DNA of 42,034 bases from Deltaproteobacteria bacterium GWA2_55_10. Its GTDB lineage: Bacteria; Desulfobacterota; GWC2-55-46. The stretch is from contig MGPL01000081.1 in assembly GCA_001797415.1 (NCBI GenBank), positions 1 to 42,034 on the forward strand, written 5' to 3'. Positions 1 through 42,034 of this stretch are shown here, one piece after another. The translations under genes and the position numbers were made by a program. The number at the start of each line of letters is the position of its first letter. The stretch's first letter is position 1. Under the pieces are notes generated by a model that saw only the letters and a list, made by a program, of their open reading frames with translations, made no database searches and was not told the DNA's origin.

Positions 1-770
1 ATATCCGGATTATCTATCATTACGTGCTGGCCGTCAAAACCCGCCACCATGCCCGAGAAGATGTTCCTTACGCCCATGAACCTCGCGACGTTCCTGGTCC
101 TGGGCCTGTAGAATACGTCTTCCTGCGTGCCTACCTGCTCTATGAAGCCGTTATTTATGACAGCCACCCTCTTGCCAAGCATGAAGGCCTCTTCGAGGTC
201 ATGGGTGACGAGGACCGTGGTGATGGGGTACATGCGGTGGATGTTCAGCAGGTCTGCCCTGAGCTTCTCCCTTACCTGGTAATCCAGCGCAGAGAAGGGC
301 TCGTCGAGGAGGAGCACCCGGGGCTCTGCGGCAAGGGTCCTGGCAAGCGCAGTCCTCTGCTTCTGCCCCCCTGAAAGCTCGTCAGGGTATCTCTCCTCAA
401 GGCCCGTGAGCCTCATGAGAGAGACCAGCTCGGCGACCTTCTCCTTAATAAAATCCTTTGTGCGCCCCTCTATGCCGTAAGCGATGTTCCCTGCAACGGT
501 CATGTGCGGGAAAAGCGCGTAGTCCTGAAAAAGATAGCCTACCTTCCTCTGGCGCATTGGCAGGTCTATGCCGGAAGCCGCGTCAAATAGCGTCTCGCTG
601 CCTGCGGCTACTCTCCCGCTGTCGGGCTTCACTATTCCGGAGACCATCTTCAGTATCATGGTCTTTCCCGCGCCTGATGGGCCGAAGAGGACGAGGAGCT
701 CCTCGTCGAGCTCGAGATCTACGTCTATCGAGAAGCCTTCGAGCTTCTTTTTCAGCGAGAGCTGGAGCAT
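1..770 (-). CDS. modC: Molybdate/tungstate ABC transporter ATP-binding protein, C-terminal part cut by the window edge
   Basis: Absent from the ORF track because it runs off the window. Reverse complement from ATG at 770-768 reads MLQLSLKKKLEGFSIDVDLELDEELLVLFGPSGAGKTMILKMVSGIVKPDSG, with Walker A GPSGAGKT; an LSGGQKQR signature lies further downstream (near 360-385). There is a 3-nt gap after the modB stop. The + strand ORFs 24..374, 458..793 and 568..777 are its shadows. Confidence 0.85.
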   Translation of the reverse strand, partial: MLQLSLKKKLEGFSIDVDLELDEELLVLFGPSGAGKTMILKMVSGIVKPDSGRVAAGSETLFDAASGIDLPMRQRKVGYLFQDYALFPHMTVAGNIAYGIEGRTKDFIKEKVAELVSLMRLTGLEERYPDELSGGQKQRTALARTLAAEPRVLLLDEPFSALDYQVREKLRADLLNIHRMYPITTVLVTHDLEEAFMLGKRVAVINNGFIEQVGTQEDVFYRPRTRNVARFMGVRNIFSGMVAGFDGQHVMIDNPD

Positions 771-773
771 CGT

Positions 774-1430
774 TTAAAACCTCACCCGGCTGAACCTGCC
801 CGCCACGTAAAGGACGGAGAAGGAGAAAAGGGTTATTATGCCGACAAGTGTATTAGCGGTTGCGTAGTCGCCCGACTGCACGGCGTCGTATATGGCTATG
901 GGCAGGGTCTGGGTCAAGCCGGGGATGTTGCCCGCTATCATCAGTGTCGCCCCGAACTCCCCTGTTGCCCGGGCAAATGCCATAACAGCGCCAGCGAGCA
1001 GGCCCCTCCACGCAAGGGGGAGCGTAACCGTGCGTATGACCTCGAACTCAGTCTTTCCAAGGAGCCTTGCCGCGTTCTCAATGTCCGCGCCGACGCCCTC
1101 AAATGCCGCGCGCGCGGGCTTCACGAAAAGGGGTAGCGAGGAGATGAACGCGGCCACGACCGCGCCCTTCCAGGTGAAGACCACCTCTATCCCGAGCGTC
1201 TCTTCAAGGAAGTTTCCGACAGGGCCTGATGAGCCGAATGCGACAAGGAGGTAATAGCCAAGCACTGTCGGCGGGATGACAAGCGGCTGCATTATGAGGG
1301 CGTCAAGGAGGCCCTTGCCCCAGAACGCCCTCTTAGCCATTACCCAGGCAAGGACGAGTCCGACTGTAATGGTACAGGCCGTCGCTATGAGCGAAACCTT
1401 TACCGTTATATATAGGGGAAAGAGGTCCAT
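774..1430 (-). CDS. modB: Molybdate ABC transporter permease
   Basis: 218-aa polytopic membrane ORF of the CysTW/ModB permease type (…LIMQPLVIPPTVLGYYLL…, …ENAARLLGKTEFEVIRTVTLPLAWRG…). Packed tightly between modA and modC. Confidence 0.85.
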   Translation of the reverse strand: MDLFPLYITVKVSLIATACTITVGLVLAWVMAKRAFWGKGLLDALIMQPLVIPPTVLGYYLLVAFGSSGPVGNFLEETLGIEVVFTWKGAVVAAFISSLPLFVKPARAAFEGVGADIENAARLLGKTEFEVIRTVTLPLAWRGLLAGAVMAFARATGEFGATLMIAGNIPGLTQTLPIAIYDAVQSGDYATANTLVGIITLFSFSVLYVAGRFSRVRF

Positions 1431-1431
1431 A

Positions 1432-2214
1432 TTATTCAGGAAGCGTGAAGCCGTATTTTTCCATTACGGGAGTGCCCTTTGGCCCGTTGACGTACTTTAT
1501 GAAATCACGGGCAATGCGCTCTTCTTTGGATGTCGCCACCACAGCGGCTGCCTGGTCAATGGGCCTGTGAAGCTCAGCCGGGATGACGCTGTAATCTATC
1601 TCAGGCACGTTCGCAACCGACAGGGCGATTATTCCGGCAGGCGCGTTGCCCGCCTGTATGTACTGGAGGGCCTGCCTGATGTTCTCGCCGTAGACAAGCC
1701 TGGATTTCATCTGCTCCCACACCCCGGCGGACTTTAATGCCTCCATCGCGGCAATGCCGTAGGGCGCATGGTCAGGGTTGGCAATGGCTATCCTGAAAGA
1801 GCCGCCGGAAAGGTCACGAAGTCCCTTGAGCGAAACCCCTGACCCTTTTCTCGTCGCCAGCACTATCCTGCCCCTGGCGTATATCTCGACCGTATCTTTC
1901 AATACGAGCCCTTTAGCGGCGAGCCTGTCAACATAGCCTTTGTCCGCCGAGAAGAATATATCGAAAGGCGCGCCGTGCTCAATCTGCTTGGCTAACATTC
2001 CCGTGGAGCCCATGGAGAGCACGACCTTATAGCCGGTCTCCTTTTCGAACTCCGCGGCAATCTCCTTCAAAGCGAAGGCAAGGTCGGCAGCGCCCGCGAC
2101 CGTAATATGCTTCTTATCTCCGGCAAGGGAGGGTACCGTGGAGAAGAGAAGCGGCAATACGGCCGCTGCCAGAAAAAAGAGTATCGATATGGATGTAAGG
2201 GATATCCTCTGCAT
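1432..2214 (-). CDS. modA: Molybdate-binding periplasmic protein
   Basis: ModA-like sequence (ITVAGAADLAFALKEIAAEFEKETGYKVVLSMGSTGMLAKQIEHGAPFDIFFSAD). I place the start at ATG 2214-2212, giving the signal peptide MQRISLTSISILFFLAAAVLPLLFS. The track start at 2259 is a TTG lying inside repeat copy A1. Confidence 0.85.
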   Translation of the reverse strand: MQRISLTSISILFFLAAAVLPLLFSTVPSLAGDKKHITVAGAADLAFALKEIAAEFEKETGYKVVLSMGSTGMLAKQIEHGAPFDIFFSADKGYVDRLAAKGLVLKDTVEIYARGRIVLATRKGSGVSLKGLRDLSGGSFRIAIANPDHAPYGIAAMEALKSAGVWEQMKSRLVYGENIRQALQYIQAGNAPAGIIALSVANVPEIDYSVIPAELHRPIDQAAAVVATSKEERIARDFIKYVNGPKGTPVMEKYGFTLPE

Positions 2215-2247
2215 AGTCTTAAAGTTTGCTAAAAAATCCCACTTTTG

Positions 2248-2379
2248 TTCAGGCTTCAAATAAGCTCCATATGCCAGGCCCCGGTTAAATCGGGGAGCGA
2301 GGAACGAGTCGTACTCTTCATGTACGTCGCTTCTGCCGCTTTGAGGCCAACGACGCAGATGGACTTATTTCATGCCTGC
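2248..2379 (+). repeat. Family-A structured intergenic repeat, copy A1 (degenerate termini)
   Basis: ttcaggcttcaaataagctccatatgccaggccccggttaaatcggggagcgaggaacgagtcgtactcttcatgtacgtcgc…cagatggacttatttcatgcctgc aligns along its full length with the copies at 13094, 26815, 30807, 32981 and 37726. Confidence 0.9.
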
Positions 2380-2386
2380 TCAGGGC

Positions 2387-2523
2387 AAAAAAAAACCAAC
2401 TCCTTGGAAAGGGTTGGTCGCCTAATCTCCTTTCCAAGGGGGAGGCTCAGCCGTTTCCAGCAGAGCCCTATCGGCCAGCCCGCCTTAGCTTAAAAAAGCC
2501 TTAGGCAGGGTGGCTCGGAGATC
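2387..2523 (-). promoter_or_regulatory. Moco (molybdenum cofactor) riboswitch-like leader with terminator/antiterminator platform
   Basis: The minus strand reads CTCCGAGCC…GGAAAC…GCCTCCCCCTTGGAAAGGAG, matching my recollection of the conserved Moco RNA motif blocks. It is followed by hairpin CCAACCCTTTCCAAGGAGTTGG plus T9. The 3' aptamer segment CCTTGGAAAGG is complementary to CCTTTCCAAGG in the terminator, which gives an alternative pairing. It lies upstream of modABC. Confidence 0.7.
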
Positions 2524-2602
2524 GTAAGTTAAGTTTTAACGGGCCCCAGGCCCGAAAAGCAGGACAAGGTTATCACGAAAAAAGCGGGCGAGTCAAGAAA
2601 GG

Positions 2603-3988
2603 CTATATTGCCGCGTTTACCGAGGGTATCAGGAAGCCGAAGGTAACTCCCCTGTCCTCGCCTCCATGGACCCAAACGCTCCCCCCGTGCGCCTCGACGA
2701 ACTTCTTCACTATGCTCAGGCCCAGGCCCGCGCCTCCGGTCTTGACGCCGTCCTCTGTCTGGTAGAAGGCGTCGAATATCCTCTCGGCCTCCTCCACCGA
2801 GATGCCCTTGCCGTCGTCCGATACCGTAAACTTCAAGCCGTCCTGAGAGTGAACGGCATTTATGCTCACGTCCTGAGTGGCGTGCTTGAAGGCGTTGCTT
2901 AGAAGGTTATAAATGACCCTCTTGAGCTTGTCGGCGTCAGCTGCCACCTCGATGTCCGCCAGCGCGGATTCAGTGTACTCTTCGCCGTTGAAGAGCAGCT
3001 TCTTGCCGGAACCCTCGAAGGGCAGGGCAGCCTCACGTATGGCGTCGGAGAGCCTTACCAGTTCCTTCCGGAGCACGAGGCTTCCGCTCTCGGCCCTGCT
3101 GAAATCCAGTATGTCAGAGGTCATGGAGCCTATCTTCAGGGCGCATGTGGAGATTATGTTGAGCTTCTTTTTTGCGTTCTCAGGGACGTCCGGGTACATG
3201 AGCGCAAGCTCGGCATTGACAGAAATCGAGGTAAGCGGCCCCCTTATGTCGTGCACGATGTGGTCTATGTACATTTTTCTGAGCTTATCGAGCTCCTTCT
3301 GCCTGGTCATGTTGAAGGCGATACCGAGGAAATTCCTTATCTCGCCCTTGCGGTCCTTGATGGCGTTTATCGAAAGGAGGACCGGCACCTCCCTGCCGTC
3401 GCGGGTGAGGTTTATAATCTCGCCCCTCCAGTATCCTATTGAGGGATCGAGGATGTCGCCCCACATCTTCTCATAGAGCGCCTTTGTCGAATGGGACGAC
3501 TTGAGCACCCTCGGGTTCCTGCCGAGGACCTCATGCCTCTCGTAGCCGTAAGTCTCAAGGAAGGCCTGGTTCACGTCTATTATGGAGCCGTCTTTGTCCG
3601 TTATGGCGACAGAGTCGTTAGAGAACTTGAAGATGCGCCTGAACTCGTCGGTGAAGAAGGCCGGCATGCCGGTCTTCCTGCTCGACAGTGTCAGCATGTA
3701 CGAATAGAGCTCTCCGGTGCGGTCACGGAGGAGGTGTAGCGCGAGGTAGAACTCGGCTATGGAGCCGTCCTCGCAGAGGAGCCCTGTTTTCCTGCCAGAG
3801 AAGGCGGTATCATTTTCATTCTCTTCCAGCATTGACCTGAACGCCGGTTCCAGGCCCGGCGGGGCCAGGGATGAGAACTCTTTTCCTATGACCTCTTCGG
3901 CATCGTAGCCGAGCAGGTCCTCGAGACTGTGGCTGAACCTTATTATCCGCCCCTGCTTATCTAAGCTGAGGCTCCCTTCCTTTGACAT
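2603..3988 (-). CDS. PAS-domain sensor histidine kinase (2 PAS + HisKA + HATPase_c), no transmembrane segment
   Basis: 461 aa. Contains PAS-like segments, an H-box IVHDIRGPL, and an ATPase N/G boxes (LLSNAFKH…DDGKGI…GGAGLGLSIVKKFVEAHGG). Confidence 0.85.
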   Translation of the reverse strand: MSKEGSLSLDKQGRIIRFSHSLEDLLGYDAEEVIGKEFSSLAPPGLEPAFRSMLEENENDTAFSGRKTGLLCEDGSIAEFYLALHLLRDRTGELYSYMLTLSSRKTGMPAFFTDEFRRIFKFSNDSVAITDKDGSIIDVNQAFLETYGYERHEVLGRNPRVLKSSHSTKALYEKMWGDILDPSIGYWRGEIINLTRDGREVPVLLSINAIKDRKGEIRNFLGIAFNMTRQKELDKLRKMYIDHIVHDIRGPLTSISVNAELALMYPDVPENAKKKLNIISTCALKIGSMTSDILDFSRAESGSLVLRKELVRLSDAIREAALPFEGSGKKLLFNGEEYTESALADIEVAADADKLKRVIYNLLSNAFKHATQDVSINAVHSQDGLKFTVSDDGKGISVEEAERIFDAFYQTEDGVKTGGAGLGLSIVKKFVEAHGGSVWVHGGEDRGVTFGFLIPSVNAAI

Positions 3989-4012
3989 GGAACATTACCC
4001 GCCTTACCAAGA

Positions 4013-4504
4013 TTAGTGTGATGCCTGCGACAGACTTCCGAGTATTCCAGCCAGACCGTTTATCTCTCCTGGGAGGAAACGCACCCCGACCCGCCTTTTG
4101 CCGCTGCCTTCCGAGACCCAGACGACATGGGCGTCGAAGAAAAGGGCGCTCGCTCCATCGGGCTTGATCCCTATTGTAAGGCTCTCGCCAGAGCCGATCT
4201 CTTTATCAGTGCTGAACATGAGCCCGCCGCTGCTTATGTTCTCGCTCTTTGCGTCGCAAAAACATCTCTCTCCGGTCTTACGGAATTCCAGCGGAAAGGC
4301 GGAATCGTATCTCTGGTCGGACCTTCCGTTATTGATGTGCGCGGCGCCGAGCTTGTTGAGCGTGACCAATGCCAGCGGACTGGGCCTGGACTTTCCTCTC
4401 TCCCACCTGTTCACGGTAGAGAAGCTCACCCCAAGCTCCCTTGCCAATTTTTCCTGAGACCACGACAGAGTTGTTCTAAGCCGTTTTATTTCATCAGGCC
4501 CCAT
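4013..4504 (-). CDS. XRE-type HTH fused to a PilZ (c-di-GMP-binding) domain
   Basis: The N-terminus LSWSQEKLARELGVSFSTVNRWERGKSRPS is a Cro/C1-type HTH. The C-terminus carries both PilZ motifs, RSDQR (RxxxR) and NISSGG (D/NxSxxG), followed by beta-rich sequence. It lies 24 nt upstream of the PAS kinase. Confidence 0.75.
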   Translation of the reverse strand: MGPDEIKRLRTTLSWSQEKLARELGVSFSTVNRWERGKSRPSPLALVTLNKLGAAHINNGRSDQRYDSAFPLEFRKTGERCFCDAKSENISSGGLMFSTDKEIGSGESLTIGIKPDGASALFFDAHVVWVSEGSGKRRVGVRFLPGEINGLAGILGSLSQASH

Positions 4505-4572
4505 ACCCCACCCCCGCTAATTTGAAAGCCCACCCACTTGCTATAGCAGACCATATAGAATATTATTCCGCC

Positions 4573-4604
4573 AAAAAAAAATCAAGCAGAGTTAGTGCCT
4601 GATT
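4573..4604 (-). terminator. Intrinsic terminator after deoB (end of the long cbi operon)
   Basis: The minus strand reads AATCAGGCACTAACTCTGCTTGATT (8-bp stem) followed by T9. Confidence 0.6.
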
Positions 4605-4635
4605 TTATACTTTTTTAAAAGTGAATTAAAAACAG

Positions 4636-5808
4636 CTACTTACAAATTAAATCGAGGAAGGATTTTCCATTTGCGGGTATTTGAATGCCGAGGGCATGGG
4701 ATATCGTGGCGCCGAGGTCGGAAAAGCTCTTTCGAGTGCCGAGGTTGACCCCCGGCCTTATCCCTTTGCCATAGACCAGGATGGGCACATGCTCCCTTGA
4801 GTGGTCGGTGGACGGCGTAGTGGGGTCGCAGCCGTGGTCGCCTGTTATAAAGAGGATATCGCGCTCTTTGAGCCTGCCGATCACCTCGGGTATGCGGGTA
4901 TCTATACTCGCGAGAGCATTTGCGTACCCTGGCGCGTCGTTCCTGTGACCGTAAAGCGTGTCTAAATCGACGAGGTTGGTGAAGATGAGGCCGCCCGAAC
5001 ACCTGTCCATCGCTTCGAGGGTCTTATTTATCCCCTCTGCGTCGCCCGATGTATGCACCTCTTCCGTAATGCCCCTGTGGACGAATATGTCGCCTATCTT
5101 GCCCACGCCTATTACATCCAGCCCTGCTGCCTTGACGTCTTCGAGTACGGTCCGGCCAGGCGGAGGCGCCGCGTAGTCCTTTCTCGCGGCAACCCTCTGG
5201 AAGCTGCCGGGCTTGCCTGTAAACGGCCTGGCTATGACCCTGCCGATGTTATAGCTATCCGCCAGGCGCCTTGTCTTCTCGCAGACCCTGTAAAGCTCTT
5301 GCAGGGGGATTATCCCGTCATGGGCCGCTATCTGGAAGACGCTGTCCGCGGACGTATAAACGATGAGCTTGCGGGTCTTCAAGTGCTCTTCGCCGAGACG
5401 CTCTATTATCTCGGTGCCAGAGGCTGTCTTGCCCCAGAGCCAGCCCCAGCCTGTCTCCCTGGTGAACCTCTCCATGACCTCCGGCGGGAAGCCTTCAGGG
5501 AATACAGGAAATGGCTTCTCAAGCACTATGCCGGCCATCTCCCAGTGGCCTGTAGCCGTATCCTTGCCGGGAGAGGCCTCAGACAAACGGCCGAATGAGC
5601 CTATGGGCGCGGCCGCCTTCTCTATGGCGTCCACGCCGGCTATATGCCCCAGCCCGAGCGAGGACAGGTTCGGCACCTTGAGGCCGCCGACCGCGCGCGA
5701 AAGGTTGTCCAGCGTGTGGCTTCCGGCGTCTCCGTACTTTTCCGCGTCAGGCATCTCTCCCGCGCCGAGCCCGTCGAAGACAATGACTATCGCCCTCGCA
5801 AAACGCAT
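4636..5808 (-). CDS. deoB: Phosphopentomutase
   Basis: 390 aa. MRFARAIVIVFDGLGAGEMPDAEKYGDAGSHTL… and …ITGDHGCDPT… are typical of DeoB in the alkaline-phosphatase superfamily. Its ATG follows the cbiH TAG with no gap. Confidence 0.85.
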   Translation of the reverse strand: MRFARAIVIVFDGLGAGEMPDAEKYGDAGSHTLDNLSRAVGGLKVPNLSSLGLGHIAGVDAIEKAAAPIGSFGRLSEASPGKDTATGHWEMAGIVLEKPFPVFPEGFPPEVMERFTRETGWGWLWGKTASGTEIIERLGEEHLKTRKLIVYTSADSVFQIAAHDGIIPLQELYRVCEKTRRLADSYNIGRVIARPFTGKPGSFQRVAARKDYAAPPPGRTVLEDVKAAGLDVIGVGKIGDIFVHRGITEEVHTSGDAEGINKTLEAMDRCSGGLIFTNLVDLDTLYGHRNDAPGYANALASIDTRIPEVIGRLKERDILFITGDHGCDPTTPSTDHSREHVPILVYGKGIRPGVNLGTRKSFSDLGATISHALGIQIPANGKSFLDLICK

Positions 5809-6612
5809 CTACGCTCGAACGCCCCCTTCAAGGTGGTAGCCCCTGGGCGTGACCATCCTTCCGAGGGCGAGGAATGTAGATGAATTTCCGACAACGAGGA
5901 TCGTAAGCATGTCTATCCTGTCGGACAGGGCCGGCACATTATCGAGGGTCGTCAATATCGCCTCCTCGTCTTCCCTGGAGGCGTTCCGCACGATGCCCAC
6001 AGGGGTAGTGCCTTTCCTGTGCTGTCCTATGATGGAAAGCGCCTTACCCAGGCCCTCGACCCTCTTCGAGCTCTTTGGGTTATAGAGGATGATGACGAAA
6101 TCGGCCTTTGCAGCGGCCTCTATCCTCTCCTCTATAACAGGCCAGTCCGTAAGCAGGTCTGAGAGCGAAATTGACGCGAAGTCATGCATGAGGGGCGCGC
6201 CCAGGATAGACGCGGCGGCGACGAACGCAGGCACGCCGGGGATGACATCGACCTTCAAATCATCATCGCCTGAAGCGGCCAGGAGCTCGAATACGAGGCC
6301 TGCCATGCCGTATATTCCCGCGTCACCTGAAGATACAACGGCAACGGCCTTTCCAGCCTTTGCGAACTCGACTGCCTTTGCGCACCTTTCGACTTCGTGC
6401 GTCATGCCTGTCGCGAAGACCTCCTTGCCCTCTATGAGCGGCTTTACAAGGCCGACATAGCGGGTATATCCGACGACGCAGTCAGCCTTCCGGAGAGTCT
6501 CCCTGGCCTTTACTGTAAGGTGATCGAGCCCGCCCGGGCCTATGCCTATGACGTAAATGGCGCCTTTGCCAGCGCCACTGTCACCTGAGGGCTTTTTATC
6601 TTTTTCAGACAT
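5809..6612 (-). CDS. cbiH: Cobalt-factor III / precorrin-3B C17-methyltransferase
   Basis: 267 aa. IYVIGIGPGGLDHLTVKARETLRKADCVVGYTRY is a tetrapyrrole methylase motif. The start overlaps cbiG by 67 nt, and no alternative ATG is available. Confidence 0.8.
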   Translation of the reverse strand: MSEKDKKPSGDSGAGKGAIYVIGIGPGGLDHLTVKARETLRKADCVVGYTRYVGLVKPLIEGKEVFATGMTHEVERCAKAVEFAKAGKAVAVVSSGDAGIYGMAGLVFELLAASGDDDLKVDVIPGVPAFVAAASILGAPLMHDFASISLSDLLTDWPVIEERIEAAAKADFVIILYNPKSSKRVEGLGKALSIIGQHRKGTTPVGIVRNASREDEEAILTTLDNVPALSDRIDMLTILVVGNSSTFLALGRMVTPRGYHLEGGVRA

Positions 6613-7610
6613 AATCTATCCGCTCCTGAGGCAAGGAGGGCAGCCGGCTCCGCGACCCCTCCTGAGCCTGTTATCTTCTCCACGAACCTTGAAGGCGGCG
6701 TAGCGCATTTCATTTTGTTAAGACTTGCAGCGCCGTAAAACTTTATCTCAAGCCCAAGGTCTCCCGCGAGTTTAACGAGCCCTTCTTCGTCTTTCTTTAT
6801 ATCTATGGTGGCAAGGCACTTCAATGAGCCGGGGGACAGGGACGCAATCCTCATGGCCCGTACAAGCGCCTTTTTTATCTCCTCTTTCGAAACGCCCCTC
6901 CTGCAGCCTATGCCCGCGACGACCTCTTTGGGCCTCATTATGAGCGTCCTCGAAAAAATTCCCAGCGGCGGCTTTTCAGCGCCGCTCGTTATTAAAACAA
7001 TTGCCTCGCCATCCTTCAGACTTTTCGGCAGGTTTTTTCTGAAGACAAACGCCCTGCAATCGACCCGCGCCTTCAGGCTTTTTAGCCTTGCGCCGTTTTC
7101 GTCAATAATATAGACCCTGCGGCCTTCGAGTATTGCCGCATTCACGGCCTTTATCTTTTTCGGGTCTTCTATATAGAGGCCGAATTCTTTTGAGATGTCT
7201 TCGACGCACGGCAGGCCCCAGATATCTGTAGCTGTCGTGATGACCGGCTGGCTGCCGAGCGCGGTCGCTATCTCTTTCGAGAGAGAATTTGCCCCTCCCA
7301 TGTGGCCTGATAGGAGGCTTATGCTGAACCGGCCCTTTTCATCCACGACTACGACTGCGGGATCGAGGTTTTTTGCCTTTATAAGAGGCGCTATGGCCCT
7401 TACGGCAATGCCCGCCGCTGAAATAAAGACAAGGGCAAGGGATGACTTGAATGCATCTGCCGCAGCCCGCTTTATACCGACCGATTTAATTTCATCAGGA
7501 GATACGAGCGATACCCCCCTGAAGGCCTTCTCTATCCTCCTGGCTGCCTTCAGGCCTCTCGCCGTTACCGCAAGGACGGCTATCCCCTTCTTTTCAGCGC
7601 GCCTAATCAA
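6546..7610 (-). CDS. cbiG: Cobalt-precorrin-5A hydrolase
   Basis: 354 aa with N- and C-terminal CbiG-like regions (IAVLAVTARG…, …VAGIGCRRG…SGGVAEPAALLASG). The TTG start overlaps the stop of the creatininase-like gene (TTGA). Confidence 0.8.
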   Translation of the reverse strand: MIRRAEKKGIAVLAVTARGLKAARRIEKAFRGVSLVSPDEIKSVGIKRAAADAFKSSLALVFISAAGIAVRAIAPLIKAKNLDPAVVVVDEKGRFSISLLSGHMGGANSLSKEIATALGSQPVITTATDIWGLPCVEDISKEFGLYIEDPKKIKAVNAAILEGRRVYIIDENGARLKSLKARVDCRAFVFRKNLPKSLKDGEAIVLITSGAEKPPLGIFSRTLIMRPKEVVAGIGCRRGVSKEEIKKALVRAMRIASLSPGSLKCLATIDIKKDEEGLVKLAGDLGLEIKFYGAASLNKMKCATPPSRFVEKITGSGGVAEPAALLASGADRLCLKKIKSPQVTVALAKAPFTS

Positions 7611-8311
7611 AGAGCCCTTACGACCTCGTCCAACCTGGACACCATGACATTGAAGAGCCTCTCGCCCTTCTCTTTAGTGGCCTTGCCCGGGTTTCCCCAG
7701 ACCGCGCCCGGCCAGTACTTGAGCTTGTCCTTTACCACGAGCGGCCTCGGGAATGAAGGGTACTCCTCCTTTGACCTGCCGTTCACGAGCCTCGGCGCGA
7801 GGTGCAGCATCAATGACGTTTCCATCTCACCGGCGTGAGAATCGTTCTCTGTCTCGGCGAGATCCCTGGCCTCTTTGCCGATGACGTCGTATATGGTGAA
7901 CGCGGCCATCCTGAGCCCGTCAAGAGTTGCCACAAGCTCCTCCGCGGCCTCCTTCATGGCAGAGACGTGCAGCCCTCCGCCGTGGCCCGAGACGAGTATT
8001 ATCTTCCGGATCCCGTGAGAATGGGCGTTCCTGACGATATCGGATATGATCGCCCTTAAAGTTGAAGTAGAGATGCCTATGGTGCCGGGGTGCTGCGCCG
8101 TCGAGGTGCACACGCCGTACTGGATGGGAGGGGCCATAAGCAAGTCCTTCCTGCCCTCGACGAGCTTCTTTACGACCTCCCGCATTATGAGCGTATCGGT
8201 ATTGAGCGGCAGGTGAGTGCCGTGGGCCTCCACCGTGCCGAATGGCACGATAAGCACGGCCCTCCTGGATAACCTTTTGAATTCAGTCATGGTGACTTCG
8301 CCCAGAAGCAT
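7607..8311 (-). CDS. Creatininase-family amidohydrolase (specific function unknown)
   Basis: 234 aa carrying the family motifs VEAHGTHLPLNTD, SGHGGG and HAGEMETS. A GAGGGGGTGA Shine-Dalgarno sequence precedes ATG 8311. Confidence 0.8.
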   Translation of the reverse strand: MLLGEVTMTEFKRLSRRAVLIVPFGTVEAHGTHLPLNTDTLIMREVVKKLVEGRKDLLMAPPIQYGVCTSTAQHPGTIGISTSTLRAIISDIVRNAHSHGIRKIILVSGHGGGLHVSAMKEAAEELVATLDGLRMAAFTIYDVIGKEARDLAETENDSHAGEMETSLMLHLAPRLVNGRSKEEYPSFPRPLVVKDKLKYWPGAVWGNPGKATKEKGERLFNVMVSRLDEVVRAL

Positions 8312-8317
8312 TATGGT

Positions 8318-8677
8318 TCACCCCCTCTTTGAGTTCAGAAAAAGATAGAGCAGAACGCCTATGGCAGCGCCTGTAGAGTTCGCGAGCCCGTCCAGCAGTT
8401 CCGCGGACCTGGTGGCTGTCAGGCTCTGAAGAAATTCGATTATGCCGCCGTATGCCGAGGCTGAAATGAACGCGACGGCCGCTGCCGCGAGGCCCGTTGC
8501 AGCGCCCGAGATCGAAACAGCGCGCATCAGGAGGAACGCCAGGCCCAGGTAGGCCAGTCCGTGGTAGAGCTTGTCCCAGTTGCCGGAGACCCCCTTGGGC
8601 GAAGGCTCGAGCGAAAGCGCCAATATCAACGCGGCATATAGCGCGAGCGGCGCCCAGCCCCACAGGGCCTTCTTCAT
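8318..8677 (-). CDS. VanZ-like small membrane protein
   Basis: 119 aa with 4 predicted TM segments. …DKLYHGLAYLGLAFLL… and …EFLQSLTATRSAELLDGLANSTGAAIG resemble the VanZ family. Its ATG overlaps the cbiF stop (ATGA). Confidence 0.6.
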   Translation of the reverse strand: MKKALWGWAPLALYAALILALSLEPSPKGVSGNWDKLYHGLAYLGLAFLLMRAVSISGAATGLAAAAVAFISASAYGGIIEFLQSLTATRSAELLDGLANSTGAAIGVLLYLFLNSKRG

Positions 8678-9447
8678 TTCCTGTACCCGTGCTTGAAGCC
8701 GGGGTCGTAGAGCCTAGATCGCTCAACCGGGCCGTCGCCTATGGCCCTGCCCACTATTATCATTGCCTGCCTCGTTATACCGGCATCCCTGACCTTTGCC
8801 GCTATGTCGGCAAGCGTGCCCTTCACGACCATCTCGTCTTCCCATGATGCCCTGTATACTACGGCAACTGGCACCTCAGGCGCATATCCTTTCGAGAGCT
8901 CGCTTACGACCTCGTCCATCATCGCCACGCTCAGGAATATGCAGATGGTCGCGCCGTGGGCTGCAAGCGCGGAAAGCCTCTCAGACTCAGGCACAGGGGT
9001 CCTGCCTTCGAGCCTGGTGAATATGACGGTCTGCGTCACGCCGGGGAGCGTCAATTCTCTCTTGAGCGCGGCGGCAGAGGCAAAGGCAGAAGAGACGCCC
9101 GGCACTATGCCGTACGGTATGCCCTCCTTTTCAAGGGCCTCTGCCTGCTCTCTTAACGCGCCGTAGAGCGACGGGTCGCCTGTATGGAGCCTCACAACCT
9201 TCTTGCCGCTCTTAGCCGCCTCTATCATTATCGAGACTATCTCGGCGAGGCTCATGGATGCGCTGTTGTAGACCTCCGGGCTATTCCCGCAAAAATCAAG
9301 GACGCGCTCCCTCACGAGCGAACCCGCGTAGACCACGACTTCAGCCTCTTTCAGGAGCTTCATTCCCTTTACGGTTATGAGCTCCGGGTCTCCGGGGCCT
9401 GAGCCGACAAAGAAGACCGTGGCCGGACATTTCATTTCCTCAGACAT
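8674..9447 (-). CDS. cbiF: Cobalt-precorrin-4 C11-methyltransferase
   Basis: 257 aa, with VFFVGSGPGDPELITVKGMKLLKEAEVVVYAGSLV. Overlaps cbiL by 8 nt. Confidence 0.85.
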   Translation of the reverse strand: MSEEMKCPATVFFVGSGPGDPELITVKGMKLLKEAEVVVYAGSLVRERVLDFCGNSPEVYNSASMSLAEIVSIMIEAAKSGKKVVRLHTGDPSLYGALREQAEALEKEGIPYGIVPGVSSAFASAAALKRELTLPGVTQTVIFTRLEGRTPVPESERLSALAAHGATICIFLSVAMMDEVVSELSKGYAPEVPVAVVYRASWEDEMVVKGTLADIAAKVRDAGITRQAMIIVGRAIGDGPVERSRLYDPGFKHGYRK

Positions 9448-10156
9448 TCTTTCTCACTATGAGCATTGAAAAATAATCGGGCTTTTTGCCCCGTAATTCT
9501 TCTAAATTCGTTACGACCTCTTCCTGAGGCCAGCCGGCCCTTGACACGAAAAAAGAGCCCTTTGAAAGGCCTGCATCGGCTATGAGGTCGATGAGCTTGT
9601 CAATTGCCCTGTTCACCTTGAGTATCACGACCGTGTCGGCATAGGAAAGGGCCTCTTTGACCCTGTCAAGGTCGTAGGCGGCAGGTATAATTATAACCTT
9701 TGAGTCTGTTTCCGCAAGGGCGGCAGGGATGAGGGAGGCCGCGGCAGAAAAAGAGGTGATGCCAGGCACTGCCCTTATCTCCGTGTCCGGCGAAAGCTCC
9801 TTTACAAAGGGCATGAGATAACTGAATGTCGAGTAGAGGAGCGGGTCTCCGAGCGTAATGAAGGCAACATCCTGCCCCCGGCAAAGTCTCTCTGCAATAA
9901 GAGCGGCAGCCTGCCTCCTCGATGCGTCGAGGGCTGCAGAATCCTTTGTCATCGGAAACGAGAGCTCGAGTGTTTCCTTGCCGTCAAGCGGCATAGCCCT
10001 GTTTACGATGGCAAGGGCCTGGCTCTCTGCCCCGCCCTCTGATTTCGGTATGGCGAGCACGGCGGCGGAGCTTATGACCCTTATGGCCTTGAGCGTTATG
10101 AGCTCCGGGTCTCCGGGGCCTACCCCGACTCCGTAGAATATGCCGGGCCTTGTCAT
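9440..10156 (-). CDS. cbiL: Cobalt-factor II C20-methyltransferase
   Basis: 238 aa, with GIFYGVGVGPGDPELITLKAIRVI. ATGA overlap with the cbiET stop. Confidence 0.8.
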   Translation of the reverse strand: MTRPGIFYGVGVGPGDPELITLKAIRVISSAAVLAIPKSEGGAESQALAIVNRAMPLDGKETLELSFPMTKDSAALDASRRQAAALIAERLCRGQDVAFITLGDPLLYSTFSYLMPFVKELSPDTEIRAVPGITSFSAAASLIPAALAETDSKVIIIPAAYDLDRVKEALSYADTVVILKVNRAIDKLIDLIADAGLSKGSFFVSRAGWPQEEVVTNLEELRGKKPDYFSMLIVRKNV

Positions 10157-11358
10157 CTCTTCCCCTTTATTATGAAGACGGGATTATGGGCCGAGAGCAT
10201 GTTCAATTCCCCGGCTGACCTTGCCTTTGAAACGCTCGCGAGGACAAGCTCCCGGGTCCATCCCTTTTTGAAAAACTCGAACGCGGCAGAGGCCGTCTCC
10301 ATTGTGATGGCGTTTACAACTACCCTGCCGCCCGGCTTCAGGGCCTTTCCAACTGCGCCGAGTATCTCCCTGATGCCATTTCCGCCTCCGCCGACGAATA
10401 CCGCGTCAGGCCTGGGCAGTCCCTTTAGTGCTGCCGGGGCATTACCCTCTACTATCTTCAGTTCAGCAGAGCCGAACCTCTTTTTGTTCTCCTTTATGTC
10501 CCTTACCCTCTTTCTATCCTTCTCGACGGCAAATACGGCATTGCCTGTAATACGGCCCGCCTCTATGGCGACTGAGCCCGAGCACGCGCCAATGTCCCAG
10601 ACGACATCGCCCTTCTTCAATTCAAGCTTTGCAAGAGAGATGACCCTGAACTCTTCCTTGGTTATCATCCCGTTCGAGTGCGCGAACAGCGCGTCAGGTA
10701 TGCCTGGCGCGCTCTGAGCGGCATTCACGTCATCCTCGCGGATAAGTATGAGGACGTTGAGAGGACCAAACGACTTTCGTTTTGCGATTTTCTCAAGAGT
10801 GCCTTCGATTACCTTTTCATCAGCGCCCAGCGACTCGCAGACATAGGCCTTGAAGCCATTGACGCCCCTTTCAAGAAGCTCGGAGCAAATCCTCGCCGGC
10901 GTGTTCTCCTTGTCGGTAAAGACGGCGAGCTTCCGGTTCGATCTTGCCTCATCGCTTAATCTGGAGAAATCAGCTTCCCTGCCGTGCACGCTCAGTATCT
11001 TTACATCGTTAAGGTCTTCCTTGATGAGGGCAAAGGCCTCCTGTATGGCGCTTACGTTCGGTATGATCTCTACCCTCTTCTTCCCGAACCTTTTAAGGAT
11101 AAAAGAGCCTATGCCAAAGAGCAGCGGGTCTCCTGTTGCCAGTATCGCGACCGGCTTCCTGCTTTTTTTGATATGCCTATCTATTGCCCTGGCAGCGTCG
11201 AGGATGCCGCCGAGCGCAATCCTTTCGGCCCTTGCGTCGGCGAACTCGTCAAGGTGCCTCTTGCCGCCGACAAGGAGGCCCGCGTTATGAATAATATCGA
11301 GCGGCCTGCCCAGGAGGCTTGCCCTGCCCTGTATGCCTATTCCGATTACGTATATCAT
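10153..11358 (-). CDS. cbiET: Cobalt-precorrin-6B/7 C5,C15-methyltransferase and decarboxylase fusion
   Basis: 401 aa. N-terminal tetrapyrrole methylase (IYVIGIGIQG…ATGDPLLFG) plus a C-terminal SAM methyltransferase of the CbiT type (VVWDIGACSGSVAIE). Confidence 0.8.
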   Translation of the reverse strand: MIYVIGIGIQGRASLLGRPLDIIHNAGLLVGGKRHLDEFADARAERIALGGILDAARAIDRHIKKSRKPVAILATGDPLLFGIGSFILKRFGKKRVEIIPNVSAIQEAFALIKEDLNDVKILSVHGREADFSRLSDEARSNRKLAVFTDKENTPARICSELLERGVNGFKAYVCESLGADEKVIEGTLEKIAKRKSFGPLNVLILIREDDVNAAQSAPGIPDALFAHSNGMITKEEFRVISLAKLELKKGDVVWDIGACSGSVAIEAGRITGNAVFAVEKDRKRVRDIKENKKRFGSAELKIVEGNAPAALKGLPRPDAVFVGGGGNGIREILGAVGKALKPGGRVVVNAITMETASAAFEFFKKGWTRELVLASVSKARSAGELNMLSAHNPVFIIKGKR

Positions 11359-11361
11359 CTC

Positions 11362-12441
11362 TTATGCTATTGCCGCTATCTCGCCGCCGTAGCCGACGAG
11401 GATGGCCCTCAATTCCTTTTTCCCCGATAATTTTTGTGAATTCATCTTTACGAGCCTGCATACCTCTTTTATGACGGCTTCAAGCCTGTTATCCTTCAAT
11501 ATGAAAAATACCTCGCGCGCGGTGTTTGCCGCCGCGGCACTGTCAGAAATCTTCTTTGGCGCGCCCGCCTTTTTGCACAGCTCCGAGAGAAACCCGAGCT
11601 CGACGGATGAATCGCTGCAGTGCGTCTCGAAGTGTCCTGATGCGAGCTTCGTGAACTTTCCAAACTGGCCGGCGACGACCACCTTTTTTATAATATTCTT
11701 TTTGGCCGCGTCCTTCAGGGCAAAGCCCATGTGGTCGCCTGTGAGCACATAAGCGGCCTCGGGCAGCTTGAGGAGTTTCTCTACAGCTTTTTCGCTCGAC
11801 CTGCCGGTAGAGAATACCACCTCGTCAAGCCCCGCGGCAACGGCAACATCGACGGCGCAGCTTATGGAATGCGTATACGCCGCCAATGACATGGGCTCGA
11901 CGATGCCGGTCGTGCCGAGGATCGATATGCCTTCCAGAATCCCGAGCCTCGGGTTCATGGTCCTGGCGGCAAGCTCCCTGCCCCTGGGCACTGAAATGGT
12001 CACCTGAAAAGACGCCCTGCTCGAATATCTTTTTGCCGCTTCGAGCACGGCCCTTCTTATCATCAGAAGCGGCACGGGGTTTATCGCGGGTCTGCCCGGA
12101 GGGACCTTAAGGCCGGGCTTGGTGACGATGCCCACCCCTTCGCCGCCCCTTATCCTGACAGACGGCCTCAATCGGTTCTCGCCTGTTATCCCGACCTCTG
12201 CGATGAATTCGGCCCCGTTTGTCACGTCCGGGTCGTCTCCGGCGTCCTTGATAATAATCGCGCTCGCGCTCCGTCCCGATACCTTGATCGATTTCACCGG
12301 GATATCGAGTCTTCCGCCTCGCGGCAAAGAGACCTCGACGGATACCGGCCGCTTTCCGCTCAGAAGCGAAAGCGCCGCTGCCTTTGCCCCGGCAGCGGCA
12401 CAGGTGCCGGTAGTAAAGCCTCTGCGAAGCTCCTTAGGCAT
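11362..12441 (-). CDS. cbiD: Cobalt-precorrin-5B C1-methyltransferase
   Basis: RRGFTTGTCAAAGAKAA is the CbiD N-terminal signature. I prefer ATG 12441 (MPKELRRGFTTG), which overlaps the upstream stop by 8 nt; the track start at 12507 would overlap by 74 nt. Confidence 0.8.
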   Translation of the reverse strand: MPKELRRGFTTGTCAAAGAKAAALSLLSGKRPVSVEVSLPRGGRLDIPVKSIKVSGRSASAIIIKDAGDDPDVTNGAEFIAEVGITGENRLRPSVRIRGGEGVGIVTKPGLKVPPGRPAINPVPLLMIRRAVLEAAKRYSSRASFQVTISVPRGRELAARTMNPRLGILEGISILGTTGIVEPMSLAAYTHSISCAVDVAVAAGLDEVVFSTGRSSEKAVEKLLKLPEAAYVLTGDHMGFALKDAAKKNIIKKVVVAGQFGKFTKLASGHFETHCSDSSVELGFLSELCKKAGAPKKISDSAAAANTAREVFFILKDNRLEAVIKEVCRLVKMNSQKLSGKKELRAILVGYGGEIAAIA

Positions 12442-12850
12442 TTCCTTCAGCTCTTGCCTCGCCTCTTTTAAGAAGCGCCCCGAGTATCGCGCCGAGAGCG
12501 AGCGCAAGGAGGAAACCCTGCATCGTCTCAGGGGTGACGAGGTGATACCTTTCAGGCTCCATCATGGAGAGCATATCCCCGGCGAGCCTCAAGACTATCC
12601 AGACCGAGGCTGAAACGAACACCGCCTTGTAGAGCGTCCTCCTGAACGGCAGGAACCTTCCGGCAACGGCCAGTATGCCGCTGGTGACGATGCCGAATAC
12701 GACGCCCCCGAAGGTAAACGAGAGCAGGTTGTGGGTAAAACTGCCCTCGAAAGGGAATATCCCGCTCATGTAATTCGACAGATAACAGAGCCATCCCCAG
12801 AGCGCCCCGGCTATCGCGCCCGCGAAGAGGTTATCCTTCAATGTATTCAT
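12434..12850 (-). CDS. Uncharacterised 4-TM membrane protein; possible short CbtA-like partner of CbtB (assigned by position only)
   Basis: 138 aa with four hydrophobic helices. A strong AGGAGGA Shine-Dalgarno sequence lies 10 nt after the cbtB stop. I recognise no family motif with confidence. Confidence 0.45.
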   Translation of the reverse strand: MNTLKDNLFAGAIAGALWGWLCYLSNYMSGIFPFEGSFTHNLLSFTFGGVVFGIVTSGILAVAGRFLPFRRTLYKAVFVSASVWIVLRLAGDMLSMMEPERYHLVTPETMQGFLLALALGAILGALLKRGEARAEGNA

Positions 12851-12860
12851 TTTTTTCCTC

Positions 12861-13031
12861 CTAATGGCAGGGCATGCCGATTACGTGCCTGAAGTCATGC
12901 AACGCGTCATGCACGCCGGGCGCTATTGACTCCATGCCGAAAGCGATTACCATCATCGTGAAGGCGAGCGCGACCAACACTATTGCGGGTACGAGCGACC
13001 CGATACCGCTACTTGCAACTGTTCTTTCCAT
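12861..13031 (-). CDS. cbtB: Cobalt transporter subunit CbtB (56 aa, below the ORF-track cutoff)
   Basis: Hand translation gives MERTVASSGIGSLVPAIVLVALAFTMMVIAFGMESIAPGVHDALHDFRHVIGMPCH. It has one TM helix plus a C-terminal HDxxHDxRHxxGxPCH motif that matches the CbtB family as I recall it. An AAGGAGGAAG Shine-Dalgarno sequence sits upstream. Confidence 0.75.
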   Translation of the reverse strand: MERTVASSGIGSLVPAIVLVALAFTMMVIAFGMESIAPGVHDALHDFRHVIGMPCH

Positions 13032-13093
13032 AGTCTTCCTCCTTTTTTTTTAAAACGTTTAATTAGCAGATTACTGAAAACCTCCGACCACGC

Positions 13094-13225
13094 TAAGGCT
13101 GCTCAAAAAGCTCCATATGTGAGGCCTCGGTTAAATCGGGGAGCGAGGAGCGAGTCGTACTCTTCTTGTACGTCGCAGCGACTCGCTTTGAAGACAACAA
13201 AGCAGATGGACTTTTTCAGCAGCCT
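13094..13225 (+). repeat. Family-A repeat, copy A2
   Basis: Full-length match (…ggctgctcaaaaagctccatatgtgaggcctcggttaaatcggggagcgagg…cagatggactttttcagcagcc). It lies between the porin stop codon and cbtB. Confidence 0.9.
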
Positions 13226-14509
13226 TTAAAAGTAAGCCTGGAGCCTTACGCCGTATATTAAAAGGCTGCCAGCCTCCTTGTCGCCGCCGGGGTTTATCAC
13301 ATACTGTATGTCCGGCGTGACATGAATGCCCTCGTCTATAGAGGCGTGCGAGACCGCATAGCTGTAATAGAGCTCGAAGTAATGCTCTGTCCCGGGGTCT
13401 GCAGCCGTGTTGTTCCTCAGGTACTCCTTGTAAGTGTCGCCCATGAAGGTGGCCCCGTAGCCGAAGCCCAAGTGGTCGTTGGGCCTGCCGCAGGGCTCAG
13501 CCGAGAGGTTTACACCGGCGCCCAGGAACCTGTCGAACTGGGCGACGCTCTCCCTCTGAAGGCCTGCCCTGAACCAGACGCCCATGATGTCGCTTACGGG
13601 CTGGTCAACGCTCACGCCTATGCCGCTGTTCTGAGCCTTTACAAGCCCGGTATCCGCCGGGTTGGCGAGGTTGGCCATATCAGCGTCGGTCCTCCTGTGC
13701 CTGTACCAGTAATAGACCCTGTAGTTGCCCTCTTTGCCGCCGGGAGAGAGCTTGAGGTCTACCTCTGCCATCAGGAACGGGTTATCGAAGGTATCGATGT
13801 AATCGCCGTCGCCCTCAAACGCGCCGACGCTCACGCCTATCCTGTCGCTGGCAGCCCAGGCAAGGCTCACGCCGGGGCTGTAGAAATCCGCCGAGCCGCC
13901 CCACTCGACAGTAGGGTTGTTGACGAATATATTTGCCATTAACTGCGCCCGCTCGTCGTTGGCATACTCGTTTGCGTCGAAGTAGCCTGTAAGGTCGAGC
14001 TGGCCGATAACGAGGGTGAGCGCGTCAGTGATGCTGTGCTCGTAGTATGCCTGCGTTATCTGCACCCTCGATTCGTTGAATGACTCGATGTCGGCGTTAT
14101 AGCCGGTCGCGTTCCCGTTCGGAGAGAGGAAGAAGGCAGGCAGGTTCTGTATTCCGGCCCCCCTCTGGAAATCGAAGACGATTACGGCCCTGCCCTTGTC
14201 TCCTATGGGCGACTCTACGGCCAGGTCGGCTGAAATCGCAGACGCGCCGTTTTGCCCGTCAACGTCCTTTGAATCGCTCACGCCGTGGCCGGTTAGCGTT
14301 ATGCCGCCGCTTACGGTGAGGCCGTAGATGCTGTGCACGGGATGGACCTTCCTGTGGCTCGGCTCTTCCGAGACCACCTTGCTGTCGAGCTTCTTTTCAA
14401 GCTCCTCGACGCGCCTCTTGAGATCCTCCACTTCGGCGTCGGCAGCCCAAAGAGATTGTGAAAAGATGAATATGAACGAAAACGCAGCCAGCAGGACTAC
14501 CCTCGACAT
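13226..14509 (-). CDS. Outer-membrane beta-barrel porin (OprB/carbohydrate-porin-like) with an N-terminal coiled coil
   Basis: 427 aa. Signal peptide MSRVVLLAAFSFIFIFSQSLWA/AD, heptad-like EVEDLKRRVEELEKKLD, an aromatic and glycine-rich alternating sequence, and a C-terminal …VRLQAYF (terminal Phe, an OMP signature). GGGGGAGGAG Shine-Dalgarno sequence. Confidence 0.7.
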   Translation of the reverse strand: MSRVVLLAAFSFIFIFSQSLWAADAEVEDLKRRVEELEKKLDSKVVSEEPSHRKVHPVHSIYGLTVSGGITLTGHGVSDSKDVDGQNGASAISADLAVESPIGDKGRAVIVFDFQRGAGIQNLPAFFLSPNGNATGYNADIESFNESRVQITQAYYEHSITDALTLVIGQLDLTGYFDANEYANDERAQLMANIFVNNPTVEWGGSADFYSPGVSLAWAASDRIGVSVGAFEGDGDYIDTFDNPFLMAEVDLKLSPGGKEGNYRVYYWYRHRRTDADMANLANPADTGLVKAQNSGIGVSVDQPVSDIMGVWFRAGLQRESVAQFDRFLGAGVNLSAEPCGRPNDHLGFGYGATFMGDTYKEYLRNNTAADPGTEHYFELYYSYAVSHASIDEGIHVTPDIQYVINPGGDKEAGSLLIYGVRLQAYF

Positions 14510-14540
14510 CTGACTCCTCCCCCGGTTAATGGTTCCCTAA

Positions 14541-14691
14541 CAGGATGTTGAAAAAGTCCGTCCTGGACTTTTTCAAACACGACTTGGCCGAAGTGAATTC
14601 GTCCAAGTCTTACAAATTGCTCGACTGTTCAAGTCTCACAATTTGGCAATCCATCCATGGATTGCCTTAGCAGGGTTTTTTCAACACCCTG
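14541..14691. repeat. Family-B MITE-like element (151 bp, multi-hairpin)
   Basis: Termini caggatgttgaaaaagtcc and ggttttttcaacaccctg are inverted copies of each other and resemble the family-A termini. Internal hairpins include a 14-bp stem at 14547-14579 and a 10-bp stem ggcaatccat/atggattgcc at 14646-14667. It fills the cbiO-porin gap. Confidence 0.7.
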
Positions 14692-14697
14692 CTAATC

Positions 14698-15528
14698 CTA
14701 TTCATGCTCGTCGTGAGTCGAGTACGGGCCGTGGCTGTGCCTGTGAATTATATGGCCGTGCCTGTGCGCGTGCTCGTGTATTATATTGGCCGCAAGCAGC
14801 AGGTCCTTGTCCTTGAGGACCTGTTCCGTGGGACCGTCCGCAACGAGTGAGTGCGCTTCGTCAAGCACCATGACCCTTTCGCAAAGGTCCCCGGCAAGGC
14901 TCAAGTCGTGCGTCGCGAGTATTATCGTCTTCTTCAGCTCTTTAAGCCTCTCGAGCAGCTCGAAAAGCCAGACCTGCGCCCTCGGGTCAAGGCCGTTCGT
15001 GGGCTCGTCGAGCAGAAGGACATCCGGGTTTATCGCAAGCACAGATGCTATGGCGACCTTTTTCTTCTCCCCGCTGCTCAAGGTATATGGCGGCCTCTTT
15101 GTGATGGCCTCTATGTCGAGCATCTTCAAGAGCTCCTCTGCCCTTTTGACAGCCTCTGCCTCTTTGAGCCCGAGTTGCAGCGGGCCGAACATAAGCTCCT
15201 CCAATACAGTCGGGCAGAAGAGCTGCACGTCCGGCTCCGGGAATACGAAGCTGACCCGTTCCCTGAAGCTCTTGAGAAAACTGCCCTGGAGCCGCTCCTC
15301 TGTGATGCGCTCGCCCAAGAAGCTTACGCTCCCTGAGGCCGGGTACATAAGGCCGTCCATTATCTTGAGGAGCGTTGATTTGCCGCTCCCGTTGGCGCCG
15401 AGTATGGCGATGCTTTCACCGGCGCTGACAGTGAAGCTCACGTCCTTGAGCGCTGTGTTGGAGCCGTACGCGAAGCAGAGCGCCTCGACCGTAAACAGGC
15501 TGAACTGCTCTTCCATTGCAGGCCTCAT
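14698..15528 (-). CDS. cbiO: ECF cobalt/nickel transporter ATPase with a His-rich C-terminal tail
   Basis: Walker A GANGSGKST, signature LSSGEKKKV, Walker B LLLDEP. The start is placed at ATG 15528, overlapping the cbiQ stop (ATGA); the track start at 15717 lies inside cbiQ. The tail reads HEHAHRHGHIIHRHSHGPYSTHDEHE. Confidence 0.85.
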   Translation of the reverse strand: MRPAMEEQFSLFTVEALCFAYGSNTALKDVSFTVSAGESIAILGANGSGKSTLLKIMDGLMYPASGSVSFLGERITEERLQGSFLKSFRERVSFVFPEPDVQLFCPTVLEELMFGPLQLGLKEAEAVKRAEELLKMLDIEAITKRPPYTLSSGEKKKVAIASVLAINPDVLLLDEPTNGLDPRAQVWLFELLERLKELKKTIILATHDLSLAGDLCERVMVLDEAHSLVADGPTEQVLKDKDLLLAANIIHEHAHRHGHIIHRHSHGPYSTHDEHE

Positions 15529-16400
15529 GTCCCGAACGACATGAAAAGGACGAAGCTCGTAAAACCTATCCAGAGATAGTCCCTTCCGGAAAACGCGGCC
15601 GCATTTGATGCGCTCACTATCCTGCCGGAGAAGCCCCTCGATATCATGGCCATGTTGACCTCCTCGGCCATTTGGAAAGACCTTTTCAATATCAGGGCGG
15701 CCCGTGAGGCGAACCACCTCTGCGACTCCCTCAACGCGGCCCTCTGGACGGTCCTCGACTTCCTCGCCAATGCCGCATCCTGGGCTGTCTTGATCAATAT
15801 GAAAACATACCTGAACGTAAAGAAGAGCGCGGTCACGAAAAAGCCGGGGATTATCCTGCCGAGTCCCCTGAAGAAATCGGCCTGCCTTGTTGTAAGGGCA
15901 AGAAGGGAAGCCAGCGTGACCATCGTGGTTACCCGTAGAATAAAGAACCCAGCCGTCATGAGCCCCTCGCCCGTTATCGCGAGCCCGAACGCGCCCGCAA
16001 GCTCTCTCCCCGGCGTGACCACGTTGAGCGAGACCGGAAGGGCGAGGACGAATGTAAAAGCCGCCGCAGGCAGCACCCTCTTTGCCAGAGGTGCCAAGCC
16101 AATTCCAGTCTTTATGGACATGGCAACGGCAAAAAGCAGCACGCCTGAGAGGAAGAGGGCGTTGCCCGCAATGGCGGAAGCCGCTACAAGCAGGAAAAAG
16201 CCTGCGAGCTTTGCCCTGGGCTCGAGCCTCTGCAGCGCTCCGTCCCTTGACGCGTACTCCTCTGTCGAGAAGGCCTTTATCACCGCCGCGGAAAAGCCGG
16301 CGATGCTCTTCTCGATAAAGCCCGAAGGCCTGAGAGTCCCGCCGGAGCGCGTCTGGTCTCTCGAATCTTTAAACCATTCAGGGAGCTTTATCTCTTCCAC
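15525..16400 (-). CDS. cbiQ: ECF transporter transmembrane (T) component
   Basis: 291 aa, polytopic, with …LQRLEPRAKL… and …ARKSRT… typical of CbiQ/EcfT. GTG start overlaps cbiM by 13 nt, so the exact start is uncertain. Confidence 0.75.
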   Translation of the reverse strand: MEEIKLPEWFKDSRDQTRSGGTLRPSGFIEKSIAGFSAAVIKAFSTEEYASRDGALQRLEPRAKLAGFFLLVAASAIAGNALFLSGVLLFAVAMSIKTGIGLAPLAKRVLPAAAFTFVLALPVSLNVVTPGRELAGAFGLAITGEGLMTAGFFILRVTTMVTLASLLALTTRQADFFRGLGRIIPGFFVTALFFTFRYVFILIKTAQDAALARKSRTVQRAALRESQRWFASRAALILKRSFQMAEEVNMAMISRGFSGRIVSASNAAAFSGRDYLWIGFTSFVLFMSFGT

Positions 16401-17356
16401 AGCCTGCCCCAGATATATACCAATGCCACGACGAGTGCGCTCCCCAGGAGCGCCGAAAATATATAGATGAGTCCCCCGAACGGCCCGCTTGCCCCCGGGA
16501 GGCTGTAATCAGGAAGAAGGCCCTTCCAGCCGCCTCCGTACTTCTCTATCCCCGCCGGGACATAGCCCAGCAGACGAAAGAGCTCTTCGCTCGACCATTC
16601 GCCCCAGGGCTCTCCAGTCGCAAAGAGCCCTAAAGGTGTGAGCACCGCAAGCAACACAAGGACTACCCACAACGGCTTCAATGAGCCACCCTCGTGCAAG
16701 AGTCCTTTGTCCATCCTGTGCGCGTACGAGACTATAAGCGCTGTCCCGGCTGCTTCGATCGGGCCAAAGAACAGGAGGTGCGGCAGGACCATTGCCGGAA
16801 CCGAGATGCTCAGTGGGTAAGGCGCGTAGAGCGCCCTTCCGTCAGGCCCGTGCGCAATTATCGGCTGAATGCCCAGTTCCACCGCCGCGGCCAGCGCCGT
16901 CAGGTTTATAGCCACATACCCCGCTACCGCGGCGGCGAAGACCCTCCTGGCAGGTCCTGCGTCACCCACGGCAAGCACCCGGTATATGTAATATCCGGGC
17001 AGGCACATCAGAAATGCCATGTTAAAGCTGTTGGCCCCGAGAGTCGTAAGGCCGCCGTCCCCGAAAAAGAAGGCCTGCAGGCTGAGAGTCAGGCTCAGGG
17101 CAACAATGGCTGCCCACGGGCCAAGCGCTATTGCCACCACCGCACCCCCTATCATGTGGCCCGTAGAGCCGCCGGGGATGGGGATGTTGAACATCATTAT
17201 GACAAAGGTGAACGCTGCGCCAAGGGCCAGCAAAGGCAGCTGTTTTAACCTGAGCTCCCTCTCAGCCCTCTTTGAAGCGTAATACCAGACAGGGGCCATT
17301 ACGGCGTAGAAGACCACGCATGTAGCCGGGCTCAGGTATCCGTCAGGTATGTGCAT
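16388..17356 (-). CDS. cbiM: ECF substrate-capture component CbiM fused to a CbiN-like (PDGLE-type) C-terminal module
   Basis: The N-terminus MHIPDGYLSP is the invariant CbiM/NikM start. The C-terminal ~100 aa has two TM segments flanking a …LLPDYSLPG… loop, as in CbiN/PDGLE. Confidence 0.85.
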   Translation of the reverse strand: MHIPDGYLSPATCVVFYAVMAPVWYYASKRAERELRLKQLPLLALGAAFTFVIMMFNIPIPGGSTGHMIGGAVVAIALGPWAAIVALSLTLSLQAFFFGDGGLTTLGANSFNMAFLMCLPGYYIYRVLAVGDAGPARRVFAAAVAGYVAINLTALAAAVELGIQPIIAHGPDGRALYAPYPLSISVPAMVLPHLLFFGPIEAAGTALIVSYAHRMDKGLLHEGGSLKPLWVVLVLLAVLTPLGLFATGEPWGEWSSEELFRLLGYVPAGIEKYGGGWKGLLPDYSLPGASGPFGGLIYIFSALLGSALVVALVYIWGRLWKR

Positions 17357-17400
17357 CCAGGCTCCTTACCGGCAACGATACCTTATCATATACCGGCCGG

Positions 17401-18426
17401 CTATTTCGCCCCGACCGCGCTTGAAGCCACAATCGCAAGCGCGTTGACTATGGCTACCGCGACAGTGCTGCCGCCTTTCCTGCCCCTGGTAAGGATATAC
17501 GGAAGGCCGCTCTTCTCGAGCTCTTCCTTGGCCTCTACCGCGCCCACGAAACCGACAGGCACGCCTATCACAAGGGCAGGCCTGGGCCCGCCTTCCCTTA
17601 CTATCTTTATCAATTCCATGAGGGCCGTCGGCGCGTTGCCTATGGCCAGGACAGCGCCGTCCATGTACCCGGCGGCCTTTCTCATGGACGCTGCCGTCTT
17701 TGTCATATTGCCGGAGAGCGCTGCCTCGGCAACATCCCTGTCAGCCGAGAAGCAGAGCACCTTTGCGCCGAAAGGCGCGAGCCTCGCCCTCGCGATCCCA
17801 GCCTCGATCATCTTTACGTCCGTGATTATATCCCTGCCAGACCTTACCGCCGCAATGCCGGATTCAATCGCGCCGGGACTGAAAGCGAGGATATCCTTGT
17901 ATTCAAAATCAGCGGTCGAATGTATGACCCTCTTTATTATGGGAAGCTCGACCGGGTCCAGGGCCGCCTCGTCAAGCTCTGTGCCGATTATCCTGAAGCT
18001 CTCCTTTTCTATCGGGTGCTGGCAAGGGACTCCCTCTTTTTTTTCAGCCGGCATGGCCCCGCTTATGCGCTCTATCGTGATATCGACCAGTTTGTCATGG
18101 AAGCCCAGGTTGTCGGTTACTCTTACTTGAAGCCCGGCGTGCCTTTTTTTCGCCTCCTCTATCTCTGCCGGGAGGTCCTTTGTGACATGAAGGCCCGCGT
18201 AGAGGAAATATGGCATGACAAGTATGTCCCTGAAGCCCTTTGATACGAGTATGTCAGCCGCTGCCTGGAAATCCGGCATCTCCATCTGAAGAAAGGCGCT
18301 CTGGACGCATCCGTAACCGCCCCTCTCCTGCAGGGCCTTTGCCACCATTCTCAACGTCTCGTTGGCCTCCGGCGCCTTGCTCCCGTGGCCCAACAGCATA
18401 ACCGCTTTTTTCCCGGCTATTGACAT
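17401..18426 (-). CDS. cbiC: Fusion of small sirohydrochlorin cobaltochelatase (CbiX-S) and cobalt-precorrin-8 methylmutase (CbiC)
   Basis: From ATG 18426: MSIAGKKAVMLLGHGSKAPEANETL…VMPYFLYAGLHVTKDLP (CbiX), then …HPIEKESFRII…KRVIHSTADFEY…ITDVKMIEAGI…GNAPTAL (CbiC). The track start at 18699 runs through the riboswitch and its terminator. Confidence 0.85.
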   Translation of the reverse strand: MSIAGKKAVMLLGHGSKAPEANETLRMVAKALQERGGYGCVQSAFLQMEMPDFQAAADILVSKGFRDILVMPYFLYAGLHVTKDLPAEIEEAKKRHAGLQVRVTDNLGFHDKLVDITIERISGAMPAEKKEGVPCQHPIEKESFRIIGTELDEAALDPVELPIIKRVIHSTADFEYKDILAFSPGAIESGIAAVRSGRDIITDVKMIEAGIARARLAPFGAKVLCFSADRDVAEAALSGNMTKTAASMRKAAGYMDGAVLAIGNAPTALMELIKIVREGGPRPALVIGVPVGFVGAVEAKEELEKSGLPYILTRGRKGGSTVAVAIVNALAIVASSAVGAK

Positions 18427-18456
18427 AATCGTCCCTCTCTTGATTCTGTACGGACA

Positions 18457-18494
18457 AAATAAAAAAGCCCTCTCTTCAAAAAAGAAGGAGGGCT
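18457..18494 (-). terminator. Intrinsic terminator of the cobalamin riboswitch expression platform
   Basis: The minus strand reads AGCCCTCCTTC-TTTTTT-GAAGAGAGGGCT followed by TTTTTATTTT, about 30 nt upstream of the cbiX-cbiC start codon. Confidence 0.75.
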
Positions 18495-18559
18495 GAAAAA
18501 GCAAAGAAAATGCCGCGCCCCTCACCTTCTTTACCATCGAAGAACCCGTGAGGCATATC

Positions 18560-18731
18560 CAGGCAGGTCTCCTGACTCGCGGTCTTCTCTGCCTACTCCC
18601 CGCGCCTTCCCGGCCTTTTAAGGCCAGTGGCTTCTCGCGGGTTTCGTTACCGCTTACAGTGGCGGGTCCGTTCCCGATTCTCCGCTTAACGCGGACCACG
18701 GGATTCCCTTTTTAGCCCCTTGGGGCTACCC
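18560..18731 (-). promoter_or_regulatory. Cobalamin (B12) riboswitch aptamer
   Basis: The minus strand reads GGTAGCC…AAAAGGGAATCCCGTG…GGACCCGCCACTGTAAGCGG…GAAGCCACTGGCC…GGCCGGGAAGGCG…AGTCAGGAGACCTGCC. The last block matches the B12-box consensus. Confidence 0.92.
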
Positions 18732-18757
18732 AGATATGTCTAAAATCAGTTTTCAGA

Positions 18758-18786
18758 ATAATTGCATTTTGAGGCCCTCTTGTCAA
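18758..18786 (-). promoter_or_regulatory. Sigma-70-type promoter for the riboswitch-led cbi operon
   Basis: On the minus strand: TTGACA (18786-18781), a 17-nt spacer, then TGcAATTAT (extended -10-like, 18763-18758). It sits about 25 nt upstream of the aptamer. Confidence 0.5.
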
Positions 18787-18898
18787 CCCCCTACTTTCTT
18801 TTTTAAAAAAAGAAAACAGGCAAGGAAAAAACAATTGTGCCTTCTTAAGCGGGTCGCCGGTTCAATCTTGCAGATTGAACCGAAAATTTTTTCAGCCA

Positions 18899-18935
18899 TT
18901 AAAAATAAACAAGGTTCAGGGTGCAACCCTGAACC
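18899..18935 (-). terminator. Intrinsic terminator after the diadenylate cyclase gene
   Basis: Hairpin GGTTCAGGG-ttgca-CCCTGAACC followed by TTGTTTATTTTT on the minus strand. A second, similar hairpin GGTTCAATCT…AGATTGAACC lies at 18858-18880. Confidence 0.6.
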
Positions 18936-18970
18936 TGCCGCGAAAACAATTATTATTCACCACCCATAAA

Positions 18971-19891
18971 TCATACTCTCTTTACCGGCATCCCGGGCTT
19001 TACGGACGGCCTCTCAAGCTCGAGGAGTATCTTGCCTTTCCTGAATATCCTGACTATTCCGGTAGAGCCGGATATCGTTATGGCGGCTGCTTCTGTGACA
19101 TCGGTTATCCCGGCGGCGGACATGTGCCTGCACCCGAGGCCTGGCATAAGCCCCTCTTCCTCGAGCGCCGCGTCAAGGTGGATCCCCGCGGCCATTACGA
19201 CCCCGTCCTCTCTTATGATGAACGCGCCGTCGAGGAGCGAAAACTCCTTTATCGTCTCGTGCACTGCCTCGTCGAGGATATTCCTCGAGTCTTCGGGATA
19301 GCCCTTGAACGGGTTCATTATAAGCGGCCTCGAGAGCTTCATCACCTTGTCGTTATCGCCTATTACAAAGGTGGTGCCGACGGTGCGCCCCTCCCTGCCT
19401 TCGCTGGCGAGCTCGAGCGCGATATTAAGGACAGCTTCGAGCACCTCTGGCTTGACCTTTTTGAAAAGGTCCATCGAGATGCCCATTGCCGTGAAGACCT
19501 CCGCCTCTTTCTTCAGGTCTATTATCATCAGGCTGTCAAGTATGCCGTGCACAGGCAGGCCGGTCACGCATACGACCTTGTCAGAGCTCTTTATTATGCC
19601 CTCCGCCACGCCCATTATAAGGGAGAGCTTCACCTGGCCAATGCGTGTGAGCCTCACGACCGGAAGCTTGAGGATAGCCTTCACTTCCTTCCTCAGCGGC
19701 TCAAGCGTTTTCAACGTCTCTTCGCTCTGGGTGATGAGGACGAACCTCTTCTTGTCCCTGGACCTCCTCCAGAAGCCCCTGTCCTCGATGGCATCGACGA
19801 AGAAAAATAGCGCGCCCGCCCTGTGGTCCTTGAGCGCGGCAACCGCGCCAGCCATCATCTTTTTATTCAGCATGAGCGCGTTCATCGTCAT
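18971..19891 (-). CDS. Diadenylate cyclase (DAC/DisA_N domain) with an N-terminal pyruvate-kinase-C-like regulatory domain (DacZ-like architecture)
   Basis: The C-terminal half reads GTTFVIGDND…LDGAFIIREDG…GLGCRHMSAAGITDVTEAAAITISGSTGIVRIF, carrying the DGA and RH motifs of DAC domains. The ATG shares one base with the trmJ TGA (TGATG); an alternative GTG start is at 19894. Confidence 0.75.
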   Translation of the reverse strand: MTMNALMLNKKMMAGAVAALKDHRAGALFFFVDAIEDRGFWRRSRDKKRFVLITQSEETLKTLEPLRKEVKAILKLPVVRLTRIGQVKLSLIMGVAEGIIKSSDKVVCVTGLPVHGILDSLMIIDLKKEAEVFTAMGISMDLFKKVKPEVLEAVLNIALELASEGREGRTVGTTFVIGDNDKVMKLSRPLIMNPFKGYPEDSRNILDEAVHETIKEFSLLDGAFIIREDGVVMAAGIHLDAALEEEGLMPGLGCRHMSAAGITDVTEAAAITISGSTGIVRIFRKGKILLELERPSVKPGMPVKRV

Positions 19892-20658
19892 CACCGCCGC
19901 TCTTTAACGGTGCGCGCCTGCGTCTGAGCGAATATGCCACGGAGCATATTCACCTCCTTCATCATGAGTCCTGTCCTGCCGAAGAGCCTCCTGAAGCTCC
20001 TCATTATGGCCTCGAGCAGATACTCTCCGCCCTTGTCGCCGTAGCCGAGGCCCTTCAACATCTCCTCCAGGTGGGCGTACATCTTCTCGACCTCTTCCTT
20101 CGGAGCCGCCTTGATAGTGGGCTTTTTCGGCATCTGGGCGCTGAAAAGATGATAGCAGATAATCATGACCGCATGGGAGAGGTTGATCGACGGGTACTCA
20201 TCAGATGTGGGTATCTCGACGAGCATGTCGCAGACCGGTATCTCCTCGTTCAGCAGGCCCCTGTCCTCCCGGCCGAAGAGTATTCCGACCCTGCTCTTGT
20301 GAGCGAGCCTCAATATGGCTGGCACGGCCTCGTCAAGCGATAGCACCGGGAACCTCTGCCTGCCTATCCTCCGGGTAGCGCCCACTATTATCGCGGGCTC
20401 GTTCAAATAGCTCGCAAGGTCAGGGAAGACCCTGGCGCTTGCGAGCACAGCGTCGGCCTTGCAGGCCATTGAGTATGATTCGTTGTTCTTGTAATCGCAG
20501 GGGTTTATGAGTACAAGGTCAGAAAAACCCGTGTTCTTCATGACCCTTGCCGTGCTGCCGACATTGCCTGAGCTCTGGGGCTCGACGAGCACGATGGAAA
20601 TATTGGCGTTGGCCGGGGGCCTGGGAGCCTTTGGTTTGGGTTTGTTGCTTCTTCCCAT
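19891..20658 (-). CDS. trmJ: tRNA (cytidine/uridine-2'-O)-methyltransferase, SpoU/TrmH class
   Basis: 255 aa. ISIVLVEPQSSGNVGSTARVMKNTGFSDLVLINP…ILFGREDRGLLNEE…PSINLSHAVMIICY matches the TrmJ pattern. Confidence 0.8.
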   Translation of the reverse strand: MGRSNKPKPKAPRPPANANISIVLVEPQSSGNVGSTARVMKNTGFSDLVLINPCDYKNNESYSMACKADAVLASARVFPDLASYLNEPAIIVGATRRIGRQRFPVLSLDEAVPAILRLAHKSRVGILFGREDRGLLNEEIPVCDMLVEIPTSDEYPSINLSHAVMIICYHLFSAQMPKKPTIKAAPKEEVEKMYAHLEEMLKGLGYGDKGGEYLLEAIMRSFRRLFGRTGLMMKEVNMLRGIFAQTQARTVKERR

Positions 20659-20703
20659 TGGATAGACTTCTCCTGTCAGGTTTAGACAGAAAAGTATATC
20701 ATT

Positions 20704-20731
20704 TACTTTCTTTTTCGAGAAAAAGAAAGTA
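20704..20731. promoter_or_regulatory. Perfect 12-bp AT-rich palindrome upstream of trmJ (possible operator or terminator)
   Basis: TACTTTCTTTTT-cgag-AAAAAGAAAGTA, ending 46 nt upstream of the trmJ ATG. Confidence 0.25.
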
Positions 20732-20778
20732 AGGCGGTTCAGGCGCGTTTCGGCGGGCCATTGAGCTTGAAAATCTTG

Positions 20779-20845
20779 TTCAGGCTGCTCAAAAAAGTCC
20801 GGATGCGAGGCCCCGGTTAAATCGGGGAGCGAGGAATGAGGCGTA
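20779..20845 (+). repeat. Family-A repeat, copy A3 (left half only, truncated)
   Basis: ttcaggctgctcaaaaaagtccggatgcgaggccccggttaaatcggggagcgaggaatgaggcgta. Homology stops in the middle of the central hairpin, 6 nt before element C. Confidence 0.85.
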
Positions 20846-20851
20846 TATTAA

Positions 20852-20997
20852 AGGCTACCTCTAAAAATTAGGAATTTTTTCTGAGGTCAAGGAAGGGCGG
20901 AAATAAAAAGCGCAGCATATGTTGTGGTATATGTGAGCATTTTTATTTTCGCCCTGACACAGAGATCAGGAAAAATAACAATTTTTAGCGGTAGCCT
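20852..20997. repeat. Family-C element: 146-bp imperfect long palindrome
   Basis: Termini aggctacctctaaaaatt and aatttttagcggtagcct. Inner arms gggcggaaataaaaa and tttttattttcgccc. The whole left arm aligns to the reverse complement of the right arm. The right terminus contains the stop codon of the 351-aa gene. Confidence 0.7.
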
Positions 20998-22051
20998 AAA
21001 CTACGAGATCGATTTGCTGAACTGTTCCTGGGGTCATGTCTTCGGTGAGGAACAGGCCGGTCGATTGCACCTGGCCGGTCGTGGTGTTGAAGGAATCCCT
21101 TACCTCGAAGCTGGTATTGGTATAGGAGAGGCTTATTGCCCCGATATTGAACTCCTTAAGGGTCTTCAATACATCCTTGCCGTCCAGGTCCTTTGACCAT
21201 ACGAAAAGGTTGTTATAGGCCTGGTCAGCCTCGTCTATCCACTTGTTGTTGTCGTGGTCGAGATGCGCCAGCTCGCTGAAGCCGTTGCCGGTCCTGGGGC
21301 CGAAGAGCTCGTTTCCGTTATTTACCTTGCCATCGCCATTGAGGTCGATCGCGAGAAAGCCTGAGCCGTGGCCCGCAAACGGGATAAGCTCGTTTGTCCC
21401 GTCTGAATCAAGGTCGAACTCGAACTTCATGGAGGTAAGCTCGGCCGCGCTTCCGCTGTAGTTGATCACAAGCGGGTCTATGGCGTTGCCCGCCTTTACG
21501 CTGGTATTTGTCTCGGTGATGGACGCCCTCATCATGCTCAGGCTCAGGTCAAATGATATTTCGGCGCCGTCCTTTGTCCTTATCGTGCCTGACGCGCTGA
21601 AGGTCACCGCCTCGACGCTCGCCACAGTCTCGCTCGACTCATAGGTCATGCCCCATTCGGGTGCGGCTTCGGCCTGAGCGGTCTCTCCGGCATTTTTAAG
21701 GGCCTCGACATCGCCGGGCTTAACCGGCTCGATGCTCATGACCTTTATCTTCTTGCCGGTCAGGGCCTCTAACAGGAGCTTCTTTACGAAGGTCTCGTTG
21801 TCAATGCCCTCGGGCATCTCTATCGCGCGCCTCTCGCAGCCCCCTTCAACGAACCTCTTTTTCATGGACTCGAAGCGGGAGCGGGCCTCCTCCGATATCT
21901 CAAGGGTATCCGCGACAGGGCGGCGCATCGCATCTCTGTCGTTCTCCGAGGGCCTCGGCCCAAGCCAGGCCTTTAGCTCGCTCTTTTTGGCGCCGTGCTC
22001 GACATGCGAGCGCAGAGCGTTCATGCTTATGTTGGAATCGGCTATTACCAT
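20996..22051 (-). CDS. Calcium-binding-repeat protein (DxDxDG / EF-hand-like loops), function unknown
   Basis: 351 aa. The C-terminal half contains DLDSDGTNELIPF, DLNGDGKVNNGNELFG and DHDNNKWIDEAD. No obvious signal peptide. Confidence 0.6.
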   Translation of the reverse strand: MVIADSNISMNALRSHVEHGAKKSELKAWLGPRPSENDRDAMRRPVADTLEISEEARSRFESMKKRFVEGGCERRAIEMPEGIDNETFVKKLLLEALTGKKIKVMSIEPVKPGDVEALKNAGETAQAEAAPEWGMTYESSETVASVEAVTFSASGTIRTKDGAEISFDLSLSMMRASITETNTSVKAGNAIDPLVINYSGSAAELTSMKFEFDLDSDGTNELIPFAGHGSGFLAIDLNGDGKVNNGNELFGPRTGNGFSELAHLDHDNNKWIDEADQAYNNLFVWSKDLDGKDVLKTLKEFNIGAISLSYTNTSFEVRDSFNTTTGQVQSTGLFLTEDMTPGTVQQIDLVV

Positions 22052-22112
22052 ACTCTCTGTGTTTATTTCGGCGGATCCGGGCGGGGCTTTATGGATTTTT
22101 CTTGAAATAAAA

Positions 22113-22143
22113 TTCAGGGGAGGCTGATAAAGCCTCCCCTGAA
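22113..22143 (-). terminator. Intrinsic terminator after the sigma factor gene
   Basis: Perfect 13-bp stem TTCAGGGGAGGCT/AGCCTCCCCTGAA, followed by TTTTATTT on the minus strand. Confidence 0.65.
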
Positions 22144-22226
22144 CATCACTGCGGGCTTTGGGGGCGGGCTGTAAGGGCGGCTAAGTCCTGCGGAATATCT
22201 TTGGAAGGAACGTCATATCAGTCCTG

Positions 22227-23141
22227 TCAAGCCACATCCGAGTATTCTATATCCGTATCATCGGCCATCTGTCTCAATTTGCCCAGTGCCTTTGCCTCTA
22301 TCTGCCTTACCCTCTCCCTGGTTATCCCGAATTCCCTTCCTACCGTCTCAAGCGTCTTGGGGTCCTGCCCGTCGAGACCGAAACGCTCCCTTATGACTAC
22401 CTTCTCGTTCTCGTCCAGGCATTCGAGCCACTGCCTTACCTTCTCGGCCCTGTCCGCGCTGCCTATGGCCTCCATGGGCGGCGGGTAGCTCTCGTCCTCG
22501 AGCTTCTCGACCAGCGGCTGCTCCGTCTCTTCGTTTACGGCGGCCTCGAGCGAGTAGCTCTTCCTGTTTATGCCGTTGAGCTTCTTCACATACCTGCCTG
22601 AGAGGCCGGTCTTGCTGGATATCTCGCCGACGCTCGGCTCCCGCCCGAACTCCATCGTGAGGTCCCTTTCAGCCCTGGCGACCTTCGAAAGGTCGGTCGT
22701 AATATGAATAGGCAGCCTCACAGTATTTGCCTGGTTGGCTACGGCCCTGTCTATCGACTGTCTTATCCAGTAGGTCGCGTATGTCGAGAACTTGCAGCCT
22801 TTCGAGGACCTGAAGCGCTCGACCGACTTTATGAGGCCGATGTTCCCTTCCTCGATGAGGTCCTGCAGGGGCAGCCCCCTGTTCAGGTATCTTTTGGCTA
22901 TGTTCACGACAAGACGCAGGTTGGCCTCTATCATCTGCCTCCTGGCCTCGGCGTCGCCTTTCGCTATCCTCCTTGCCAGGCGCTTCTCATCGTCTGCCGT
23001 GAGAAGCCGTATCCTCCTTATCGTCTTGAAGTACGCGTTTATCGTATCGGTGCCGGAGCTCCTTTCAGCGGAACCGTCTTCCCCTGTCCGTGAACCCCTG
23101 CCGAACCGTGCAAGTATTACATTGTCCCTTGACTCTTCCAT
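22227..23141 (-). CDS. RpoD-family group-2 sigma factor (RpoS-like)
   Basis: Regions 1.2 to 4 are present: …[35 protein letters not shown]…[15 protein letters not shown]…TVRLPIH…[23 protein letters not shown]. The start is placed at ATG 23141, behind a GGGGGAGG Shine-Dalgarno sequence; the track start at 23159 is TTG. Confidence 0.8.
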
Positions 23142-23176
23142 GGGCCTCCCCCGTTGCAAGGCCGCCGGACTGCGCG

Positions 23177-23302
23177 CTATCGCTCCTTTTCAGAGGGCTT
23201 CCCCTCTTTTGAGAGAGAGGATGATCCGCATTCAGGACACTTCTTCGGTTTGCAGCGCGACTCCTTCGACCAGCCGCACTCTGCGCATCTCCAATCTGCC
23301 AT
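23177..23302 (-). CDS. 41-aa zinc-ribbon / mini-rubredoxin-like protein (not in the ORF track)
   Basis: Hand translation gives [41 protein letters not shown]. It has two knuckles, CxxCG and CPxCG. An AGGGGGA Shine-Dalgarno sequence lies 7 nt upstream, 13 nt after the ahpC stop. Confidence 0.5.
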
Positions 23303-23315
23303 TTTGCCGTCCCCC

Positions 23316-23915
23316 TTAGAAGTGCGACTGCGCGTAGTCCTCCAGACCGGACTGGCTGGGCTTCATGCCTTCCGCGCCCTGTTTCCAGTTAGCCGGGCAG
23401 ACCTCGCCGTATTTTTCGTTGAACTGAACTGCGTCCAGGACCCTCAAGACCTCGTCCACGTTCCTTCCGAGCGGAAGGTCGTTTATCGTGATGTGGCGTA
23501 TCTTGCCGAGCTTGTCGATTATAAACAAGCCGCGGAGCGCAATGCCGGGCTTCTCGACCAGCACCCCGTAGTCCCTGCTTATGGACTTGTCCAGGTCGGA
23601 CACCAGCGGGTAATTGATCTCTCCGATGCCGCCCTTCTTCCTTGGCGTGTTCCTCCACGCTACGTGCGAAAACTGGCTGTCGACCGAGACGCCGAGGACC
23701 TGGGTGTTCCTCGCCTCGAACTCCTCTATCCTGTCGCTCATAGAGATGACTTCAGTGGGGCATACGAAGGTGAAATCAAGCGGGTAAAAGAAAAGGACTA
23801 CATATTTGCCCCTGTAGTCCGAAAGCTTCACTTCCTTTATGGAACCGTCCTCCATAACGGTGGTCGCCTTGAAATCCGGAGCCTCGTTCTGTACTATTGC
23901 CGATGTTTCAGCCAT
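23316..23915 (-). CDS. ahpC: Typical 2-Cys peroxiredoxin
   Basis: 199 aa, with [14 protein letters not shown] (peroxidatic Cys) and GEVCPANW (resolving Cys). Confidence 0.9.
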
Positions 23916-23933
23916 TTTTCCTTTTCCTCCTTG

Positions 23934-24356
23934 TTAATTAATGTTTTTTGTACGGCACGCGTTGCACACGCCATAGAAATCTATATGATTCCCGGTCGTG
24001 GTGAACTGAGATGTCACCTCGTCAGGAAGATTGAGAGCCGCGGAGTAATCAACGAATACGTCGCCTATCCTGCCGCACCCCGTGCACATGATGTGGTGGT
24101 GCGGGGCCGGGTTCGGGTCAAAGTGCTTCCTTGCCGGGTCTATGGTTATCTCGAGGAGCTCGCCCTTGTCCCTGAGGACCTGGACCGTGTTATAGACGGT
24201 CGCGAAGGATACTGTCGGATACCTCTTCTTGATCTCGGTGTAGATATCCTCGGCCGTAGGGTGGCTCGTGTTCCCCTCGAGGAATTTAAGTATCGCGATC
24301 CTCTGCGGGGTGAGCTTGAAACCCTTGCCCCTGTATTTCCTGACTATCCTTTCCAT
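23934..24356 (-). CDS. perR: Fur-family peroxide-responsive repressor (PerR-like)
   Basis: 140 aa, with LTPQRIAILKFLEGNTSHPTAEDIY…HHHIMCTGCG…GVCNACR. It lies immediately upstream of ahpC. Confidence 0.75.
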   Translation of the reverse strand: MERIVRKYRGKGFKLTPQRIAILKFLEGNTSHPTAEDIYTEIKKRYPTVSFATVYNTVQVLRDKGELLEITIDPARKHFDPNPAPHHHIMCTGCGRIGDVFVDYSAALNLPDEVTSQFTTTGNHIDFYGVCNACRTKNIN

Positions 24357-24392
24357 CGATAGCTCCCATGTAAATGCGAATGATTACTAACT

Positions 24393-24432
24393 TAGAATAA
24401 TTCTATTATAGAACATATTATAATATTGTCAA
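24393..24432 (-). promoter_or_regulatory. Consensus sigma-70 promoter with overlapping Fur/PerR-box-like palindromes
   Basis: On the minus strand: TTGACA (24432-24427), a 16-nt spacer, then TATAAT (24410-24405). The spacer is the palindromic 12-mer ATATTATAATAT. The 6-1-6 palindrome TAGAAT-A-ATTCTA (24393-24405) abuts the -10 element. Confidence 0.65.
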
Positions 24433-24517
24433 GTCCAGTTTTTTATACCCGCAATGTATTGATTTTTAAGAGTTTTTTTTCAAAACAGGCTTGTCAGAAA
24501 AGCGAAGAGGCAGAGAA

Positions 24518-24991
24518 CTACTTCTGAAGAGAATCCCTGAAGAGCCCTTCAAGTAATCTGTTCGAGGGTATGCTCCAGACTATGAGGCCGAGGGATAAAG
24601 CGGCAAGCGCGAAGAAGTCTACATACAGCGCGGAGAGGAAGAAGAGGAAAAAACCGAAGATGAGCACTGCCTCGGCAAATGCCATTGAGATGACGGGCGT
24701 TATGAGGAGGTACCTTAAAAGCGCCTCGGCGTCAACAGCCCTGTTTCTCACCTTCTCAGGCGAATAGCGCGCCTTTGATATGAGCGCTGCGGCCGCAACA
24801 GATAATGCGCTCAGGCCGTAAAAAACAGCCCTCAGGATATTCTCGTTGAAATCAGGTATAAAACCCTGAAAATAGATGTAAAGAAACTTGACAAGGATAA
24901 CTACGCCGGAGTACATCAGCACAAAAGCAGCGGCGAATACGGCAAGGAGCGTGACAGAGCGCCTTATGCCCTTTATTATCTCCTTCTCCAT
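24518..24991 (-). CDS. Hypothetical 4-TM membrane protein
   Basis: 157-aa hydrophobic ORF with an ATG start. I recognise no motif. Confidence 0.5.
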   Translation of the reverse strand: MEKEIIKGIRRSVTLLAVFAAAFVLMYSGVVILVKFLYIYFQGFIPDFNENILRAVFYGLSALSVAAAALISKARYSPEKVRNRAVDAEALLRYLLITPVISMAFAEAVLIFGFFLFFLSALYVDFFALAALSLGLIVWSIPSNRLLEGLFRDSLQK

Positions 24992-25132
24992 CCGTCTTCC
25001 CTGATTTCCGTCATGTAAGGCTTGAAAGCTCGCGTGGTAATCTTAAATGGCTGGCCGGGCAATGCTTTATGCGATAGAATCTTCACGCATAAGCTAAAAC
25101 AAAAGCCGCGCCAAATCAAGGAGGTTTTTCAG

Positions 25133-25606
25133 ATGCTCTTTCTCCTTATGCATATCGTCCATCTTCTGGCGGTCATAGTCTGGATAGGCGGCCTCGTCTT
25201 CGTCACAGGCATAGTCCTTCCAATGGCCATCAAGACGCCTGACCCGCTGCAAAAGGTCCTGACCTTCCAACGCATAGAGCACAGGTTCGCCCCGCTCGCA
25301 AAGGTCTATAACATAATCACAGGCATAACCGGATTCGTAATGGTCTGGCAGATGGGCTGGTATGAGCTCTACTTCACCAGAGAAGGCTGGGCGCTCACCT
25401 TCATGACAGCCATCTGGCTCTTCTGGTTCGTCATGCTCGTAGGCCTCGAACCCATCGTAATAAAAAAGATGCTCGACAAGATGGCCAGGGACGGCGCCAA
25501 GATGGACATAGACGGGATATTCCGCAAGGTAAAGACCCTCCACTGGTTCATGGTCGCGATATCTCTCGCCGCGGCAGCCGCCGGCGCGCTTGTGGCGCAT
25601 GGATAA
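25133..25606 (+). CDS. Hypothetical membrane protein (CopD/HemJ-like 4-TM pattern)
   Basis: The start is placed at ATG 25133, behind an AAGGAGG sequence (25118-25124): MLFLLMHIVHLLAVIVWIGGLVFV… The track start at 25022 has no ribosome-binding site. Confidence 0.55.
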   Translation: MLFLLMHIVHLLAVIVWIGGLVFVTGIVLPMAIKTPDPLQKVLTFQRIEHRFAPLAKVYNIITGITGFVMVWQMGWYELYFTREGWALTFMTAIWLFWFVMLVGLEPIVIKKMLDKMARDGAKMDIDGIFRKVKTLHWFMVAISLAAAAAGALVAHG

Positions 25607-25610
25607 TATT

Positions 25611-25640
25611 GGGAGAAACTTTCTGTAGAAAGTTTCTCCC
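25611..25640. terminator. Perfect 14-bp palindrome between convergent genes
   Basis: GGGAGAAACTTTCT/AGAAAGTTTCTCCC starts 5 nt after the stop at 25606. There is no clear T-run, so terminator function is uncertain. Confidence 0.35.
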
Positions 25641-25774
25641 AAACCCCCTTCAAAGACTTTTAGTTCCTGTCCGGCCCCCTGAAAAGCAAAGGGGGTCAGA
25701 CAGGAAGACCAAAAACTCTTTAAAGAAGTCCGAGAACCTTATACAAAAGCCTCCTCAAATATTATTCCAATCGC

Positions 25775-26266
25775 TCACAGCCTGTACCCGATCCCCTCTA
25801 TCTCAAGGAGCTTCTTCTTTATCTCAATGCCGCAGGAGAAGCCGCCGGGCCTTCCTCCTGAGGCAAGCACCCTGTGGCAGGGGATTATAAGGGGGACAGG
25901 GTTTCTTCCGCACGCGCCGCCGACAGCCCTGGCAGCGCCGGGTTTGCCGATAGAGCCGGCTATCTCGCCGTAGGACTTGACGGAACCCCATTTTATTTTT
26001 TGCAACGCCCGCCAGACGGCAAGGTCGAATTCGCTCCCCTTGAGGCTCAAAGATACCTTGAACTCCACGGGCTTTCCCCTGAAGTACTCATCGAAGCTCC
26101 TGAAGAGAGCACAGAACTCAGACGGCCTCTCGACAGGAGATGAGAGCCTTGAGATAAAATCCTTCTCCCTCTCTGCAAGGCCAACGGCTTTTATGCCTCC
26201 ATCATCAGAGGCGACGAGTACAAGGCCGATCGGCGAATCATATTTTGCCCAGCATGTCTTTTCCAT
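25775..26266 (-). CDS. ogt: Methylated-DNA--protein-cysteine methyltransferase
   Basis: Contains the active-site motif IPCHRV and …YGEIAGSIGKPGAARAVGGACGRNP… ATG 26266 is preferred over the TTG at 26302. Confidence 0.85.
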   Translation of the reverse strand: MEKTCWAKYDSPIGLVLVASDDGGIKAVGLAEREKDFISRLSSPVERPSEFCALFRSFDEYFRGKPVEFKVSLSLKGSEFDLAVWRALQKIKWGSVKSYGEIAGSIGKPGAARAVGGACGRNPVPLIIPCHRVLASGGRPGGFSCGIEIKKKLLEIEGIGYRL

Positions 26267-26384
26267 GCCTTGATGATAAAACGGATGCAATATTCGATTC
26301 AATATTAAAGATGCTCTTTTGACTTGGCTATGCTCATCTGTTAGAGTAGTTCAAATAAGTCAAAGACTTTCATCAGGAGAACAA

Positions 26385-26780
26385 TTGAGCTACCCGACCG
26401 CGTTCATATTCTGGTTCGTGATGGTGATAATGGCCATAGCAAACGGCGTGTTCGCCGAGAAGCTCCTCATACCCAGGATAGGCGACTACGCCAGCCACCT
26501 GTACAAGTCCGCGTTCATAATAATCGTCATCTTCATCGGGGCGCACATCTATATCACGAGGTTCGCGGGACCCCCGCTCTTTTCAACGGCATTGACGACA
26601 GGGCTCCTGTGGCTCTCGTGCAGCATCATATTCGAGTTCTTCTTCGGCCATTATGTCTTCGGCTTCAGCTGGGAGAGGCTATTCGCCGACTACAGGATAT
26701 GGGAGGGCCGGCTCTGGTCGCTCGTGCTCGCATCCGAGGTCGCGGCCCCTCTCTTCTTTGCGTGGCTCGCAAAGGCGTAG
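26385..26780 (+). CDS. Hypothetical 4-TM membrane protein
   Basis: Hydrophobic ORF. An in-frame TTG at 26385 is preceded by AGGAGA; the track start at 26319 is also TTG. The exact start is uncertain. Confidence 0.5.
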   Translation: MSYPTAFIFWFVMVIMAIANGVFAEKLLIPRIGDYASHLYKSAFIIIVIFIGAHIYITRFAGPPLFSTALTTGLLWLSCSIIFEFFFGHYVFGFSWERLFADYRIWEGRLWSLVLASEVAAPLFFAWLAKA

Positions 26781-26814
26781 CCCCGAACAGACTAATATTA
26801 AAACCCCGATTTCC

Positions 26815-26946
26815 TCAGGCTGCTCAAAAAGCTCCATATGCAAGGCCCCGGTTAAATCGGGGAGCAAGGAATGAGGCGTACTTCTTTGGTACGCCGCTTC
26901 TGCCGCGACGATGACAACGCAGCAGATGGACTTATTTCATGCCTGC
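26815..26946 (+). repeat. Family-A repeat, copy A4
   Basis: Full-length match. The right end (ggacttatttcatgcctgc) is of the same variant as copy A1. It ends 13 nt before the ackA ATG. Confidence 0.9.
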
Positions 26947-26959
26947 ATCAGAATGCACT

Positions 26960-28114
26960 ATGGCGAACATACTCACGATAAACAGCGGCTCATCAAGCAT
27001 AAAGCTCTCCGTATACGGGGCCGGTGAACGCCTTCTCATCAAGGGCCTGCTCGAACGAATAGGCCTGCCCGAAGGCGCGTTCTCGGCATGGGACTCAGAA
27101 GGCGCCCTCATAAGGAACGGCCGTCTCAGCTTCCCTGACCATGCAGCCGCTCTCAGCGAGCTTACAGGCTGGCTCAGGAACAGCCCCGTTGGGAACGGCA
27201 TCTGTGCCGTAGGCCACAGGGTCGTCCACGGCGGCAGGATAACTGCCCCGCAGAAGATAGACGCGGCGATGATGGATTCGCTGCGCGCGTTGAAGCCCTT
27301 TGCAGCCGAGCACCTGCCGCACGAGATAAAGGCAATAGAGGCATTGGAAAGCTCTCTTCCCGGCGTGGCGCAGGTCGCCTGCTTCGATACGTCATTTCAC
27401 ACGAACATGCCGGAGGTGGCCCGCACCTTCGCCATTCCCGAAGAGTTCAGGCGAGCTGGTGTCGTACGCTACGGCTTTCACGGCCTCTCCTACGAATACA
27501 TAATGGAAGAGCTTGGCAAGACAGACCCTGAGAGGGCAAAGGGCCGCGTAGTGATAGCGCACCTCGGGAACGGCTCTTCGATGTGCGCCGTACTGAATGG
27601 AATGAGCATCGAGACGACAATGGGCTTCACGCCGCTGGGAGGGCTTGTGATGAGCACCCGCACGGGCGACCTCGACCCCGGCATAATCGTCTACATGCTC
27701 AAGACTAAAAAATACGGTGCAGACGAGCTCAACGAGGTCCTGAACCGCGCCTCGGGCCTCAAGGCCATATCCGGCATAAGTTCTGACATGGCGGACCTGC
27801 TGAGAGAAGAGAACAGATCAGCGAAAGCAGCCCTGGCTATAAATGTATACTGCTATCAGGCGAGGAAGTTCCTGGGGGCTTTGGCTGGCGCGCTCGGAGG
27901 GATCGATACCCTCGTCTTTACAGCCGGGATCGGCGAGAACTCACCTCAGGTGCGCGAAAGGATACTCGAAGGCATGGGGTTCATGGGGCTTGAGGTAGAC
28001 AGCGAAAAGAACCTGTTGGGCGGCCCCGTCATTTCGAAAGGGCCTGTTGCAATACGCGTGATGAAGACGAACGAGGAGCTTATGATAGCGCGGCATACAG
28101 CCCGTTTGCTTTAG
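26960..28114 (+). CDS. ackA: Acetate kinase
   Basis: MANILTINSGSSSIKLSVY… is the canonical AckA N-terminus. The track start at 26939 is an ATG inside repeat A4. Confidence 0.9.
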   Translation: MANILTINSGSSSIKLSVYGAGERLLIKGLLERIGLPEGAFSAWDSEGALIRNGRLSFPDHAAALSELTGWLRNSPVGNGICAVGHRVVHGGRITAPQKIDAAMMDSLRALKPFAAEHLPHEIKAIEALESSLPGVAQVACFDTSFHTNMPEVARTFAIPEEFRRAGVVRYGFHGLSYEYIMEELGKTDPERAKGRVVIAHLGNGSSMCAVLNGMSIETTMGFTPLGGLVMSTRTGDLDPGIIVYMLKTKKYGADELNEVLNRASGLKAISGISSDMADLLREENRSAKAALAINVYCYQARKFLGALAGALGGIDTLVFTAGIGENSPQVRERILEGMGFMGLEVDSEKNLLGGPVISKGPVAIRVMKTNEELMIARHTARLL

Positions 28115-29412
28115 TCGCTTATCGGGTGCTCCGGGTTTTCATCCCTGTTCTGGGCATAAGCGGTGTCGCGGCCCATGGAGAGCTTTGCCATCACCTCGCC
28201 CTTTACAGCGGCAAAGGCCTGCCTCTCTTTTTTGGAGATGGCCCTGTCGGCGACGGATTTGATGCTCAGCGGGTTCACAAGCCTGTTATTGACCCTTACC
28301 TCGTAATGCAGGTGCGGGCCTGAGCAGAGTCCGGTGCAGCCCACATATCCGACTATGTCGCCCTGGTCGACCTTCGCGCCGCTCCGGATGCCCTTCCTTA
28401 TCTTTGAGAGGTGGCCGTAGCGTGTTATATAGCCGCTGTTATGCCTTATCTCGACGAGGTTCCCGTAGCCGCCGTGCCTTCCGGCTATCCTCACTATCCC
28501 GCTTCCGGCAGCCTCTATGGGCGTGCCTACGGGCGCCGCATAATCAACCCCGTGGTGCGCCCTGTACTTCTTCAATATGGGATGAAAACGGCTCTTGCTG
28601 AAATGGCTCGATATCCTTCTGAACCTCAGGGGGCTCTTTAGCAAAGAACGCCTCAGCGATTTGCCTTCGGCATTGTAGTAACCTGACCCGCTCTTGCCTT
28701 CGTAATAGATGGCGGTGTACTTTTTGCCGCCGTTTACCATCTCGGCGCCCTTTATCCTGCCGGTCTTTACTGGCACACCCTCGACATAGAGCGCCTCCGC
28801 AAGGATATTGAAGCTGTCGCCCTTCTGGATGTCAGAGGCGAAGTCGATGTCCCAGGCGAATATATCCGTCAGCGCGACTACCGACTGCGCGTCCGCCCCT
28901 GCCTTGATCGCGTCCTCGTAGAACGAGTTCTCTATGGTGCCGGAGATGACGGTCTCCCTCGTCTCGTTGGGCAGCTCGTCTTTTCTCGCGGTTATTTCGC
29001 CTTCCGGGGTCTTTTCTATAACCAGGTATTCGTAGGGGCTGAACTTGTACTCTATCTTTTTAAGGCTGCCTTCGAGCGTGGATACGCTCATGACAGAATC
29101 CTTCCTGAGTTGCCTGAGGTCGTAGACCGGACGGGCCTTCGCGGCTATTTCCTGTATCTCGGTGCCGGAGACGCTGAGGCCTGACATGATGCTGTAGAAG
29201 GTCTGATTTCCGGCGAGCTTGAAATCCTGCTTGAGTATCTGCGGGCCCTGGGGGACTTCCTCTTCGGGTTGGGTCTGCTGCCCTGTCTGGAGCGATGCTT
29301 CGGGGCTTACGATGAAAAGGAATGAAAGGAGAAAAGAGAGGCCTGCGAGAGCTATTATTATTGCTGTCCTGAGCGGGAATTTCTTTTCTTCTCTGTTTGA
29401 GAATTCAGTCAA
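28111..29412 (-). CDS. M23-family murein endopeptidase with an N-terminal membrane anchor
   Basis: Contains HHGVDYAAPVGTPIEAAGSG and GPHLHYEV (zinc ligands of M23). TTG start. The stop overlaps the ackA stop by 3 nt in convergent orientation. Confidence 0.85.
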   Translation of the reverse strand: MTEFSNREEKKFPLRTAIIIALAGLSFLLSFLFIVSPEASLQTGQQTQPEEEVPQGPQILKQDFKLAGNQTFYSIMSGLSVSGTEIQEIAAKARPVYDLRQLRKDSVMSVSTLEGSLKKIEYKFSPYEYLVIEKTPEGEITARKDELPNETRETVISGTIENSFYEDAIKAGADAQSVVALTDIFAWDIDFASDIQKGDSFNILAEALYVEGVPVKTGRIKGAEMVNGGKKYTAIYYEGKSGSGYYNAEGKSLRRSLLKSPLRFRRISSHFSKSRFHPILKKYRAHHGVDYAAPVGTPIEAAGSGIVRIAGRHGGYGNLVEIRHNSGYITRYGHLSKIRKGIRSGAKVDQGDIVGYVGCTGLCSGPHLHYEVRVNNRLVNPLSIKSVADRAISKKERQAFAAVKGEVMAKLSMGRDTAYAQNRDENPEHPISD

Positions 29413-29505
29413 TAGTCCATCCCCTCAAAGTTTGCACACATATTAGTAAAATAAAGCAGCCTGTGTCAAGCCTTTGTTGTTTTTTTCGCGCTTGAATTTC
29501 ATCTC

Positions 29506-29534
29506 TTGCCAAAAAAAAACGCAAATTGTAAGAT
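29506..29534 (+). promoter_or_regulatory. Sigma-70-type promoter placed for a leaderless transcript
   Basis: TTGCCA (29506-29511), a 17-nt spacer, TAAGAT (29529-29534), then ATG at 29541 only 6 nt later. No Shine-Dalgarno sequence is present. Confidence 0.45.
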
Positions 29535-29540
29535 ACGGGC

Positions 29541-30656
29541 ATGAATGACCGTCTGAAGTTTACCGAAGGATTGCCCAAGAAGGCGAAGATACTCATTGCC
29601 GACGACGACAGGTTCTATATAAGGATATTCTCGGACCTCATAGCGGACCTCGGCTTTGAATGCATACCAGCGGCAAACGGGCTCGAAGCGCTGGAGAAGG
29701 CGCGCACGCACTGCCCGGACGTCCTCATAATAGACGTCGTGATGCCGGGCATGGACGGCTTTGAGGTCACCAGAAGGCTCAAGGAAGACCCCGCCACGAT
29801 GTACCTGCCTGTCGTCATCGTAACCTCCCTTGCAGACAGGGACTCCAAGATAAAAGGACTGCAGAGCGGCGCCGACGAGCTGCTTTCAAAGCCCGTGGAC
29901 GAGACGGAGTTCAGGGTGCGGCTCAGGAACCTCCTCAAGGTAAAGAAGTACGAGGACTTCCTGGTCGAGCACGGCAGGAGGCTCGCCAACGAGGTTGAGG
30001 ACAAGTCCGTTCAGCTCGAGCGTGCCTTCACGAAGATAAGGAAGGGCTATGCGGAGACCGTTTACAGGCTTACGCTCGCGGCCGAGCAGAGGGACAAGGA
30101 GACCGGGAGCCATATAAAGAGGATAAGCCTCTACTCGCAGCTCCTCGCGAGGTACCTGCGCCTGCCCGAGCAGGCTGTGGAGGCCATATTCTTCGCAAGT
30201 CCCATGCACGACGTTGGCAAGATAGGCATCCCGGACTCGATACTCCTGAAGCCGGGCTCTCTCACCGATGCCGAGTTCGAGATAATGAGGACGCACACCA
30301 CCATAGGGGCCGAAATTCTCAAGGACTCGGATTCGGAGATACTCGATACCGCCAGGGAGATAGCGCTCACGCACCACGAGAGGTGGGACGGCGAGGGCTA
30401 CCCCAGGGGGCTCAAGGGAGAAGAGATACCTCTCTCGGGCAGGATAGTCAATGTCGTGGATATCTACGACGCCATAAGGAGCCCGCGCCCGTACAAGGAA
30501 GGGCTCGATCACGAGACCGCCTGCAAGATAATCCTCGGGCACCCCGAAAGGTTTGACCCCGTCATACTCAAGGCCTTCGTGGACTGCGCAGAGGAGTTCA
30601 GGAGGCTTTACGACGAGAACAACGAATTAGAGGCTTGCTGTAAAAGCCCGGCTTGA
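29541..30656 (+). CDS. Response regulator with an HD-GYP c-di-GMP phosphodiesterase domain
   Basis: REC domain (KILIADDD…DVLIIDVVMPGMDGFE…K) plus HD-GYP (…SPMHDVGKIGIPD…HHERWDGEGYPRGL). Confidence 0.88.
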   Translation: MNDRLKFTEGLPKKAKILIADDDRFYIRIFSDLIADLGFECIPAANGLEALEKARTHCPDVLIIDVVMPGMDGFEVTRRLKEDPATMYLPVVIVTSLADRDSKIKGLQSGADELLSKPVDETEFRVRLRNLLKVKKYEDFLVEHGRRLANEVEDKSVQLERAFTKIRKGYAETVYRLTLAAEQRDKETGSHIKRISLYSQLLARYLRLPEQAVEAIFFASPMHDVGKIGIPDSILLKPGSLTDAEFEIMRTHTTIGAEILKDSDSEILDTAREIALTHHERWDGEGYPRGLKGEEIPLSGRIVNVVDIYDAIRSPRPYKEGLDHETACKIILGHPERFDPVILKAFVDCAEEFRRLYDENNELEACCKSPA

Positions 30657-30734
30657 AAACCAATAGCGAGCGCATTCCCCGCAGAAAAGCTGCGGGGTCA
30701 AGCGAGCGAATAGAAATGATATATTCCTCAGGTT

Positions 30735-30774
30735 TCGAAGCTCCCCGCGGCAAGCCGCGGGGAGCTTCGATTTT
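30735..30774 (+). terminator. Strong intrinsic terminator (GC-rich REP-like palindrome)
   Basis: Perfect 16-bp stem TCGAAGCTCCCCGCGG-caag-CCGCGGGGAGCTTCGA followed by TTTT. Confidence 0.75.
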
Positions 30775-30806
30775 CTGCCGAGACGAAGACAATAAAGCAT
30801 ATTTTA

Positions 30807-30940
30807 TTCAGGCTGCTCAAAAAACTCCAGATGCGAGGCCCCGGTTAAACCGGGGAGCGAGGAACGAGTCGTACTCTTCATGTACGTCGCAGTGACGAGC
30901 TTTGAGGCCAACAAAGCAGATGTTTTTTTTCAGCAGCCTG
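30807..30940 (+). repeat. Family-A repeat, copy A5
   Basis: Full-length match. It ends 1 nt before the chaN stop codon. Confidence 0.9.
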
Positions 30941-30941
30941 C

Positions 30942-31799
30942 TTAAAAGAGCCGGCCTGTTATTATATAGTCCGCGTCTTCCGGCCCGACCTTCTCGATAT
31001 CCATGCTCTCCGAGTCCGGCATCAGTACCACGCTTTTGTAAGCTGAGAGCCTCTCCACCTGCGCCGGGATGCCCCTCTTCCATGAATGCCCGCCGCCTGC
31101 CAGCACGACCATCTTCTTGCCAGGGTTCTTCTCCATGTACTCTATCGCGTTATGGGCCATGCCGTTGTCCCAGACCATCTGCGCTTCGCAGAAGCTCTGG
31201 AATGTCATGCCCTTGACCTCGTGGCCGCCGAACGCCTCCTTGATGAACTTCTCGTAGACCTTATCCACGCTGCACTCTATGCCCGGCGGAAGCTCGGCAA
31301 GCTGCTCGGGAGTGAGGGACTCGAAGCCCTTCGTGAGGACCTGGTACATTATCTTCCTCGATATGTTGAGGCCTACAAGCGGCACCTTGTTCTCCCTCGC
31401 GAAGATGAATATGTCCTCGTACTGGCCCCAGGGCACGGTCCAGTTCTTCTTAAAGGCAGCCTTGAACTCCTTCTCGTCGATCTCGCCCGCGACCCAGCGG
31501 TCCAGGACCTCCTGGTTGTCGCTCAGGAACATCTCGACGCCTATGACGACGTCCGTGCCGGACCCCTTGAGCCCCTTTATGAGCTCGAGCTGTGCCTTGT
31601 GGTGCAGCTTCCTGGTGTGCACCTCTCCCACGAAGACAAAGTCGGCCTCTTTTATCTCTTCGAGCAGTTCAGGGGCCTTGACCTCGGTCTTGTCAGCGGC
31701 CCTTATTATGACGGGCTCGCGGCACCCGGCCAGGGACAGGAGCAATACGGCAAATAACAGCGTTATCCCGAATGCTTCTCTCACCGGGCCTTTTTTCAT
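30942..31799 (-). CDS. ChaN-family (haem/iron-associated, Tiki-like) lipoprotein
   Basis: Lipobox LLSLAGC, with …FVFVGEVHTRKLHHKAQLELI… resembling the ChaN family. It starts 2 nt after the citrate synthase stop. Confidence 0.65.
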   Translation of the reverse strand: MKKGPVREAFGITLLFAVLLLSLAGCREPVIIRAADKTEVKAPELLEEIKEADFVFVGEVHTRKLHHKAQLELIKGLKGSGTDVVIGVEMFLSDNQEVLDRWVAGEIDEKEFKAAFKKNWTVPWGQYEDIFIFARENKVPLVGLNISRKIMYQVLTKGFESLTPEQLAELPPGIECSVDKVYEKFIKEAFGGHEVKGMTFQSFCEAQMVWDNGMAHNAIEYMEKNPGKKMVVLAGGGHSWKRGIPAQVERLSAYKSVVLMPDSESMDIEKVGPEDADYIITGRLF

Positions 31800-31801
31800 G
31801 G

Positions 31802-32935
31802 TCAGGTCCTCTCTTCCATCGGGATGTAAGGCTGAGACCTCAAGCCCGTGTACTTCTGCTCGGGGCGGTAGATGCGGTTTGATTTGAGCTGCTCCATCCA
31901 GTGCGAGAGCCAGCCCGCGACCCTGCCCATCGCGAATATGGGCGTGAAAAGCTCCGTAGGTATGCCGATGCTCCGGAATATGATGCCGGAGTAGAAGTCT
32001 ATGTTGGGGTGCAGCCGCTTGCCGGAGAGCTTCTCCTTCACCACCGCCTCTATCTCGCGGGATATCTCGACCGTCTTTTTGTCGATCCCGTCGTGGACGG
32101 CAAGCAGGCTGATGAAGCGCTTCAAGTACTCGCCCCTGGGGTCGGTGGTCCTGTAGACCCTGTGCCCGATGCCCATTATCCTCTCCTTCTTCTCCAGCTT
32201 GCCCTCTATATAGGGGCGCACGTTCTCCTTCGAGCCTATCTCCTCTATCATACGGACGACCTCTTCGTTGGCCCCTCCGTGGAGCGGGCCTGAGAGGGTG
32301 CCTATGGCAGAGGAGACAATGGTGTACGGGTCCGCGAGCGTGGAGCCCACGACCCGGGCGCTGAAGGTAGACGCGTTCATGGTATGGTCGGCGTGGAGGA
32401 TGAGCATGACGTCGAGTATCCTCTCGATCAGCTCCGAAGGCTCTTTTTCGAAGAGCATGTAGTAAAAGTTTGCCGCGAAGGAGAGGTCGTTCCTCGGCTG
32501 TATTGGAGCGTCGCCGTGCCTGAGCCTGTGGACAGTCGCCACTATCGTGGGCAGCTTTGCAATGAGGCGCACCGCGGACCAGTAGCGCGCTTCAGGGTCC
32601 AGCGTGTCCCTCGCGGGATAGTACATGCCCATTGCCGATGTCACGGCCTGCAGGTAATGCATGGGGTGGCCGTTCTCGGGCAGGTACTCCATCATCCTCA
32701 ATATCTTGAGCTTGAGCCTTGTATGATAGGTGATGTCGTCCCTGAACTTCATCAGTTCGTCTTTTTTCGGAAGCCGTCCAAATAGAAGAAGCCAGGACGT
32801 CTCAATGAAACTGCTCTTCTCGGCGAGCGTCTCGACCGGTATGCCCCTGTACTCGAGGATTCCCTTGTCGCCGTCAATGTAGCTTATGGCAGACTCGGCG
32901 GCGGGTATGCCTTCGAGGCCCGGGATCACTTCCAT
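31802..32935 (-). CDS. gltA: Citrate synthase (small dimeric type)
   Basis: Contains …GPLHGGANEEV…, …GHRVYRTTDPR… and …DFYSG… The start is placed at ATG 32935 (MEVIPGLEGIPAAES); the track start at 33004 is an ATG inside repeat A6. Confidence 0.88.
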   Translation of the reverse strand: MEVIPGLEGIPAAESAISYIDGDKGILEYRGIPVETLAEKSSFIETSWLLLFGRLPKKDELMKFRDDITYHTRLKLKILRMMEYLPENGHPMHYLQAVTSAMGMYYPARDTLDPEARYWSAVRLIAKLPTIVATVHRLRHGDAPIQPRNDLSFAANFYYMLFEKEPSELIERILDVMLILHADHTMNASTFSARVVGSTLADPYTIVSSAIGTLSGPLHGGANEEVVRMIEEIGSKENVRPYIEGKLEKKERIMGIGHRVYRTTDPRGEYLKRFISLLAVHDGIDKKTVEISREIEAVVKEKLSGKRLHPNIDFYSGIIFRSIGIPTELFTPIFAMGRVAGWLSHWMEQLKSNRIYRPEQKYTGLRSQPYIPMEERT

Positions 32936-32980
32936 CGGTATCTTCTCTTCCACGCGCAGTCCTGTCCAAAAATGATCTTT

Positions 32981-33114
32981 TTCAGGCAGCTCAAAAAGCT
33001 CCATATGCGAGGCCCCGGTTAAATCGGGGAGCGAGGAACGAGTCGTACTCTTTTTGCACGTCGCTTCTGACTCGCTTTGAGGCCAACAAAGCAGATGGCT
33101 TTTTCGGCAGCCTG
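32981..33114 (+). repeat. Family-A repeat, copy A6
   Basis: Full-length match, lying between the gltA start and the csp terminator. Confidence 0.9.
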
Positions 33115-33150
33115 TTCGAATATTATATCAGGCTGAACGGCTTGTACATA

Positions 33151-33184
33151 AAAAAAGCCCCCATCCTGCGGATGAGGGCTTTTG
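33151..33184 (-). terminator. Intrinsic terminator after csp
   Basis: The minus strand reads AAGCCCTCATCC-gca-GGATGGGGGCTT followed by TTTTT. Confidence 0.7.
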
Positions 33185-33205
33185 CGTGTTACTTCGCTCT
33201 TGTTA

Positions 33206-33412
33206 TCAGAGCGCGGCCGGATTGACGTTCTCGGCCTTGAGGCCCTTGGGGCCCTTGGTGATCTCGAAGTCAACCCGCTGCCCCTCCTTGAGGGTCCTGA
33301 AGCCGGAACCCTGAATGGAAGAGTAATGGACGAAGACATCTTCGCCGGAGTCCTGCTCGATGAAGCCGAACCCTTTGGACTCGTTAAACCACTTGACCTT
33401 TCCTGAAGGCAT
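33206..33412 (-). CDS. cspA: Cold-shock protein (CspA family)
   Basis: 68 aa. [33 protein letters not shown] carries the RNP1 and RNP2 motifs. Confidence 0.92.
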
Positions 33413-33528
33413 AGCGAAAAACCTCCTTTCTTTTAAGTTAATAAGTAATAGGGGTTTTCCGCACTTCAGGTCCTTTGTGTAAATTACCTCGCGCTTCCAA
33501 ACCCGTCTACTATCTTACTTAATGAGTA

Positions 33529-33557
33529 AGTCTAATTGAGGGTCTGTATGTTGTCAA
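33529..33557 (-). promoter_or_regulatory. Promoter for csp, giving a 5' UTR of about 110 nt
   Basis: On the minus strand: TTGACA (33557-33552), a 17-nt spacer, then TAGACT (33534-33529). Confidence 0.5.
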
Positions 33558-33582
33558 GGCAGCGCGGACGGATTTTTTCGCT

Positions 33583-34185
33583 TCAGGATTTCTTTTTTTG
33601 TCTTGCGATCAGGAACTCCCTGAACAGGAAAAGGGCCTTTGCCCTGTGGCTGATTTTATCCTTTTCTCCGGGGCCGAGTTCCGCCACGGTCACGCCCTTT
33701 TCCGGTACTATGAAGACCGGGTCATATCCGAAGCCGCCTTCTCCCTCAGGGCTCTCGGCGATGACGCCCTCGAACGAGCCTTCGAAAATCTCGTCGATGC
33801 CTTCCAGCTCGGCGTACGCGAGGGCGCACCTGAACCGGCCGCCCCTTTCATGAAGGGGCACGCCTTTGAGCTCCCTTAAAAGAAGCTCGTAGTTCTCCCT
33901 GTCGGTAGCATTCTCTCCCGCGTATCTCGCGGAGCGCACGCCAGGCCTGCCCTCGAGCGCGTCTACCTCAAGCCCCGAATCATCGGCAAGGGCCGGAAGG
34001 CCCGTAACTTCGGCGACGGCGCGCGCCTTGGCGCGCGCGTTCTCCCTGAACGTCTCCCCTGTCTCGGGCGGGAGGACAATCGCCGGGTACTCTTCAAGGG
34101 TAACAATTTCTATCGGGAGGCCCTTCAGGATATCCGCTATCTCACGGGCCTTTCCCCTGTTCTTTGTCGCTATCACCATTTTCAT
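33583..34185 (-). CDS. rdgB: Non-canonical purine NTP pyrophosphatase (RdgB/HAM1)
   Basis: 200 aa, with MKMVIATKNRGKAREI…, …ADDSGLEVDAL.GRPGV.SARY… and …GFGYDPVF…. Confidence 0.88.
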   Translation of the reverse strand: MKMVIATKNRGKAREIADILKGLPIEIVTLEEYPAIVLPPETGETFRENARAKARAVAEVTGLPALADDSGLEVDALEGRPGVRSARYAGENATDRENYELLLRELKGVPLHERGGRFRCALAYAELEGIDEIFEGSFEGVIAESPEGEGGFGYDPVFIVPEKGVTVAELGPGEKDKISHRAKALFLFREFLIARQKKKS

Positions 34186-34215
34186 TGGAAGACCCGGAAG
34201 GCGTATTGGAGGATT

Positions 34216-34962
34216 TTATCTGTGGGCGATCTTCAGCGTTTTTTTCTGAAAGACAGAAAGCTCTTCTATGCCTTTTGACGCAAGGTCAAGGAGCGCGCTC
34301 ATATCCTTTCTCGTGAACGGCTCCTGCTCTGCCGTCCCCTGCACCTCGATGAACCTGCCCTTGCCCGTCATGATGACGTTCATGTCAACGTCGGCCGAAG
34401 AGTCCTCCTCGTAGTTGAGGTCCAGCACAGGCTCTCCGCCGACGATGCCGACGCTTACGGCGGCTACCGAATCGAATAGGGGAATGGCGTCTATGACGCC
34501 CTTTTTCCTGAGTTCGTTCAGCGTGTCGTATACGGCGACATACGCGCCCGTTATCGACGCGGTCCTGGTGCCTCCGTCAGCCTGTATTACGTCGCAGTCT
34601 ATATATACCGTCCTCTCGCCCAATGCCTTCATGTCCGCCACGGCGCGGATGCTCCTGCCGATGAGCCTCTGTATCTCGTGGGTCCTGCCGCCGAGCTTGC
34701 CGGAGACAGCCTCCCGCATTATCCTCTTCTTTGACGACCTGGGCAGCATCGCGTACTCCGCCGTGAGCCAGCCCTTTCCCGTGCCGGCGAGAAAAGGCGG
34801 CACCCTTTCTTCCACGGTCGCCGCGCAGATGACCTTCGTATCGCCCATCTCTATAAGGACAGAGCCTTCGGCGAACTTGAGGTACTCCCTCGTTATCTTG
34901 ACCGGCCGGAGCTCGTCCGTCTTTCTGCCGTCAGTCCTCTTGTGCCTTGCCGCTGATCTCAA
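34216..34962 (-). CDS. rph: Ribonuclease PH
   Basis: [43 protein letters not shown]… The start overlaps the amidase gene by 32 nt. Confidence 0.9.
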
Positions 34963-35758
34963 TATACCCTCTCTTCCTCGTGACTATATCCCTGAAGTTC
35001 AGTATGCCGTCCGCTATGGCCTCGGCGATCCTGGTCTGGTCCTTTGAAGAAGTAAGCAGCCGCTCTTCACCCGGGTTAGTGATGAATCCTACCTCCACGA
35101 GGACCGCGGGCATCGTGGCCCCCACGAGCACGGTAAAGTGGGCCTGCTTCACGCCCCTGCTCTCCCTGCCGGCGGACCCGAGCATGCTCGCGTGGACTAC
35201 TTCCGCAAGCTTCGAGCTCTCGTGATGCGACATGGTATTCGCGAGGTCGAGGAGGATATCCTTGAGGTCGCCTCCCTCTGCCTTCGCGATATCCTTCAGC
35301 CCCGCCGCGTTCGAGCTGTTCTCGAACGCGGCGACCCTCCTCGCGTCCTCGTCTGTCGCTTCGAAGTTCAGGAAGAAGGTCTCTATGCCTTTTGCCTCCC
35401 TGCTCTGGGCCGCGTTCGCGTGGATGCTTATAAAGAGGTCCGCGTTCATCCTGTTCGCGAACGCGGTGCGCTCCTCCAGCGGTATGAATACGTCGGCTGT
35501 CCTCGTGAGGAGCACCCGGACCTCGATGCGCTCTTTCAATACCTCGGCGAGCTTCAAGGCCAATTTGAGCGTAACGTCCTTTTCCTGTGTGCCTGAAGGC
35601 CCCTTTGCGCCGGTGTCGTCACCGCCGTGGCCCGGGTCTATGACTATGACGTTTATTCCGTCTTCGGCCGCAGGAGAGGCCTTGAGCGAACAAGCGCCCT
35701 GGACTGGACAGAGGAGCAGCAGACAGGATATTATAAGGGCGGCCAGGTACTTTCCCAT
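34931..35758 (-). CDS. N-acetylmuramoyl-L-alanine amidase (Amidase_3)
   Basis: Signal peptide followed by [18 protein letters not shown]…ISIHANA…. Confidence 0.85.
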
Positions 35759-35806
35759 AACCAGCTTATTTTAGATTCAAAGCAAGCCTAAGTCAATCCC
35801 CCTGAT

Positions 35807-36886
35807 TTGACTGGCATTGGATACCTGATATCATTTATTTACAGCTTTTTTACACCTGAATTCTTTTTCGGAGCGAGCGTGGCAGTCTTATGGATCGAGT
35901 TCATAATCGTTGCGGCGGTGATAGTCGTAAGCGGGACCCAGATTTCAAAGTACGGGGACGTCATAGCCGAAAAGACCGGCATGGGGAGGGCATGGACAGG
36001 GCTCATCATGCTCGCGAGCATAACCTCGCTGCCGGAGTTCGTCACAGGCATAAGCGCCGTCACCGTCGCTGACGTGCCTGACATAGCCGTAGGCGATATC
36101 CTGGGCGCCTGCATACTCAACCTTCTCATACTGGCCCTTCTCGACCCCATGGACAAGGGCAGTCCCATATTCGTTAAAGTAGGCCGCTCTCATGTCCTGT
36201 CGGCGGGTTTCGGGATCATACTCCTGGGCATAGTTGCGGCGTCAATCGTATTGAAGCCTTTTGTACCTTCCTTTTTCCATATCGGCGCGTATACGCCAGT
36301 GATCATATTCATTTACCTCGTGGGCATAAGGGTCGTCTATTCGTATGAAAAGAAGTACCTGAGCACTGTCGCGGAAGAGACCGTGGCGAAGCTCATGTAC
36401 ACGCACATTTCGGGAAAAAAGGCGGCTGTCATGTACTCCCTGAACGCCCTGGTGATCATCATCGCGGCGTCTGCCCTGCCCTTCATAGCAAGAAGCCTCT
36501 CCAGGCAGACCGGGTTGGGCGAGGACTTCATGGGGACGGTGTTCGTGGCGTTCACGACGACGCTTCCGGAGATGGTCGTCTCATTTTCAGCCATAAGGAT
36601 AGGCGCGGCTGACCTGGCATTGGGCAACCTCCTGGGGAGCAACATGTTCAACGTGGCTCTCCTTGCCGTTGACGATGTCTTTTTCCTGGAGGGGCCGCTC
36701 CTCCTCAAGGTATCGGCTTCCCACGCGGTGACAGGGATAATGGCCATACTCATGACCGCTATCGTGCTTGTGAGCATAACCTACAGGCCTGAAAGAAAGG
36801 CCACGAGGTTCGGCTGGGATTCCATATCCATGATAGTCCTGGCGGTCCTCAATATATATCTCCTTTATCTCCTCAAGGACCAGTGA
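35807..36886 (+). CDS. CaCA-family cation/Ca2+ exchanger (YrbG-like)
   Basis: Polytopic, with two alpha-repeat-like segments (…ASITSLPEFVTGISAV… and …FTTTLPEMVVSFSAI…). The start is uncertain: either the TTG at 35807 or a downstream GTG near 35878 behind a GGAG. Confidence 0.7.
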   Translation: MTGIGYLISFIYSFFTPEFFFGASVAVLWIEFIIVAAVIVVSGTQISKYGDVIAEKTGMGRAWTGLIMLASITSLPEFVTGISAVTVADVPDIAVGDILGACILNLLILALLDPMDKGSPIFVKVGRSHVLSAGFGIILLGIVAASIVLKPFVPSFFHIGAYTPVIIFIYLVGIRVVYSYEKKYLSTVAEETVAKLMYTHISGKKAAVMYSLNALVIIIAASALPFIARSLSRQTGLGEDFMGTVFVAFTTTLPEMVVSFSAIRIGAADLALGNLLGSNMFNVALLAVDDVFFLEGPLLLKVSASHAVTGIMAILMTAIVLVSITYRPERKATRFGWDSISMIVLAVLNIYLLYLLKDQ

Positions 36887-37704
36887 TGAAGACCATAATC
36901 TTCACCGACCTTGACGGCACGCTCCTTGATTCGCGCTACTCCTTTGCGCCGGCTGCCCAGGCCTTGAAGAGGATAAAGGCCGAAGGCATACCGCTCGTGC
37001 TTGCCACGAGCAAATCGAGGCCCGAGACGGAGCTTATAAGGGAGATGCTCTCAAACGCCGACCCGTTCATAACGGAAAACGGCGGGGGCATATACATCCC
37101 TGCCTCGTATTTCCCTTTCCCGATAAAGGGAGAGGAGAAAAACGGCTACAGGGTAATAACGCTCGGCGCCGGTTACGAGGATCTCCGCCGGGCCCTTGCC
37201 GGGATAAGGGAGAAAAGCGGCAGGGACCTGTCGGGTTTCGGGGATATGACCGACGAAGAGGTGGCAGGCCTCACGGGGCTCACCCCGGCTGAGGCCGCTC
37301 TCGCAAAGATGAGGGAGTTCGACGAGCCCTTCATAATGAGGGACGGAAACCGGGAGGATGCCAGAAGGCTGGTGGAAGAGAGCGGCTATTCGTTCACGGC
37401 CGGCCGCTTCTTCCACATAACGGGGCAGAACGACAAGGGCAGGGCAGTCGAGATACTTACGACATTTTACAGGTCTGTCTACGGTAAGATAGCGACTGTC
37501 GGCGTCGGCAACTCTGAGAACGATATCCCGCTCCTCAGGAAAGTGGATTATCCCGTTCTGGTCATGAACGAGGACGGACGCTATGAAGAGGTGAACGGCG
37601 TACCCGGCCTCATCAAGGCCCACGGCATCGGGCCCGAGGGCTGGGACAGGGCTATCCCGGGCGTACTCGACACCATAAAGGCATCAGAGGGATATAAATG
37701 CTGA
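36886..37704 (+). CDS. HAD-IIB phosphatase of the mannosyl/glucosyl-3-phosphoglycerate phosphatase family
   Basis: MKTIIFTDLDGTLLDSRYSF…LVLATSKSRPE…GNSENDIPLL. The ATG shares one base with the exchanger stop (TGATG). Confidence 0.75.
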   Translation: MKTIIFTDLDGTLLDSRYSFAPAAQALKRIKAEGIPLVLATSKSRPETELIREMLSNADPFITENGGGIYIPASYFPFPIKGEEKNGYRVITLGAGYEDLRRALAGIREKSGRDLSGFGDMTDEEVAGLTGLTPAEAALAKMREFDEPFIMRDGNREDARRLVEESGYSFTAGRFFHITGQNDKGRAVEILTTFYRSVYGKIATVGVGNSENDIPLLRKVDYPVLVMNEDGRYEEVNGVPGLIKAHGIGPEGWDRAIPGVLDTIKASEGYKC

Positions 37705-37725
37705 CTGCGTAAACATACTGCGTTA

Positions 37726-37855
37726 TTCAGGCTGCTCAAAAAGCTCCATATGCGAGGCCCCGGTTAAACCGGGGAGCGAGGAATGAGGCGTACTCTTTTT
37801 GTACGCCTCATTGACGAGCAAGACAACAAAGCAGATGGACTTTTTCAGCAGACTG
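37726..37855 (+). repeat. Family-A repeat, copy A7 (perfect 12-bp central stem)
   Basis: Full-length match. The central hairpin is AATGAGGCGTAC-tcttttt-GTACGCCTCATT at 37782-37812. Confidence 0.9.
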
Positions 37856-37869
37856 CCAGGGGGCTTAAG

Positions 37870-39126
37870 ATGCCTCGTTCAGATATATCGACGGAGCAGG
37901 CGGCCCGGGCAATACCAGGCCCTGAGCAGGCCGACATCATCGTCGGCATAGCCAGCTACAACAACGCGAGGACCATCGGCCACGTAGTCCGCGCGGTCGA
38001 TGCCGGACTTGCCAAGTACTTCCCTTCCCAGAAGGCCATAATCGTAAATTCAGACGGCGGCTCCTCGGACAGCACGCCTGAGGCCGTTTTGGGCGCGAGC
38101 GTCGATCACAAGGCCATATTCCTCTCCCACAGGCTCACTACCGTCAACAGGATAACCTCGCCCTATCACGGCATACCGGGAAAGGGCAGCGCGTTCAAGG
38201 CCATTTTCGAGATGGCCGCGAGCCTGAATGCCAAGGCATGCTGCGTGGTCGACGCAGACCTCCGTTCCATAACGCCTGAGTGGATGGAGCTTCTGCTTTC
38301 GCCGGTCTACAAGGAGGCATTTGATTTCGTCGCGCCACTGTATACGCGCCACAAGTACGACGGCACCATCACGAATTCCATAATATACCCGCTCACGAGG
38401 GCCCTTTACGGCAGGAAGATCCGCCAGCCCATAGGCGGCGATTTCGGCTTCTCCGGCGAGATGGCGAGGTTCTATCTCCACCAGGACGTCTGGACATCGG
38501 ACATAGCGCGCTTCGGCATTGATATATGGATGACCACGGAGGCGCTCGCGGGCAACTTCAAGGTCTGCCAGTCCTATCTGGGCGCGAAGATACACGACCC
38601 CAAGGACCCTGGCGCAGACCTTCGCGACATGTTCGTCCAGGTCGTGGGTTCCCTCATGTCCCTCACCGAGAAGCACAACGCCGAATGGAAGAAGACACAC
38701 GACTCAAAAGAGGTGCCCACATTCGGATTCAAGTACTCCGTCGGGGTAGTGCCAATAAGGGTCAATACCGAAGGCATGCTCCGGAGCTTCAGGATAGGCG
38801 CGGAGAACCTCAAGGAGGTCTGGGCCGGTTTCATGGACAAGCCGGTCGTGGACTGGCTTGTGAAACTCAGCCATGAGGAAGCGGCCTCGTTCAGGTTCCC
38901 CAAAGAGACGTGGGTCGGGATAGTCTACGATTACATACTGGCCTATCACCACAAAAAGCTCCAGGCCGAGCATCTCTTGAAATCGCTCATACCGTTGTAC
39001 CACGGCCGCACGGCCTCTTTTTTCCTTGAGACCATGGACATGGGCGACGACGAGGCCGAGCAGGTGGTAGAGGATGTCGCCGCCGAGTACGAAAACCAGA
39101 AAGGTTACCTCGCAGGCAACTGGTAA
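37870..39126 (+). CDS. GT-A fold glycosyltransferase (GT2/GT81-like), possibly acting on a glycosyl-phosphoglycerate
   Basis: From ATG 37870, behind AGGGGG: …ADIIVGIASYNNARTIGHVV…VVDADLRSITPEW… The track start at 37783 is an ATG inside repeat A7. Confidence 0.65.
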   Translation: MPRSDISTEQAARAIPGPEQADIIVGIASYNNARTIGHVVRAVDAGLAKYFPSQKAIIVNSDGGSSDSTPEAVLGASVDHKAIFLSHRLTTVNRITSPYHGIPGKGSAFKAIFEMAASLNAKACCVVDADLRSITPEWMELLLSPVYKEAFDFVAPLYTRHKYDGTITNSIIYPLTRALYGRKIRQPIGGDFGFSGEMARFYLHQDVWTSDIARFGIDIWMTTEALAGNFKVCQSYLGAKIHDPKDPGADLRDMFVQVVGSLMSLTEKHNAEWKKTHDSKEVPTFGFKYSVGVVPIRVNTEGMLRSFRIGAENLKEVWAGFMDKPVVDWLVKLSHEEAASFRFPKETWVGIVYDYILAYHHKKLQAEHLLKSLIPLYHGRTASFFLETMDMGDDEAEQVVEDVAAEYENQKGYLAGNW

Positions 39127-39136
39127 GGGGGGATAA

Positions 39137-39829
39137 ATGGGAAATATAATAGACCGGCTTTCCGAGCGCCTTGGGACATTCGGGGAAAAACTCCTGGAAT
39201 TCATCCCCGACCTGCTCGTCATAGTCATAATAATCATATCCGGCTTCATCGCTGCGTCGATATTACGGTTTCTGCTGATTAAAGCATTCAGCGCCGTCAG
39301 GTTCGACGACTGGAGCGACCAGATAGGTCTTACCACCGCCTTCAAAAAAGCCGGTATCACGAGCCCGCCGTCGAGCTTCCTCGGGTCGTTCGTCTACTGG
39401 TTCACGGTCGTGCTATTCTTTGTCGCGGGTTTCGCCACGCTTGGCTTCAGGGTCACGGACGCCCTCGTCTCGATATTCTTCGCTTTCCTTCCGCGCTTTT
39501 TCACGGCGCTCATCATCGTCCTCTTCGGATTTTTTGTTACGAAGAACCTTGCAAGGGGCGTACTCATAGCGGGCGTGACTGCCGGGATAGAGTACTCCAA
39601 GGCCCTGAGCGAACTCGTTCGCGTGCTGCTCTTTGTGCTTGTATTCGCAATGGCATTGGAAGAGCTTGCGATAGCGCCCAGGGTTGTGCTTGCCGCTTTC
39701 GGGATATTCTTCGGCGCGATCGGGATTGCCGCGGCAGTCGCGTTCGGGATCGCCGGAAGGGATTACGCAAAGCGGGTGATCGATTATCTTCTGTCGAAGC
39801 GCGAAGGCAACGACATAGACCAGCTCTGA
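39137..39829 (+). CDS. Membrane protein with conserved-TM-helix repeats (mechanosensitive-channel-associated family)
   Basis: 230 aa. It has repeated segments of the LL.FIP.LL…I..G..IA type, as seen in TM_helix (MscS-associated) proteins. Confidence 0.55.
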   Translation: MGNIIDRLSERLGTFGEKLLEFIPDLLVIVIIIISGFIAASILRFLLIKAFSAVRFDDWSDQIGLTTAFKKAGITSPPSSFLGSFVYWFTVVLFFVAGFATLGFRVTDALVSIFFAFLPRFFTALIIVLFGFFVTKNLARGVLIAGVTAGIEYSKALSELVRVLLFVLVFAMALEELAIAPRVVLAAFGIFFGAIGIAAAVAFGIAGRDYAKRVIDYLLSKREGNDIDQL

Positions 39830-39907
39830 ATACCGCGCCCAAAGGTTGAAAGAAGACCGTCTTGATGTTACACTGCCTCAATACTGTCCGGAGGTATTGA
39901 GGAGCAG

Positions 39908-40969
39908 ATGGAGCAGTTCTTCAAATTCGAAAAGAGCTATGACGGGAGCCTGTGGAAGACACTGGCCTTCTTCGGCCTGGAATTCCTGATAATCCTCGCG
40001 GTTCTCCTCGTTGCGCGCCGGTTGACGCTGAGGTGGTTCGAGCGGCTGGCCGAGCGCACTGACACCAGGGCCGACGACTTCGTAATAGACTCAATCCGGC
40101 ACCCTTCCATATTCTGGGCAATAGCCGTAGCCCTCTATGTGACAATCGCCACGTCAGGGCTTCCGCCCGAGTATGTCAACTACGGCCTGCGCGCCCTTTA
40201 CGTACTCATTACCATCTCCGTCACAATCGCGGCCGCGAACATCCTGTCAAAGCTCGTGCAGGGCGCCATCGAGAAGTCCGCCGGGGGCGTGGCTGTCACC
40301 GGCCTTTCCCGAACGGTCATAAAGGCGGTCATATTCGCGATAGGCACACTCATAATCCTGAACGGCCTCGGAGTTTCGATAACTCCGATGCTCACGGCGC
40401 TCGGCGTCGGCGGCCTCGCCGTGGCCCTCGCCCTTCAGGATACGCTCTCAAACTTCTTCGCCGGGATGCACATATTGATGGAGCGGCCGGTGAGGGTCGG
40501 CGACTATATCAAGATGAGCACGGGGGAAGAGGGCTTTGTCAACGACATCGGCTGGAGGACGACCAGGATAAAGCAGCTGGCCAACAACATCATCATAGTG
40601 CCAAACAACAAGCTCGCGCAGAGCATCATCACCAACCACTCGATGCCTGATAACAAGATGGCCCTGCTGATGAAGATAGGCGTCAGCTACTCCTCCGACC
40701 CGGCTCACGTGGAGAAGGTCCTCGTCGACGAGGCGAGCAGGGCCGTGGGTGAGGTCCCGGGGCTCCTCGGCGACCCCAACCCGCCCTTCGTGAGGTTCAT
40801 TCCCGGCTTCGGCGACTACTCCCTTGACTTCACCCTCATCTGCCAGGTCGCCAGCTACGTCGACCAGTACCTTGTCCAGCACGAGCTGAGGAAGCGCATC
40901 TTCGAAAGGTTCAAGGCGGAAGGGATAGAGTTCCCCTTCCCCACAAGGACCATCCACATAAAGCAATAG
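39908..40969 (+). CDS. MscS-family mechanosensitive channel
   Basis: …GGLAVALALQDTLSNFFAGMHILMERPVRVGDYIKM…GFVNDIGWRTTRIKQLANNIIIVPNNKLAQSIITN… is the MscS TM3 and beta-domain signature. Confidence 0.85.
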   Translation: MEQFFKFEKSYDGSLWKTLAFFGLEFLIILAVLLVARRLTLRWFERLAERTDTRADDFVIDSIRHPSIFWAIAVALYVTIATSGLPPEYVNYGLRALYVLITISVTIAAANILSKLVQGAIEKSAGGVAVTGLSRTVIKAVIFAIGTLIILNGLGVSITPMLTALGVGGLAVALALQDTLSNFFAGMHILMERPVRVGDYIKMSTGEEGFVNDIGWRTTRIKQLANNIIIVPNNKLAQSIITNHSMPDNKMALLMKIGVSYSSDPAHVEKVLVDEASRAVGEVPGLLGDPNPPFVRFIPGFGDYSLDFTLICQVASYVDQYLVQHELRKRIFERFKAEGIEFPFPTRTIHIKQ

Positions 40970-41042
40970 TCCCGGTCTAATTGACATCCTGCTTAACGCA
41001 GCCTAACCTCTATTAGGCCCCCATCAAAAAAGGGAGGAGGAC

Positions 41043-42034
41043 ATGGCCGATTTTTATCATTCGGGTGCGATAACCACTCTCCACAAGCTCGGCAAACCCA
41101 AGTCAGAACGCTTACTGGCTGAGCTTGAGCTCTACAGCCTTGTGCGCCCAATTGCCCTCGTGCTGCCCGCCCTTTACTCGGACGTGATGAGCGAGGCCAT
41201 GAAGGGCATAAGGGAGGAGCTTGGCAAGGCGAGGTTCATAAGGGAGATCGTGCTGGCGCTCGGCCCCGCGACCGACGAGGAGTTCAGGAACACAAAGGAG
41301 TTCCTCTCCGTCCTGCCGCAGGAGACTACGATAATCCACACCAGCGGTATGAGGATGAAAGAGCTGTACAGGATGCTGGAAGAGAAGGGAGTGAGCCCGG
41401 GCCTTGATGGAAAGGGGCGCTCCGCCTGGACGGCCTACGGCTACGTGCTGGCCAGCGGCAGGTCAGGCATGATTGCCCTTCACGACTGCGACATACAGAA
41501 CTACAACCTGGACCTGCTCGGCAGGCTCTGCTACCCGGTCGTTAGCCCCACGCTCGACTATGTCTTCTGCAAGGGTTTCTACGCGCGAGTGACAGACAGG
41601 ATGCACGGCAGGGTCACCAGGCTCTTCCTCGGTCCGCTCGTGAAGGCCCTCCAGAAGATGACCAGCAGCCATCCTTTTCTCGACTTCCTCGATTCGTTCA
41701 GGTATCCGCTTGCAGGAGAGTTCTCGATGACAATGGACGTCGCGAGGATAAACAGGATACCGTGGGACTGGGGGCTCGAGGTCGGGATGCTCTCGGAGGT
41801 CTACAGGAACTATTCGACCAAGAGGATATGCCAGGTCGACATTGCGGAGAACTACGAGCACAAGCACCAGGTCCTCTCGGCCGATGACCCTTCAACGGGC
41901 CTCATGAAGATGAGCATAGATATCGCCAAATCGATATTCAGGAGCCTTGCCTCTGAAGGGCTGGTCTTCTCTGACGGGTTTTTCAAATCGCTCATGGCGT
42001 CCTATCTCAGGATGGCCGAGGACAGCATTGTGAA
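41043..42034 (+). CDS. gpgS: Glucosyl-3-phosphoglycerate synthase-like GT81 glycosyltransferase, C-terminus cut by the window edge
   Basis: Absent from the ORF track because there is no stop within the window. ATG 41043 follows GGGAGGAGG: MADFYHSGAITTLHKLG…PIALVLPALY…GKGRSAWTAYGY…IALHDCDI…CKGFYARVTDRMHGRVTRLFLGPL…YPLAGEFSM…WGLEVGMLSEV. These blocks are colinear with the conserved GpgS/MpgS blocks as I recall them. Confidence 0.7.
   Translation, partial: MADFYHSGAITTLHKLGKPKSERLLAELELYSLVRPIALVLPALYSDVMSEAMKGIREELGKARFIREIVLALGPATDEEFRNTKEFLSVLPQETTIIHTSGMRMKELYRMLEEKGVSPGLDGKGRSAWTAYGYVLASGRSGMIALHDCDIQNYNLDLLGRLCYPVVSPTLDYVFCKGFYARVTDRMHGRVTRLFLGPLVKALQKMTSSHPFLDFLDSFRYPLAGEFSMTMDVARINRIPWDWGLEVGMLSEVYRNYSTKRICQVDIAENYEHKHQVLSADDPSTGLMKMSIDIAKSIFRSLASEGLVFSDGFFKSLMASYLRMAEDSIV

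Follow-up and report, generated by a model that had tools for sequence, protein, structure and literature searches.

The window analysed here (the whole stretch of DNA, 42,034 nt or 42 kb) originates from Deltaproteobacteria bacterium GWA2_55_10. It contains a gene for a putative regulator with a helix-turn-helix (HTH) and a PilZ domain, flanked by cobalamin (cbi), phosphopentomutase-like (PPM), histidine kinase and molybdate-transport (modABC) genes, which together make up a conserved chromosomal block of the lineage. The following features were assigned to the regulator, its surroundings and the remainder of the window:

2411-2532, minus strand: Moco (molybdenum cofactor) riboswitch upstream of modA (Rfam RF01055)
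2603-3988, minus strand: soluble PAS-PAS-HisKA-HATPase_c histidine kinase, 461 aa, ATG start (Pfam)
~3686-3979, ~3305-3619, 3083-3268 and 2624-2938, minus strand: PAS1, PAS2, HisKA and HATPase_c domains of the kinase (Pfam)
3989-4012, minus strand: 24-nt spacer from the regulator stop to the kinase start, without a terminator-like site
4013-4504, minus strand: HTH-PilZ regulator ORF, 163 aa, ATG start (Pfam, AF2 model, Foldseek)
4061-4324, minus strand: PilZ domain, residues 61-148 (Pfam, DSSP on the model, Foldseek)
4223-4240, minus strand: (D/N)xSxxG motif, N89-I-S91-S-G-G94 (sequence)
4310-4324, minus strand: RxxxR motif, R61-S-D-Q-R65 (direct sequence reading)
4358-4489, minus strand: XRE/Cro-C1 helix-turn-helix domain, residues 6-49 (Pfam HTH_3, alignment, PDB sequence matches, Foldseek)
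4505-4635, minus strand: intergenic region 5' of the regulator with a terminator-like hairpin and a conserved block
4539-4548: 10-bp palindrome TGCTATAGCA within the conserved block CTATATG-N5-GCTATAGCA
4578-4606, minus strand: terminator-like hairpin with T-run ending the preceding PPM gene, conserved in relatives
18971-19894: diadenylate cyclase (DacZ_P + DAC)
29541-30656: REC-HD-GYP protein (N-terminal REC 88 bits, HD_5 112 bits)

The 163-aa protein joins an XRE-type HTH to a PilZ domain, as had been proposed in a preliminary description of this DNA. In the Pfam analysis HTH_3 (PF01381) was matched by residues 6-49 with 48.1 bits (E 1e-12; cut-off 23 bits), and the HMM check of the C-terminal domain returned PilZ (PF07238) for residues 61-148 with 49.3 bits (E 7e-13; cut-off 22.5 bits), both scores being well above chance level. 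The Myxococcus PilZ paralogue family TIGR02266 was rejected for the regulator, as its 33 bits were under the cut-off of that family, and the NCBIfam search gave no equivalog for the regulator or for the kinase. The HTH half matched DBP48, HigA2 and P22 C2 in the PDB, all of them DNA-binding XRE proteins; only this half was matched, and no solved two-domain relative was found by PDB sequence search.

The predicted fold agrees with this architecture. The AF2 model (mean pLDDT 83.9) comprises four helices at residues 3-13, 17-24, 28-35 and 43-57, followed by a six-stranded barrel spanning residues 71-143 (DSSP strands 71-76, 83-90, 94-99, 108-113, 121-132 and 137-143) and a C-terminal helix at 148-161. 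Linker residues 58-62 are disordered in the model (pLDDT < 50), and the RxxxR motif starts inside this low-confidence linker, four residues past the last HTH helix. Since the pTM of the model is only 0.56, the relative placement of HTH and PilZ is not predicted. With Foldseek the PilZ half matched BcsA (E 3e-6), 4i86 (TMt 0.72) and PA0012 (TMt 0.83) and also Alg44, YcgR and MotI, the top matches being c-di-GMP-bound canonical PilZ domains; the MrkH structure 5kec was likewise among the matches (E 9e-4). The N-terminal half matched the C-terminal (DNA-binding, XRE) domain of HigA2 with a TM of 0.80.

Among 1.84 billion proteins the HTH-PilZ family consists of 47 clusters at 90% identity with 28 full-length representatives. 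An alignment of 33 family members showed R61, R65 and G94 to be invariant, S91 to be conserved in at least 90% of the members and residue 89 to be either N or D. Both c-di-GMP motifs (RSDQR at 61-65 and NISSGG at 89-94) are intact, as previously described, and conserved through the family, remaining invariant or nearly so while identity falls to approximately 36%. Such conservation across a diverged family would be the expected product of purifying selection on ligand binding. The predicted ligand is c-di-GMP, although the sequence does not discriminate between this and other cyclic dinucleotides. Within the HTH, A21-E35 (ARELGVSFSTVNRWE) shows no variation between family members except at two positions, L24 and the S/C at 29. 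HTH-only YiaG/MqsA-like relatives from many phyla typically have such a near-invariant recognition helix as well, so that it is no proof of a shared operator.

Upstream of the regulator gene, the conserved block CTATATG-N5-GCTATAGCA comes after the terminator-like hairpin of the PPM gene, and its footprint is kept in the four closest relatives. As a candidate element, this block could be an extended -10 promoter, an operator or both. The palindrome inside it is likewise conserved in these four relatives; it occurs once in the window, with one match expected by chance. No operator was definable in a search of 26 non-redundant upstream regions, in which the sole recurrent element was extended -10-like (TATAGCA / TGnTATAnn) and marginal, being present in 11 of the 26 regions versus a shuffle maximum of 10. 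The CRP/FNR-like palindrome TGTGA-N6-TCACA was rejected as a family operator, as it is located upstream of a 172-aa subgroup and is absent from the subgroup of the window; this palindrome more likely serves another regulator. On the downstream side, RF01055 was matched over its full length with 82.3 bits (gathering score 36). The regulator-kinase unit is bounded downstream by the Moco riboswitch, which provides modABC with a cis-regulator of its own. Control of modABC by the regulator or the kinase was rejected on account of this riboswitch and of one locus (L090) at which the pair is present without modABC downstream.

The kinase gene begins 24 nt past the regulator gene, both ORFs being located on the minus strand at the coordinates initially reported, and the two genes are probably co-transcribed in this genome, judging from a gap of this size without a terminator. 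The description of the kinase as a cytoplasmic PAS-PAS-HisKA-HATPase protein was also correct: all domains were identified by Pfam (HisKA 46 bits, HATPase_c 98 bits), and no hydrophobic or transmembrane segment was found in the protein, the maximum 19-residue Kyte-Doolittle value being 1.08. The kinase boxes are intact, with H246 in HDIRGP, NLLSNA at 361, DDGKG (G1) at 391 and GAGLG (G2) at 419. PAS2 has its nearest matches in the PAS domains of MmoS (3ewk), LOV and NifL (2gj3), all flavin-binding, which suggests that a flavin is probably bound by the PAS region of the kinase.

The linkage of regulator and kinase is facultative. Both genes occur together at 16 loci, in 13 of which they are separated by 19-56 nt. 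At three loci (L094, L095 and L097, corresponding to three of the four sampled orthologues) the kinase occupies the slot in the Cbi-PPM-[ ]-modABC block without the regulator, and 234-411 nt of upstream sequence are found in place of the regulator gene. Conversely, the regulator is present in this slot without the kinase at two or three loci (including L011 and L014) and outside the slot at 10 or more loci, amounting to at least 12 loci at which it is not accompanied by the kinase. The pairwise divergence of the kinase follows that of the neighbouring PPM gene (rho 0.78), and as a core gene of the conserved block the kinase has been passed on vertically. No co-divergence signal was obtained for regulator versus kinase (rho 0.19), this being a weak test with a small protein near saturation at approximately 40% identity. 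In an NJ tree the kinase-linked regulator copies sit along the backbone, so that the kinase-linked position may be ancestral. The functional pairing of the two proteins that was implied by the preliminary description is thus weakened, as each occurs without the other and rho is 0.19 against 0.78.

Beside the kinase, no receiver gene was found within approximately 5 kb, either in the window or at the annotated kinase-linked loci. The claim that a response regulator is missing holds for this adjacency and does not hold for the window, since the HD-GYP protein, itself correctly recognised, also possesses an N-terminal REC domain and is thus a response regulator. It is located 25 kb from the regulator-kinase locus, carries intact HD and GYP motifs and contains the only receiver domain of the 42-kb window. 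By its sequence, c-di-GMP turnover appears to be present in this genome via this protein; no GGDEF (diguanylate cyclase) or EAL domains were detected in the window. The diadenylate cyclase was confirmed by its DacZ_P and DAC domains. With one REC-HD-GYP protein, one c-di-AMP cyclase that has no bearing on PilZ and neither a GGDEF nor an EAL domain, the assertion that cyclic-dinucleotide signalling is prominent here was overstated. Taken as a whole, the earlier interpretation is supported for the fusion, its motifs and its fold, and weakened for the kinase pairing, the missing response regulator and the prominence of cyclic-dinucleotide signalling.

We favour, with a probability of about 0.55, the explanation that the 163-aa protein acts as a lineage-restricted, c-di-GMP-responsive transcription factor of the one-component type, from whose promoter the kinase is driven as well. 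The N-terminal XRE HTH would bind DNA and the canonical PilZ domain at the C-terminus would bind c-di-GMP. Because the RxxxR arm is flexible and so close to the last HTH helix, ligand binding may wrap the linker onto the barrel, as in YcgR-type proteins, MrkH and PlzA, and the wrapped linker could hold the HTH in a set orientation or promote HTH dimerisation, DNA binding being switched in this way. The regulator would have its own promoter region behind the terminator closing the cbi/PPM operon. As the 24-nt spacer is too small for a promoter, expression of the kinase in this genome would hang on the regulator promoter, and on c-di-GMP as well if the regulator autoregulates. The kinase itself would be an independent orphan kinase signalling to an unlinked receiver; it is presumably not in need of the HTH-PilZ protein, since close orthologues occupy the slot without an HTH-PilZ gene.

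The failure to define an operator and the lack of a diguanylate cyclase in the window are points in favour of a protein that is no c-di-GMP switch, its PilZ domain binding another cyclic dinucleotide or nothing, or its HTH serving only for protein contacts, and functional divergence is known within the PilZ superfamily (bioRxiv 10.1101/2020.02.11.943704). We regard this as unlikely, given that both binding motifs are intact and little changed even among the most diverged members and that its neighbours in fold are canonical PilZ domains in ligand-bound form.

Quite unlikely is an integrated circuit, in which the PAS kinase would phosphorylate the REC-HD-GYP protein and thereby set the c-di-GMP level, to which the HTH-PilZ protein would respond with feedback on the regulator-kinase operon. 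Such a circuit would be consistent with the REC-HD-GYP protein being the only receiver of the window with its catalytic motifs intact, with the kinase being devoid of an adjacent receiver in every annotated kinase-linked locus and with the possibly ancestral kinase-linked position along the NJ backbone. However, the REC-HD-GYP gene is 25 kb away with no sign of linkage or matching specificity, the regulator-kinase pairing is facultative and without co-divergence, and such genomes usually carry many orphan receivers.

It is improbable that the protein acts as a protein-protein adaptor, with the PilZ domain binding the kinase in a c-di-GMP-dependent manner and HTH-PilZ modulating the orphan kinase or serving as its output without a receiver. 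The adjacency of the two genes in 16 loci, their probable co-transcription and the lack of a receiver adjoining the kinase are in line with this idea, and a precedent is given by HapZ-SagS of Pseudomonas aeruginosa, where a PilZ protein controls a histidine kinase (bioRxiv 10.1101/2020.02.11.943704). HapZ resembles the present case in being a PilZ protein functionally tied to a histidine kinase, as the PilZ gene here adjoins a kinase gene, but it is a single-domain protein and its target is the REC domain of SagS, whereas here an HTH is added and the kinase has no REC domain. Furthermore, an adaptor is hard to reconcile with three of the four sampled kinase orthologues standing alone in the slot, with the many regulator copies without kinase (12 or more loci) and with the missing co-divergence signal. 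A very improbable extension would cast HTH-PilZ as the output that the orphan PAS kinase lacks, docking to it or being released from it by c-di-GMP, so that flavin-PAS redox and second messenger inputs would be integrated on one promoter without REC phosphotransfer. A role as the antitoxin-like XRE component of a toxin-antitoxin or phage-defence system, suggested by the similarity of the HTH to HigA2/MqsA-type antitoxin domains and by weak PADLOC matches to HTH components, is already disfavoured and scarcely credible, as there is no toxin-like neighbour, the flanks are housekeeping genes in conserved synteny and the PADLOC matches are at most 23 bits and confined to the generic HTH.

When the favoured c-di-GMP-responsive transcription factor is compared with known systems, the PilZ-based activator MrkH is similar in being a small one-component protein with a canonical C-terminal PilZ domain bearing RxxxR and (D/N)xSxxG, and it couples c-di-GMP to DNA binding. 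The N-terminal domain of MrkH, however, is a PilZ-like barrel (PilZN2) and no HTH, in contrast to the all-helical XRE HTH found here, and MrkH touches DNA mainly via its C-terminal helix. In YcgR, VCA0042 and PlzA, all three of which were Foldseek matches of the C-terminal half, the RxxxR arm also lies in the interdomain linker, and the N-terminal domain becomes locked onto the PilZ barrel when the ligand binds. In place of an HTH they have a PilZ-like barrel at the N-terminus, whose partners are flagellar or other proteins or, in the case of PlzA, nucleic acids. The best functional analogy is provided by BldD of Streptomyces, in which an N-terminal XRE HTH is likewise joined by a flexible linker to a C-terminal domain that binds c-di-GMP (as predicted for the present protein), and in which c-di-GMP drives dimerisation and DNA binding (PMC4151990). 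The C-terminal domain of BldD differs from the PilZ barrel described here, being helical, non-PilZ and binding a c-di-GMP tetramer by its own motifs; BldD was absent from the PDB sequence matches and from the Foldseek matches listed.

PilZ proteins fused to DNA-binding domains were catalogued, without experiments, in a 2020 preprint, in which "cluster 15" comprises 97 di-domain PilZ proteins with a C-terminal HTH and a predicted role in gene expression (bioRxiv 10.1101/2020.02.11.943704). The present protein shares with the PilZ and HTH proteins of the preprint the general idea and the size class of 140-280 aa. It differs from cluster 15 in the order of the domains, HTH-PilZ here versus PilZ-HTH there, and in its XRE assignment, the HTH of cluster 15 not being given as XRE. 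MrkH is the single transcription factor based on PilZ that a 2025 review names, and no paper characterising an XRE/HTH_3-PilZ protein was found in the literature. The view of the architecture as experimentally uncharacterised is supported to this extent, although the idea of PilZ/DNA-binding fusions as such had already been catalogued (bioRxiv 10.1101/2020.02.11.943704).

If the favoured reading is true, the combination of the two most predictable building blocks, a canonical PilZ and a canonical XRE HTH, would constitute a minimal, portable c-di-GMP-to-transcription switch and a potential compact biosensor scaffold, and c-di-GMP-controlled transcription would become approachable for the first time in an uncultured lineage of Thermodesulfobacteriota. 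The advance is incremental, as PilZ fusions to many output domains are known and their DNA-binding partners have already been catalogued. The HTH-PilZ design is rare, yet not surprising. Every member of the family stems from MAGs or metagenomes labelled as Thermodesulfobacteriota or Deltaproteobacteria, and no independent HTH and PilZ fusion was found in ten candidates scanned among the lower-scoring profile matches; these ten comprised double-HTH, PilZ-PilZ, PilZ-Hsp70 and similar proteins as well as one more member of the family (P0110). One paralogous HTH-PilZ subgroup adjoins type IV pilus/secretin and multihaem cytochrome genes.

The 163-aa regulator encoded at 4013-4504 combines an N-terminal XRE helix-turn-helix (HTH) with a PilZ domain and is best read as a one-component c-di-GMP-responsive transcription factor, a reading to which a probability of about 0.55 was assigned. 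The features of the window used in the analysis were the following:

2411-2532, minus strand: Moco (molybdenum/tungsten cofactor) riboswitch RF01055, full-length Rfam match, 82.3 bits (gathering score 36)
2603-3988, minus strand: PAS kinase ORF, 461 aa
4013-4504, minus strand: HTH-PilZ ORF (the regulator), 163 aa
18545-18748, minus strand: cobalamin riboswitch RF00174, 124.8 bits, in front of the CbiX-CbiC / CbiMNQO / cbi string
18971-19894, minus strand: diadenylate cyclase (DacZ-type), DacZ_P sensor domain and DAC domain, assigned by domain match
29541-30656, plus strand: RpfG-like response regulator, REC (88 bits) and HD_5 (112 bits)

The preliminary description of an XRE-type HTH joined to an intact PilZ domain was borne out by Pfam, since both domains scored above cut-off: HTH_3 (PF01381) at residues 6-49 with 48.1 bits (cut-off 23) and PilZ (PF07238) at residues 61-148 with 49.3 bits (curated cut-off 22.5). 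Both canonical c-di-GMP-contacting motifs are present, RxxxR as RSDQR (residues 61-65) and (D/N)xSxxG as NISSGG (residues 89-94). An AlphaFold2 model, computed from a 33-sequence family alignment, had a mean pLDDT of 83.9 and comprised four helices (3-13, 17-24, 28-35 and 43-57), a low-confidence linker (58-62) in which R61 of RxxxR lies, a barrel of six strands (71-143) and, at the C terminus, a helix (148-161); with a pTM of 0.56, the model does not predict how the two domains are oriented to each other. In a Foldseek comparison with the PDB the C-terminal half resembled canonical PilZ domains, mostly c-di-GMP-bound (BcsA, E 3e-6; CeSA PilZ domain 4i86, TM 0.72; PA0012, TM 0.83; further Alg44, YcgR, MotI, PlzA and MrkH), the N-terminal half resembled the DNA-binding C-terminal domain of antitoxin HigA2 (TM 0.80), and no chain spanning both halves was found. 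Profile searching of PDB sequences with the regulator returned XRE domains only.

According to the proposed mechanism, c-di-GMP would be bound by the PilZ domain, and the RxxxR linker, situated four residues past the last HTH helix, would become ordered and thereby re-orient or dimerise the HTH. The models for this step are, by analogy, the interdomain locking of YcgR, MrkH and PlzA and the dimerisation of BldD (PMC4151990). The regulator would also autoregulate, by which transcription of the kinase would become c-di-GMP-dependent. Among the alternatives, a fusion that is non-functional or differently liganded survives best and was considered unlikely. R61, R65 and G94 never vary in the family alignment, S91 conservation is at least 90% and residue 89 is either N or D, while the barrel diverges down to about 36% overall identity; A21-E35 of the HTH (ARELGVSFSTVNRWE) is invariant but for L24 and the S/C position 29, which is less telling than it appears because HTH-only YiaG/MqsA-like proteins of many phyla share 50-70% identity with this domain. 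The diadenylate cyclase noticed earlier was confirmed, and its product is c-di-AMP, which is not known to be a PilZ ligand.

The fusion is real, rare and of narrow phylogenetic range. Among 5.8 billion proteins, a word-indexed search yielded 47 clusters (90% identity) with both domains, 147-194 aa long and derived from metagenomes or MAGs; where named at all, they are called 'PilZ domain-containing protein' or 'helix-turn-helix domain-containing protein', with Deltaproteobacteria or Thermodesulfobacteriota as the source. Exhaustive HMM searching of 1.84 billion 50%-identity representatives gave 40 matches at E <= 1e-30; among the 150 HMM matches listed, 28 were full-length and single-stretch (154-184 aa) and the remainder were mostly multi-HTH repeat proteins. 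No independent HTH and PilZ fusion outside the family was present in ten lower-scoring candidates scanned with Pfam, the sole two-domain protein (P0110) being a family member. In species-representative genomes 27 loci (L004-L030) cover most or all of the regulator, all of them in MAGs labelled Thermodesulfobacteriota, Deltaproteobacteria or plain 'bacterium'. One MAG, OFTM298, carries four paralogues on different contigs (L021, L025, L026 and L030), and the family therefore expands by within-genome duplication.

In agreement with the claim that this architecture is experimentally uncharacterised, the literature search found no paper describing an HTH-PilZ protein of this kind, which is no proof as subscription journals were thinly covered. 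HTH fusions are unmentioned in the survey of PilZ-related domains by Galperin and Chou. The general class of PilZ and DNA-binding proteins has already been noticed, because a 2020 preprint catalogues DNA-binding domains in di-domain PilZ proteins and includes an uncharacterised cluster of 97 PilZ proteins with C-terminal HTH (10.1101/2020.02.11.943704), whereas the HTH is N-terminal here; no paper found notes the present domain order or family. For the specialist the regulator would be a neat candidate and not a surprise.

Both ORFs stand at the positions given earlier. The kinase was found as described, a soluble dual-PAS protein 24 nt after the regulator, with two PAS, HisKA and HATPase_c domains (Pfam), intact H-box (H246 in HDIRGP), N, G1 and G2 boxes and no hydrophobic segment (maximum 19-residue hydropathy 1.08). 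A flavin-based redox sensor is plausible for PAS2 (residues ~115-230), because its nearest solved structure is the FAD-binding tandem PAS of MmoS (3ewk, E 1e-14), followed by LOV domains and NifL PAS1 (2gj3), and a Pro in GRNPRVL stands where LOV domains carry their photoactive Cys. As had been stated, no receiver gene adjoins the kinase here, and the same holds for every annotated locus. The ORF at 29541-30656 does contain the HD-GYP domain claimed for it, with HD and GYP motifs, and its N-terminal REC domain had been missed; this is the sole receiver domain in the window ORFs scanned (42 kb), in which no GGDEF or EAL domain was detected. A feedback circuit from kinase to REC-HD-GYP protein, c-di-GMP and back to the regulator is quite unlikely.

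Of the earlier claim of co-transcription, the 24-nt gap stood and its spacer contains no terminator-like site; co-transcription itself is predicted. A terminator-like hairpin with T-run at 4578-4606 follows the phosphopentomutase-like (PPM) gene; among the four closest relatives the hairpin's 3' arm and T-run (CTTGATTTTTT) do not vary. The Moco riboswitch lies past the stop codon of the kinase and before modA, with a hairpin and T9 run next. Given the terminator after PPM and the independently regulated modABC, regulator and kinase would therefore constitute a two-gene unit. CTATRTG-N5-GCTATAGCA is common to the four closest upstream regions, a block enclosing a 10-bp perfect palindrome (TGCTATAGCA, 4539-4548) that occurs once in the window against 0.84 matches expected by chance. 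With distant members aligned, the element becomes TGnTATAnn (TGATATAAT in locus L017), resembling an extended -10 promoter element, and 11 of the 26 upstream regions compared contain TATAGCA (shuffle maximum 10); no operator was defined from this comparison. In a paralogous subgroup of ~172-aa regulators a near-perfect CRP/FNR-type palindrome, TGTGA-N6-TCACA, lies ~130-150 nt upstream of the start codon (L007, L008, L010, L012, L015, L017, L019, L020 and L092); it is absent from the window's subgroup.

The pairing of regulator and kinase is frequent, facultative and probably operonic. The window's order of cbi genes, PPM ('Metalloenzyme'), regulator, kinase, modA and modB is repeated in relatives down to ~36-44% regulator identity. 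In the survey of all loci the kinase lies directly downstream in 16 (the window, L001, L004-L006, L013, L016, L022-L024, L027, L028, L084, L086, L090 and L096), with a gap of 19-56 nt in 13 of them, and is missing from 12, each followed by 2.3 kb or more of available sequence. One pair (L090) lacks modABC downstream, L011 and L014 retain Cbi-PPM-regulator-modAB without the kinase, the ~172-aa subgroup is sited after pilMNOPQ/secretin and dihaem-cytochrome (DHC) genes, and L091 and L092 are stand-alone copies. The kinase orthologous group is discrete and contains ~110 clusters at >=46% identity before a sharp drop to 31%. Four orthologues from long contigs were sampled (L094-L097), of which only L096 has a regulator; in the other three the kinase occupies the same slot between PPM and modABC, preceded by 234-411 nt of non-coding sequence without a regulator trace by tblastn, and the regulator was therefore gained or lost repeatedly there. 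Across the 15 paired loci in which both genes are full-length, pairwise kinase identity correlated with PPM identity (Spearman 0.78), and regulator identity gave 0.19 against kinase and 0.21 against PPM, a weak test as the regulator is near saturation. The kinase-linked position may be ancestral, duplications and losses having followed, because kinase-linked copies lie along the backbone of a neighbour-joining tree without support values, in which pilus/cytochrome-linked copies form one derived clade. The kinase connection is evolutionarily optional, and a role of the regulator as HapZ-like protein-protein adaptor of the kinase, for which the frequent pairing would speak, is highly unlikely. 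An antitoxin or defence function deserves very little credence, the PADLOC matches being weak and generic.

Additionally, the region of the cobalamin riboswitch has the diadenylate cyclase gene directly upstream. The longest CbiX-CbiC ORF (17401-18699) overlaps this riboswitch, and its true start codon is therefore probably further downstream. ORFs 20996-22051, 24518-24991 and 25094-25642 (minus strand) and 37783-39126 (plus strand), of 157-447 aa, matched no Pfam family at the thresholds applied. A small HTH_1 gene, absent from the window, lies between kinase and modA in L084, L086 and L094. In the pilus/cytochrome-linked subgroup, five independent contigs (L007, L008, L010, L020 and L088) stop 60-430 bp past the regulator gene, which suggests a repeat or assembly-breaking element downstream of these copies.
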